Assembly: GCA_046563655.1 (NCBI GenBank) | Contig: CM102289.1 | Location: 7,502,001 to 7,566,000, forward strand | Origin: Yuukianura sp. NJ FZ-2021 | Lineage: Eukaryota | Reading direction: 5' to 3' | Length of the DNA: 64,000 bases | Shown: positions 1 to 64,000 of the stretch, piece by piece | How positions within the stretch are numbered: position 1 is the stretch's first letter | Layout: each line of letters opens with the position of its first letter | The notes under the pieces: generated by a model | The model's database searches: none | The model's input: only the letters and a program-made list of their open reading frames with translations | Told to the model about the DNA's origin: nothing | Made by a program: the position numbers and the translations under genes

Positions 1-1250
1 CTGTGGAGCGGATGCGCATGGTCATGTGCGGACTTGTACATGGAATTCGACGCGGAATTTTTACGTAAGTACGCAGGATGTCATGAAAGCACATCGAGAA
101 ACCCGAATCACAAAAATAAGGGAGCGGTTAAGCAGTGTTACAGCAGAAGAGCGAAAGCGGGTGCTAAATATTTTGTGTAAGGATCTAGTTGATCTTGGAA
201 TCAATTTAAGTGATATCTAATTATATAACACTTAAGTTCAGCATGCTCAAAATCTTTAACTCCGATTACAACAGTAGCCTCTAAAGAACTGTTGTATGTT
301 ACGTTTAGGTACGCTATGTTGTGCTGGATGTGAAGTGATTCAGGTTTTACGTAAAAAAGATCCAGAATATATGTTATATTCAGTACAGCTTAACTTCAAT
401 ATATTTATTCTAGTTTTGTCAAATCCGCTGTGATTTTGAAATTGTTCATCTATTCCCAAGTATCTAATCGTTTAATGTAAAACTCATTTTTGTAATTGGA
501 AATTTATTGTCAAAATAATTAAATTTCTAATTCTCAAAAATTCGTAGATCTCAAATTACACAACAAAAAATCCATCCATTACTTTTTTTTTGAACGTCGC
601 GTGCTAAAAGTGAAACTAAAAAACAGAAAAAATTTCTCGCCGTTTTACTAGTTTCAAGGCTAAAGCGTAGTCACGACATAGAACTATCATTTATTGCACA
701 AAAACTACATTTTAGCGTCGTTTTTGCAATCAACAAACCGTTCGAACTGTGTTTAGTTTTAGCATCTAGAATGAAATGTAAAAGTTCCAGTTGGACTTTT
801 AGATAATGAAGAATGTGTCACTTTCTGTTATCAGAATCTTATATCAAAGTGGATGATGATTTACGTTATGCAGCAAAAGTATAGTCACCACTACGTTTAT
901 AACCTATTTTGATGATTTATCACCATCATGAAATAGTATGCAACATTTAGGTAGGGCTGAATAGGCAGATCTGGCAGACACTGCCAAATAACTGTAATGT
1001 GAATTTGGAATTGGGAAGACATTTAACATACAAAAGGTGTAGAATCCACCTTTCATGCTGGTTTTTACAAAGCATTGTGTCCTATTTTCCCCCTTTACTT
1101 TACTAAACGTATACTAAACTCGTCAAAGTTGACTTCATTCCCATTGTAATAGTTTTCAAAATTCCAACACGATATGTGAGACTTCCCTAAAAGTTGATAG
1201 TTTAAATTTTTAAAGTTCTTGTAAGCAAGTGATTTTGAATTATTTTTGAA

Positions 1251-2958
1251 ATGAGAGCAGTCCATTCTGAAGTTGTTGTCAAAATATTAGAAACTTTTCA
1301 TCAACTTAAATCTGACGGTACTATTGCGGTTTCCGAAAAACCGAAAAATTGTCAACCGGAGTCAACTGATTCAGAAGATGAAGAGGACAGACTCATACTG
1401 CTATTTTTAGAAGAGGAATTGAGCATTCGGGGGATTTCAGAATTGAGTCAATTGCCAATTGGTGGTGAAAAATCAGTGGTTCAATTTGCGTACAATTTAC
1501 CAACAGACACTACGCTGTTTACAATTTTACAAAAATTAGAATTCACAGAATGTATCCCGTTTCCAACGTTGCCGGCACTGCATTGCAAGGTAATTCGAAA
1601 AAAAATGTACCGCTATTTCGGTCGAGGTAAGGTTTAAAGACCGTCATGGTAGCCTCACAGTGAACTCCGGTCATCTTGTATGGCAACGATAGGCGGCTAC
1701 ACATAGTGGCAACATTTGTAGCCACTTGAACTTAAAAAATTTAATCTAAAGTGGTAACATAAGTAGCCACGTTGTGTAGCCACCGATTGGAGACCCTGAG
1801 TGGCTAAGCTGTAAGGTTACAATGACGGTCGTTAAACCTTACTTCAACCGTCATTTCTAAAGGTTTTGTACCTATAGCGGGAATTTTCAAATTTTTTGTG
1901 TTTTTTCTTCTTAGATGACGCTGCGATCGCGTCGAAATTTTAGTTGCGCAAGTCTCTACCTCACCGGAACGGGCTACCATAGCCTTGCAGATCAATCTAC
2001 ATACCAAGATGGCGTTTTTGACCTCGGTGACCTCATTTATCCAACGCTTATCGGATTTGCCTTACCGCAACATCTCTCTTGTACCAGAATCGGCAAAATG
2101 TATGACAAATTCCGTGTTTTTCGGAGTCCCAGTCACTATGCCTCAGTGCGACATCAAGAACTAGGCATTCCTGTACTAAGCTCCAACGGGGTCAAAGGTC
2201 AAGCAGAACCAAAGCTTGGAAATAACATTGGACATAAAAAGGCTTATGGCGACATTGCGTTCACTTTTGTTCGAGAATACCGGCAGTTTTCAATTCACTT
2301 AGATCCTGTATCTTGCTCACTTCAACCCACTTTTGTACAAAAAGTCAAAGAATTGACTGCTAGTCGTGACGGGTCAAGTCGAGGTCAAAGTCAACCCACT
2401 GAAGAGTCCTGGAGAGAGTTTTTTGAAACCTATGGAACACACGTTATCACGTCAGCCAATGGTGGAGGAAGAATAATCGTCACAGTTCTGGAGAATCATC
2501 TAAAAAATTATTTCGGGGTCACTGACCTCAGTCGGCGTGACAAAGTACAGGAGATAGAACAAGTACTTTCTAATCTCCTGGATTCAGATGAAGTCAACCA
2601 AGATGCAATTCCAAGATGGCAGTCCACTGGAGCTGGACTGGAAGGACTTCTGATCAGTTCAATTCGACTAGAAGGTGGGGATCCAGCATTTGCTGGGCTT
2701 GATTTGACAGAGTGCCATAAACCGGGTGAAAGGAAAAGCCAAATTTCAAAATGGAGTCAAACGCTTCCATTTTCACCTATAATGCTAGATACTTCTATTT
2801 CCATTCAGCCTTTAGCCAATATTTTAGATGATCATGGCATGTCACAGGAAGCAAAAATGGTTGATTTGGCCACTCAGAAAATTTTTGGAAAATCATTTTG
2901 GAAACCAAGCTCAAGAAGCGAAGGACGCTCTTGGGCTTGGACTTTGGGTTCGACGTGA
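1251..2958 (+). CDS. MACPF-domain protein, 2 exons (1251-1589, 1915-2958), no obvious signal peptide
   Basis: FFETYGTHVITSANGGG matches the MACPF signature (Y/W-G-T-H-x7-GG), followed by LEGGDP and W-x3-L-x-x-P motifs. Donor AAG|gtaatt (1590) and acceptor ttag|ATG (1915) join in phase 0. Confidence 0.75.
1619..1850. mobile_element. Fold-back/MITE-like element in the MACPF intron
   Basis: 42-bp inverted arms at 1619-1660 and 1809-1850 (36/42 match). The interior has repeated GTAGCCAC motifs and ends in ggagaccctg, resembling a hAT terminus. Confidence 0.55.
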
Positions 2959-3360
2959 AGCTTACAATTTTGAAATTATTTTGAAATTTTGAAAAAGACT
3001 TGTGTTAACTCTAGTTACTTTCTTGATCCTAAGTATTAGCAAGTATAAACTTTTTGTTATTAAAATTCTTGACTTTGAAGCAGGAAAATAGGTCACCTGA
3101 ATTTCAAAGTGAAAAAGCCGGATGAAGCTCATTTAGCAAAATTTTTGCAAATTGCAGATTTCCTGTGAAACATTGAATCCTATAAAAAGTTTGGAGCGAC
3201 AATTTTTAGCAAAAAAAAATTCGCATAGGTTCTATACTGAAATGTTTGGATATAATTTTTAATATTTCTACAGTTATTTAATATTTATTTGTTTGTTTTA
3301 TACAAATTTGTTTTTTTGTAAATAATGTAAGAGCAGATTTTGGAGAAATTTGGACAGTTT

Positions 3361-3795
3361 TTAGCGCCGACCGTTGGAATAAGTATTGAACTCCGCTTGT
3401 GTCATGAATCCATCGCTTCCAGCATGATTAGAGTTGAACAATTTGATGGAAGAATCTCTAACGTAATCCGTATGTTCTTGTCTCGTAATTTTGCTGTCTC
3501 TGTTTTTGTCTGCAGCGGTCATAATTTCTTGAGCCTCTTCATCCGATTCCGAAATGGCTCTGATTTCCGCCAAATTCAAAAATCCATCTCTATTGGTATC
3601 AAATTTTCCAAACCAATTGAAGTTCTTGACCCGGTTGACCCGGAATGTAACAAATTCTGCTCGTGAAAGTTTTCCATCTCTGTTTGTATCCATGTCTGCA
3701 AATACTTCGTCTGGACCCCACTCTTCACCTTGTCCCAATACACTGGCAGCACATGCAACGACTACGAACAACCCAAAGATATTTTTGGAAACCAT
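3361..3795 (-). CDS. Secreted multi-EF-hand calcium-binding protein, intronless
   Basis: Signal peptide MVSKNIFGLFVVVACAASVLG. EF loops DTNRDGKLSRAE, DTNRDGFLNLAE, DKNRDSKITRQE and a degenerate fourth. Confidence 0.85.
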   Translation of the reverse strand: MVSKNIFGLFVVVACAASVLGQGEEWGPDEVFADMDTNRDGKLSRAEFVTFRVNRVKNFNWFGKFDTNRDGFLNLAEIRAISESDEEAQEIMTAADKNRDSKITRQEHTDYVRDSSIKLFNSNHAGSDGFMTQAEFNTYSNGRR

Positions 3796-5389
3796 TTTGA
3801 AAACTAAAAAGCAACTGAACCAAAATGTTCAAAAACGAGAAGATTTTTATAGAACGAAGATTGTTAGTCACTTTAAGTCAATTTCTAAAAGTGGAATGAG
3901 GTTTTTAAGTGGTGCGTCCCCTCCTTGGTACATTCTGTGGTGAACCAGTTGGCCTTTGACTCTGTCCTAATTACAAATAAGAAGATCTTATGGAAATAGG
4001 AACAGAAAGCTGGCGTCATCCCATTCAATTGGACTGTGACCTGACAGAATGACGCTGAACTTGGTCACCAAGTAGGTCACACTATAACCACATAAGTAAT
4101 TAAATTTTCAAATTCTAAATGCAACTATTACTTCAACTTCAACATCCATTAGATCATTTTGAAGTAGTAGTTTGCTTCAACGATGATAACATTATGGACA
4201 TCCAAGGGTCATGCCATGACGATCATCAAGTGCGTTTTAATAAAGCAGTAAACAGATTCAGTTCAAGTATTGTTCAGCTTAGCAGTATTTTCCCAAACAT
4301 TGACGTGTTATTTCACCCCGTAATCTGATTTTTATCGTTCATTGCGGGAATGCAAAAATACAATTTGCGCACAATTTCTGAAAAACAATTTAAAAAATGT
4401 TAAAAAAAACAACAACAACATTTCATCAACAAAAAATATTAAAAGCAATAAATTATTCAACTGACTAAATCAGAAACAGAGCGTAATCAAAACGAAATGA
4501 TTAACACAAATGGCAAAACACAACACTCTTTTGAGTAACTGTCAAAAGTTAATTTCTAGATTAGACTAAAAACTTTAATTAAACATAATTTTTAACTAAA
4601 AAAAGTATTAACGAACTTTAATAAAAAATCGTGCTCTCAGTGGCTTCAAAAACCTACAACAAAAACTCATGAAAAATTGAATGGTTGAGAACATGTAATC
4701 ATCTTTTGATTTACCTCACGCATGACCGTTGATTGACCTTCAAAGCTTCAAAAGTACGAGTGTGGAAATTTGCTTTGTTTTATAAAAAAGACAACATAAA
4801 AGTCAATTTTGAAATGTAATTTCACTTTCCTTTCACCGCTTTTGCTCCGTTCGCAAACATTATTGCTCCTTCCAAGTGAATTCACCTAAATACAAATTAT
4901 TTTGGCCACACTTTAGGCTAAACCTGTCACAAAACTTGTCCACCTTGTAAGAATTCATTGTGCAATAAACCCAGCATAAGTGCTGTCTCGTGTAGGAGCT
5001 GCATAGACACTAAAACCAGCCCGGTCAGTTGCTGATCAACATCGCGGTTTACGAGGTAATACGTAAACTAAATATAAAAATGCAAACATTTTTTTAAAAT
5101 GCATCTTTGAAATCTATGTAGCACAACATTTTGAACTTTGGAGTGAGTAGCTCCTTTTTTTTTCGAAGTGTAATAATTGCCAATTGTGGTTTCAATTTTA
5201 TGTGGAGTCCTATAGTCGCTTTTGGCAAAATTTATGCCATTGAAAACCTTGAGCTGACTTTAGAAGAAGTAGAATCTACCGATCGATCATGTAAGTGCAG
5301 CAAGAGAATCGATAATCTAGAGAATTTTTAATAAGTTTTCTAACTTTCGAAACTGATTTTGAAATTCCGTTTTTTCTTCACCAGCAGCA

Positions 5390-6073
5390 ATGGATCGCGG
5401 ACTGTCAGCATTCGTTTTTGGTGGAACTGGAAGTATTGGTGGAGGAATTGTAAAGGCGTTGGCGAAAGAACCGAAGTTTTCCAGGGTCATGCTTTTTGGG
5501 CGAAGGAAAATCCAATTCCCAGAGGCCTCTACCGTACCGTCAGAAGACTATTCAAAATTTGAACAAGAAACGATTGATTTTGAAAATCTTAACGAACTCA
5601 GTCCGAGTCAATTTGAGGGCTACGACGTTGGGTTTTATGCTCTGGGCGTCAGTAGTGCCAAGGTTGATGAAGCCACTTACCGAAAAGTGGAACATGACTA
5701 CACAGTGACAATTGCTGGACTTGTCAAGGACGCTGGATGTCCCCATTTCAACTGGGTCAGTGGTCGTGGTGCAGATAAGGACTCTTGGTTTCTATTTGGA
5801 AAGGTCAAGCAACAAGTTGAAGAAGAATTGAAACAAATTGGATTTCCAAGACTATCAATTTTTCAACCCGCGGCAGTTCTGAATGCTGACTGTCGAATTG
5901 GACTCTGCCTGTCAAAAACCTTGGACAAAGGTCACAAAATATCTATTGATAATGAGAGTTTGGGAAAGGTCATCGTGGGCAATGCACTGCAGAGGTCAGA
6001 GGGATCAGAAATCCTGACAATGGCTGACATTGCACGACTTGAAAAAGATTTTGAGCAAAATTTAAAAAATTAA
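5390..6073 (+). CDS. HTATIP2: HTATIP2/TIP30/CC3-like NAD(P)-binding oxidoreductase (atypical SDR)
   Basis: AFVFGGTGSIG Rossmann motif, DVGFYALG, YRKVEHDY, GADKDSWFLFGKVK, IGFPRLSIFQP. Confidence 0.8.
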   Translation: MDRGLSAFVFGGTGSIGGGIVKALAKEPKFSRVMLFGRRKIQFPEASTVPSEDYSKFEQETIDFENLNELSPSQFEGYDVGFYALGVSSAKVDEATYRKVEHDYTVTIAGLVKDAGCPHFNWVSGRGADKDSWFLFGKVKQQVEEELKQIGFPRLSIFQPAAVLNADCRIGLCLSKTLDKGHKISIDNESLGKVIVGNALQRSEGSEILTMADIARLEKDFEQNLKN

Positions 6074-6466
6074 ATTTAAAAAATATGTAATAAAAAAAGT
6101 AACGCACGGTACGTATTTTAAAATTTCATTACATTAAATGTTACTTTAATGTGACCAATTTTGGGATTAAATTTCACCGACTGAGATAGAATTGAGATAA
6201 TTATTCCACGGGTTATTTTAAAATAAAAGCGTCAACGTAACTTTTTAAAAATCTGAAATTTTAAAACAAAATCCGGCCAAAAAAAAAGAAGAAAGAAATC
6301 TGGTCAATTTACAAAACATTTCCTAGCATTTTCGCATATCTGAATGCTCGGGTGCTTTGGCTGAAGAAGGAACGCGAAAAGCCTTTAGTCAAACCTTGTT
6401 TACTTTGCATTTTGTTTTTGGCTAATTTTTTTGTTTACGTTATGTAGGCAGGCGTGACATTAAACA

Positions 6467-6756
6467 CAGGGTTTGGCTAATGGTCGGATCAGGGAATCCA
6501 CGGATTCCTCGGATCTTGTATGAGGGGTACATACCGTCAAATTCCTCGAATTTGAATCTTCCTCGGATTCTCGGATTTTCAAAAATCGTATCTGAACAGT
6601 CGTTCAACCTTCACTTTGAGGCTATAATTTCAATTATTTAGATTTGGTCAAGTTTCGATTAAACCTAGAGTCCGAAAAATTGAGAAATGACAGTATGCAT
6701 GCACCCCTCATACAAATCCGAGTCACCCGAGATCCGATCTTTAGCCGCGCACGCTG
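6467..6756. mobile_element. Degenerate hAT-like MITE
   Basis: Imperfect terminal inverted repeats: left CAGGGTTTGGCTAATGGTCGGATC...TTGTATGAGGGGTACAT, right (reverse complement) CAGCGTGCGCGGCTAAAGATCGGATC...TTGTATGAGGGGTGCAT. Internal CTCGGAT repeats. No TSD seen. Confidence 0.45.
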
Positions 6757-7184
6757 AAGCATGCAGCAACTTGTAGTACGTACTAGTAGTAGTATGTGAG
6801 TTGCATTCTTGCATTTGCATTCCGCACTTTCCTGGATCCTCGATACACTTCTTCTTGTTCTTCATCGATGTTGGTAAGAAAGATTAACTAGTCTAACATA
6901 ACATAACGGGAAGGTGAAGAATAATTAATGTCAGCGCTATAAAAATACTTCCGTTTACGTATTGACTTTGTTTATTATTTGTAGGGTACGGATTCGTCTG
7001 ACCTTCTTCACATTAACTAATTCAAATTCGCAGCAAAACTTTAAGGTTCGTAAACAAACTGAATTCGAATTCTCAAGTTAAGACTAACTATTACGCTCCA
7101 CATTAACATGGATTTTTTGTTTCGTAGATTCAGTCTTCCTTTATTTGGTCCTGAAGCAACACCTGGAGACCAAGTACTGAAAAG

Positions 7185-7886
7185 ATGGATTCTAGTAAAT
7201 CATCAAGGTCACGGATGATGTCAGCTGTATGCCGAGGAAAGTGCTTACGTCAAGGCTTATTGCCCATCGCGGATCATACCAGAAGTAAATTTAGAAATCT
7301 GAGGACGATTTCAACGTCAACAGGGCTTCGAAAGACCTGCGATTGTGAAGGATGCGATCCACTCCGACAAGCAAGCACTGGCAAGAAACGGAAGCTATCC
7401 GTTGAAAGCCTGGACACCGCGGACTCTGAGTCGTCTGAACCCAGTCTCGTGGAGGAAGAAACGAATAGCGATGATGATGAACCTAGATCTACATCATCAA
7501 TGTCAGCTTCCTCAGAAGGGGTCAGTAGCGTGGACACTGTCCAGGAATTCGGAACCGATGAGAATTCAATCAAAATGGAAACGGACTACCCTGAAGAAGA
7601 CGTAGATCCTGGAGACGGCACTTTTAAAGTATGTAAGGTATGCAAAATACCGCTTCCGTACTTTAACCAGAAGTACAAAACGAAGTTTAAAATCCACATG
7701 GAAGTACACTATCAAAAACGTCCATACCCGTGCCAAAAATGCGGAGAGTTTTTTAAAACTGCCAACCGTCTCATCACTCATGATGGTAAACTGCATAGTA
7801 ATGAAAACCACTATCAGTGTCAGATTTGCGACGAAAAATACAGAACCAACAGTAAACTGATCGAGCACAAACGAAAATGCCATTAA
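7185..7886 (+). CDS. C2H2 zinc-finger protein with acidic region (upstream exons possible)
   Basis: YPCQKCGEFFKTANRLITHDGKLH and YQCQICDEKYRTNSKLIEHKRKCH, an atypical first finger, and a KKRK NLS-like motif. Confidence 0.75.
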   Translation: MDSSKSSRSRMMSAVCRGKCLRQGLLPIADHTRSKFRNLRTISTSTGLRKTCDCEGCDPLRQASTGKKRKLSVESLDTADSESSEPSLVEEETNSDDDEPRSTSSMSASSEGVSSVDTVQEFGTDENSIKMETDYPEEDVDPGDGTFKVCKVCKIPLPYFNQKYKTKFKIHMEVHYQKRPYPCQKCGEFFKTANRLITHDGKLHSNENHYQCQICDEKYRTNSKLIEHKRKCH

Positions 7887-8193
7887 TACTGAAAAAGAAG
7901 AGACTCATTCCAGCCAAGTTATCTTTGACTATGAACTTACCTTTAGGTTACAGTTACTCATTAGACTTTAGGATTGTTAGTTTAAGTTCAATACGTTGAC
8001 AACGTCCTCAAAATGTAACAAGAGAACTACTGTAAGTTGACTTTTTCAATTTTGTCTTTTGAAAAATTAGTTAAGATTTTGTTTGTTTAGTCAATAATTC
8101 AATTCATGCACGCTAATTGGATTTAATAAACTCTAATTTGTTGTTGAGCATTTGTGTTTTAGTTTCCCAATGTTATTCATTTGATAGACGTAT

Positions 8194-9743
8194 TTAAGCC
8201 TTTTGGAGGCCTTGGTGGGAGTTGAAGACGTTGATTCGGCCATGTCCGAAAGCATTGTTGGGGAAAACAGTTTCATCGATTCCACCGCAGTTTCGTCCGC
8301 TTGAGACGAGATCTCCGTTGTCAACACCCTTGATCAGTGCTTCCTTGATTCGATCGTAATTCAAGCTTCCGTCACTAGCCAACAACAAGGCAGCAGCTCC
8401 GGCGACGTGTGGGCAAGACATGGACGTTCCTAAAACAAGTCGTAAGATATTAAAACATTTCTCATTCTAAGTAATTCAATGGGATCTAGAAACTATTCTG
8501 TATTGATTCGTAGGTGTACCTGAGATGGTATTGTAGCCACCGTCATTCCATGCAGAGTAAACATCTTCTCCTGGAGCAGAAACGTCTGGTTTGATGAGAC
8601 CGTTGACTGATGGGCCCTTGGAACTGAACGTGCTAATTTGTTCATCGATGTTGGTACTTCCGACTCCAATGACGTCTGGACTGTCTCCTGGAGAGTTGGC
8701 AGTTCCGCAGAATGGTCCAGCATTTCCGGCAGAGAAGACTGGGATAATGCCAGAGACGTGCCAAGTGTTGATGACGTCAGCGTAGAAGGTGTCTCCTTGG
8801 CCACCTCCCCATGAGTTGGAAACGATGTGTGGAGCTTTGCTACAGTCTGGGCTGTTTCCGTTGGGCAAATGTGGGCATTCGATGAATTCACCACAAGCGA
8901 TGAGAGAGGCCGTGGAACATCCAAACCGAGCACATCCCAAGCAGGCAATCCATTCGGCTCCTGGAGCGACACCGATTCCGTTAGCACCAGCGATGGTTCC
9001 CATGGTGTGCTATATGAAAAGAGTTTCCATGATTTCAATTGTTCGTAAGAAATGATTAACCCAATTTATATAAAATATGATTTTGGGCTTACGGTTCCAT
9101 GTCCGTTGACATCTTCTGGCTCTGGTAGTTTATTGTATGGATCATACCAGTTGTAGGTGCTGCGGAAGTTGCCGGCAAGATCTCGATGGGTGTGTAGAAC
9201 TCCAGTGTCAATGTTGGACACGACTACGCCAGCTCCATCATTTCCTTGTTCCCAAACCCGATGAGCCTCAATTCGTTCAATTCCCCATTGGTTAGCCAGT
9301 GGCTTAGCAACGGCGTTGTTGCCCTTGGTGACGGTTGGGAGTGGAAGGATGACTTCTTCAGTGATTTCTTGGACTTCTGGGAAGGCTTTCAAGGCTTCGA
9401 CGAGGTCAGCGTTGGCATTCTTAATGAAAATCTTGTTGGTGATCCAGAAGGCTCGGACGTCTGGTTGATCAATGCTCTTCAAGTAGGCCATGACGTGTTG
9501 TTGAGTCTTGCGGGTATGTTGTTGAAGGGCATGGACAACTCCATTGATACGGTCTTCTCGGTTGGCAAAGGTAGTCTTGGATACTTCGTCAAGGGTCTTG
9601 GTAGTTCCTTCTTTGAACTCAACGAAGATGTTGGCAGTGCCCTTAGTTCTCAGCGTTCGGCGGAGAGCTGGATCGACGTGGGCAGATGGAGCTGCGAAAG
9701 CTCCTGCGACGAGAGCCGCGACCAGGAGAATACAAACCTTCAT
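8194..9743 (-). CDS. Secreted S8 subtilase, bacillopeptidase F-like; exons 9743-9093, 9009-8520, 8429-8194
   Basis: Signal peptide and prodomain. Catalytic triad IDTG, NGHGT|HTMGT and SG|TSMSCPHVAG is restored across two GT-AG introns. Also SNSWGG, SAGNAG, IKPDVSAPG. Confidence 0.92.
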
Positions 9744-11837
9744 GATTACCAAAAATTTTCAAAAAAAACTTCGGCTGTACTCTGTCCAATTTTCGGACAG
9801 CATTTTATACCCTTCAGATTATGCTGGAGTCCGATTCGAATGACGCAGAAGTCATTTGACTTGGTATTGCCACAGATTGACAATCTAAATCCATATCAGA
9901 TTTAAACGTGTAATTGATTAGTTTGGTTTAGCTGGATTTGGAAAGATGATTTGGAAAATCCAATTTGCAAATTTTTAAGTGTTTTTCTCATTTTCCATGA
10001 ATTTTGGCAATTAAATTGCTGATTAAGCAATATTTTCGTTAAAAAATTGCTAATTGCGCAAATATTGCAGCAGAAATGGTTGATTAAAAATGGAATTTTG
10101 AGTGTCCATGATTATTGAGTGACAAGACAATGAACAGTGACAACATACGACGAAATTCCTAATTCAAGTGCTCACTGTAAATGCTATACATAGTTTTGAA
10201 TTACGAAAAACATGTTTTTGGAAATGTTGGAATTTTTATGAAAAACATTGGGTTTGTGGTCCTTGACGAATGCTTACGTCCGGGCATTGTTTCCTGGTCG
10301 TATGATATGAGCTCGATCCCACTGCGGTTTTTTTTTGCGACATTGCGACATTGGCAAACTATTTTAAATGGTCAAAATAGTTTGACCAAAAAGTGAAAAG
10401 GTCATCAAATGAAAATATCAACTATTTACAAACAGTATTTAGGTTTGGTGAGTATAGGTTTTCTATGATTGATCTTCTCACCTTCTGACTAAATTGTTTT
10501 TTTGGCTATATTACATTGAATGCATTAGCGATAGCTTTGGATTTTCTTAGATTTCAACTTTTGCCAACAATGTTCTGCGTTAAAACACCACTTTATGTCA
10601 AAGGTTCCAGGGAATTGTCACGTAAAGTTCGCATGCTCGGCGCATGTTGATAAAAAATAACATTAACGAAATCACTTTAACGGTGGTAAATGTTATGCGT
10701 CTGTTTTTTGCTATCAAGGCAGGCGTTCAAAGGTGAATTTCAAAATTCTAAAGTTAATTTTTTTTCTGCGTAGTTGAATCTGAGGTTTCTATATGTAAGT
10801 TTAAAAATTTTCAAAAACTTTAGTCAATCTTTAAAAAAAAGAAGGGAAAGTCTGGTGAAAGGTTTAGTAGGAAATGGAATATTTCAGGAAAATCAAAACT
10901 TTGGAAAACTTTTTTTTTATTCTCAAGGATGAGATAGTTTTGAGTGATTTTTTGTTTTGCGTAGACGAAAACTTCGCTGAAACGCTTCGCCTTGTGCAAT
11001 CGCAATCAAGTAGCATTCTTTATTTCTTTGCTGATTCCAAAGAATACTACTTACTACATGGACGAGAAATTCTAAGAATTCAATTAACGACATTCAAAAA
11101 TTCTAACATCAAAATTATCCAAAAATTGTGACTATGAACGAAACTTTCCAAAAATGCATACTATGAAATTTTCTAGAAATTCTAACGAAACATTCCGAGA
11201 ATTCTACCAATAGTAATAATTACTATTATTGTTGAAGTTAATTAATACTTCGGAATTTTGACTTTTATGATTGTTTGCAATGGGTGGCGCCTGGTGACAT
11301 GTTTAGCAATTAGTTTGGTGTAGAAATAAGCAGTGATTGCGATACCGGTCCCCGTGATTCCATTTTGTACTTCCAGGAAATTGATTACTCCTGTTAAGAA
11401 TTTTTTGGAAACATTTTAAATTAACTTTTCTGATGGAATTTTTGAGATTACAGGCTCCGTAAAATTAAATCCATTTGATCTCCACTTATGGGTGACATGC
11501 CGCTTCAAACGCATTGTTTTTCATATACTTGACGTTTTTTCAAAAGCGGACTTGCGTTAATCTTCACGGGGACCTATTTTAAAATGATTAGATACACGCT
11601 TCTAGATGTTGTTTTTCTAAAAAGCTTTTCAAGCTCTTGTTGCCTTGTTATGCCCAAAAAATTATCTACCGGCGGATCCTGATTAGTGTCAAGGCCGGAA
11701 TTAGTTCCAACACTTACTATTTTTCACCAAAAGTTTCAAGTGTTGCTCAACTAATTAGGCCAAACCAAGTCCAAACTTCGCTGAGCTTCAGTCAAGTTAG
11801 TTGTAGTCTTGCTTTTTGATTTTTCCAAAATTTCAAA

Positions 11838-13784
11838 ATGTCTGCAAAAACTGAAAACCTTCAAAACATCAAACCTGCTGACCCCGTTCAAAACGGGAAT
11901 GCCACAAATGGTTAAAAATTTCATAACTAAAGTCTCTCATAAATTTTTTGTCAATTGGAATTTCAAAATTTGCAAATTTTTGTTTTTAGGAACAAATGGA
12001 GCATTTGCTGATACGCATCCAAGATGGTCGAGACTTTTAGAAAAAAATGCCCTCATAGGACTCAACAACCGTCTTGCAGGAATTATTGACAGAAATCGTC
12101 AACTAGAAAATGAAAATGTCCACTTGACCGCTGAGGTAATTCATTGCACTTTCACAACAAAATTTTTATAAAATTTTGACAAAAAAAATTTTTTTTTGTT
12201 CTCAGGTGAAGACTACTGAAGAAAAATTGCAATCCGTCACACACACACTCAAAACCACTTTCGAAAATGAAAATAAAGAACTTCGGAAACAATTGGATGA
12301 AGCTGAGAAGGACAAAGCAAAATTGATCTTGTCCGAAAAAAATGTGCGCAACAAGTTGAAAGACACTGAAGAAAAGTAAATTAAAATTGACCTAAATTTA
12401 AAAAATTTTAATTTGTTTTTTAAATTTTTTATTTTCAAAATTTCAGATTGAAGAAGCGAGAAGATGAAAATGCCAAGACCCAGAAGGATTTGGATTTGAC
12501 CAAAATCAAAGCCAAAAAACTGGAAGAAGAATTGAAAAAAGAGAAAGACGATGCTGCCAAACTCGCAAAAGAGAAAGCCGAAGTTGAAGATGAGAACCGG
12601 AAATTGAAACAAGAAAACGAAGATTTCAAAAAATTCAATGAAGAGCATCTTTTGGTCCAAGTTGAACTAAAAAATGCTCTCAAAAATAAAACCGAGGAAC
12701 TTGCAATCAAAGCGGTCGTTCATGAAAAGGAAATCAAAGCAATCAATACCCACACGGAAACGTTTATTCAGAAAATCGGAGAAAAGGCCAAGAAAGACTT
12801 TGCTAAAAAACTGGAAGATGCCATTCTGGCTCTGCGCAAAGACTGTGAGCGTCAGATGGACAAAAACAAACAAGAGCAAGATCAACTTCATCAAATGAAG
12901 GAAAAAGACCTCAAAGCTCAAATTGCCAAATTGAACGGAACTCTCAAAGAGAAAACAATTGAAATTACGAACATTACTGTCAAGGTTGAAGATGCAAATA
13001 AGAAAATTGCGGAATTGGAGGGCGCCAAAGTTTCATTGGAGAAGAAGGCCAAAGATGCAGAAGACAAATTGGGCAAAGCAGACGGCAAATATGCCAAGGA
13101 ATTGAAGGAAAAGGAGAAAGATTTGAAAGATCTCCAAGATGAAAAAGAGAAATTGATTGGAGAATACCAAGACCTTATGGAAATTAAAGTTGCATTGGAC
13201 AATGAAATTGCTACTTACAGAAATCTTTTGGAAGGGGAAGAAGAAAGGTATGAATTTCTTAACAAAAACTTAAAAATTTTCAAAATTTTTGCTTTTATTT
13301 TCAATTTGTGCTTTTCAGACTTCAAATCGTCATCGATGAAACCAAAGTCAAGAAAGTCGGAGAACAGCAAAAAGTCGGAGAACAACAAAAAGTCGGAGTA
13401 CAACAACCGCAACCAGCCGAACCTGCTAAAAAAGTCGGAGAACAACAACCAAAACCAGCCGAACCCGCTAAGAAAGTCGGAGAACAACAAGCACAACCAG
13501 CCGAACCTGCTAAGAAAGTCGGAGAACAACAAGCACAACCAGCCGAACCTGCTAAGAAAGTCGGAGAACAACAACCAAAACCAGCCGAACCTGCTAAGAA
13601 AGTCGGAGAACAACCAAAACCAGCCGAACCTGCTAAAAAAGTCGGAGAACAACAAGCACAACCAGCCGATCCTGCTAAAAAAGTCGGAGTTATACAACCA
13701 CAACCAGCCGAACCCGCTAAGAAACCCGAACCTGCTAAGAAATTGGAGGAAGCTGGCGTGAAGAAGGAAGCCCCCAAACAGTAG
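11838..13784 (+). CDS. Lamin-type intermediate filament protein with repetitive tail; exons 11838-11910, 11990-12135, 12206-12375, 12447-13247, 13319-13784
   Basis: Coil 1A SRLLEKNALIGLNNRLAGIIDRNRQLENEN and IF end consensus [29 protein letters not shown]. All four introns are GT-AG and phase-compatible. Confidence 0.88.
13350..13745 (+). repeat. Coding tandem repeat, ~42-bp unit (KKVGEQQ[AP][QK]PAEPA), about 8 units plus partial units
   Basis: Repeated aaagtcggagaacaacaagcacaaccagccgaacctgctaag. Confidence 0.95.
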
Positions 13785-14131
13785 ATTTTTGAAAGGCACT
13801 AAAATTTAGTATTTTAGAAATTCGGAACCACAATTTCTGAAATTATAATAAATACTTTCTTAACTAGCTTCATTAATTAGATTAATAATCCATTCAATTC
13901 TCAAAAAACTGCTTCTGCATGACTTGTTCATTCAAAAATGAAGCTTTTTCAGGATGACCTTGAACGACCCCATTCGTCACTTTCATTTCCTGCTGTGCCT
14001 GTGTTCTAGGGAAGTTCAGAGCAAAGGCGACAAAAAATTTTCTCGAAATGTTGTCCTCCCAATCAAAAAAACTGTTCCACTTCATAAGAAAAAAAATTGG
14101 TAAAATTATGGAATTTTTATTTTGACTCTAA

Positions 14132-14552
14132 CTATTGCTGCTTTGAGGTCGTAAGTCCAGCATGGGGATCTTAGCAAAAATCAGATGCATATATTTTCGG
14201 AAATATGGTATTATCCAGGTCCATTTTTGAAAATTATGAAATTTCTTCTCTGAAGGCCCTATAGACCCCTGATAGTAAAAAACAAAAAAAAATTCAAAAA
14301 AAATGTTTCCGGAAATAATATTTGATTTTCAAAAAAGCATTTTTTTCTTCAAAATTTCGAAAAAATTTTTAAAAATTTTTGTCCAATATGGATGAAAATC
14401 GGTTTGTAGACTAATTTGGCGATGCTGAATACGGTTCTGAAAGAATTTTTCAAAAAAAAGTCAAACCTAACCTAACTAACGTAACCTAACCTTTACTACC
14501 CTAGGGAGGCCCCAGTTTGCACAGGAAAAAGATTAGCTCGAAGCAGCAATAG
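14132..14552. mobile_element. MITE with ~16-bp TIRs and TAA target-site duplication
   Basis: TAA|CTATTGCTGCTTTGAG ... CTCGAAGCAGCAATAG|TAA, with an internal AACCT-like tract at ~14465-14492. Confidence 0.7.
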
Positions 14553-15666
14553 TAAGACTTGAGCTACCGCTTCAATATTTTTTACCAAACTCCCACTCAT
14601 ATAACTGAACAGTTTTAGAGGTTGGGACAGGACGTTTTATAAGCTTGTGGAATCTGAACTTCCCTACGTGTTCTTTCACAGTTGCTTTCAATTTTCGTTT
14701 TTGAAAATGCCATGCTTTAACTAACGCCAGACTCGTTTATTGATTTAGATAAAAAACACATATGTATTTTTGCATATGCCACGCATAATTGCGATATTGC
14801 CTGACTGTGAGACTTTAATAAGTCTACAGAAACGTCAAAATGACAAAAGAATACAAATAACATGAACAAAGCGACACAATTCGCGACCCGTGAATCGTGT
14901 GAGCTGGTTCTCATAAGCTTGCTTGCTGAATTCAGCCTTGCATGTTGCTTCTGCCTCTAAAAAACTTGCGAAACCTTTCAAGCAGTACAAAAAATCAGAT
15001 CCTGGCAGAAGGTTTACACAAGAAAAAAAATTTTCAGCACATTAAAAGTTTTTTAGCAACGGCAACACGCCAAGGTAGCAACACAGGCTATCTGCTTTTA
15101 GTATTGCCAACCACTTGTGCATTCATAGCGTTACTATACTGACGATAACCAGAAAAGCTCCAGGCCGTAACCACATTGTAAATCAGCCAGTAACCAACGA
15201 CTGAAACTGCTGCAGAGATGGAGGTTTAACTTCTGAGGCGTCAAGTATAGGAAAATTGCTTTGGCAACTGGAAGGCAAACAAGACAAAAAGTTATAACAA
15301 ACAACCTATACTGATAAAGATAAGGAGAATCTCGCTTCCTCAATACTAACCAACAACGAACGACCAAAGTTTCATCTCCCTGAAAATTACAGCACGGAGT
15401 CAGGCAAAAGTATCATCAACTTCAACAGAAAGTCGTTTTACAGCGTCACCATCATCCATCACTGTACTGTATAGAATTGAATTGCAGTTGTGAGTGTGAC
15501 TCACTGCACTAACTAGTTACTCATTTTTCCAAAAGGAAATAACATCACATTAGGTTTTCAGTAGTAAAGTGGGAGGATTCCAGAAATTGTGTTAAATTTC
15601 AACTGAATTTCATACGAACGAAGATATTGACCTCTGACCTGCACTTTTCTAAAATTTTCAGGAAAC

Positions 15667-17160
15667 ATGGGCTGTGCGACGTCTTTGGTCAAGTACGTGG
15701 TGTTCCTGTTCAACTTCATCTTTGTGGTAAGTAATTACTTTGTGATTAGGTAATTACTTAGTAATTAGTGGGATATTTTCGGAAAATTTTCATGTTTGAT
15801 ATGTTTCAGATTGTTTGAGTATAGCACGAACATATGAGAGTATGCTATACATGCGTAGTAGGATTGACTAAACTAATTTCTGCTCATGCGTACATTTTTT
15901 AGGTTGGCGGGATTGCATTAGTGGTCCTTGGAGCCCTTACGTACACAAAATTTGAACAGTACGATGATCTTGTGGCAAGTTTGGGATTGGCGGGATTTCG
16001 CGGCCCGCCAATCGCCATGATGGTTGGCGGAGCCATTGTGTTTTTCATTGCTTTTCTGGGATGCTGCGGAGCTATTCGAGGTAAAAACACCATTTTTTAG
16101 AAAAAAAATAGTGTTCGATGACTTTTTTTTTATGTATTTGGATAATGATTCACGTCAAGGAAGTGATTGACTAATTAACGCGTTTGTTGGTTTTGTTATT
16201 TTTTTTTTGGAACAGAAAACCACGTCATGATGTCCAGCGTAAGTTAGCGCGGCAGCCTTTGAAATTTTTTATGACTAAATTTGCGGTAGAGTGATTCTTA
16301 GAATTCTTTTTTGTTTTAGTATGGAACGATTCTCACACTTTTGCTGATTTTGCAAGTCGCAGTTGTCGTCGTGATTGCCTTGAACAAAGATGATATTGAA
16401 AATGCACTTCAGACGGGTTTCAAAGATTCAATGCAGAAATATGGCGGACCAGAAGAAAAAGATAAGGAAATCACAGCCACTTGGGACAACATGCAGGAAA
16501 CCGTAAGTAAAAATAACTTCAGCAAATAACTTTTAAAATTAAGCGCTACCTTACGACCGTGCTCAGAAGTCACACTTTGGCATGACATTTGAATCTTTCA
16601 GTTCAAATGTTGCGGAACAACGTCGTACCAGGACTGGAGCCAGATTGGCAAAAATGTGCCGGCAACATGCTGCCAAGCTGGAAAGGATTCTTGTCCAGGA
16701 GGCCTTCCATTTCCAATTGAAAATACGGATCGAATCTACACAGAGGTATGATTCATGATAGTTAAACTTACTAATTAAACTTAAATTTAACGTTAACATA
16801 ATTTTTAATTTGGAACTAACATAGCAATTAACATTCAATTGATGTAAGTCCAGTTGAAGGTTTAACTGCAAAGAAAATTTTGCTCGTCAAAACTAGTAAT
16901 TATTTTTGTAGTTACTTTCCTTGAACATATTTGGGTGACGTCAACGTCGACTGAACAAGGTTAAAGGTCAAGAAATAATGCTAATCTTGTGACTTTTTTT
17001 TTTGCAATGTTAGGGATGTTACGAGAAGGCTCTTCACGACATTGGAATCCCACTGTTGATTGCCATTGCAGCTGGAATTGGCGGAGTTGAGATGTTGGGC
17101 GTCATCTTTTCCTGTTGCTTGGCAGCGAGATATAAAAACAAGGCTTACCGTCCACGATAA
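15667..17160 (+). CDS. Tetraspanin (CD63-like), 6 coding exons
   Basis: MGCATSLVKYVVFLFNFIFV, IAFLGCCGAIR, FKCCG, VPATCC, GCYEK and C-terminal IFSCCLA. Confidence 0.9.
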
Positions 17161-17922
17161 AAAAAACACAAAACACTACGACTGCTGGAGTTTTTTGGTT
17201 GCAAATTGTTCAAGGCTTTGGAAATTCAATTTGCAAAAAGGGTGAGATTGAGAAGATGGTGTGTTTTAAAACGGTATATTTTGTTTCAATGTGAATTGGT
17301 TTCATATTTTAAAACAAAGATAAAAGTTATGTAATAATTGAAAAGTGTAGATTTTTGCCAGTATTTAACTAGCATTTAGCCCCAATCATAAAATAATAAA
17401 GTTCAAGTTCAAACTTTGTTCTTAGGTTAATGTGATGTAAATAAAAGTTATTAAACTAAAACTAAAAATTTGACCAATTTCGACAAAAAAAAACTTATGT
17501 GACGTTGCAATAACTCGTCACAATTGAATTCTACTTGTTGTGTACCTATTTTCAATTCATTGAAATGCGACAGTGAAACTGAATTTTTGTTTAACATAGT
17601 TCTAGGTTAAAGTTTTTTCTTTCAAAGGTCATGGGCATCATTACAAAAAAAAATAGTTACTCCCTCCACATCCCCACACCCTCTTTCGTCCCTCTTCCGA
17701 GAATTGCCAACTTTTTTTTTTGCAAAGTAGTAGTAGATCGCAGATGATACAGAAACTTACTTTAAAAAACTTTAGAAAATACACATGTTTCAAAACCACA
17801 TTTGTTGTTGACATATTTGCAAATTTCCGTATGGTAGTACCTGTTTTCGTATGTTATTTTCAAGTTAGACCTATTTTAAAAAAGTTTGTTATCATCATAT
17901 AGTATTCTGTGTTAATTGCAAA

Positions 17923-19149
17923 ATGAAGAGCTTGGGTTTTGGTACAACTTTTGTCAAGTACCTTCTATTCATTGTTAACTTTTATGTTTCGGTAAGTACC
18001 TTACGAATCTTAAATTTACTGAACAAATAACTTTAGTTTTTATTAATCAGTACAAAATCAATAAAATAAATTTTGAATATTTTAGTTTTACAAACTATTC
18101 TATTGAATATTTGGAATTGGGTTTGTAGTTTGGTGGATTCATGATGATAGTGGGTGGCATCATGTCGTTAAGCTTGCTTCAGAACTACGATGGAATTATA
18201 TCTAGTTTTGGAATCGGATACCGTGGACCAGCAATCGCCATGATTGCTTGTGGTGCTTTGATTTTTGTCGTTGCTTTTCTTGGATGCTGGGGCCCTTTTC
18301 GCGGTAAAAAGAAATTTTGAACAAATTTTGAACATCACTAGAAATGTAAAAGCCAACTCTTTTTTTTTATTTTAGAGAACCATACGATGCTGTCCACGGT
18401 ATAATGCAATCGTTCGATTTAGTTGTAAAATATGATCCATGAATTATCAATGTTTTGTTTTGTTTCGTTTTAGCATGGAACGATACTTGCCATTTTGGTT
18501 ATTGCACAAATTGTAGCCATTATTGCAGTGGTTCTGGTTACTTCGACCAAGGTTAAAGATGATTTGGAGGAAAGACTCAGAGAGGGATTCCGGAACTCCA
18601 TGTATAAATATGGACATGACGAAGAAGTAACGACAATGTGGAATTCTCTTCAGGTTACAACTTGATAGAGTTAATCAAAGCAGATTTTACGACCGTTATT
18701 GCAAAAGTTTTCAACGCTTGATTCTGTAGCGTGAAGTCGGATGTTGTGGAACAACGTCCTATGCTGACTGGTACACCGTTGCTAAGTCAGTTCCAGCATC
18801 CTGTTGCAAGGATTACTCTATGTGTCCAGTGAACCAAACATTGGGCGGACTCCAATTCACTGTCAATACGACGCTAATTTACACACAGGTAAAAAATTCA
18901 TTTTATTGAAAAATTTTCGAAAAAACTGGAAAGAAATCTTACAAAATCGTCCCCAATTTTTTTTTTACACAACAGGGATGCTATGAGGGAATTCTAGACC
19001 AAATCAAAATTCATGTGAAACCGCTCATTCCGTATATCGTTTTTGGCGTACAAGGAATAGCGTGTTTGAGTATCCTGCTTGCTTGCTGCTTGGCAACCAA
19101 ATATCGACGTTTTAGAACCGAGGACAAAATGAATTTGCTGCAGGAATAG
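17923..19149 (+). CDS. Tetraspanin, divergent tandem paralog, 6 coding exons
   Basis: FVKYLLFIVNF, VAFLGCWGPFR, VGCCGTTSYADW, VPASCC, GCYEG, LACCLATKY. Exon layout parallels the upstream paralog. Confidence 0.85.
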
Positions 19150-19288
19150 AATTGTTTGTTGTTGAAGTCTGAACTTTGTTAAAGTTTGTTATGTAAATCT
19201 ATCGAAAAAACGAAATTCGTCGGATCATTTTATTTAAGTTCTTCGTTACAGCGCAATTTGAACTTGAACAAAAATAAAAAGTCGTTTT

Positions 19289-19676
19289 TCAACCATAATA
19301 TCCACCATAGTGGAATGGATAGTATCCGTAGTAGTAGGGTCGATAACCATAACCATAACTTATTCTGAAGTACGGTCTTCTGTAGTAGTAGCCATGTCCA
19401 AACAACCCGAAAGTACTGGCAGTATCCAGATCCGAAGTTTCTGGTTTCTTGGATTCCGATGCTGTCGGATTTTCACTTGCAAAACATTGTAACACAAAAA
19501 CAACCACGACCAAAGTAATGACAACCTGAAATGAAAGTTCAACTTTCAATTGCATTCATACAATTTAGAGAAATGATTTCTTAGCTTTGATTTCTGCCAA
19601 GGCTCACCAAATTTTATGTAACTATTTTTTTTAAATAGAAGTTTTGTTAGAATAAACTTACAAAATTTTTGGCCAT
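19289..19676 (-). CDS. Small secreted Gly/Tyr-rich protein (exons 19676-19662, 19525-19289)
   Basis: MAKNF|VVITLVVVVFVLQCFA signal peptide, acidic DLDTAST spacer, then a GY-rich tail. Typical of arthropod cuticle-associated GY peptides. Confidence 0.75.
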
Positions 19677-20739
19677 TTTGTTTTACAAAAAACGGAGTCT
19701 CTGTTGCGTCGTTTTGCCTTCAGTAGAACAACTGATCAAGTACTGATGTTTTAGTAATGTAAATCGACATTTTATATATTTGCAACTAAATGCGGAAGGT
19801 TGTCAATTTAGTACGATGGGTCAATCCTGCGGTGACCCTTAAGTTATAGGTACCAAGCAACGCACTGTCACCACACCTTTGTTTACATTTTTACGTTTTC
19901 TCTGCGTGCCCCTTTCTGACTCAAATTTGAGTGTGGAATTACTATATTTCATTTCCACAACAAATAACACCGCTGTATTATTTTGATTTATAAAACTATT
20001 TACAAATGTTAAAAAATAAATGACTAAAAAGAATTATATTTTGTGATTATGCAATTCATGTGTTACACTTTGGCCACGAGGTCAATCTTTACCATCATAA
20101 TAAGGAAACATTTTTTTTTTGTAAAATGTAACATGCGTATCACTGCTCTTGCCCTAAATCAGTACGTGTGAAATGAAGGAGAAGTACAAAAATTATGCTA
20201 AACCGCAACAATTTTGTGACCTAACAATTCCAATTGAAATTTTGACTGTAATGAGTCAATTTTTGAAAGGCGAGGTTGTTTCGTTTACCGTCAATGTTGT
20301 TTGTAATGATTGCTGATTTTTTTGTTTTTGAAAATAGCTACGTCGGAAGTGATCACTCAGAAATTTTGAAAACTGAAAATGAAAACATTCAGATTTCAGG
20401 CCAAACTTTGGGCTGCTGTCGCCATATTTTGATTAGCTGGCTTCCAAATTTCCGACACGTAAATTGCTCAGTGCGTCGCATGCGCATATGAGTTAGATAG
20501 ATATGGCGCATCATATGTGGATGCGAATACTAATTAAATTCTCATTGTCAAACTGGTTTCAACATAACTACAACACTAGTGAAGGCCAAGCATCACTAAA
20601 TAGGTTGTGGAAAAAGTTTTTAGATCACATAATGAAAACCAGTTTGAAGTCATGCTCATTACAGGCATAGTGTACTCTAGTTTTCATAAATAATTAATAA
20701 TAGAATCTGAGAGTTATTGGTTATTTACAACTGTGTAAA

Positions 20740-23113
20740 ATGGAATTGTCGAGTATTAACAATGAAAAAGTATCGAGTGAGGTAATAGTTTCAAGTGAAA
20801 GTACGCAACAAATTTTCCCAAAAAAGAAAAGTTTTTGGAAAAACTATGGGGGGATTTGTATGGCCATTTTGGCCAGTTTATTCTTCACTGCATCATTTCT
20901 CATTATCAAAATTCTGAGCAGTAAAGAACATGGATTCCCGGCTGCCGGGACTGCTGTTCTATTCAATCTTGGTGTAATAACTCCATGTACAGGGTGTACC
21001 ACCAGAAAGGAAACACCAAGAATTCGTTGCTATGAGCAACTTAACAAAAGCTTGTAAACATGGAGGGAAAAACATGGGCAATAATAGCCAGCTTTAAAAA
21101 AATTTCTTTTTCTTAATTTCTGGATATCTCGTTTAAACAACATTGACCCTAGTTGTAACTGCTTCTTCAAAATGCCTCTGACAGAGAAAGCTGCACTAGC
21201 CAAAATTTACTACCAACAAGGAAGTTACCGAAAGGCACAAGCTTTTACGCAGGGATCTATCCGAACAAAAGCAATGCTTTTGTTAATTGACGGTATGCTT
21301 TTAAAGCATACCGTCAATTAAAGCGATTTATGGTGCGGTAAAGAAGTTGGAACAAAATGGTAACATGGCAAATCGAAAACAAAAGAAACTCAAATCTGCG
21401 ACAAATGATGTCATGTCGGCTAGTGTTTTAGCATTTGTGGCCTTTAATCCGAATTCAATATTGGGGGAGATCAGCGTAAATTCTGGAATATCACTAAGCC
21501 CAATTCGTAAAATCTTGAAGAAAGAATCATTCCTCCCTACCAAATGAAATTTCTCCACACTTTGAATGATGATGATGCAAAAAAGAGAATTGAATTTTGT
21601 GAAGAAATGTTGGACAAGTGTGACCAAAATCCTGGTATGACCTCCCAAATCAGGTTTGAATTTCAAAATTTGTTGTGTATTCAAATTTTGTAAAACCCGG
21701 TTTACAGAACAGTGTTTTGCATAGGCAATACACGCATGCTAACAAAATCCGTCATTTTGCCATGCGTGTATTTAAGCTTTTGCCAAGCGGTTTACACCAC
21801 CACGCTTTTGGCTAGCCAAAACCTTTGCCTACGCAAAAAACACTTCTTTTTGCTAGCAAAACTGAGTAAGTATCCGGACATTAGTTTTTTGTGATATTTG
21901 CTACGGTTTCCCCCTCATCTTCGATCAAATAAACAAAGAAATTAGTTTTCGAGTGTTTCCTTTCTGGTGGTACACCCTGTATTCCTTCAATTGTGAGTTA
22001 CTTTGACACTTGAATTTATATTCACTTCAAATTTTTTTTTGAAAAACTTTTTTGTTTAAAAAAGTTTTACCATGAGTTTGGACCTGGTTTTGAAAAAAGG
22101 AGTAGACTAAAATCCGATTTTTGGCCGCCATCAAATGAAGTAAAACGCAAGACATTAGGAATTCTAGTGGTAAACAAATGTTACGGTTTTTTAAAAAATG
22201 CATAAATTAAAAAAAAGTTGAGAAAATTCATATTTTTTTCAGTTACAAGGCTCCCTTCAAGGAGCTTCGGTTTTGTTACGAAGTGAATCCTTGCTTTATA
22301 TTCCTGTGGCAGACATGACAGTCATTGTGTTCAGGTACGAAATTGGAATTTCAGTTTATAGTAAATCCAGAATTTTGAATTTAATTTTTTTTTTTTGAAA
22401 TTTTAGTTCCCCAGTAGTGGTAGCCATACTGGCTCACTTCATCCTAAAAGAAAAATTTTCCGTTTTGCCACTGCTTCTAGCATTTGTAACATTAGGCGGC
22501 ATTTTTCTCATCATGAAACCACCACTGCTTACTGGAAAATCTTCGTTTGACTCCAACACAGTCACAGGGTCACTATTTGCCCTCGGGGCTCTGTTTAGTC
22601 TGTCACTCAAATTTGTTGTGACGAGGTCAATCAAAGATGTCAACTTTTTAAATATGACATTGTTTCTCGGAATGTGTGGTTTGGTCATATCGTTACCAGT
22701 ATTTTTGGTACAAGAACCGTGGGAGTCAATTGTCCCAAAATCAGTCACGGAATGGTTCCTTGTCCTTGGACTGCTTCTGGCGTTTTGTTCCATTGCAAGT
22801 ATTAATGTGGCGCTCAAGATGGAGTTGGCCACGACAGTGGCTCTCGTGAGGTCACTCGATGTCATCTTCGCATTTCTGTTCCAATTTGTTTTCCTGGGAG
22901 TCATACCAGATGAACTAAGGTAAAACAATTTTTTTTTGCAAAAACAAATTCAATTCATTTTTCAAATTAAGTGTAATTTGTTTTAATTCTTACAGTATTA
23001 TTGGTACTTCGCTGGTCGTCTTCGGAGTACTTGTAACAGCATTTCGTAAATGGCTTCAAGACCTGGATCCAGAAAACGCACTACGGAAAAAACTATGGCT
23101 CCTACTAATCTAA
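20740..23113 (+). CDS. SLC35G/EamA-type transporter, exon 1 interrupted by a transposon (possibly a null allele)
   Basis: Multiple TM segments, VADMTVIVFSSPVVVAILAHFILKEK and ALVRSLDVIFAFLFQ. Downstream exons are intact. Exon 1 resumes at ~21982 and ends at donor gtgagt. Confidence 0.8.
20990..21979 (+). mobile_element. Internally deleted Tc1/mariner-superfamily DNA transposon
   Basis: Perfect 27-bp TIRs CAGGGTGTACCACCAGAAAGGAAACAC, TA duplication on both sides, and decayed transposase N-terminal HTH remnants (MPLTEKAALAKIYY..., EISVNSGISLSPIRKILKK). No DDE domain seen. Confidence 0.92.
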
Positions 23114-23470
23114 AGTTAAGATTTTTTGTTAAATTTTTATTAATGAAATATACATTTCATTAATTTGTTTTTCAATTCCTAAAATTCCAAACTTCAACAA
23201 AATTTAGTACGGTACTTATTGGTAACCTACATATAAGCTTGACAATTAGCAGAAAAACTTCAGCACTTGCTTCTATATATGACTTTTTATGTTATGCGTT
23301 AACTGAATAAACTAAACCGTAATGCCTTAAATTGGTATTTTGCTGTACCACTAAATACTCGGAGTTAAGATTCTGCATTTTGTCAATAGAAATTAGAAAT
23401 AACCTGAAAGGATTTGATCAGCCTAATAACTAAAATGTCCATCACCTAACTATGTACATAAAATAAAAAT

Positions 23471-24503
23471 CTAGTGTGGTATCAATAAATCTGAAGTTAT
23501 AATTACGGTTGACTCTTCGTCATCGACAATTCCAAGTTCTTGTCTCAACTGGGAATTTTCACGCCTCAACTCCAAGTTTTCCCGTCTCAAAGATGCAGCA
23601 TCTTCTATTGAATTTTCATGATCTTTGAGGGTAGTCGCAAGTCTTATGTTTGTACTGCGTAATTCATGGATGTATTCGCAAGCTTTGGCCAAAATGCCGC
23701 CCTTACTCTGAAAAACAAAAACAAAAAATTGTTAGTCCAGAAACAAGTGTTGTTAAATACTAGAACTGAACGGATAATTTTGTACGGATGTTTGAAGTAC
23801 TTGGCCAATTTTTGAATTGGAATTTTCTTCTACGCAAGTCGGCACGATTTTTGCCAATTTATTAATCCAGCCATTAATTTTGTCCCTTCGACGCCTTTCT
23901 ACTTCATTGTGAGTTGCTCGCTTCTTCTCATCTCGTACGATTGCTTTGGAAGTAACTGCAACACGACTGAGGGTTCGAGCGTCAATAATTTGTGCTGACC
24001 GAGGACGAGCTACAAAGATTAGTAAGCGGTTTAGTAAAACTTGTAACTAAAAATCTAGGTAAGATGTGAGTCTGATAGATTTGCTGAAACAATCACCCAT
24101 CACGTCCTGTGGCGATCCAATAACATAGTATTGCCCATTTATAGGAGAAGACAAAAGTTGAACCCCTGATGAAGTAGGATTAGTAAAAGTAGTCTGTTCG
24201 TCGAGGCCAACTACTCGATATGTCAGTCCGCCTTGACAGCCAGTAAAAATCATGATTAATCAAAGAATAATTAAGATATTGATCGAGACTGAAACAAAAA
24301 AGAAGCTTACCGCTTTGGGTGTGGCTGAACTGAATGGATGAATTGGGCCCCGCGTCAGTGAGAACAGACGACACTGAAGCATCTTCGACGATGGACGTAC
24401 TGCCGTCCTCTTCAACAATCGTTACTGACGTAACATTTCCTGGTAAGTCCATCGATTCGCACTCTTCCTGGTGGGAATGATATTCTTCCTCATCCGAATC
24501 CAT
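23471..24503 (-). CDS. Usf: Upstream stimulatory factor, bHLH-leucine zipper
   Basis: GQYYVIGSPQDV (USR-like), RDEKKRATHNEVERRRRDKINGWI, SKGGILAKACEYIHELR and a C-terminal zipper. Confidence 0.92.
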
Positions 24504-25117
24504 TTGCTTCCTAAAAGGATCCAAGAATGACAATGAATGATTACCAAACGAGTGACGGGCACGGTACTAAACTTTAGCATAAATGAAAAGGAATTACGTA
24601 CACGACGACAGTGGTACTCATATTGAGCAGTTCAATGAAAATTCACAGCGTCGTTTCGGATGCACTGGTTGGATGTTGGAAGAGGTGATCTCTGATCAGA
24701 CTTCACCATCCGCTGTCCGTCGGATGTTCACTTATTACGTAATTCCCTTCTGTAATGACAAATGTATAAGTGATAAAAACCAATTTTCCTATCGATTATT
24801 CTGCTGTTCTCTTACCACTTTGTTTTTCGGTTCCAATTCTGTAATAAGTGGAAGTGGAGCAAAGTTTGTTGATATTTTTGACAGGTGAAGTTAGTTCGGG
24901 TCGCGGGTAATGTCAGATGACTGCCTGGAGATGGGTCACAAGGTTACATTCACTGGTCACATGAGAGATGAAATGGAGGACTCAGGTGACATCATCACAA
25001 AGGAGTAACCAAGAAGCGCAGGGCTTCGGGTGCGGTTAAATGTTATATTATAACTTATAAGTAAAGGGATATTATTTCGTTCGGTACGAAGTAAATTACT
25101 CACACGTATTCTTCATT

Positions 25118-26255
25118 ATTAAGTATCGTCAGATACTTATAGGGATCGTAATGGCCGTCCGTCTGTCCGTCTGTCCGTCCGTCCGTCCGTCCGTCTGTCC
25201 GTCCGACTATACTAGCCACAACATCTCTGGAACCGCTGGACCGATTTTCAATCTGTCTTCACAGATGAACTACACATGGTCCAGGGGTGAACAAGTTGTT
25301 TTCGGTTTGACCGGAAGTGGCCAACTTCCGGGTCAAAGGTCAAGGTCAAGTACATTTTCGACGGAATTTGGACAAATGGCCTCTACAAAAGTTGTTCATT
25401 TCATTGAGGGGAACAACTTTGCTGTAGGTGACCTTGACCTTTGACCTACGGTTCTGGAGATATAGACGATGAAAGTTGCAAAATGGCGTCGCTCATTCTA
25501 CGCGCGTCTATAACTCAGGAACCACAGGACCGATTTTCAACCTGTCTTCGCAGATGACCTTCACATAGTACAGGGGTGACTAATCGGTCTCTGGTTTGAC
25601 CGGAAGTGGCCAATTTCTGGGTCAAAGGTCAAGGCCAAGCACATTTTTTCACGGAAATCAAAAAAATGACCCTTACAAAAGGTGTTCATCGCATTGAGAC
25701 AACTTTGTGACCTTACAGCTTTTTAATGAGTAACTACAAACCAGATGACTAAAAATCAGATTTTGGATTCACCTTAAGTGACCTCTATTGGTCACTTAAC
25801 ATAGGTCAGGTCAAGGTTATGCTCCATTTACATCACGGAAACGGATGGGCAGACTCGGAAGGGGAATGCGGGGATCCGATTTTGATGAGCTTGAGTGGCC
25901 TCTAGCAGGGTCAAAGGTCAAGCTCATCTTTTTTTTCCACAATTCGGGGATGGATTTTTGACGCCGCGAGGATTAATATTATTAATAATATATTAATTAA
26001 TATTAATATTATATATATATTAAAATTAATTAATTTTAATATTGTATATATTAATATTAATTAATATATAGATATTAATATTAATATTATTAATTAATAT
26101 AATATTAGCATTAAGATTAATATAATGCCGAATGCTCTTTGACCTCAAGTTACCTCTAACAATAATCAGAGGTCTAGGTCAACAATATACGGCGCCGGAA
26201 TTCTCTATAATTGATCTGACGATACTTATTTACATCGTCTTTGCAAGAAGTTTAT
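25118..26255 (+). mobile_element. DINE-1/HINE-like non-autonomous Helentron-type element
   Basis: Subterminal inverted repeats TAAGTATCGTCAGAT (25120) / ATCTGACGATACTTA (26214), a 5' palindrome, a (GTCY)n microsatellite at 25157-25205, an internal ~200-bp duplication and an AT-rich tract. Absent from the paralogous site at ~29000. Confidence 0.75.
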
Positions 26256-27407
26256 TATTTAATTACTAATTAAATAACAAATTATTATTATTCTAGTCTG
26301 GTTACGCCGTTAGGTTCAACAGTTTCCCTACGTTAGCACAGCACCCTTGTTAATAAACATGTTAATTATTATACCTTAGCATGAAGAAAAAGAACTATTG
26401 TAATTTATTTTAAATTTCTGCCTTTTTCAACAATAATCCCAGTATTGTGATTAAATTTTTTTTTATTTTTTATTTTTAGAAGTTAATTCTCACTTCCCAA
26501 AATGATTGTAAACAATCCTACTATGAAATGAATCAAAATTTCGAATAATTGTATTATACAAATTTTGTGTTCCAAATTGAAGAAACGGAAAAGTTTTTGA
26601 AAATTAAAAAGAGATGCTCCGTGCGCAACGTTAACACCACTGCAGCAGTGGCACTGGTGCAGGTTTGAGGCGGCGGACTTTTGAGCATATATGGTACGTA
26701 CTAATCTTTTTTTAGGCATTTGCGTCTTGCGTGTGTGTGGTTCATCTTTTAAGTGGATTTTCACACCATATTTCCTGGTTGGTGATGCTTATGATGATGA
26801 TGATGATGATGAGGGTGGTACTTTATGCCAGGAAGGGGAGGGGCTCTCTAGGATTAACGCCAGCCGAACGAACAAGCATTACAGTTAACGATTTAGCAGC
26901 ATAATTCCCAACAAAATTTTCCATGCTATCATCGTATCTTATATGTACATTTAGTTGTGGAATCACTGCGCATGCTCAAAGCTGGAGAAAGTTGGCAGCG
27001 CCCGACAATAAAACAATTTAATTAAACTTGCTTTTCCCTAAAATTACTACACATGAAAGAATAGGCGACAAGATGTACAAAGTTTTAAAAATCGTCACCA
27101 AACTCTATTCGTATTGTTATGCATATTTCAATGAGAGCTATAGTTAGATTTCCATGCATCTCATTTTTGTTTTCAAAACGGCTTGAAGAATGAAGATGTT
27201 AGAAAATTCATTGCATCATCTTCTGCGAAAGATTTCGGTTTATTTGAGTTTTGGAACCGAGGTTCGAGAAAACGTCGGCTTTAGTTTTTCTGCCCCGAGT
27301 CTAGTGCAACCACCACGAAGGAATTTTTTTTTTCGTTCGTCAACAAAGTCGAGAAATAGGCTCCCAGGATAGTTTCAGACGATGAGTGTAGCTGAATATT
27401 TTAAACC

Positions 27408-27566
27408 ATGTCAACTGCTGCCGAATGTAACAAATGTGTTATCTGTGAACTTCCAGCAAGTTCATAATGTTCCGCATGTGGAACAGCATAATCTTTGAAG
27501 TCACATAAAAAATTGGACTGGAAAAAGCACAAAGGTCAATGCACTCCGTACAAAATATCAGAATCT
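27408..27566 (+). pseudogene. Decayed duplicate of SMYD exon 1 (MYND finger)
   Basis: Aligns with 29674-29835 but has in-frame TAA stops and deletions. Upstream flanks also align (26727 vs 29356; 27120-27295 vs 29465-29630). Confidence 0.88.
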
Positions 27567-27984
27567 AGATAGATATTAATAGATTACCTAACATCAAATA
27601 AGCTTTTTGTCATATTTCGTATTTGTAAAAGAGCTGGTAAAGCGTCTTTCCTCACCTTGCGCCACAGACGCACTGCGCATGCATACTATGTTCCGTTACA
27701 CGCTACAGCCAGCCAGCCCAGCACTTTGGCTGCCAAGGGCTCACATAAGGGCCCTCTCCCACCTCTCAATTTGCTGAAACCAAGCATAATCAATAATAGT
27801 AGGAGACAGCTGGTGATGCACTAAGTTCTAGTATAAGCAAGCCAATTACTTGAAACCGTGAATCACTCACTCCGTCACAACAAAGGAAGAAAAACAGGAC
27901 GTAGAAACAAGTTCCTTCGTTTTGTGTTCCCTCAATCCTTCCAAAAGAACAAATTATCGAGGTACGTAGAATTTTAAACTGGGT

Positions 27985-28960
27985 AAAAAACTTGGGCTAC
28001 ACGGTTCGGCTACAATGAGCGTGGTTGACGTGTACTTTATCGAAAAGTATTGTACAGAAACGGTCAAGCAGGTTTGTTGACTTGTTATAATATTTGCATA
28101 TTGTATTGATCAAAATTTTGAAAAAATTCCACAAAAAAAAAAAACAAAAACAAAAAACATTAAATTCCGAATTGCATGGAATTTATTGCAGCAAAACTCA
28201 TTTGTCGTAGGCTGTCACTTGGGTTAGGAGGTGGAAGTGTGGAAGCGGAGTGTTTGTCACTGGATATCATAGCCTTGGGTATCCTTGTCACTGAAGTTTT
28301 TCTTTGTCCATGTTTTAGTTGACTATGCACTGAGTTTACCTTGAAATTGTTGCGTCTACAGTTAGTTTTTTTTTTAAATTTTAATCATATATGTAATTTT
28401 TTTTAACGTAAGTATTTGTAGCCTGTAAGAGGATGGAAAAACAGCAAGCTCCACCAACCAAACACCAACCTACTTCGCCCAAGAAACCCAGCTTGGATTT
28501 GACAGAGCTCCAACGACGGACGCTTGAGGCTATTTTTAAAGTGAGTTAAATTTAATTATCTAAATTAACCCAATATAATATTAAGCTTTTTTGATCTCTG
28601 ACCTTGTGATATTCTTAGCAAACAACGCGACCTTCTAAGGAATTGCAGGAGACGATTGCACGTCAACTGATGCTCGAACTAAAGACCGTTGACATCTTCT
28701 TCACGAACGCACGGCGTCGCTCCATGGCAGGAGGATACAGAGGTGTAGCGTAGCCCATTTTTGCGTAGCCACCCATTGTAGCCACAAAAGATGGCTGCAC
28801 CAGCTACAACAAGGTTATTGATTCAGTTGAGAATCAAAAAACCTTGGGCTATACGTTTCGGCTACAATGAGCGTGGTTGAAGTGTACTTTAACAAGAACT
28901 ATTGTACTGAAACGGTTAAGATTTGTTTGAGTTGTTATATTATTTGCATATTGTATTGAT
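27985..28960. repeat. Pair of ~125-bp direct repeats (27985-28110, 28836-28960) flanking the homeobox
   Basis: Both copies read cttgggcta..cggctacaatgagcgtggttga.gtgtacttta...atttgcatattgtattgat. Confidence 0.9.
28433..28753 (+). CDS. Onecut-type homeodomain-only ORF, 80 aa (exons 28433-28540, 28619-28753)
   Basis: Spliced translation MEKQQAPPTKHQPTSPKKPSLDLTELQRRTLEAIFK|QTTRPSKELQETIARQLMLELKTVDIFFTNARRRSMAGGYRGVA resembles the Onecut homeodomain. Absent from the ORF track. Confidence 0.75.
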
Positions 28961-29673
28961 TAAGTAAATAATATTTCGTTTGGTATGTAGTAAAGAACTC
29001 TTACTTACTATTACTTAATTGCAAATTATATACAAATATACAAATAACATAACTAATCATTGTTCATAATCTGGTTACGGCATTAGATTCGAAAGTTTGA
29101 AATGTTTATGTTCACAAACCATAGTGATGTTAAACTACATACTCTCGCAGTGCAGAAATTAGAACTCAAAGAGGAACTTGACTCTAAATAATTTTAAGTT
29201 TCTGTCTTTTAAAGAGATTGCTGTTTTGTTTAGTAAACATAAAAAAGAAATTCGCAGTAGGCAACCATTGCTGCTTTTTTGAGAATGCAGACTTTGGAGC
29301 ACACACAATACATTATCTTTATCGATATAATTAAACGATGCATCTCCTTTACTCACTTGCGTGTGTGTGGTTCATCTTTTAAGTGGATTTTCGCACTAAG
29401 CGACAAGATGCCCACAGTTTAAGAAAATCGTCACAACACTCAATATCTATTCCTACCTAAATGTGTATTTTTGAATGAGAGCTATATTTAGACTTCCATG
29501 CACCTCATTTTTGTTTTCAAAATGGCTTGAAGATGTACAAAATGCATTGCATTATTTTCTGCGAAAGATTTCGGATACTTTGGGTTTTGGAACCGAGATT
29601 CGGGACCACGTCGGCTTTAGTTTTTCTGCCCCTTTTCTGCTTTAGTTTTTAGTGCCACTGAATATTTTAAAGC

Positions 29674-31784
29674 ATGTCAAGTACTACTGAAGGTAACAAA
29701 TGTATTGTCTGTGCACTTCCAGCAAGTTCACGATGTTCAGCATGTGGAACAGCATCATATTGTTCGAAGCCACATCAAAAATTGGACTGGAAGAAGCACA
29801 AAGGTCAATGCACTCCGTACAAAATATCAGAATCTTCCGAACTTGGGCGCTACTTAACTGCTACGCGTGATATTAAACCTGGAGAAATCATTCTGCAAGA
29901 GCCGCCATTGGTTGTCTGTCCACCGAGGATAACGTTACCAATCTGTCTCGGATGTTATTCCGAATTTGAAGATCCGGAAGATGAACTTGACAAAGATGCT
30001 AACGGTACGGTTACATTTTTTTTTGTATTTCGTACCAAATCAAAATTTTTGAAATTTAAACAAAAGAATTTTATGCATTTATGATTATAGTACCGATCCA
30101 ACCACTCATGCGTCCTGGTCAGTGTTCCAGAAACTGTGGATTTCCATGTTGTGAGTCTAGAAGTTGCTTAGAAGCTGTTGCGCATGAACCGGAATGTAGC
30201 GCAGCATTGACACGAGGTGGCGTTAAAATTCGCGATTTTGGCAACGTTCACCCGACTTACGAAGCAGTTGGAGTTCTCCGAATACTTGCATTGAAGGAAA
30301 AGAAACCACAAGAATTTACGAAATTTATGAGCCTCAAGTCACATGACACGCCGGTGGAAGGTTTGAACTTGACTCCAGAAGAAGAAGAATTTGAAAAAGA
30401 AAAGCGCGGGAGCGCGACACGGCTTGTTGCTCTTGTTCAAGATTTTTTTCGGAAAAGTGATGCTGGGAAGGAAGAAATTCTAAAAATTTTGAGCATTCTG
30501 GAAACGAATGCCCACGAAATTCCAATTCCGGATGTTAATGGACAAAATACGAGGCACTTGATTGGTTAGCAGAAAACAATTATTTTCAAAAAGTGTTTTT
30601 TTTTAACTTCTATTTTCTTAATGTTTTTTAGGTGTCTATCACACCAGTTCGTTTTTGGAACACAACTGTATACCAAACTGCATCAAAACGTGGGACCACT
30701 CAACCGCCACCGCTACAGAAACCCACGAAATTCAAATTCGCGCTTCTTTGCCGATCAAACGCGGCGACCATCTTTCAATTTCCTACGTTGATCCAATGTG
30801 GGGCACTGAAGACCGGCGCCATTTTTTGGAAATCAGCAAAAACTTCAAGTGCCAATGCAAAAGATGCTTAGATCCAACTGAACTCGGTACAAACTTTAGT
30901 TCAGTCAGATGTCAACAGGCGGCGTGTCTCATGCACTGTGACACCGATCGGAAGAGCACTAAAGGCTTAGTCGTTCCAGCGATAGACTCCAACGAAAGTC
31001 ATTGGATATGTAACAATTGTTCAGAAACGTATTCTCCAGCATACGTCAACAGTATTGTCCAAAAGGCGGGAATGGAATTGAAAAAATTGCATGAAAGCTA
31101 CGGAAGTTTTGATGCCGAAGAAGAATTTCTTAGAAAATTTAGTCGTCTTTTGTCACCAAATCATTTTTATCTAATGGAAATCAAACTCGGATTGGCTCAA
31201 ATTTATGGTCGGGCACAAGATGAGCCACTTCCAATTTTACCGCCAAAAAAACTGATGCGAAAATTGCAACTTTGCGAAGAACTACTTTCAGTTTTTGATG
31301 TAATCCTACCGGGTAAGTTGCTAAAACAAAACAAAAATTGAAAAACTCGTACCCACACAAGGCTTTTGCTACAAAATATTTGAACGGTGGAATTTGAATT
31401 GCGAGCATTCCAAAACTGTAAAAATTTCCCGCCATTTTTTTTTCAACAGGCTACAATCGATTGAGAGCTCTGATACTCTACGAAAAACAGGCAGCGATGA
31501 GCACGTTAAGCAAACGCAAGAGAGCCGTTGACGAGATTTCTGTCGCCAGGCATCGGGAAGAGCTACTTGTAAGGATTTTGAAAATAAAACGCACGCGTAA
31601 TGCGTATTGTAAAATTTGAATTTCACTGACATTTTTAAATTTACAGGCTTGTACAAAATGGCTTGTGGAAGCAGTACTTGTAATGGGCTGGGAACATCCT
31701 AATTCAGTGGAAAGAAAACGTTCCGAAGGCGGTCAATCGGAATTGGATGAACTCAAACTTTTGATAATTGGCGCGGAACTTTAA
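29674..31784 (+). CDS. SET and MYND domain protein (arthropod SmydA-like), 5 exons
   Basis: MYND finger CIVC..CSAC..YCSKPHQKLDWKKHK..C, LGRYLTATRDIKPGEIIL, LEHNCIPN, GDHLSISY, and post-SET FKCQCKRCLDPTELGT. Confidence 0.92.
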
Positions 31785-32201
31785 ACTCACAAAAGCTGAC
31801 AAGCACGAGAGCACGTCCACAAACTTTTTAAACCTAATCAATTGCTAAATTAGCGGGAAACAGTCATTTTACTTAAGAAACAGCTGATTATAGTGGCACA
31901 TGTCACACGACATGCTTTAAGCGGTCATCAACCTACTGTTCTTTTGGTTGCGTTTTAAGTTGACCTCAACTACAAATAACTGAAAACAGGTTCATTAAAT
32001 TGTAGTTAACTTTAAGTATCGTCTTGATAAAAAAAATATTTCAAAACCTTCATAACCCCATTATTGGCGCGCTTTTTAAACTTGAAATTGTGCTGTGCCA
32101 TTCGTTCAGTTACCCAAACGCTTCTCCTGCGTTTAAAAAAGTTAAAGAAATAAATTAAAAACGATATAAACTGTATTAAATTGTGAATTAATCAACTGAA
32201 T

Positions 32202-32579
32202 ATGCCTAGCATATTCCTAACGTTTTACCTACTTTACTTGGTCAACCGTGTCGTTGCAGTACGAGACATAAATGGCACAGTTGTGGTGGATGCGAATGCA
32301 ACTTTACCGGATGTGCCCACTACTGTAAACACTACTTTACCAGGATTGCCGTGTGAGCTGTACATCACCGCACTATTTGCACTTCCGGTTGCCCAGATCA
32401 GTGGGATTTGCAGCACGGATGAAATACAAGACAGAATTTGTTGCCAAAATGTCATTGTACTTGGAGTTGGAACGATGGGAGCTGTGGCCATTACTGAAAG
32501 TTGTCCAATACCACAGTACTGCTGTATTCTCAAAGCTGACGTTGACCATATCACTGGACCAGTAACAGTATTTTGTTAG
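32202..32579 (+). CDS. Small secreted 8-cysteine protein, unknown family
   Basis: Signal-like N-terminus, Thr-rich linker with three N-x-T sequons, and Cys pattern C-x18-C-x9-CC-x19-C-x5-CC-x16-C. Confidence 0.65.
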   Translation: MPSIFLTFYLLYLVNRVVAVRDINGTVVVDANATLPDVPTTVNTTLPGLPCELYITALFALPVAQISGICSTDEIQDRICCQNVIVLGVGTMGAVAITESCPIPQYCCILKADVDHITGPVTVFC

Positions 32580-32924
32580 AAGAAGTCAAGAGTTGCATAA
32601 TTTACCGTAGAACATTACCAACAACGTCACTAACATATATTTAATGCGAATAAATATTATAAAAACACTCCTACATAACTAATTTGCGATTTTAGTTACA
32701 AACTGGGGGGTAATAAAGTGAATGTTAAACAGTACAAAATGCGAGACGTTATTTCTTATTTACGTTAGTGTTTAGGCTACCCGGCATTAATATGTCAGTC
32801 TAAAACTAAATTTCATAACATTAAACGTTGTACTTCGCAAGGAAGAATGGACAGAGGGTGTGGCTCACATGGATGTCGAAATACCCACAACGACAAAATC
32901 GACAGCGAAGTTATAATAATGATA

Positions 32925-34474
32925 TCAAAAGAATATTTGGTGATTAACGTTGAGGTGGCATTTCATATTTGTAGTGCTGGTACTCCTTTTGTACTTTCTG
33001 AAATTCAACGAGGAAGTTTATAAGTGGCTGGATCAAACTTAAGTTGTGTTAATCTGACTTACTTGTCACAGTAATTACATTGAGAACATAATTCACTTTC
33101 GTCTTCATCGGAGGGAACAGTGGTGAAGTGCAGCCAAACACCACTTCTTTTCTGTCGATTATAGATTGGGTCAGCATCATCTGGATATTCCGAAGCCAAA
33201 CCTAATGAAACCATGTTTTATTCTTAGACGTGGAATAAAATCAAACATAATCCTATATGGGTGACGGCGAAATTACCTTCTTGAACGGCAGCTATAGGCA
33301 CTGAATTGATGTCGCCGTTTCCATCAGTCGACGTATTAGTATTCGAAGAAAATAGGGCACGAGGATTTCCTTTGGATGAGGTCCAATTATCTAAACCAAA
33401 CATTGTAATTGAACAGGTAATAGTTTAAAACCTCTAATAATTGTTGTTATTTTCTTACCGGTATCGGTAGCATGCTTACAGTCATTCGGCTCTACGACTT
33501 CTGGTTCAGAATCGAGTCCTTCCAGGTTCTGGAGTGCCGCAGCCTTTCTTCTCTGAAGCCGAAACCGATACGAAATATTCAGCGTTTCGATGAATTAGCC
33601 AGTGTAGTAATACTCTATTTGAATTCAAAGGTTTCTTACGGCATAAAAAGTATCAGCAAATAATTGTAGGTTCTCCATACTTGTTAGACCTGGAATTTGA
33701 CCAAATCGACCCGGAGAATCTTGTACCGTATTATGCGGTAATCTCGGGATGGACAACTCTGTGTTACTTTGTTTGAACCGCTTTTGTACACGAGAAGCTG
33801 CTGGTTCATCTGGTACGAATTGAGTCTTTTGCCGTTGCCGCTGAACGTCGGTCCTCTTCCTCGTCTCTCCGTGAAAATTTGAAGAAGGGATTGCATTTGC
33901 GGAAGAAGAATCGGGTGGTTGTAATGGGGCAATGTCCACAGCAGTTGGTTCAGTTAGAAAGGTGTCTAATTCGACACGCGAATTCAGTAATTCATCATAG
34001 ATATTGTTCCTTGTATCAGTAGGGGAAGTTTCTGGTGAAACGTCAGACAATCCGCGTATCTTTAGTTCCTTAGCAAGTTCCAGGATACTTTGTAGTTGAT
34101 CATGTGACACGCTAACTTCTCCCCGGTACATGTAATGTACCAATGCTTCTAGCTCTGCGTATTTGACTCCACGTAAATACAGAATCGGTGTTTTGTTCCC
34201 AGCCTCCCCAATTCCAAAGATCTCCTACAAACGCAGCAAAAATTGTTGAAATTACATGTAAATCTTTACAAAAAATGTCTAAGAATTGATATTGAAAAAA
34301 ACACACCTGAAAGTATGGACTACAAGCCGAAAGAACGACCTTGTGAGCTCGAATTAGTTTCCCGTCACAAGCAAGTGTAACGTCAACAAGCGATTCGGTT
34401 GACAGCAGCGTGTCAAACATCGCAATCACTGTAGCTTTATGAGTAGTCCATTTTAGATTAATTTTACCTTCCAT
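32925..34474 (-). CDS. Tramtrack/bab-type BTB protein with C-terminal BED zinc finger
   Basis: BTB LVDVTLACDGKLIRAHKVVLSACSPYFQ...YMYRGEV. The last two exons splice to RSGVWLHF...VQCNYCDK|KYKRSTSTTNMKCHLNVNH. Middle exon boundaries are less certain. Confidence 0.82.
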
Positions 34475-35076
34475 TTCGTAAAACTTGATATGTATCTACA
34501 ATTAAATAAAATACTTGGTTAACGTTATTGTTCGAATGTTCTTATGTTTAAATCTTCGGATACACCATAAATTAAGAAATGTAAACTCACCCCGATTTTT
34601 AAGTCAACAATATAGCCGGAATCTGAACAATAAGTTAATGGAATGGAAAGGAATGTCAACGTCAACTTAACTTTACGTTGTTATCTCTATTCTCTAATAA
34701 TGTCATTGTCAAAATATTTAAATTTTGTATGTTAATTGGAACTGAACTAACGGTTACACACAAAGAACAACCCCCGAAATTCAGGCCACCTCTATGGGCA
34801 TCATATTTCAAAAAAGGCACAAAAATTTACCTTAATTATTATCTTAGTTGATTAGTAATTCATGAATTATTGTATTTAATACATTAATAATTAATACTTT
34901 ACTTAATTAAAGCAGTAACATAGTAACGCATGGTACTAAATTTGTTGGTATGGCGTTGATCAAACATTTATATTTAATGTCATATGAATATTTTTAATAA
35001 ACAATGTTAGGCGAAATTTGAAGTTTCCGCGAAGTTACAGCTTCCCGGGAAAATCGTATTGCAGCTGGAGTACACG

Positions 35077-35439
35077 ATGTTTCCAAAACGGTTTCGTCGT
35101 ATTGACATTCCCGATGCTGAAATCGAGCCACCGATCGTCATGTTACGAAGTAACAATCGTGTTTTACCGTTATCCTCGTCATCAACTAATTCATGGACAT
35201 CAAATCGAATGAAACGACACAAAAGTAATGCGAAAGGAGGAGTAAAATCGGTTCCATTAATTTCACGGAAGAAATCCTGGTTCAAGCGATTCACCGGTAC
35301 AGACTGCTTTCTGTACTTTGTTCTTTTCGGAATCTGCATCAACACTACGCTCATTTTTCTGTACATTACGCTGACCTGGACAGGCCAACTCCAGCCGTTT
35401 CTGGAGCTTTTGATTCAACAAACGGCAGGGGACCCTTGA
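35077..35439 (+). CDS. Small single-pass membrane protein, unknown
   Basis: ATG-initiated ORF with a basic region and hydrophobic CFLYFVLFGICINTTLIFLYITL; AATAAA downstream. Confidence 0.5.
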   Translation: MFPKRFRRIDIPDAEIEPPIVMLRSNNRVLPLSSSSTNSWTSNRMKRHKSNAKGGVKSVPLISRKKSWFKRFTGTDCFLYFVLFGICINTTLIFLYITLTWTGQLQPFLELLIQQTAGDP

Positions 35440-36552
35440 TTTCAATAACGTTTCAATAATTATTCAATATAACAAACTGAAACTAGTCATAGAAATTGAC
35501 TTTGTTAAAAACGTTCAGAAAGTGAAATGTAATTAAGAAGTTCTAAACTTGTCGTTTTAATTTTTGGAATAAAGTGTCTAAACTATTAAAAACCGCGGCT
35601 AACTTTAAAAATTATTTTTTTCAGTTTATTGAAAAACGTAACTAAAAAATAACAAAAATATAAAAAATATACCATGCAACTTTTCCTATAAATTTTTAAA
35701 TCCAACAACGTAACCTATAGCATTGCCATTTACTATGATATGTTTCAGGTTAAGGTCAAAGGTCAATGACCTTGTCCAAATTGGAAAAATGAGTGAAGGA
35801 CATCTTCAAATCCGCCTTCTCGAATCGGCACTTCCATCGACAAGCTTTTATTCAACGGTTCGGCAACGGCTTCAACGTAGTCCATTCTGTCCTCCATAGT
35901 TTGAAACTGTTGTTGCTGCTGCTGTTCTTGTACTTGGTCATAAATTTCCCTAAAATTTTAACAAAGTTGTTAATTCCAAAACAAAAACTAATAATTTCTG
36001 AATCTCAAAGTTTGCAAAATTTCATAAAGCATAACTGATTTTCAGTTCCAGCTTCTGGAATGAAGTCACTGAATGTTTATAGAAAAATAATTTAAGTTGA
36101 AATTATTTTTATTGCTTACTTTTATTCGCGTCGCTTTTCAAATTTTTTTTTAAATTGTCTTTGTTTTTGAAGTCAAATGAAATAGTCCGTGTGCAACAGT
36201 GCTGAACCGGAAGAGCTATAAAACGAAAACCTAAATTAGTGAGTGTGTGATTTTGTTATGAAAATATTTTTTTGCACTTGCAAAACTAACTGTATTCAAC
36301 TAATTTTTTAATTTAAAATTAATTTATGATTGAGTCATGATGCATACTAGAAGATGCATCAATTAATTTCTTTGAATGCTTCAGTGACATTTGAGAATTT
36401 GAGGTCACTCAATATTACGAGAGCGGCAAGAACCAATTAATTCAGTTTCTGAGGCTCTACCAACACATTTCACTCGTCATTTCATCAAAATTGCGTTTTC
36501 AATTAATCGTACGCACATCAACACAAAAACTAAAGAAAAGTCAAAACAAATT

Positions 36553-39108
36553 TTACTTGTACGTCAGCGGCTTGACTGTTGTCGTGTAGATCTCCGATGC
36601 TGCTGCCATTGAATCTCTTTCATCCTGTCTTCTATGGACATGCAAATGAAGCACCAAATTTTTGTTTTTGTCAATTCCAGTTGAAGGGCCGCTGGACTTT
36701 CCAGCGTTTCCAGCGACGCTGGGACCTGGGCTGGAACTCACCACGGGATTGGATAGCATCGGAGGCCTTTGTGTTTGCACTTGCGTCTGCGTCAAATAAG
36801 TTTCTCTGGGAGGCGGTCCATGTGGGAATGAATCAAATCGCTGAATGTAATTTCCGTAGGTGTGAGGTTGGCGATGAGGAATGGGAACTCCATACTGCTG
36901 TAGAATTGGCGGTGGCGTTTGGATTCTGGCCGGTTGTGGCGAAAACGTTGGCGGCATAGCTTGGTAGCTGTAGTGCCGATCACTGCTAACAGCACTTGAG
37001 ACAGCAACTGGCGGTGGATTATTGGTATTTTCGTTAGGGTAAATGTGTATTTTCATTCTCATGGGTGCTGGAGGCGGAGCTAACTTGGTGGATGGAAGTG
37101 GTTGGTAACTTGGCAACGGTGGAGGTGGTGGTGGTGGATACTGCTGAGAAGGAGGCGGTGGATATGCTGGCACATAGGCTGATGGAACGCTTGTGGCTGA
37201 TACTGCCGCTAACGTCTCAGCTTCTAGCTTTTTCTCCAAGTATTCTAAGTATAATTTTTGAAGTCGATTTTTTCTTTCCCGCTCTTCGCGATCGGGGTCA
37301 TGCGCATGAAACATAGGAGGGGGTGGGGGTGGTGCGGTGGCGGATGACGGCGGGGGTCTAAACACACCCCCACCCGTATGGATCTCTATGATATCTTCCA
37401 TATCTGGTGGTGGGGGTGGAGTCACTGGACGAGTGTATCCACTGCGTTGAAACGATGGACTACTGTGGGAATGAGCATGGTAAGGAGCATACGGCTCATG
37501 CCCATCAGCGTTACTTCTGTGTTCTTTTGAATCCCACCCTTGATTAACGCGTTTCCCGCCATGACGATTGTGTCGGTCTCCAGAAGATTTGTAGTGTCCA
37601 TAAGGTTGTTTGAGCAGTATAGGAGTGGTTGTCGTACCGCGAATTCTAGCTTCTCGTGGATCCTCACCGTATCGATGATTTCTGTATCGATCATCCGCGT
37701 CATCTTCTTCAGGACTTCGGTCGTCACTGTTTCCCGGTCGGTACGAACCGCTTGCATACCGATGATGTTTCGTTACCGTCTGACTTCCACGAGTTTTTTG
37801 ACGGTTGTGCCGCTCTTTTTCAATTTCTTCTGATTCTTCAATATGCTGACGCTGGCGCGTACTTTCAAAATTTTGAGTTTTGATTCTGCTGTGGTTAGGT
37901 TGTCGAGAATGTTTAGTTCCATAGCGTTCTCTACTTGCATGATTTTTGCGAATTCGGTCTTCGTCGTCATCATCCAGATTCTTGTCTGATCCGTCTTCAT
38001 CTTCATACCGATAACGCGGTTTATAAGAAATTCGTTTCTCTTTTTCTTCCGAAGACTCCCGATTCCATCCGAAACCTGACTGTTTCGTCGACTTGTAAGT
38101 TTCTTTCGTATTTGGTCTATTTCTGATCATTTCTCTAACCGGTTTGGCTTTCGGTTCACTTTCGTCCGCATCATCTTCATCATCATCATCTCGCTCTTTG
38201 TATTTTTCGGTTTTGTGACTTCTTTTGGATGGTGGATTTAGCGTTGTAGTCGGCGCCTGCGTAGATTCTTGTGTATTTCGCATATTCATGCTTGGTCTCT
38301 GCGCAAACTCTCTAATGTCCTTGAGAAGCGAGGTTTGAACATCGTGAATTTCTTTTGAAAAATCACCGCCCATTGACACTTGACCAAGATCTGGCGGTGA
38401 GTGTTGCGGAGGAGGTCGAGGACGTACAGCTTCTTGCTCTTCTTTCTTGAAGTAGGTCAAAATGTCTTGAATGTTGGCAGCATCTTTGGGGTAACTGTAA
38501 CTAGGTTTTTGTGGATAGTGGGGTACTCGTTTTGCATGATCGCTTGACAAGGGTAGGGGAATTGGAGGTGGCCTTGGGCGGGGAGGGGGTCCGGGGTGAC
38601 TTAAGTGTCTGGAAGGTGGTGGACCACCGTAGCGAGAGGGGGCCCTTCGTCGCGGCGGTGGAGGTTGAGGACGTCGGCGCCGTGAAAGTGGATTCCGAAA
38701 CCGTGGATAGTTAATGGAGCCTTCTTCGGGCGGTAGGTCGCCGTCGTCATAGTCGTCAGATGGAGCAGCATACAGAGGTTCACGTGGAAATAAGTGACGC
38801 GTGAAAAATGGTGACCTCTTGACCCGGGTTCCCCCGTTTGAGGTCGAATTTGAGTCTAATGTGAAAGTCAAATCTCGAATTGCACTTGGAACACTTCTCA
38901 ATTTAGGAAATTTTTTGAAACTTTCCAAAAATTTTGGACTAGACACATTAAAACTTTTTGATACAACATTTTGGCTACTTTCACTGCGTCCAATTTTTTC
39001 ACTACAGTTGAACTTTGCAGAAAGACTTACACCGATTAGCAGCACAAGAACGACGGTCGGCATGAACTGAAATGACCTTGACCTTTGATTCGCTCCTGAG
39101 TGACCCAT
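36553..39108 (-). CDS. Large secreted Pro-rich low-complexity protein, single exon
   Basis: 851-codon ORF with signal-like MPTVVLVLLIGVSLSA, RVKR furin-type site, and Pro-rich and charged blocks. Confidence 0.8.
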   Translation of the reverse strand: MGHSGANQRSRSFQFMPTVVLVLLIGVSLSAKFNCSEKIGRSESSQNVVSKSFNVSSPKFLESFKKFPKLRSVPSAIRDLTFTLDSNSTSNGGTRVKRSPFFTRHLFPREPLYAAPSDDYDDGDLPPEEGSINYPRFRNPLSRRRRPQPPPPRRRAPSRYGGPPPSRHLSHPGPPPRPRPPPIPLPLSSDHAKRVPHYPQKPSYSYPKDAANIQDILTYFKKEEQEAVRPRPPPQHSPPDLGQVSMGGDFSKEIHDVQTSLLKDIREFAQRPSMNMRNTQESTQAPTTTLNPPSKRSHKTEKYKERDDDDEDDADESEPKAKPVREMIRNRPNTKETYKSTKQSGFGWNRESSEEKEKRISYKPRYRYEDEDGSDKNLDDDDEDRIRKNHASRERYGTKHSRQPNHSRIKTQNFESTRQRQHIEESEEIEKERHNRQKTRGSQTVTKHHRYASGSYRPGNSDDRSPEEDDADDRYRNHRYGEDPREARIRGTTTTPILLKQPYGHYKSSGDRHNRHGGKRVNQGWDSKEHRSNADGHEPYAPYHAHSHSSPSFQRSGYTRPVTPPPPPDMEDIIEIHTGGGVFRPPPSSATAPPPPPPMFHAHDPDREERERKNRLQKLYLEYLEKKLEAETLAAVSATSVPSAYVPAYPPPPSQQYPPPPPPPLPSYQPLPSTKLAPPPAPMRMKIHIYPNENTNNPPPVAVSSAVSSDRHYSYQAMPPTFSPQPARIQTPPPILQQYGVPIPHRQPHTYGNYIQRFDSFPHGPPPRETYLTQTQVQTQRPPMLSNPVVSSSPGPSVAGNAGKSSGPSTGIDKNKNLVLHLHVHRRQDERDSMAAASEIYTTTVKPLTYK

Positions 39109-41093
39109 GTCCTCTTACACCAATTCTTAGCAACATGGAATTTTCTTAGAAAATTCAATTCCAAAAATTAGCAAACTTTTTTAAAATAAATTTTGCATAA
39201 AGAATTCGGATTGGAAAATACTTGCTAAAATGCGATAGAATTTTTTACCAAAAACTAAAACTAAACGTCTCAACTACACATTGTTGTTCAGAGAAAAAGA
39301 AAGAAGTGTCCGTGTAACCGTAAAGTAAGTCCAACAGCTACTGAATGAAACTTTGTTAAAACTGACACATTTTCTGATGAATGTGAAAATAAGCGAAGTA
39401 CGAAAGTATCAAAACGCCTCCTTTTTTCAAAGGACGAAGATCCAAATTATATCACTTCCCCTTTGAGAAAATAATTGTTGAACTCGCTTTTGGAATGAAG
39501 CCTGCTTTTACTTATTCTTTTTAAAACTAATCTTGATCGTTCCACCAACTTGACACACTCCCTTAAATATACTTTTCTTATTAAAAATATGTGTTTTATA
39601 GGTTAGTTTCAATCGCAATTAACCTAACCCAACCACAAACTTAAAAAGTAAGGAACGAGGAAGAAATTTTCCAAGAATAAAACTTTAGAACGTTCTCGGT
39701 AACATACTTTCGGAGTGTTGCCTGAGTGTAGCCATGGGCAGCCTACTGAAACATATTAGTTACAAGTTACAACACCTGAAACTGAAAATATGCTTTCATG
39801 ACACGGATGTTGATTGAAACTGTTCCTGATGCAGAAAATTCCTGATGCTGCTACAAACTGTGGTCAGGGAAATGCAATTTCCAAGCGAAAGTGGTTTCCC
39901 TCCCTCTTAAGTTCTTTTCCCACTCATAACTTAAACTGTCAAAACACATTTCATCAACATTTTAAACTTGACGGTGCAAAAAGGCTTGACATTTTGGCAA
40001 TTTTTTAACAGCAATTCAAAGCAAATTCCATTTTGGTAAATCCGTTTCAAGTGCTGATGATGATGACACTGTGCAAATTGACTTTAAACCAATATTGACC
40101 AAAATGGACAATCATGAGAAGGTGATTGATGCGAGAATTCGTACAATACTGTACAAATAAAGTGTGAAATTTTTATGACTTTTGCTAATGATTTTCTATT
40201 TTTATCACTCTTTAGTTCAGGAATGACTTAAAAAAGAAGAAATTTTTGGTACATTGGATTACAACATTATTGGAAAGTTTTCTATTGGAAAACTTTCAAA
40301 CTTTCTTTAATATTAAAATTTTGGAGAGTTGCATTGATCATAAAAACGTAACTTTTTTGGAGAAATTGGACCAAGATTTGTGTGGGATAAAGTGCAATTA
40401 GAGGAGGATTAAGTACGAATGTGAATTGAAACAAGTCAATTAGGACGAAAAAACATGAAATGAGCAAAATGAGTGTGCGCAGAAGTGTGATTGTGTGGGC
40501 GGGATTCTTTGAAATTTTTGAATCAAGTGTTAATGAGGTCAGTAGATGAAAACTAATTAAACGAAATTGGTGAGGCGATGATTCTCTTTACAGTAAAACT
40601 AGAAATAAAAATTGAAACGGCTTCTTGTCCTTATTTCTCTTTTGTAAATTCTATTTTAATTTTGAGTTATTTATTTTTTTTTACCTGTTTTCCCATTTAG
40701 TTTTTATTTTTGTTAATCTCAGCATATAATTTCTGAATCAGTGATGCAGAAATGATTGGATTGAAGTTAAAGTAGCTTTGGAAGCTGACTCAAAAGAAAG
40801 TAGTGAAATTAGCAATGTGATTTTAATTAAATGTAATTAAGAAATCAAAGGTGTTAAAATCATTTCACATTTTGTTACAAAGCTGACTATTGAATTACAT
40901 TTGTAACCATAGAAACTCCTGCGCTCTCTTCACTTTGTTATTGCTTCTGAAACGTAAACTCATCATCAGTAATTCAAATATTACATTGCATTGGTTCAGT
41001 CATTCTCTGCTTTTGAATTCGTTTTCTTTTCAATCAATTTTGAATTCAGCAGGAGCGTTTTTGTTTTTTTTTTAAACTTTGGAATTTGAAAAA

Positions 41094-43848
41094 ATGCCGC
41101 GAGAGTGTCCGCCACCAGATCCGTGTGGACCAAAATGCTTTCCACTGTTTACACAAAACATTCCGAATCTGAACAGAAGCCATGTCCACGCCGACGCTTA
41201 CCAGGAAGATTGTCGCAACAAAATGGTTGATTATGACGAATGACAATTCACTTTTACTTTTTTCAAATTGGCTAAACTTGTTTTGTTTTAGGCTGGAGCT
41301 GGTGATACGGATCTGGTCAAACCTATTTGTGGCGGGTGTTACGACATTCCTGGAACTCATCAACGTAGCTGCGAATGTCAAGAATGCATTTGCAAACGAG
41401 AAGTAAGTTGAACGACAGACTTTTTAACAATTTATTTTTTTGGAAAAATTTGAATTTTGATTTTCCCGCTTTTCAGGCTGTTTTGGAAGAAGAATGTCCA
41501 CAACATACTGAAGGGAACCGCTGGCAAGATTTGGGTCGCAAATTTCGTGATCCCGATGTTCAAGCAATGTACGATCGTTTGAGCAGTTCTGAAGGAGCCA
41601 AAAGCAATCTGCGTTGGTGTCCAACTGATGAAGACCTTCCGTGTGTTTTGCGTCGATTTCGAAGTTCAAACACTGGCTACCTTGGACAAGCCAGAGTTCA
41701 TTACGGAGCTGCCCAGGACTGTGATTATCCAAAAGCCCTTGTCCATGGCGTAGTTGACTACGATATTACTTCGGTAAGGTCAAATGTCAAGGTCACTTCT
41801 ACTACTTGAGAAATTTACCCGGGTGATTCAAATTCCAGGGCGGGAAATTGATTAACCCTCCGCCCAAACCGTGGGTGCAACAATTGGAAACGGATTTGGC
41901 CGAAAGCATTTACGATTCGAACAAAACTGCTCCGATTGGATCTTCGCATGACCAACTTCTGAAACTCCCGGCGCATGTGCATCCGGACAAAACTATTTTT
42001 GGTGTCCCGACATCAAAAGGTTTGTGACTTCGGTGACCTCGTGACCTCAAACTCTGCTAACAAGCTTTGAATGTTCTAAACTGTTGTAAACAAAAATTTT
42101 TTTGAAATTTTTAGACGTAAAAGCCTCAGATTTGGTCAACCCGAAGAAAGACCGATTTTTTGTTGCCGCCGAATCTGATTGTTGTCATCCGCTATACCGG
42201 AAAACCCATTCCCATTACTATCCTGGCGAACAAGTCTGTCGAAAGTGAGAATTCAAAACTCTGAGAAATTCTGTTTCAAAGTGAAATTTAAAATTTTTTT
42301 TTCCAAGTTATGAAGCTCCGTTTAAGCGATCAGACACCTTTGGAGACTTGACTCCGCATGACATTGTTGGGCGTCCTTGTCGTCAAGTAATTTCAACTTG
42401 GCGCCAATGCATTCCAGATCCACCGGTCGTCTCAAAAGTTTACGCTGATCACGTAGATCAACGTATTCCCAAACTGGGAAAGGCGCAAGATCGAATCTGT
42501 GGTTTTCGTGATCGTGGGCCCAAGTAAGAACAACTTTAAAAAAGTTAAAAAAATTTGACAACATTACAAAATCTGAAAATTTGAAGCTTAAACAAAGTTT
42601 TGATTTTTTTTTACTTTTTAGTTACCTTTATGGCAAAATCACTCCAAAAGACCGTCCTGTTGATGAAATTGTGTTCAATCGTTGTCCAAATGAAGGAGCA
42701 GAAAAAGCTAAACGTCTTGTGCATAACTTAACTGAATGGGTTACAAAAGTGCGCCAGGATTTGAAATCTGATCGAGGAGCTGAACTGGAGTCGCTTTATG
42801 AAGCGTTTAAGGCTAATGACAAAGTAAGTTTTCAAAAAACTTGCCATAAATCAAAAATTTTCTGAAATTCTATTCCCTTTATACTCAGGACTGCAATGGA
42901 ACCATCGATTGGGAGTCGTTCATGCGCTGTCTCATTGAAGAAAGAGTTCCACGTACGCTCGAGCCGCTCGATTTCATTGAATCGCTTGCCTACATTGGAA
43001 TTTTCCATCCATCGCCCTGCAACGTTGTTGACTACAACTTGCTCATGGACTTCATCAAAGGACACAAAGAAGCTCAGTTTGCCTCCAAAGTTACAAGTGA
43101 GCAAACTTATGAAAAACAAAAACTGCGATTTTCAATATTCAAAAAAATTAAAAAATAAAAAGTTTTTGTAATGTTATTTCAAATTTTAGCTTTGAAGCCC
43201 TACTACCTTCCGCATACCAACAGTTGTATCCATTTTCGTACAACTTACTCCGATTTCGCCGCGAACAAATGTGTCCAGGAATCTTGTTTGCGTCGAGCCA
43301 AAGAAGAGCGGATCAACGGAATGCCGAGTATTCGCAAAGACAAAGTTCCCGCAAGGATCCGAAGTACAAAAGATACGACAAATTATGGTGACGATGGAGA
43401 TGCTTATAGTCTCATCTGGCCAAGCGTCTACACTGTCCGTGGAGTCACTGCAAGAGACGTGTTTAGTGTAAACCAAAGTTTTAATATTGAAATTCTTGAT
43501 TTTTCGAATTTTTTATTAACCTTGTTTTATTTTTTATTTTTTAAGCCCATGACTCAGGAGCAAATGAGACGCGTGTTGTGCAAAGCTGGAATCAACGTGA
43601 CTCATGAAATGATCAACTGCGCATGGGAGGAAGCGCTCAAAATGGATCCGGATGACAAAGGACGCGTTTGTTTCCAAAGTTTTCGAGAGGCTTTGGACAA
43701 AGTTCAAAAAGATCAACTGGATGCAATGGGCCTAACGTATGAAACGGAAATTCAAGACTGCTGTCCACCACCATCAAAAAACTGCATTCCACAGCCATGC
43801 AAAGAGGTCAAAGGTTACGGAAAACCGAATCCGTGCTATGGACCCTGA
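41094..43848 (+). CDS. EFHB: EF-hand domain-containing family member B (CFAP21)-like axonemal protein, multi-exon
   Basis: YDSNKTAPIGSSHDQ, FGVPT, LYRKTHSHYYPGEQ, TFGDLTPHD, GMPSIRKD, NYGDDGDAYSLIWPSVYTVRGV and C-terminal GRVCFQSFREALD. Confidence 0.8.
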
Positions 43849-44043
43849 AATCAAAAGTGCCAAAATGTCAACACTTCAAAACAGTAAAAATAAGCAACAA
43901 AAACTTTTTGAAAGACATTTCAACACACAAATTTGAAAAAAAAAGCTGAGAAAAAAAGTTTTACATAAAAAGTCATAACGCAATTCAATTTTCTTGGAGT
44001 GGGCAAGATTTTTTTTTTTGAAATTTAATGTTTTGAAATTTTT

Positions 44044-45906
44044 TTAAAATTTGGCTTGAATTGGTGCAGGTAAATCTCTAACATCCTCGTCTTCATCTTG
44101 CTGCTGAGGAAGATGACCTTTGTAAAATCTGTGACTGATCGTTTCTAGCCTTTGTCTGTTTCTTTTGAACTTTCGAACAAATTTGTCTCGAATTTTCTTT
44201 GCTTGGTAGTTCAACTTAACGTCCTCGTCACTAGGGTTTTTGAGATGACTCAAATACTCTTCCAAAGTGCGTCCAATTTGAACAATTTGTTCATTGTCAA
44301 CAGGACACAGTGGTGCAGCAATTTCTGAAATCCGTATAAATTCTTGATCCAGTTCATGAAACCGCGTCACCATCATCTTGTTGTATCTCAGAATCCGAAT
44401 ATCCACTTCCGCTTCGGGCCAAATTCCAAGCGCCCGAAAAATATACTCCGAAAGTCGGAACGAACGGGGTTGGTAGTAGAGCAAAACGTGAACAATTGGA
44501 GCAAATCTGTTGGGTTACCAGAATTGTCATTAGTTTTTTAGCAGTTTCCAGGAATCGAACCTGCGTCTTACCCAAGGTTACTTGAGAACCGAGTAGTATT
44601 TCGTACAACAGGTTGTCCAATAACTCAGGGTTTCCAAAAATCGTACTTAAAACACCTTTCTGCACCAATTTTAAGTTTTTTCCTATAATTATTTTTTCAA
44701 CTGGTCGACTATATTATTTGCAACGGAAAAACAAAGATACAGGTCAAGAAGAACCGATTTAATTTGAAAAAATATTGCACAAAATTGAAAACTCCGAGTC
44801 ATTGGACAACCTGTTGTAGAAAAACCTTCTTTTCCCGAACCTTGGTCTCACCTGATAACGGGTTTGCGATGTCGCTTTACCACAGTAGAAGATTGCGCCG
44901 GTGTAGAACGTGTGGAATCACCTGGAGTAGTGGACTGCGAAATACGGCGAAATTGATCTTCAGAAAGGTGAAAAAAGCCAATTTCAGTATTGCTGTAGGT
45001 GGTATGCAAAAGGCCGCTTTGCACTTTCAAATTCTTCCCATGTAGATTCACAGGACGGAGCCAAATATAGTAGTAGTTTTCATACAAATCGTTGTGTTTG
45101 TCTCTCATTCTCCCTTCATATGGAATTTCCTTTGCAAAAAAGTAAATACTTTTTTCGAAATTCATATCCGCTGCACTGACTTCAAAAGTTTTTGGATCCA
45201 AGGCTTCAATACAATAGAAATTGACTTCATGCAATTCACAAGCCAATCCAATTTCTAATCTCGTAGAATCATACATGTCTTCCAAAACGGCAACTTTGTA
45301 TAAAAATTTGGCACGCTCATGCACTTTTTCTCTGATGTCGAATGGATCGTACGTTCGGAAAAACGTGATGTAGTAAGAGTAGCAGTATTTGACTTCCCAT
45401 TTGTACGTGTCCCATTCTTCAACGATTTTTAAAGTAGCTTCTGTCCGAAGCTTTGTTGAGCAAATGCAGCATCCACAGCCATAGATGACCTTGGCGACAC
45501 ATTTCATAGGGAAATCAAATTGTCCCTTGCTGCTAGAAACCAGCCGATAGCGTGCTCCAAGTCCATTTTGAAGTGCAATTTCGATGATTCCGACGCGTGG
45601 TGTGTCGAGTTTGCGCTGTTGTGCTTTCGTTTTCTTAGAAACTGGTAGAAAGTGCGGATTGAGCGTGTTGGAACGACGACGATTGCGTAAAAAGCAGGTA
45701 ATGATTCCAGGTGAATAGTTTTTATTCCATTCTAGAATTCGGGCTTCCCGTTCTGGTCCGAATTCGGTTTCTTCGGAACTGTAAATTGACTGTGCTTGTC
45801 TGGCTTCAGCATTTGCTGCACTGTCGTATCTTTTTAAACAACTTTTTAACACTACTGGAGCTACTACGCTTTTCTTGCTACCAGGATTTTTGCTCTTGGC
45901 TGCCAT
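44044..45906 (-). CDS. Uncharacterised multi-exon protein
   Basis: A ~350-codon ORF ending at a donor near 44851, followed by co-oriented ORFs 44668-44354 and 44484-44044. No family recognised and the joins are uncertain. Confidence 0.55.
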
Positions 45907-46456
45907 ATTAAAGGTCAAAAGCTAAGTTTTTAAAACTTAGTTTAGTAATTTATTCAATTTTTCAACAAGTGAAAAAAATTAAAGCAAAATTAAACAAAAG
46001 TTAAGCAAAATCAGGCAAAATCGTATTTTTTTGTTATTCTTTGCCTTTGCATGGATTTATTTATTGTAACGCTGCACAAAGTGCTGCAAAAAGACTCCAT
46101 AGTAGCGCATTTTCAGTTTTTCATTTGCTTTCAATCCGTATAAAAAGAGGGACGGTATTCTACACAATGAAAGGGGAAACTAAAAGCTTTTACTTTGTTG
46201 CGTTCAATCGTAAACGGATAACATTTCATTTTCATTGATTACCTATAAATTCGAATAAAATTTTGATTTCTTTTCAAATTTTTTCAAGTTTTTGCATAGC
46301 TTTTTATTTGTAAGGTTTGACTAGAACTAGAAAACGTTAAATTATTTTCGGAATTAAGAAACCCTACTGGAGTATACTGGAGATTTTAATTTTGCTCATA
46401 AACCCGCTCCGTTTTGAAATTCAGAATTTTCGAGGCAACGAAAGATTTACGGGGAT

Positions 46457-47767
46457 TTAGTTATAGCCGATGCTGTTTTGATCACCGTCAAAGTGTGACT
46501 GGCTGCCGATGTTATGGTTAAGAAGTGGCTCCCATGTTGTTCCGTAGTGCTGTGACTGCTGTCCTACTCCATATTCATAACCTGATTAAAATGATTAGAT
46601 TTAATTAAGAATAAAATTAGTTTAGATTTTAAATTTACCAAATCCCGGATTATGATGGTGAGGTGGCGGTGGTGGGGCATAGCCTCCGTGGCCACCTACA
46701 AATCCTTGACCATGTGACTGCTGGTGACCGAATCCGTGGAGCTCATTGATTGGTGCATACGAACTCGCATGCCCATGTGACTGTTGATGCCCGTAACCTT
46801 GGAAATGCTGTTGCTGGTGTCCATGAGGATTCATTTGGTAGCCTAGCCATTGGCTGTAAGGCTCCGGTTGGTGTCTGTGTCCTCCCCCTTGACCGTGACC
46901 GTGACCGTGACCTCGCTGCTGTTGAACATAACCGCCGTGTCCATGCCCATGACTCTGGGATTGGTGGAATCCGTGACCGTGGTTATGCACTTGCTGATAA
47001 CTTTGACCACCGTGACCGTGGCCGTGAGATACTGACGGCAGCCCGTATCCCGTTTGATGATGTCCATGACTTTGCCCGTGACCATGGCCGTGCGATACTG
47101 CCGGCAGTCCGTATCCCGTCTGATGATGTCCATGACTTTGTCCGTGACCATGGCCGTGCAATACTGGCGGCGGTCCGTGACCGTGGCCGTGCGATATTGG
47201 CGGCGGTCCGTATCCCGTTTGATGATGTGGATGACTTTGTCCGTGACCGTGACCGTGCGATACTGGCGGCGGTCCGTATGTCGTCTGATGATGTCCATGA
47301 CTATGTCCCTGAACATGGCCGTGCGATGCTAGCGGCAGTCCGTATCCAGTTTGATGATGTCCATGACTTTGTCCGTGACCGTGACCATGAGAAGACTGTT
47401 GCCCGTAACCTGGTTGTTGATGTCTGTGACCTCTGTGACCTTTCTGGTTTCCAAATCCAACTCCGTGTGAGGCATGCGCCGATTGAAGTCCAAGCCCATG
47501 ACCATACGCTAGGTGATGTCCTTTTCCATTTGGACTGTCCTGAATTCCGTATCCATTTGCACTGCCGTGACCTTTGCCATGTCCACCACCACCACCTTTG
47601 ACAGAATTGGACTGAGATCCATGCAGACCGTGGTGACCTGCCGCTGGGGTCAAATCATTCTTCTCTTCTTTTTCTTTCTCAGTCTTTTTTGGTTTTTGCT
47701 TTTCAGAAGGCGCAGACGCAGCAATTCCTAGCAGCGCTAATAACAGAATCAACTCCCTCACTTTCAT
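46457..47767 (-). CDS. Secreted His/Gly-rich repetitive protein (cuticle-like); probable short second exon ~46581-46457
   Basis: Signal peptide, DLTPAA spacer, and ~22-aa repeats HGHGHGQSHGHHQTGYG(L/P)P(P/A/S)VS. Donor TTTG|gtaaat and acceptor aatcag|GTTATG give GYEYGVGQ...IGYN*. Confidence 0.85.
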
Positions 47768-48989
47768 TCTGAAGCTAATTCAAAACTAAGAAAGTGAAAG
47801 TCACAAGTCTCTTTTATAACAATTTCAATTCACAGTGATTACATGCATCTATTACTCGTAAGTGTTTAGACCGGAACTATTGTTCCGCTTTGAAAGAGAA
47901 ACGGAAGGAATGATCCGTGTTTGCGTTACGTGTTTAGGCTTTGCAATAATGCCAAAGTCCTTACAACCTAGCTTAACTATGTAAGTCCACAATTCAATTA
48001 GTTCAGCTTTACAAAGCTCTGATTTCCCTAATTATAAAAACATTGAGCAGAAAAGTAGTTGTGGATTGACTCATTTCATATTTGTCTTTCAAAATAATTG
48101 CAATTTCAGTTGAACTTCGACGTCGTGAATCGAAAAAAATAGACAAAATGACAGCAGCGACAATTTGGGGCATTGCAAGGAATTTCCTCTGTCAGCCATT
48201 TCTCATCTTCCTGTCACTTTTGCCCCATTTGAGCAAATGTCAGAACGATCTCATTTGTAAACTAATTTAAATTATGTAAGTTTTTGTAATACAATAGAAT
48301 TCAGTGTAATCTTAAACAAAATCTTGCTCCTAAAAAAATTACTTTATACTTGCGTAATTTTCTTTCGTATCTTGCTCCGAAGCAGGTCAAAAGCACGAAT
48401 TTAACAATCTGGCAACACTGCAACTGAACTTTTTTTTTTCTAAAACGTTGAGTAAAATTCAAACGATTTCGTCTTCCTGAGATCAAAATGCTTAACGCTG
48501 ATACTTAAGTTTCAAAATCACGTTTTAGAATTTGGCTTATTTTGTGACACGCTTTTGATGTTGAAATTGTGTAAAAATTTTGATGGTACATTATGTAGAC
48601 TGCATTCTACATATGTACCATCATGTAAAATGCTTGGTTATGAAAGATAATATTTTCTATAGTATGACCTTTGAACGTTTGATTTGATAAAATGAAGTAA
48701 CAAGTCACATAAATGACCTTTGAAGTATCAACTGAAGTTGAGACTGTTGGATTTGCTTTCCCTATCTTTCATTGTGTCGTTAGTAATGTGACAATGGTTC
48801 CTCATTACATATTTGGAATTATTCATCAACATAGGTGAAATTCGGTGTGTCGTCATTAGTATACATATTAGACATAAGTCATAGAAGCAATGAGGAACTT
48901 AGCTTAACAAATTTTGAAAATTAGGTTCACTGTGAGTATCTTCTAGTTTTTTTTTCGAAAAAGGCTAAAGTTGTTTGAATTTGACAAGA

Positions 48990-50556
48990 ATGAAGCCCAA
49001 CGAATTAGCAGTCATCGTTTTTTTATTTTCGGCAATATGTAGTGCGGCTGTACCACTTCAAACAATTTTTAGTCTAGGTAATATTTTTGAAAAAAAAATC
49101 ATACATACCTAAATATTTTGTTTTGAATTGAATTGAAGATTTTTTTAAGGTAAGCTCAATATCAACCCAGATACGGTGACAGTTTCTGGATTTTCTGCTG
49201 GATCTTCAATGGCTACCCAGTTTCATGTGGCACACTCTGCAACAATTAGCGGAGCAGCATTGTTTTCTCAAGGTTTACAAAATCCGAAGCGAAATTCTTC
49301 CAAAATTTGAAACCAAATTAAGTGATTTAAAATTTTGAATTCTACATTAGCTTACTACAGATGTGGTCCTACCTCCCTGATGACATTTGGAGTTCGGTGT
49401 AGTAACATGGCCTATGATTTATTTCCGTACAATGTTTGGAACGCAATAGCAGACGCAAAACGCTACTCCAATGAAGGTCTAATCGATAATTTCACGAATC
49501 TCAGGAGCAACCGAGTATTCATTTGGACTGGAGAAAAAGACGAGTATCTCTCACCAGGTATTTCCAGTATTCTAGTTAAACCTGCATCCGAAATTTAGTT
49601 TAGTGTTACAAACTAAAATTTTTGTTTCAAATTAGCAACTGTTGTCAAAAACAAAGACTTCTACAAAGCTTTTATCCAGAACCCGGGAATCAATATCAAA
49701 GTTACAGTTGCGAATGGAACCAAACACCTTTTTGTAAGTTGAGAATTTTAAAAGACATTTTGAAATTTGGAATTTTCCAAAAAATTGAGCTTAAATTATA
49801 AAAACATTATGTACTTTCAATGTTTTTTAAGCCGACAGATACTTACGGAGGTCCATGCGACCAAGATGCAGAACCAAATTTATATCTGGGAAACTGCAAC
49901 TATTCTGGTGCTGAGCATGCGCTGAGATTTCTACTGGGAGATATCAAAGGAGTGCCACTAGATCAAAAAGAAAATGGTAAATTTCTATTTTGTTTTCAAA
50001 AACAGATTTTTTATTAATTCGAAAGGTATTTATAATTTTAGAAAAATTTATTTCAAAATTCAGGTTCAAAGATTTTTGATGAGCGTCAGTTGATGCTATT
50101 TGACCAAACGGAGTTCTATGGCGGGAATGGCAGCATTTCAAAAATTGGGATGGGCACATTGGGCCACATTTATGTTCCTCGCGCATGCGCTTCAAACTCA
50201 ACGCAATGCCACCTCCATTTCCATTTCCATGGATGCAACGAATGGCCTCTTGACCTCGCTCGACCTTATGTACTCAACAATGGATTTCTACCAATTGCTG
50301 AACTTAACAATATCATCGTAGTTTTTCCATTGACTACTTCCATTGAAACGAACTACAATGGCTGTTGGGACTTTTTCTCTTATACCAACAGCAAATTCGG
50401 TAAAACCTCAAAAATAATTTATATATAAAAAGTTAATATGCACTAAACCAATTTCGATTAATTTTCCCACTTATTTTGTCAATTTTAGCAACCAAGGAAG
50501 GGGAGCAGATCAAAGTTATTTATGCCATGCTCCAACGGCTACTCAATGGTCTCTGA
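48990..50556 (+). CDS. Secreted PHB/PHA depolymerase-like alpha/beta hydrolase, copy 1 (7 exons)
   Basis: Signal peptide, VTVSGFSAGSSMATQFHVAHS (lipase box), VFIWTGEKD (Asp), KHLF|PTD (His), IYVPRAC..CHLHFHFHGC, NNIIVVFP, NGCWDF. Confidence 0.85.
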
Positions 50557-51223
50557 ATCTACTACTCTTAAAAGCAGCTCTTAAATTACTGCATTTTTGA
50601 AACTTAATTAATTAAATAATTATAAATAATTAAACTTAATTAAAGAACTTAATTAATTGCAGTTGGATAATTTAATTGTTGTGCTTACTATTTTTCATGA
50701 CGAAACAAGTAACCTGGAAAAAAGTATTGATCGGCTTTATTTGTCTAAAATTGAATTAAATTCGGAAGATTTGCTTAGAATTTGTTCTTAAAATTTGGGC
50801 CAATTAGTTGCAACACTACTGATGTTGAGATATACATTGTGCATAAATTGTGACCATACTGCAGCATGAAAGAAATTTTGAAGAAACTTGCTTTTAAAGT
50901 ATTTACATTTTTACAAATCGATTTGCTAAAGACCTCAATTGGCACAAATGATCTCTGAAGTGTCAAACCTGAAATTGAGACATTTTTAATCGTTTCTGTC
51001 GTTTTCCCTTTGTTAATTAATATGTCACAACCGTTCTTTATATTACATATGTTATTTCTGATCATTCGTGAACATAGGTGACATTCAGCATTACTTTTAG
51101 TATGCGACAGTCCTAGAAGCAGGGAACAAATTTGCGTCACCACTTTTGTAAATTGCAGTTCGTATCCTTCAGTTGAACATTTCGTTTTTCGAAAAACAAC
51201 AACGTTGTGAAAATTTGACGAGA

Positions 51224-52962
51224 ATGAAACACGGTGGAAAAGCAGCCGTTTTCTTTTTACTGCTGACACTGTGCAATGGGGCTAGACCAAAACAGTCAAT
51301 TTTTAGTCAATGTAAGATTTTTGAAAGAAAGCATTCTAATAAATAATTCCTTTTCTAAATTGAATTGAAGATTTTCTCATAAGGTAAGCTCAACATCAAT
51401 CCAGATACGGTGACAGTTTCTGGATTTTCTGCTGGAGCATCAATGGCAACCCAGTTTCATGTGGCACACTCTGCAGATATTAGCGGAGCAGCATTGTTTT
51501 CTTCAGGTTGCGAAAATTTGAAACAGAATTCTTCCCGCATCTGACACCAAATTCTGTGATTCCAAAATTTTGATTTTTGCATAGCTTACTACAGATGTGG
51601 TCCAAAATCTCTGATTACATTTGGCATTCGATGTAGCAACATGGCTTATGATTTGTTTCCGTATGATGTTCGTAATGCAATAGCAGACGCAAAACGCTAC
51701 TCAAAAGAAGGTGTCATTGACAATACATCCAATCTGAAAACCGACAGAGTATTCATTTGGGCTGCAGAAAAAGACGAGTTTTTCTCGCCATGTACGCACT
51801 CTTTCATATACATTTGGTGTATAACAATTTAGTTCACCAGTTAAACTTGAAAGTTTTGCTTCAAATTTTTAGCGACTGTTGGCAAAAACAAAAACTTTTA
51901 TCGAGCTTTCATCCAGAATCCTGGAATCAACATTAAAGCAACATTGGCGAAAGGAGCCAAGCACGTTTTCGTAAGTTTGAAAATTTTGTATTACAAATCA
52001 AAATCAGAATCTCCTTTCCTTTCTTTGCTGGTTGAAATTTTCAAAAAAAAGATTGATTGATTGATTGATTGATTGATTTATTTACCACTGGTATCCTGCA
52101 TTGCAGGTAATTACACCGTGGATGGTAAATTGAGTAATTGTTACAGCTACTAGCATATTATATTCGTGATTAGCATTAGGTTTCCGTTGAAAAGTAGTTT
52201 ACATTGCGAATAAAGATAAAAAAAAATTTCAAAATTTTATTTTAAGCCGACAGACAGATACCGGAGCACGTGCATACGACATCCTGAACTTAATTTAAAC
52301 TTAGGAAACAGTAACTATTCTGGAGCTGAGCATGCGCTGAGATTTCTACTTGGAGATATCAAAGGAGTGCCACTAGATCATAAAGACAAAGGTCACTGTT
52401 CAGTTTTTACTAATTTTTGAGTTCAAAACTTCAAAAAAGATTTCTAACACGTGTGATTTGAAGTGCAGTGTACAACATTTTTGATGAGCGTCAGTTGATG
52501 CTATTTGACCAAACGGAGTTCTATCGTAGGAAGGGAAGCATCTCAAAAATTGGAATGGGCACATTGGGCTACATTTATGTTCCTCGCGCATGCGCCTCAA
52601 ATTCAACCCAGTGTCACCTCCATTTCCATTTCCATGCATGTTACGAATATCCTCTTGACGTCGCTCGACCTTGTTTACTCAACACTGGACTTCTACCAAT
52701 TGCTGAACTTAACAATATCATCGTAGTTTTTCCACTGACTACTGCTATTGAAACGAACTACAATGGCTGTTGGGACTTTTTCTCTTATACCAACAGCAAA
52801 TTTGGTAAAAACCTCAAAAATAATTTATATACAACAGGTTAATATGAACTAAACCAAATTCGATTAATTTTCCCACTTATTTTGTGAATTTTAGCAACCA
52901 AGGAAGGAGAACAGATCAAAGTTATCTACGCCATGCTCCAACGGCTACTCAATGGGCTCTGA
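51224..52962 (+). CDS. PHB/PHA depolymerase-like, copy 2
   Basis: Same 7-exon structure with GFSAG, WAAEKD and KHVF|PTD. HGC is changed to HAC. Confidence 0.82.
52051..52215 (-). mobile_element. Short insertion with (GATT)n tract in an intron of copy 2; probable retroelement 3' end
   Basis: Absent from the equivalent intron of copies 3 and 4. (GATT)7 at one end and AAAGAT on both flanks. Confidence 0.55.
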
Positions 52963-53616
52963 ATCTACTACTCTTAAAAGTAGCTCTTGAATTACTGCAT
53001 TTTTTAAAACTCAATTAATTTTACTTCTATAATTTAATTGTTATGCTTAACATTTTTCATGATGAAACAAGTAACCTGGAAAAAGTATCGATCGGCTTTA
53101 TTTTTCTAAAATTCAATTTGGAAGATTTGCTTAGAATTTGTTCTTATAATTTGAGCGAATTGTTGAACAATACTGATGTTGCAATATAAATTGTGCATAA
53201 ATCCTGACACTACTGCAGCATGAAAGAATTGCATCCTAATGCATCTTATTGCATCTTAACGTATTTTGAGAAAACTTGCTTTTAAAGTGTTTACAGTTTC
53301 ACAAATCGATTTGCTAAAAAAAACTCAATTGGCACAAATGATCTCTGAAGTATCAAACCTGAAATTGCGACATTTTTAATGGTTTCTGTCGTTTTCCATA
53401 CGTTAATTAACATGTCACAACCGTTCTTAGTTAAATTACATATGTTATTTCTGATCATTCGTGAACATAGGTGACATTCAGCATTACTTTTAGTATGCGA
53501 CAGTCCTAGAAGCAGGGAACAAATTAGCGTCACCACTTTTGAAAATTGCAGTCAGTATCCTTCAGTTGAACTTTTCGTTTTTCGAAAAACAACAACGTTG
53601 TGCAAATTTGACGAGA

Positions 53617-55248
53617 ATGAAACACAGTGGAAAAGCAGCCGTTTTCTTTTTACTGTCAACACTGTGCAGCGGGGCTATACCAAAACAATCAATTTTTAGT
53701 CTATGTAAGATTTTTGAAAGAAAGCGTTTTCATCAATATTTTACTTTTTCGATTGAATTGAAGATTTTCTTTCAAGGTAAGTTCAACATCAATCCGACTA
53801 CGGTGACAGTTTCTGGATTTTCTGCTGGATCCTCAATGGCAACCCAGTTTCATGTGGCACACTCTGCAAAAATTAGCGGAGCAGCATTGTTTTCTCAAGG
53901 TTGCAGAAATTTGAAACATCATGAAACCAAATTTTGTGACTCTAGAAATTTGAAATTTTTCATCAGCGTACTACAGATGTGGTCCTACATCATTGATTAC
54001 ATTCGGAATTCGTTGTACCAACAAGGCTTATGATTTGTTTCCGTATAATGTTCGAACTGCAATAAGAGATGCAAAACGCTACTCAAAAGAAGGTGCCATT
54101 GACAACACAACCAATCTAAGAACCGATAGAGTATTCATTTGGACTGGAGAAAAAGACGAGTATTTTTCGCCATGTACGCATGATTTCATATACTTTTAGT
54201 GTATAAAAATTTAGTTAATCAGTTAAACTTGAAATTTGTGCTTCAAATTTCTAGCGACTGTTGGCAAAAACAAAATCTTTTATCGAGCTTTCATCCAAAA
54301 TCCTGGAATCAACATTAAAGCAACATTGGCGAGAGGAACCAAACATATTTTCGTAAGTTGGAAATTTTGCACTGCAAATCAAAATCAGAATTTCCTTTCT
54401 TTGCTGGTTGAAATTTTCAAAACAAAGATAATTCAAATTTTCAAAATTTTATTTTAAGCCAACAAACAATTTTGGAGGTTCATGCAGACCACATCCTGAA
54501 CTTAAGTTATACTTAGGAAACTGCAACTATTCTGGTGCTGAACATGCGATGAGGTTTCTACTTGGAGATATCAAAGGAGTGCCACAACATCAAAAAAACA
54601 AAGGTCAATGTTCAGTTTTTACTAATTTTTGAGCTCAAAAATGAATTTATCCTAATCAAAAAGCAAAGGGTTGGTGTTCATTTTTACTGATTTTTGAATT
54701 TTAAAAAAATTGTTTTTAAAGTATATTTTGAAAAACAGCATTCAAAATTTTTGATGAGCGTCAGTTGATGCTATTTGACCAAACGGAGTTCTATCGTGGG
54801 AAGGGAAGCATCGCAAAAATTGGGATGGGCACATTGGGCCATATTTATGTTCCTCGCGCATGCGCTTCAAACTCAACGCAATGCCACCTCCATTTCCATT
54901 TCCATGGATGTTACGAATATCCTCTTGACATCGCTCGACCTTATGCCCTCAACAATGGATTTCTACCAATTGCTGAACTTAACAATATCATCGTAGTTTT
55001 TCCACTGACTACTTCCATTGCAACGAACTACAACGGTTGTTGGGACTTTTTCTCTTATACCAACAGCAAATTTGGTAAAAATATAAAAAACGAACTTTTA
55101 CCAGAATATAATTAGTTTGAAAGGTTTATGGTATCTAAACCAATTTCGATTAATTTTTTGAATTATTTTGTCAATTTTAGCAACGAAGGAAGGAGAACAG
55201 ATCAAAGTTATTTACGCAATGCTCCAACGCCTACTCAATGGCCTCTGA
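53617..55248 (+). CDS. PHB/PHA depolymerase-like, copy 3
   Basis: Same exon structure with GFSAG, WTGEKD, KHIF|PTN, HFHGC and NGCWDF. Confidence 0.85.
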
Positions 55249-55830
55249 ATCTTACTCTTAAAAGTAGCTCTTGAACTACTGCGTTTCTGAAATTTTAATT
55301 GCTTTTACTTGGTTGATTTTAATTGTTAAGCTTGTTGAAACAAGTAGGTAAATACGTCAATAAAGTTAGTATTTTTCAAGTTCTTGCGAAAAATGGCAAA
55401 ATTTCAATATCCGAAGTGTATTGTAATATTCAACCTTCTAAACCAACCATAAGGGATTTTCCAAATATAACTTTTCAAAATAAAAATAGATTTCGAAAGA
55501 CTGGTTTTCATGAAGTTCTAAAAAGTGTGTAATTTACAACAAAAGGCGAGAAGAAAATTATGAGTTGGAACAAAACCTTAGCCTTTTGTCAAAAATTACC
55601 TGAGTACGAGCATAGTTTTAGAAAAGTTGTGAAACTTATACATAGATAAATCGTTCTGAGAATTAGTGTTAGCAATCTGAAAATACAGAAATTTCCAGTT
55701 CTGTGGCCGCCGCTCATTTTCTTGCTTCTATTTTTTTAGTTTAGTGTTTCAGAAAAAGTTTGACAGAAGAACCATAAGTTTGAAGAAGTTTACAAGAACA
55801 ATCCCATTTACAACAAAAATCTTGGTGGCA

Positions 55831-57804
55831 ATGTCGCCACTTTTGAAAACGTTTCTACTAGCTACTTGTCTTCGGTTTTTTAGTTCATGTGAGGCAGTTA
55901 GTGGTGGAAATGATGCACGTAAGTTAATTGAAATTAAAATTAATTTAAGTAATTACTAATTAGAACTAACTAATGACTTTATTAACTTGCTTCTGTTCAT
56001 AGGCGAAGAGGAACTTCTCTCTCCTGATTGTGTCAATCCTTTGGGAGAATATGGCTACTGCTTCGCACTGATCAAATGTCGCAGTCTCTTTCAAATTTTG
56101 AAACAGAAACCTATGAATCATCAATCACTTCAGTTTTTACAAAAATCAAGTTGCGGATTTGCTGAACGCCGTATGCCTAAAGTATGTTGCGTTGATGAAG
56201 ACGACATTGAGGGTTGGCGATCTTCAAATGTCAAGGTCACTCAAGGTCACGCCGAAACTCCTGAGGTCACGCCACCACCTCCAACGACAACTACAACTAC
56301 TACGACTACCACTACCACTACAACGACAACACCAAAGCCATTGCCAGTTATTCCATTTCAAGCGGCTACAAATTCCAGTGCAACGCTTCCAGTTGCTTAT
56401 AGTCTTAGCACAATGATGAAAAGACGTATCCGACGTCATCCCTATTTTAGGCTCCTCCCTACGACAGACATTTGTGGTTTGTCTATTACTACGGAAGATC
56501 GGATAATCGGAGGAAGAGCGGCAGAACTCGGAGAATTTCCATGGATGGGATTGATAGCTTACAGTATGTGCTGCCAATTGAAGTAGCTTTAAGTTAATTA
56601 ATTGAAATCTTTAATTAAAATAATAGAGTTTAACTGACTTTGGCTTTTCTCAGGTGACCCCGAAGGAGGAGAACCACAGTTTGCTTGTGGTGCAAGTTTG
56701 ATTTCAACGTTGTACGCTGTGACAGCAGCTCATTGTGTCAAACAATTGCCGAAAGGATTCAAAATGCAGGAGGAAAATTTAAATTTTTCTATTGGTTTTT
56801 TGAAAAAGAGAATTTTGACCTGTGTTTTCTTTATGTGTAGTGTTTTCGTGCGGTTTGGTGAGTACGACCAAGCTCACTCGGAAGTGGATTGCGTCGACGA
56901 CTTCTGCGCAGATCCGGTTCAGGACATTGAAGTTGAAGAGGTCATTGCGCATGAAAACTATGATGTCACAGGGAAGAAAGAAAATGACATTGCACTTCTG
57001 CGGCTCAAACATGCAGTCAAACTTGGAAGTAAGGAATCTTTAATATTTTTAAGTTAACATTTTATTATAATTTTTGGTTTGAATTGCTAGCTTTTGCTAG
57101 TCCAATTTGTCTTCCATTTGCACTGGACCTAAAGTCAGGAGATGGATCTTTAGAAACAATTTCAAAACTCACGGCAGCTGGATGGGGACGCACAGTTTTT
57201 GGTAAGCTGTTCCAAAATTTTGGAAAAAATAAAGTAAAATTTCAAAAACTTTGATTTTTTTTTTCAAAATTAGATGAACCAGACATGGCTTCGATACTTC
57301 AAACTGTGAGGATTCCATTAGTTTCAAAAGCGGAATGCAACGAATACTACACAACTAAGGTCAAACTGAGTGGCATTGATGATTCAAGGGTAACAAATTT
57401 TTTTTCTAAAGATTTGAAAAAATTGTCAAGCATCAAACGTCTTAGCTAATTTGGCTTGAAGTCAATTTTTGATTTTATTTTCAAGTTTTGTGCCGGTGGG
57501 GAAGAAGGAATTGACAGTTGCAGAGGAGACAGCGGGTAAACATTTTTGTCAATTTTTACCAAAATTTTGCAGGAAACAAATTTGGAAGAAACTAAATTTT
57601 TGAACATATTTACGCAGGGGACCATTGATGGAGGCCCTGCCAATTCCTGATCCAAACAATCCCAATTCCCCGCCAATTGTTCGAACTTTTCAATTTGGTG
57701 TTGTGTCGCTTGGACCATCGCGATGTGGCACCAAGGACCAACCAGGACTCTACACCAAAATTAGCAACTATCTCATTTGGATTCTGGATAACATTCGCCC
57801 ATGA
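55831..57804 (+). CDS. CLIP-domain serine protease (easter/PAP-like)
   Basis: Signal peptide, CLIP CVNP..GYC..LIKC..SSCG..KVCC, Thr-rich linker, activation site EDR|IIGG, and TAAHC, NDIALL, GDSG|GPL. Confidence 0.92.
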
Positions 57805-58085
57805 CATTCCCAATTTTAATATTTTACTTCAAACTATTCATTTTTTCGTAGTGTAAGTTTATTTTAAATTTTGCCTTCTTCAATTTTTTATAAGTCATGA
57901 GATTTGGAAAATTAAATAAAAATCTCATCATGATTTTATTTAATCTCTTAAGAAAAATCTCTTAAAAAAACCTCATCATGATAACAAAAATTTAACAACA
58001 ATTACCAATGTGAGCTCCTACATTGATTATTGAAACGCTTGTCGTACGCAAGTCCATCCAAAGTAACAAGAGGAAGGAAGTTTTG

Positions 58086-58560
58086 AAATTGGCTTTATAA
58101 AAATGTCATAATTTTGAAAACTAATATTTGCATGGCTTTCCAATCCATTGCTTACAAATCATGTGTGACCCAATTTCGCCTACAACATTTACCGGAGCAT
58201 TTGAAGATGGAATTATTTGGAAAACTGGATGCATCGATTACTCTCAAATTTTGAATTCCAACAACTCGGAAGTTGGAATCTGTCACTCTTAACTGTTTCC
58301 CATTGGACAAGTACAACATGGATGATACCTATTTCACCAACAAACAAATAAAACGAAAATTTTGACAAAAAAAAATCTGTTTTTGAAATTCCTTACAAAT
58401 TCAAGGTGAGGTGTCTCAATAGCACTCCCAATACTGGTCACTTCCAAATTTTAAATTGGCACAAGAACCCAATGGCATAGAATGTAATTTTCCACCAAGT
58501 TTTTTGAACGCTTTTGTCGAAGTTATCAACTTTAGTCCAAAGATTCCTGTAAAATCCAAA
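58086..58560 (-). pseudogene. Degenerate duplicate of the 3' end of the GMC oxidoreductase
   Basis: Aligns to 61481-61978 with several deletions. No upstream exons. Confidence 0.88.
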
Positions 58561-58567
58561 CGACAGT

Positions 58568-58900
58568 TGGCCTCTTGACCTCGCTCGACCTTGTGTACTC
58601 AACAATGGATTTCTACCAATTGCTGAACGTAACAATAACATCATCGTAGTTTTTCCATTGACGACTTCCATTGAAACGAACTACAATGGCTGTTGGGACT
58701 TTTTCTCTTATACCAACAGCAAATTTGGTAAAAACCTCCAAAATAATTTATCTACAAAAAGTTTAAAATGTGAATATGACCTGAATCAATTTGGATTAAT
58801 TTTTCCTACTATTTTGTCAATTGTAGCAACCAAGGAAGGAGAACAGATCAAAGTTATTTACGCAATGCTCCAACGGCTACTCAACTCAATGGTCTCTGAA
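58568..58900 (+). pseudogene. 3' fragment of a PHB depolymerase-like gene
   Basis: Begins mid-exon 6 (WPLDLARP...) with no 5' exons. A 5-bp duplication (ctcaactcaa) shifts frame before the normal stop. Confidence 0.88.
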
Positions 58901-59604
58901 TCTACTCAGACAAGACAAGTAGCTCCTGAATTACTGCATTTACAAAAAGTTAATTACTTGTACGTGATTAATTTTCATTGTTACGACTACTACTTTTCAT
59001 GATGAAACAAGTATCCTCAAAAAGTGTTTTTCAGCATTACAAAAAATGTAAAAATGTCATAACACGAAATGCATATTCACCTTTCCAACCTACCTTAATG
59101 GATTGTCAAATTTCCGAAAACTTATGCTTAACTTAAATCAGCTTTGCCTTTATGAGATTGAATTCGGAAAATTTGCAATGTCGCTTATCGAATTTGGGCG
59201 AATTGTTGTGACACTTTTGATGTTGTGATATAAATTGTGTGTAAATTGTGACACTATTATTGTAGCGAAGATCATATTTTGAGGGAACGTGTTTTTAAGT
59301 TGTGTACCTTCTCACAGTCGATTTGATAAAAAAAACAGAACTGACACAAATGATCTTTGCATTTTCAAACTTGAAGTTGAGACATTTTTAATTGTTTATA
59401 ACTTCGCAATCGTTCCTAATTAATTGACATGTTTCTGATCATTCGTGAACATAGGTGACATTCAGTACTACTTTCAGTACATGTGACACAGTCCTAGAAA
59501 CCAAGAGAAAATTAGCTTCACGACTTTTGAAAATTACAGTGCGTCTCCTCAAATTCAACTTTTTGTTTTTCGAAAAGCGCCAACGTTGTTCAAATTTGCC
59601 AAGA

Positions 59605-61189
59605 ATGAAACACAGTGGAACAGCGGCCATTTTGTTCTTATTGCCAACACTATGCATTGGGGCTAGACCAAAAGAGTCAATTTTTAGTCTATGTAAGATT
59701 TTTGAAAGAAAGCATTCTCATAAATATTTTCTTTTTTAAATTGAATTGAAGATTTTCTTATAAGGTAAGCTCAACATCAACCCAGATACGGTGACAGTTT
59801 CTGGATTTTCTGCTGGAGCATCAATGGCTACCCAGTTTCATGTGGCACACTCTGCAAAAATTAGCGGAGCAGCATTGTTCTCTTCAGGTTGAAAAAATCT
59901 GAAACAAAATTCTTCTAGAATTTGATATCAAATTCTATGATTCCCAAATTTTGATTTTTGCATAGCTTACTACAGATGTGGTCCAAAATCTCTGATTTCA
60001 TTTGGAGTTCGATGTACCAACAGGGCTTATGATTTGTTTCCCTATAATGTTCGAACTACAATACGAGATGCAAAACGCTACTCCAAGGAAGGTTCCATTG
60101 ACAATACTAGCAACATGAAAACCGATAGAGTATTCATTTGGAGTGGAGAAAAAGACGAGTTTTTCTCGCCATGTACGCACTATTTCATATACTTAGTGTA
60201 TAAAAACATAATTCATCAGTTAAACTTGAAATTTCTTACTCAAATTTTTAGCAACTGTTGGCAAAAATATAAAATTTTATCGAGCTTTCATTCAGAATCC
60301 TGGGATCAACATTAAGGCAATATTGGCGAAAGGAGCCAAACACCTTTTCGTAAGTTCCAAAATTTTGCATTGCAAATCAAAATCAGAACTTCCTTTATTT
60401 GCTGCTTGAAATTTTCAAAGAAAAAAAATGATACAAATTTTTAAAATTCTATTTTAAGCCGACAGACAGTTTCGGGAGTTCATGTAGATCACATCCTGAA
60501 CTGAATATATACTTAGGAAACTGCAACTATTCTGGTGCTGAGCATGCGCTGAGGTTTCTACTTGGAGATATCAAAGGAGTGCCACGAAATCAAAAAGCAA
60601 AGGGTTGGTGTTCATTTTTACTAATTTTTGAATTTGAAAAATAATTTTTTTAAATGTATATTTTGAAAAACAGCATTCAAAATTTTTGATGAGCGTCAGT
60701 TGATGCTATTTGACCAAACGGAGTTCTATCGTGGGAAGGGAAGCATCGCAAAAATTGGAATGGGCACATTGGGCCACATTTATGTTCCTCGCGCATGCGC
60801 CTCAAACTCAACCAAGTGTCACCTCCATTTCCATTTCCTTGCACGTCAAACATATCACCTTGACCTCACTCGACTTTATGTACTCAACTATGGATTTCTA
60901 CCAATTGCTGAACTTAACAACATCATCGTAGTTTTTCCATTGACTACTTCCATCGAAACGAACTTCAATGGCTGTTGGGACTTTTTCTCTTATACAAACA
61001 GCAAATTTGGTAAAAATAGAAGAAAAAAAAACGAACTTTTACTAAAATATAATTAGTTTTAAAAGTTTATGTGATCTAAACCAACTTCGATTAATTTTTT
61101 GATTTATTTTGTCAATTTTAGCAACCAAGGAAGGAGAACAGATCAAAGTTATTTACGCAATGCTCCAACGGCTACTCAATGGTCTCTGA
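59605..61189 (+). CDS. PHB/PHA depolymerase-like, copy 4
   Basis: Same exon structure with GFSAG, WSGEKD and KHLF|PTD. The HGC region is replaced by LARQTYHL. Confidence 0.82.
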
Positions 61190-61516
61190 ATCTACTACTC
61201 TTAAAAACAGCTCTTGAATTACTGCATTTCTAAAAACTTAATTCCTTTTTACTTGCTTAATTATAATTGATAACCTTACTATTTTTTGTGTTCAAGCAAG
61301 TAAATACCTCAATAAAGTTACTATTTTTCAAGTTTTGCGAAAAATGGCAAAATTTTGAAACGCGAAATTTGTTAAACTTTCTTCCAAAACAATAACAGGT
61401 TTTTCCAAATATAACTTTAGAAAATAAAATTAGGTTTCAGAAACTGTTTTATGTAGTGCTAAAAAGTGTGTAATTTAAAAGAAATTGGCGTTATAAAAAT
61501 GTTATAACTTTGACAA

Positions 61517-63989
61517 CTAATATTTGCATGGCTTTCCAATCCATTGCTTACAAATCATGTGTGACCCAATTTCGCCTACAAGATTTACCGGAGCATTTAA
61601 ATTTGATGATGGAATATTTGGAAAACTGGATGCATCGATTACTCTCAAATTTTGAATTCCAACAACTCGGAAATTGGAGTCTGTCACTCTTCCAGGATCC
61701 GAACTGTTTCCCATTGGACAAGTACAACACGGATGATACCTATTTCAACAAAAGCAAATTAAAACCAAAATTTTGAAACAAAAAAGTTGTCGTTTTTGAA
61801 ATTTCATACAAAGTCAAGGTGAGGTGTCTCAGATAGCACTCCCAATACTGGTCGCTGTTAAATTTTAAACTGGCACAAGGATCCAGTGGTACAGAATGTA
61901 ACTTTCCGCCAAGTTTTTTGAACGCTTTCGTCGAAGTTATCAACTTTACTCCAAATTTGATTCCTGAAAAAATCCAAACAAAAGTTTCAGAATTTGAAAA
62001 AAAAAGATATTTTTTTTCAACTAACCTTCCACTGAAGCCTCCACATCTTCCCTGTTTTGCAAATACTTTGGATCTATTCTTGGTTTGACCTCTGGATCTG
62101 GACTGATCAAGGTCACTTCTCCGCGTTGTCTTGGTCGTGCATTGATCATAAAAATTTGAAAAGTGTTAAGTCCAGCAGTACTTTTCCACAGATTTTGAAT
62201 CGTCGCCGGGTGAACATTGAGAGTATCTAAAAATGATTCGTACGCCATAGGTTGCGAAATTGCAACTACAGTCAGTTGGAGATCGGGCCATTGCTCTTGT
62301 TTCGAAAATTTTGAGCAAACTGAACCAACTGATTTGACAAAACTTGAAGTGAGACTGCCCGTTCCTTGGGTTAAATACTGAGTCAAAGTGTTTATATTGA
62401 AGTCACTTTGAAATGAAGTTGTTATGGGTTTGTCAACAGAAAACATTCCAACAATCGTTCCAACATGGTCTTGCAAATTTTGTCCTACCGGGAGATCAGC
62501 CACAAGAGGAATCTGTTTTTCAAAAATTCGAAAAAAAAAATCTAAATTTTAGTCAATTTTATTATTTTATTTGACAGTTACAAACTTACTCCCAAGTTTT
62601 TCAATTGTTGTCTCGGTCCGATTCCGGAAAGTATCAAAAGCTGCGGTGAATTTATAGCCCCAGCGGAAACAATTACTTCTTTTGACGCGTATGCTCTACG
62701 CAAGGCGCCATGACGTATATACTCTACTCCATATGCTCGTCTGCTTTTATCTATCAAAATCTGGCAAAAAAAAGTTCAAAAATTTCAAAAAAAAAACTTT
62801 TTATAAAACTTTATTTTTAATAATTTTCTAGCGCATTACCCGTACTACTTTGGAAAATTTGTAAACACTAAGCCGATGATAAGGTGAATTTTTTGCAGGT
62901 TTTAGAAACGCCGCAAAATCTTCATATCGCACTCCTCTCCTTGTTGTAAAGGTAAGAGGCATGAATCCTACATTATCAAATACAAATTTTCAAAAAAAGC
63001 TAAATTTTTTTTTGAAACATTTTGTTTAACTTACCGTTGATATGATATGAATTTAAATCTGCCTCTGGATATCCAAGTTCTTGCCCCGCTTCAACAAAGG
63101 CGTTACGAAGTTCAAAATCATCAAAATTATTTTCAACAAACTGCTCGCCGCCGTGGCCGTGGTTTGGATCTAAAACGAAAATTTTGAACATGCGTGAAGT
63201 TTTAGATCCAATGACATCGTTTTTTCTTTTTTCAAAATTTTGAAAACTTTGAACTTACTGTAGTCATTGAAATCTTCAAATCCTTTGTAAAAATTTTCAA
63301 CACTTTTGTAGCTCCAAATTGGATTTTGTAACCTAGCAGCCATAGAATCAAAGTCTTTTGGATTTCCTCTCAAGTAAATCATTGCATTCAGGTTACTACT
63401 TCCACCTTCCGCTTTCCCTCGAGGCCAGTTGCTTTTCTAAAAAAAAAAATTCTTGTTAGCAATTTCAAACTTTTTTTTAAATAGTTTTCAAAGGTAAACA
63501 CAAGTTAAAATTTTGATTAAAGTAACTCCTTACTCTATCAACAAGACCCAAGCAAGCATTTCTTTGTGGAACAGTTTGATATGCCCAATCTATAGTTTCG
63601 TCTTTCTGAAACGGAAAAGCCATAAGTGGCACAGCAGTCAGAGGATTAGGCTGCCCACCGGCTTCCAAAACAAGAACTTTGAATCTTCTGGACAACCGAT
63701 TGGCCAAAACTGATCCAGAAGATCCTGAACCAACTATGACAAAAAACATTTAAAAAAATATTAATTAGCAATGTCTAATATATTATATGTAATTGTAATC
63801 AAATTCAAAATTACCAATTATAAAGTCAAAGTAGGATTCAGAATTGTATCCTCCAGCGGAAGAAACAAAATCCCGACTTCTGTCAAAGTCACTGTACTGC
63901 TGAACAAAAAGTGCCAACGTTGCTAAAGCTCCGTATGCGGCTATATTTAAAACATTTGTAGTTAGAAGCGGAAGACCAATAGCAGACAT
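61517..63989 (-). CDS. GMC oxidoreductase (glucose dehydrogenase-like), multi-exon
   Basis: [20 protein letters not shown] (FAD binding), [58 protein letters not shown]. Confidence 0.93.
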
Positions 63990-64000
63990 TTTCTGCTAGT

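Follow-up and report, generated by a model that had tools for sequence, protein, structure and literature searches.

The 64-kb stretch of DNA analysed here (hereafter, the window) carries on its + strand, at positions 11838-13784, a five-exon gene encoding a lamin-like intermediate filament (IF) protein of 551 amino acids with a predicted mass of 62 kDa, and the coordinates, strand and content of this gene are those given in the original prediction. The spliced coding sequence is 1656 nt long, begins with an ATG at position 11838 and contains a lone stop codon, the terminal TAG that ends at position 13784. The four introns, which range from 70 to 79 nt, each begin with a GT donor and end in a T-rich AG acceptor. 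The window is eukaryotic, with TTTCAG acceptors, short introns and a GC content of about 36%. Although the acceptors and the GC content could point to a nematode, such an origin is rejected in view of the CLIP protease gene of the window and the affinity of the protein to arthropod lamins.

The first exon (11838-11910, + strand), which ends in phase 1, covers the initial 24 codons of the head (MSAK...) from the start codon on. A TGA in the same frame is found 21 nt 5' of the ATG, and exon 1 is supported by the spliced protein being alignable from residue 3 onwards to a cDNA-like relative, L003. Exon 2 (11990-12135, + strand) completes the head and encodes coil 1A, where the helix-initiation motif EKNALIGLNNRLAGIIDRNRQLE is found, and matches positions 2-32 of the Pfam Filament profile (PF00038) with an E-value of 3.1e-5, which on its own lies under the cut-off. 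Exon 3 (12206-12375, + strand) covers the end of coil 1A, the linker and the start of coil 1B, and ends in phase 2. Exon 4 (12447-13247, + strand) encodes coil 1B in its lamin-type long form, followed by coil 2 up to the helix-termination motif, while the entire tail of 155 amino acids and the stop codon lie on exon 5 (13319-13784, + strand), which has no lamin tail domain (LTD), NLS or CaaX box. An AATAAA polyadenylation-signal hexamer is present at 13847-13852 on the + strand, 63 nt 3' of the stop codon, and is the sole AATAAA or ATTAAA within 13701-14400. The frame of exon 4 stays open through intron 4 and into the repeat of the tail, forming an ORF at 12424-13761.

A model of this kind, predicted from DNA and with the frame of exon 4 running on into the repeat, could in principle be incomplete, with LTD or CaaX exons lying elsewhere, or the locus could be a decaying copy of a lamin gene. 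We regard either as highly improbable. Using four LTD-bearing lamins and two LTD-less relatives as queries against the whole window, tblastn at E<=1 matched only the rod (12022-13401), and no lamin tail domain was found elsewhere in the 64 kb. Pfam searches likewise did not identify PF00932 in 55 ORFs of at least 100 amino acids across the window (55 of the 80 listed ORFs, the 25 omitted being those that overlapped the IF gene, or that opposed or overlapped longer ORFs), nor in 84 + strand ORFs of at least 35 amino acids between 13.7 and 24 kb. The stop codon is followed by a polyadenylation signal, and the next + strand genes are unrelated, viz., tandem tetraspanin genes at 15903-17157 and 18129-19146 and, after these and still within 13.7-24 kb, an EamA/SLC35 transporter on the + strand (all by Pfam). 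Moreover, three relatives end in the same manner, one of them on an intronless contig, and against decay the frame is intact across five exons, with pN far below pS. Other genes identified in the window using Pfam encode a CLIP-domain serine protease, a GMC oxidoreductase, BTB proteins and a SET/MYND protein, which we take to be an arthropod-type set. For a neighbouring gene at 5390-6070, the sole named match was a fungal protein at 34%.

The rod domain and the tail

Exon 4 alone (267 amino acids) matches the Filament profile PF00038 with an E-value of 1.2e-30 and a score of 107.7 bits (cut-off 40) over profile positions 57-313 of 313. Both consensus ends of IF proteins are present, i.e., the helix-initiation motif LNNRLAGIIDRNRQLE (LNNRLA) and a helix-termination motif of the YRxLLEGEE type, and they lie 347 amino acids apart, counting from the leucine that opens LNNRLA through the final glutamate of LLEGEE. 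Both motifs were detected by our own regular expressions in 80 of the 186 homologues collected, and 37 of these 80 also have an LTD; the same 347-residue span is found in 27 of the 37, and short-rod (vertebrate-type) IFs have spans of 297-304 residues. The rod can be aligned with those of the complete lamins P0014 and P0012 over 356 columns with no gaps, including the lamin-type long coil 1B, with sequence identities of 31.5% and 31.7%, respectively. The lamin-type rod of about 356 residues bounded by both IF ends, as originally proposed, is therefore exact in its count. Among solved structures, 17 chains match the protein at E<=0.01, the top match being vimentin (8.9e-15), and fragments of lamin A/C coil 2 are matched at 2e-11. 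A Ser/Thr-Pro site just before the rod is found in lamins and in P0024, P0025 and P0005, but is missing in the window protein and in its relative L001.

The tail of about 155 amino acids has a pI of 9.5 and ends in KKEAPKQ*. It is built from only 12 residue types, chiefly K (18.7%), Q (16.1%), P (15.5%), A (14.2%), E (12.9%), V (9.7%) and G (7.1%), with aromatic residues, Cys, Ser and Asn all absent, and it is a proline-rich polyampholyte whose 155 residues carry a net charge of about +8. Tandem Repeats Finder reports two tandem repeats on the + strand within it, an 18-nt unit present three times at 13353-13406 and a 42-nt unit present 8.1 times with 90% matches at 13389-13724. The 42-nt unit encodes the 14-residue sequence KKVGEQQ(P/A)(K/Q)PAEPA, and the resulting array of eight 14-residue copies makes up most of the tail. 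Neither of two genomic relatives, L001 and L002, has the repeats in its tail exon, and by eye the L001 tail looks like the beginning and the end of the window tail, with a common G-x-KKEA-x-x-Q ending. Because the tails of the relatives are only 25-27 residues long, the eight-copy repeat looks like an internal and recent expansion specific to the lineage of the window. The repeat tail is probably not core to the function of the family, given that the closest relative, L001, which is 70% identical, is without it, and any function for this tail is speculative.

None of the C-terminal signals of a lamin could be detected in the protein, in agreement with the earlier view of a tail with no Ig-fold LTD, CaaX or clear classical NLS. 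Pfam searches with the tail gave nothing of note, the single row having an E-value of 0.66, and an LTD HMM that we built from the tails of 13 PF00932-bearing matches did not match the window protein, though it flagged 70 of the 186 homologues. A C-terminal CaaX box is absent. All three lamins that were checked (P0014, P0012 and P0007) have a KRKR sequence about 27 residues past the rod. By simple rules of our own for a classical NLS, four consecutive basic residues do not occur in the window protein, and its tail gives no match to K-K/R-x-K/R; such matches are seen only at residues 160 and 329, within the rod, and matches to the bipartite rule are likewise confined to the coiled coil.

These observations bear on the localisation of the protein. 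It could be a nuclear or nucleoplasmic lamin variant that relies on a non-classical signal, on co-assembly with a canonical lamin or on post-mitotic entry, and the window protein may indeed carry a non-classical nuclear import signal. Its rod is fully lamin-like and gap-free against lamins, K-K-x-K matches occur inside the rod, and tardigrade lamin-1 is described as nuclear despite having no CaaX box (Hering et al. 2016, PMC4829535). However, tardigrade lamin-1 is reported to keep an NLS and the LTD, of which the window protein has neither, and the basic cluster found about 27 residues past the rod in the three lamins is missing. Further, the characterised collembolan relative and the LTD-less protein of tardigrades are both described as cytoplasmic (PMC3065449, PMC4829535). 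We therefore consider a nuclear variant unlikely, and by analogy with these characterised proteins the window protein is more plausibly cytoplasmic.

Relatives, selection and phylogeny

A word-indexed search among proteins of 469-2000 amino acids gave 16 matches, 13 of which have PF00932, and the best match is a protein of Folsomia candida annotated as 'Lamin Dm0' (P0005), which is 519 residues long, 42% identical to the window protein and has PF00038 only. This Folsomia protein is a mislabelled LTD-less member of the family. In the range of 146-468 amino acids, the best 11 of 25 matches are metagenome/Logan proteins with identities of 33-69%, all of which have PF00038 without PF00932. Exhaustive HMMER searches against 1.84 billion representatives found 844 matches at E<=1e-3 and nine at E<=1e-30, and the ESM Atlas returned generic IF clusters only. 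In public records, LTD-less relatives are labelled 'Lamin Dm0', 'myosin heavy subunit' or 'chromosome segregation ATPase'.

A metagenome scan identified 31 loci. The genomic locus L001 is 68% identical to the window protein over exon 4 and 70% over the rod, and the genomic locus L002 is 54% identical. The window gene, L001 and L002 have three introns in common, which follow exon 2 in phase 0 and exons 3 and 4 in phase 2, and the terminal exons of L001 and L002 encode 27 and 24 residues, respectively, before the stop. Using tblastx, no synteny of L001 and L002 with the window could be detected beyond the IF gene. The third locus, L003, is an intronless, cDNA-like contig that aligns as one block with residues 3-409 of the window protein, has a tail of 26 residues and an AATAAA-containing 3' end. 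As L003 is intronless, at least one relative has its LTD-less form in an uninterrupted coding sequence.

The rod is under purifying selection. Comparison of the window gene with L001 gave a pN of 0.182 against a pS of 0.757 (saturated) for exon 4, 0.175 against 0.761 for exon 3 and 0.230 against 0.497 for exon 2, which argues against a decaying copy.

We constructed a maximum likelihood tree using IQ-TREE (49 rows, 356 columns, LG+C20+F+G4 with PMSF; unrooted), from which short-rod, long-branch and near-duplicate rows had been dropped and to which P0055 and P0059 were added. A quick tree of 67 rods agrees with it, and the L001 row in both trees carries one intron-derived residue as an insertion column. 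In the 49-row tree, 13 LTD-less proteins, including the window protein, L001 and the Folsomia protein P0005, form one clade with a support of 100/99. The sister of this clade, with a support of 100/99, is the complete lamin P0014, which has KRKR, an LTD and a terminal CVIA, and in the quick tree the LTD-less assemblage is nested among onychophoran and spider lamins. The window protein and L001 pair with a support of 100/100 within a nine-row subclade (99/97) that holds the Folsomia group. The window protein and several LTD-less relatives are among eight rows whose composition, rich in Lys and Glu, deviates from that of the rest, and this could inflate the grouping of these rows. The placement of the protein in the LTD-less clade, the complete lamin as its sister and the CLIP protease elsewhere in the window together bear out the proposal of a lamin-derived IF in an arthropod. 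The clade with Folsomia suggests a springtail or a close relative as the source of the gene.

One should also weigh whether the tail was lost separately in a lineage not related to springtails, which would amount to a re-invention of such a filament. Only six rows of the 49-row tree carry names, and the LTD-less clade has a single named member, Folsomia candida. In addition, a second, separate LTD-less clade (P0164, P0095 and P0184) is found beside the CaaX lamin P0076, which implies that losses of the lamin tail happened more than once. Yet the window protein lies inside the 99/97 subclade with Folsomia and within the 100/99 LTD-less clade, and it has intron positions in common with L001 and L002, so that an independent loss is very improbable. 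Of the two possibilities raised originally, a relative of isomin or a re-invention, the subclade holding Folsomia favours the collembolan relationship, and with the window protein placed within it, re-invention finds no support. The putative link to isomin itself is drawn from the clustering reported by Hering et al. (2016, PMC4829535).

Origin of the family and comparison with known systems

Based on the rod, the missing tail signals and the phylogenetic position, we think it likely that the window gene encodes a lamin-descended IF protein that has kept the full rod, has lost the tail signals, belongs to a family that includes the Folsomia 'Lamin Dm0', and forms cytoplasmic filaments. A lamin ancestor would have lost its NLS, the Ig-fold tail domain and the CaaX farnesylation box while retaining the long rod and the assembly motifs. 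As expected from IF biology and from what is described for isomin and cytotardin, the protein would form parallel coiled-coil dimers that polymerise into filaments. With neither an NLS nor a farnesyl anchor, such filaments would likely remain in the cytoplasm, as published for isomin, and perhaps stiffen epithelia. The repeat tail most likely projects from the filament as a disordered side-arm, and was plausibly a recent addition.

There are at least two deep subclades in the LTD-less clade, with P0055, P0058 and P0059 on one side and the other ten rows on the other. On this ground, it can be suggested tentatively that springtail-like hexapods possess an old and diversified multi-gene family of cytoplasmic IFs with a canonical rod, rebuilt from lamin and distinct from the highly divergent isomin, and that one member may have gained, in the lineage of the window, a disordered side-arm of repeats resembling those of neurofilaments.

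For a long time, arthropods were believed to have no cytoplasmic IFs, the exceptions described being springtails and copepods and, among their relatives, tardigrades, all of which re-used a lamin copy (Mencarelli et al. 2011, PMC3065449; Hering et al. 2016, PMC4829535). These two reports already document cytoplasmic filaments of lamin origin in springtails. Duplicates of lamin without an NLS have been reported from collembolans and copepods (PMC4829535), and a 2025 preprint repeats the view of that study. Our literature searches on collembolan and lamin-derived IFs gave no account of a repeat-tailed form or of the breadth of the family, and the supplements of PMC3065449 and PMC4829535 may already list such sequences; neither lamin nor IF proteins come up in the main text of a proteomics paper on Folsomia. 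The present finding overturns nothing established, and the repeat tail is a minor variant. What the gene adds is a cleanly resolved genomic example, with its exon structure, conserved introns and a terminal exon with no tail-domain exons nearby. It also indicates a family that is larger and far better conserved than the lone characterised isomin would suggest, and the tail with its eight repeat copies offers a naturally occurring variant with which the role of IF tails can be studied.

Canonical lamins of arthropods and onychophorans, such as that of Eoperipatus (P0012) and the lamin P0014, resemble the window protein in having a rod of equal length that aligns without gaps, the same end motifs and a rod identity of 31-32%. 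They differ in their C-terminal regions, since lamins have the KRKR NLS, the PF00932 Ig-fold tail and the CaaX box, and the window protein has none of these. Cytotardin of the tardigrade Hypsibius dujardini is similar in being a lamin-derived IF described as having no NLS, LTD or CaaX, and it was shown to be cytoplasmic; it differs in that it is reported to have originated independently within tardigrades (PMC4829535).

Isomin of Isotomurus maculatus is a cytoplasmic protein of 411 amino acids that is located in the terminal web of the midgut and self-assembles in vitro (Mencarelli et al. 2011, PMC3065449). It reportedly lacks an LTD, an NLS and a CaaX box and is 24-25% identical to lamins (PMC3065449). 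According to the same description, its head is 13 residues long, coil 1a is degenerate, the YRKLLEGEE motif is poorly conserved and the stutter shows a gap of two residues; coils 1b and 2 are both basic (pI 8.8 and 9.4), and the tail is Gly/Ser-rich with an Arg-Pro stretch (PMC3065449). Hering et al. (2016, PMC4829535) recovered isomin within the arthropod lamins, grouped with further transcripts from collembolans at a bootstrap support of 70-74.

The window protein could be a strict orthologue of isomin, though we find this doubtful. Both are arthropod IFs with a long coil 1B and, going by the published description of isomin, both are without LTD, NLS and CaaX, and the collembolan transcripts with which isomin clusters are possibly the family found here (PMC4829535). 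However, the peculiarities published for isomin are all missing from the window protein, which has a 40-residue head, intact coil 1A and termination motifs, no gaps against lamins, a coil 2 with a pI of about 5.2, no Ser in its tail, a length of 551 residues and a rod identity of 31-32% to lamins. The Arg-Pro stretch of isomin was found in none of the 195 proteins collected here.

The Folsomia protein P0005 provides a further comparison. Folsomia and Isotomurus belong to the same family, and the Folsomia protein has the canonical motifs at its rod ends, which also argues against strict orthology of the window protein with isomin. The Folsomia and window proteins are 43% identical over the rod and differ mainly in their termini, with a head of 137 and a tail of 36 residues in Folsomia and, in the window protein, a stretch of 48 residues before the motif and a repeat tail of 156 residues. 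They resemble each other in having PF00038 as their only domain, with no LTD or CaaX, in the canonical ends of their rods (LNxRFA/LNNRLA and ATYRKLLEGEE), in a motif-to-motif rod of 346/347 residues, and in their common membership of the 99/97 subclade.

Reading frames over the tail of the intermediate filament gene

The frame of exon 4 (12447-13247) remains open across intron 4 and then reads the repeat of the tail exon (13319-13784) in a second frame, forming a 445-aa ORF at 12424-13761 on the plus strand, and therefore a retained intron would yield a different long tail. Both minus-strand frames of the repeat are likewise open. The spliced form of the tail is favoured, as its start appears homologous to that of the relatives.

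The Ser/Thr-Pro site ahead of coil 1A

A Ser/Thr-Pro site immediately N-terminal of coil 1A is kept in lamins and in the relatives P0024, P0025 and P0005, the last of these being from Folsomia candida. This site is absent from the window protein, which reads THPRWSR (in the region encoded at 11990-12060), and from its closest genomic relative, the metagenome locus L001, which reads PTHRFSR (within positions 100-170 of that locus).

Neighbouring genes and open frames

A tandem pair of tetraspanin genes (15903-17157 and 18129-19146, both on the plus strand), with four Pfam-positive exon fragments each, lies immediately downstream of the intermediate filament gene. The arthropod origin of the window is supported by a CLIP-domain serine protease (55960-57054, plus strand), identified from CLIP and Trypsin fragments. 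A subtilase (Peptidase_S8) gene on the minus strand (8476-9758) is split over two ORFs, with a short stretch resembling an intron between them, and the start of the gene resembles a signal peptide; its 2-kb bin has a GC content of 44.8% versus about 36% in the surroundings, and the gene may have been acquired horizontally. Pfam gave no family for two further minus-strand frames, viz., a 385-aa ORF (46622-47779) with long His/Gly-rich repeats of the HGHGHGQSHGHHQTGYG type, a start resembling a signal peptide and a bin GC of 44.8%, and a highly proline-rich 853-aa single open frame (36553-39114) with acidic and basic stretches.

Other proteins lacking the lamin tail domain

Members of the family lacking the Ig-fold lamin tail domain (P0005, P0006, P0027 and P0030) carry source labels such as 'Lamin Dm0', 'myosin heavy subunit' and 'chromosome segregation ATPase', and the family is therefore unrecognisable from names. 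In the trees, P0164, P0095 and P0184 (and P0119) form a second, separate clade of lamin-like proteins without this domain, adjoining a different CaaX lamin (P0076). This clade may correspond to the copepod example described by Hering et al. (PMC4829535).

What the first reader, a model, noticed from the sequence alone, without database searches (positions are those of the whole stretch)
48990..61189. Tandem array of intron-containing, secreted PHB/PHA-depolymerase-like genes in an animal
Seen: four complete 7-exon paralogs plus a fragment, each complete copy with a signal peptide, an N-terminal G-F-S-A-G lipase box, Asp (GEKD/AEKD), His (KHxF|PTD), and later HGC-type and GCWDF motifs. Known: this Ser-Asp-His-then-HGC order matches the circularly permuted extracellular PHB depolymerase type described from Penicillium/Talaromyces funiculosum and bacteria. 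I recall animal homologs being reported, so the family may not be new to animals. Inference: a microbe-eating soil arthropod has expanded enzymes to digest the carbon-storage polyester of its prey.
Basis: partly seen in the sequence, partly recalled or inferred. Interest (0 to 1): 0.8.

Follow-up and report, generated by a model that had tools for sequence, protein, structure and literature searches.

The report
Springtail polyester-esterase gene cluster, diverging copies
A springtail carries four side-by-side genes of an enzyme family already shown in 2026 to digest bacterial storage polyester in animals; one copy looks ancestral, while three have become strongly positively charged and two have lost near-invariant active-site or disulfide residues.

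Summary
Observation confirmed with one correction. There are four intact 7-exon genes (354 aa each, 77-85% identical) plus a 5'-truncated pseudogene. All keep Ser45-Asp134-His170, but HGC is intact only in copies 1 and 3; copy 2 has HAC and copy 4 LAR.

They belong to the type-2 PHB depolymerase family. Exon 6 hits PDB 2d80/2d81 (E 1.8e-13), and a springtail orthologue used as stand-in folds onto 2d81 (Z 41.6).

The family is known in animals: Zeidler et al. 2026 list 14 Folsomia candida homologues and assayed two as active. This scan noted another family gene in the same genome.

New here: the array is a lineage-specific expansion of a springtail orthogroup absent from that paper's Supplementary Table 2, with Trp307 replaced by Phe. 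Copy 1 is near-ancestral. Copies 2-4 evolved faster and turned cationic (pI 8.8-9.5 vs 6.1). Copy 4 has a cluster of changes in the oxyanion loop.

Activity and expression are untested. PHB hydrolysis by copies 1 and 3 is likely (about 0.65); changed function of the derived copies is possible (about 0.25).

The parts
48990..50556 (+). Copy 1: 7-exon type-2 PHA-depolymerase-family gene (exons 48990-49077, 49150-49272, 49351-49557, 49636-49733, 49832-49976, 50064-50399, 50489-50556); triad and HGC intact; near-ancestral; pI 6.1
   Evidence: branch 0.0085; private pN/pS 0.23
51224..52962 (+). Copy 2: intact frame and triad; HGC to HAC, Cys194 to Ser, new Cys289; pI 8.8
   Evidence: Gly277 and Cys194 are 160 of 160 in homologues; private pN/pS 0.65, not distinguishable from neutral (p 0.20)
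53617..55248 (+). Copy 3: intact frame, triad and HGC; cationic (pI 9.4)
   Evidence: private pN/pS 0.20, p 3e-5 against neutral
55544..58084 (.). About 2.5-kb segment inserted into the duplicated 3' flank (empty site near 61481-61484 behind copy 4); carries the CLIP protease gene
   Evidence: self-BLAST: 54654-55543 matches 60588-61484 and 58085-58568 matches 61481-61986; junctions
55831..57804 (+). Intron-containing CLIP-domain trypsin-like serine protease gene, apparently intact; probably a passenger
   Evidence: Pfam CLIP 1.6e-13, Trypsin 6.2e-12; ORFs; no second copy found by DNA search of its 5' kb
58085..58568 (-). Duplicated 3' end of the neighbouring GMC oxidoreductase gene (fragment)
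   Evidence: 87.6% identical to 61481-61986; Pfam GMC_oxred_C 9.4e-8
58568..58899 (+). Pseudogene fragment of the depolymerase gene (exon 6 from about codon 280, exon 7 frameshifted), joined to the GMC piece at a 3-nt microhomology
59605..61189 (+). Copy 4: intact frame and triad; oxyanion-loop motif HGC replaced by LAR within a cluster of amino-acid changes; most cationic (pI 9.5)
   Evidence: (9 of 23 private missense changes in one 21-codon window, scan p 0.0004)

Best explanation
This is a lineage-specific tandem expansion of an ancient, vertically inherited springtail gene of the type-2 (circularly permuted, Penicillium funiculosum-like) PHA depolymerase family. Shown: gene structure, Ser-Asp-His triad, family and fold (fold on an orthologue stand-in), monophyly of the four copies, asymmetric evolution. 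Inferred: the proteins are secreted, probably into the gut. Ser45 attacks ester bonds of poly(3-hydroxybutyrate) released from lysed bacteria, with His170/Asp134 as base and main-chain amides of residues 46 and 278 as oxyanion hole, giving 3-hydroxybutyrate. Copy 1 keeps the ancestral enzyme and copy 3 is a cationic active variant. Copies 2 and 4 are under relaxed constraint, with reduced or altered activity. Unequal crossing-over built the array and left the GMC/depolymerase fragment as a scar.
For: Exon 6 of copy 1 hits only PHB depolymerases in the PDB (2d80/2d81 E 1.8e-13). Four of six scanned copy-1 coding exons map collinearly on NCBIfam NF050059 e_dPHAscl_type2 (profile 4-40, 45-107, 141-177, 185-287); exons 4 and 7 gave no hit. 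AlphaFold model of orthologue P0003 (pLDDT 91.8): 2d81 Foldseek E 1.1e-28, next family 1e-4; VIA Z 41.6, rmsd 1.8 over 297 residues, next Z 11.5. Triad S45/D134/H170 aligns with fungal S39/D121/H155 (residues from PMC9878459 and PMC5445757 passages). Whole-gene dN/dS is 0.22-0.50 in 6 of 6 pairs. The intron before the P-T/S-x motif is shared with 6 of 6 other family loci in the genome. Tree: array 100/100, sister to Orchesella and Folsomia orthologues 99/93. Two F. candida family members were active on PHB (PMC13642032).
Against: No assay or expression data for these genes. The closest orthologues (Ocin01_06416; F. candida LOC110854330/A0A226DZ99) are not among the 14 Folsomia and 9 Orchesella rows of the paper's Supplementary Table 2, so this orthogroup was probably not assayed; later tables were unreadable. 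All four copies and their orthologues have Phe at the fungal Trp307 position (W in 122 of 160 homologues, F in 26) and lack the Gln after HGCx (Q in 130 of 160). Orthologues score 238 and 224 bits on NF050059, below its cut-off of 280. The sister clade consists mostly of springtail proteins lacking catalytic Asp and His, so this branch of the family is prone to functional change.
Confidence: 0.65

Rival explanations
1. Neofunctionalisation of copies 2-4: after duplication they were selected for positive surface charge and a remodelled oxyanion/substrate loop. They became cationic proteins that bind anionic microbial surfaces or polymers, or esterases with a new substrate, while copy 1 kept the old job.
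For: Net charge: copy 1 -4, four named orthologues -5 to +2, copies 2-4 +6, +14, +15. Charge-changing differences from copy 1 run toward positive 16:4, 19:1, 21:3 (sign p 0.012, 4e-5, 3e-4; not independent, shared stem). Copies 3 and 4 have the highest pI of 163 domains (median 5.9). Relative-rate tests favour faster change in copies 2-4 (p 0.002-0.14 over 9 tests). Copy 4 changes cluster in residues 268-288 (scan p 0.0004) while triad and frame stay intact. Precedent: active acetyl xylan esterase AoAxeB uses an Arg main-chain amide in its oxyanion hole and lacks the family's active-site disulfide (PMC12103068 passages).
Against: No whole-gene dN/dS exceeds 1. The copy-4 loop versus rest contrast is not significant (9:1 vs 14:11, Fisher p 0.11), the window was chosen after looking, and the scan null is uniform. 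At several of the 13 K/R-gain sites some orthologues also carry K/R, so polarity is not clean. Copy 3 is cationic yet catalytically intact, which also fits simple tuning to gut pH or substrate surface.
Confidence: 0.25
2. Copies 2 and 4 are simply decaying, redundant duplicates (early pseudogenes) in a birth-and-death array, with only copies 1 and 3 functional.
For: Private pN/pS 0.65 and 0.59, not different from neutral (p 0.20, 0.10), against 0.23 and 0.20 for copies 1 and 3. They lose residues conserved in 158-160 of 160 homologues. A dead fragment lies in the same array.
Against: Both keep an open 354-codon frame, 6 of 6 GT-AG introns, the signal-like N-terminus, the triad and conserved upstream DNA, at dS 0.18-0.26 from their sisters. 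Codons 321-354 show no missense change in any pair, although gene conversion could explain that. The copy-4 changes are clustered, not scattered.
Confidence: 0.35
3. The whole orthogroup, copy 1 included, is not a PHA depolymerase in vivo but a related secreted esterase acting on other dietary esters (fungal or plant wall acetyl/feruloyl esters, lipids).
For: Orthogroup-specific changes at the substrate crevice (Trp307 to Phe, Gln to Glu after HGCx, PQ to PL). Acetyl xylan esterases are the next structural neighbours after PHB-hydrolysing enzymes (Z 9.2, 8.5). Below the NF050059 cut-off.
Against: The structural match to 2d81 (Z 41.6) stands far above any other esterase. Phe at the Trp307 position occurs in 26 of 160 homologues, including protist ones. 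All five animal family members assayed in PMC13642032 degraded PHB.
Confidence: 0.2
4. Recent horizontal transfer from a fungus or bacterium, or contamination.
For: The only close solved relative is fungal; springtails are known for horizontally acquired genes (recalled).
Against: Six spliceosomal introns per gene; one intron position shared with 6 of 6 distant paralogues on four contigs; flanked by animal genes; nested among springtail proteins. PMC13642032 places animal enzymes in one clade with protists (weak support, 43.8%).
Confidence: 0.03

Closest known systems
Animal PHA depolymerases (PHADs) of Zeidler et al. 2026, Nat Ecol Evol (PMC13642032), including up to 14 homologues in Folsomia candida, two assayed active
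   Same: Intron-containing, signal-peptide-bearing, single-domain type-2 enzymes with lipase box before the oxyanion hole; multi-copy in springtails; proposed digestion of microbial PHA.
   Different: This orthogroup is not in the readable Supplementary Table 2. The main text has no occurrence of 'tandem' and reports conserved triad and oxyanion hole, whereas copies 2 and 4 alter the HGC motif and copies 2-4 are unusually cationic.
Penicillium (Talaromyces) funiculosum PHB depolymerase, PDB 2d80/2d81
   Same: Fold (Z 41.6 on the orthologue model), Ser-Asp-His order, C-terminal HGC and GCWD motifs, no separate substrate-binding domain.
   Different: About 24% identity (orthologue model); Trp307 replaced by Phe in all copies; Cys250 replaced by Arg in copy 4.
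Orchesella cincta Ocin01_06416, an O. dallaii protein and F. candida LOC110854330 (uncharacterised orthologues)
   Same: Sister group (99/93); share HGCNEW, PLTT and GCWDF with copy 1; 47-51% identity to copy 1.
   Different: One gene per species in the searches made, against four plus a fragment here; near-neutral net charge.
NCBIfam NF050059 e_dPHAscl_type2
   Same: Best family for every exon that hit.
   Different: Full-length orthologues score 224-238 bits, below the curated cut-off of 280; the library is curated for prokaryotic genomes.

Membership tests
Type-2 extracellular scl-PHA depolymerase (2d81-like; animal PHADs) | Lipase box G-x1-S-x2-G with hydrophobic x1 near the N-terminus | tested here: met
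   GFSAG in 4 of 4 copies; definition from PMC2666664 passages
Type-2 extracellular scl-PHA depolymerase (2d81-like; animal PHADs) | Catalytic triad Ser-Asp-His aligned with S39/D121/H155 | tested here: met
   S45/D134/H170 in 4 of 4 copies; mapped through the orthologue alignment to 2d80
Type-2 extracellular scl-PHA depolymerase (2d81-like; animal PHADs) | Oxyanion-hole His-Gly-Cys C-terminal to the triad (copies 1 and 3) | tested here: met
   HGC at 276-278 in copies 1 and 3
Type-2 extracellular scl-PHA depolymerase (2d81-like; animal PHADs) | Oxyanion-hole His-Gly-Cys (copies 2 and 4) | tested here: not met
   Copy 2 HAC (His and Cys kept, invariant Gly lost); copy 4 LAR. They are family members by descent; enzyme status is open.
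Type-2 extracellular scl-PHA depolymerase (2d81-like; animal PHADs) | Circularly permuted alpha/beta-hydrolase fold of 2d81 | tested here: met
   Tested on the stand-in orthologue P0003 (47% identical to copy 1), not on the window's own spliced proteins: Z 41.6, rmsd 1.8; Foldseek E 1.1e-28
Type-2 extracellular scl-PHA depolymerase (2d81-like; animal PHADs) | Secretion signal | tested here: inconclusive
   Hydrophobic N-terminal stretch in 4 of 4 copies; no signal-peptide predictor available
Type-2 extracellular scl-PHA depolymerase (2d81-like; animal PHADs) | Substrate-recognising Trp307 of the fungal enzyme | tested here: not met
   Phe324 in 4 of 4 copies and in the orthologues; W in 122, F in 26 of 160 homologues. 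A feature of the fungal structure, not universal in the family.
Type-2 extracellular scl-PHA depolymerase (2d81-like; animal PHADs) | Hydrolysis of PHB to 3-hydroxybutyrate | not testable with these tools
   Needs recombinant assay; shown for two other F. candida homologues whose accessions I could not see (PMC13642032)
NCBIfam NF050059 (curated cut-off 280 bits) | Whole-protein score above cut-off | tested here: inconclusive
   The window's spliced proteins were not scanned whole; single exons cannot reach the cut-off; orthologues score 238 and 224 bits
Acetyl xylan / feruloyl esterases and type-1 PHB depolymerases (Esterase_phb) | [quoted passage not shown] | tested here: not met
   Order is reversed; matches cover at most 160 residues at Z 11.5 or less

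The most novel reading that the evidence does not exclude
After tandem duplication, a springtail polyester depolymerase lineage was selected for positive charge and a rebuilt oxyanion loop. This gave cationic proteins (copy 4 with Leu-Ala-Arg in place of His-Gly-Cys but an intact triad) that bind or attack microbial surfaces or a non-PHB polyester, a digestive-to-defence or substrate switch in a family thought to do one job. The analogy to eosinophil cationic protein is recalled; I saw only a search listing.
Probability: 0.22. Interest if true: 0.62.

Novelty: new member of a known kind. Interest (0 to 1): 0.32.

Why it matters
The headline (animals encode PHB depolymerases; springtails have many) was published with assays in 2026, so it is no longer a surprise. 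What the locus adds is a natural series of four paralogues, 77-85% identical, that differ in the oxyanion loop, one disulfide and surface charge. It makes the paper's untested idea, that multiple animal isoforms serve different polyesters, directly testable. It also warns that counts of 'PHAD homologues' in springtails include proteins with broken catalytic motifs.

Tried and rejected
Expression: the look-up of sequencing runs on copy 4 listed no RNA holder, so no reads were laid; this says nothing for or against expression.
Pfam gave no family for exon 6 and only sub-threshold abhydrolase hits, so it was uninformative.
The window's own spliced proteins were not found in the protein collection, so the fold was tested on an orthologue.
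No ancestral reconstruction was obtained, so the direction of the charge shift rests on extant orthologues and branch lengths.
Compensated frameshift or conversion from the GMC junction as source of the copy-4 loop: sequences are collinear without shift and do not match the junction; rejected by eye.
Assembly artefact: rejected, since copies are 83-90% identical.
Source copy of the CLIP protease insertion: none found with its 5' kb (one 65-nt hit only).
Literature searches for springtail, cationic or pseudoenzyme depolymerases returned only PMC13642032 as relevant. The library lacks most subscription papers. That paper's Supplementary Text (too large), Tables 5-9 (file cut) and FASTA files could not be read and may discuss these points.
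Sequence look-up among earlier scan notes found nothing.
Full report
1. Observation. The interval holds four complete + strand genes at 48990-50556, 51224-52962, 53617-55248 and 59605-61189. Each has seven exons of 88, 123, 207, 98, 145, 336 and 68 nt, GT-AG introns of 67-276 nt and an open frame of 354 codons. One search gave 2-8 open splice combinations per copy; I kept the one with equal exon sizes across copies. The alternatives differ by two residues at loop positions, except one copy-2 option next to the catalytic His. Proteins are 77-85% and coding DNA 83-90% identical. A fifth, dead fragment at about 58568-58899 starts just after the HGC motif and is frameshifted in exon 7. All four copies have GFSAG (Ser45), Asp134, His170 and GCWDF. 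The HGC motif is intact only in copies 1 and 3: copy 2 has HAC and copy 4 LAR. A hydrophobic N-terminal stretch suggests a signal peptide in all four (no predictor was available).

2. Locus anatomy. Self-comparison shows that the 3' flank of copy 3 continues, after a 2.5-kb insertion (55544-58084), into a duplicate of the 3' end of the GMC oxidoreductase gene that follows copy 4 (58085-58568, 87.6% identical to 61481-61986). This joins the depolymerase fragment at a 3-nt microhomology. The insertion carries an apparently intact CLIP-domain serine protease gene (55831-57804). This is the pattern expected from unequal crossing-over in a tandem array (inference). Elsewhere in the 98.7-Mb genome, exon searches find six more family loci on four contigs, each as a single gene-sized match (lower bound). 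So the genome has at least ten gene-sized members, and this is the only cluster seen. All 6 of 6 share the phase-0 intron before the P-T/S-x motif with copy 1, which points to an old, vertically inherited gene.

3. Family. Exon 6 of copy 1 matches the Penicillium funiculosum PHB depolymerase (2d80/2d81, E 1.8e-13), and exon 6 of copy 4 still does (6.1e-10). Four of six scanned copy-1 exons map in order along NCBIfam NF050059 (type-2 extracellular scl-PHA depolymerase); exons 4 and 7 gave no hit. The nearest database proteins are Orchesella cincta Ocin01_06416 and Folsomia candida LOC110854330. I folded the O. cincta protein as stand-in (117-sequence alignment, pLDDT 91.8). Its best matches are 2d81/2d80 by Foldseek (E 1e-28 and 2e-27; next 1e-4) and 2d81 by VIA-align (Z 41.6, rmsd 1.8, 297 residues; next 11.5). 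In a 30-row ML tree (26 of about 160 homologues, picked from the neighbourhood found plus outgroups), the four copies form one clade (100/100), sister to the Orchesella and Folsomia orthologues (99/93). They sit inside a 19-row clade whose named members are all springtails. The host is therefore most likely a springtail (inference from homology).

4. What is known. Zeidler et al. 2026 (PMC13642032) report 195 PHADs in 66 animal species, up to 14 in F. candida, and show PHB and PHB/PHV degradation by enzymes of Olavius, a sponge, an earthworm and two of F. candida. I read the abstract, Main, Results, Conclusions and two Methods sections, and read or searched the held part of one supplementary workbook. 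The 14 Folsomia and 9 Orchesella rows of its Supplementary Table 2 do not include the orthologues of this array. The workbook was cut after Table 4 and the Supplementary Text was unreadable, so I cannot say which proteins were assayed. Fungal residues (S39-D121-H155, oxyanion amides of S40 and C250, W307) come from passages of two reviews; I did not read Hisano 2006. Family definitions come from passages of PMC2666664; passages of PMC3741128 add only that triad mutants of a type-1 enzyme are inactive.

5. Divergence among copies. Against 160 homologues (P0008 left out as partial; four near-identical Stentor rows included), His276, Gly277, Cys278 and Cys194 are conserved in 159, 160, 158 and 160. 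Copy 2 changes Gly277 and Cys194; copy 4 changes all of 276-278. Cys278 probably pairs with Cys321; this is inferred from cysteine conservation and from the active-site disulfide described for Esterase_phb proteins (PMC12103068 passages). Whole-gene dN/dS is 0.22-0.50. Changes private to copies 1 and 3 show purifying selection (pN/pS 0.23, 0.20); those of copies 2 and 4 do not differ from neutral (0.65, p 0.20; 0.59, p 0.10). Copy 1 has a branch of 0.0085 against 0.12 for the stem of copies 2-4. Relative-rate tests agree in 7 of 9 cases at p below 0.05. Net charge is -4 in copy 1, -5 to +2 in four orthologues, and +6, +14, +15 in copies 2-4. Charge-changing differences run toward positive 16:4, 19:1 and 21:3 (these share a stem and are not independent). 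Copies 3 and 4 have the two highest pI values of 163 domains. Nine of copy 4's 23 private missense changes fall in residues 268-288 (scan p 0.0004 under a uniform null), but loop versus rest is not significant for the missense/silent ratio (Fisher p 0.11). Some orthologues carry K/R at several of the 13 gain sites, so not every gain is cleanly derived.

6. Mechanism and rivals. Most likely (0.65): secreted serine hydrolases, with copies 1 and 3 cleaving PHB from digested bacteria to 3-hydroxybutyrate and copies 2 and 4 weakened or altered. Against this, the whole orthogroup has Phe for the fungal Trp307 and Glu for the Gln after HGCx, scores below the NF050059 cut-off, and has no assayed member that I could identify. 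For copies 2 and 4, plain decay (0.35) and neofunctionalisation (0.25) both remain; these odds concern those copies and overlap with the main reading. The oxyanion hole uses main-chain amides, and AoAxeB is active with Arg at the corresponding role and without the disulfide, so copy 4 need not be dead. A non-PHA substrate for the whole orthogroup gets 0.2; recent transfer or contamination 0.03.

7. Verdict. Real, correctly assigned, and largely anticipated by a 2026 paper: a new member of a known kind. The asymmetric, cationic divergence and the HGC-to-LAR copy are not described in the papers my searches returned and make a neat test series, but they rest on four sequences without expression or activity data. 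Interest 0.32; most novel reading 0.22 probable, 0.62 if true.

Noticed in passing
Database proteins P0007, P0012, P0013, P0015, P0017, P0018, P0023, P0073; loci L008 (G000:C2:8901130-8904276) and L009 (G000:C1:6520786-6523908): A clade of PHAD-like proteins, springtail where named, lacks catalytic Asp and His but keeps HGC and GCWD (8 of 160 homologues; 100/99 in the tree). L008 shows the same losses and L009 also has Asn at the nucleophile. Two of them (Ocin01_12393, Ocin01_05489) are listed as PHADs in Zeidler Supplementary Table 2, so that list includes probable pseudoenzymes.
   Followed up: partly
P0105 (Orchesella dallaii CAL8116690.1): A PHA depolymerase domain fused to a C-terminal chitin-binding peritrophin-A domain (CBM_14, E 7.8e-9), suggesting anchoring to the gut peritrophic matrix.
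   Followed up: partly
window 55544-58084: An intact intron-containing CLIP serine protease gene with a Thr-rich linker sits as an insertion in one duplicate unit; no source copy found.
   Followed up: partly
window about 61518-64000 (- strand): GMC oxidoreductase (glucose-dehydrogenase-like) gene running off the window end; its 3' end is duplicated at 58085-58568.
   Followed up: partly
window about 46500-47600 (- strand): Low-complexity His/Gly/Gln-rich repeat-coding gene with units of about 66 nt (self-matches), cuticle-protein-like by recall; not tested.
   Followed up: no
window 41095-43850 (+ strand): Multi-exon gene with Pro/Cys-rich N-terminus and an EF-hand-like stretch near 42890-43050, possibly EFHB-like (recalled, not tested).
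   Followed up: no
copies 2-4, end of exon 1: With the consensus GTAAGA donor, copies 2-4 gain an extra Cys30 absent from copy 1; an unpaired cysteine could allow dimers. It depends on the splice choice.
   Followed up: no
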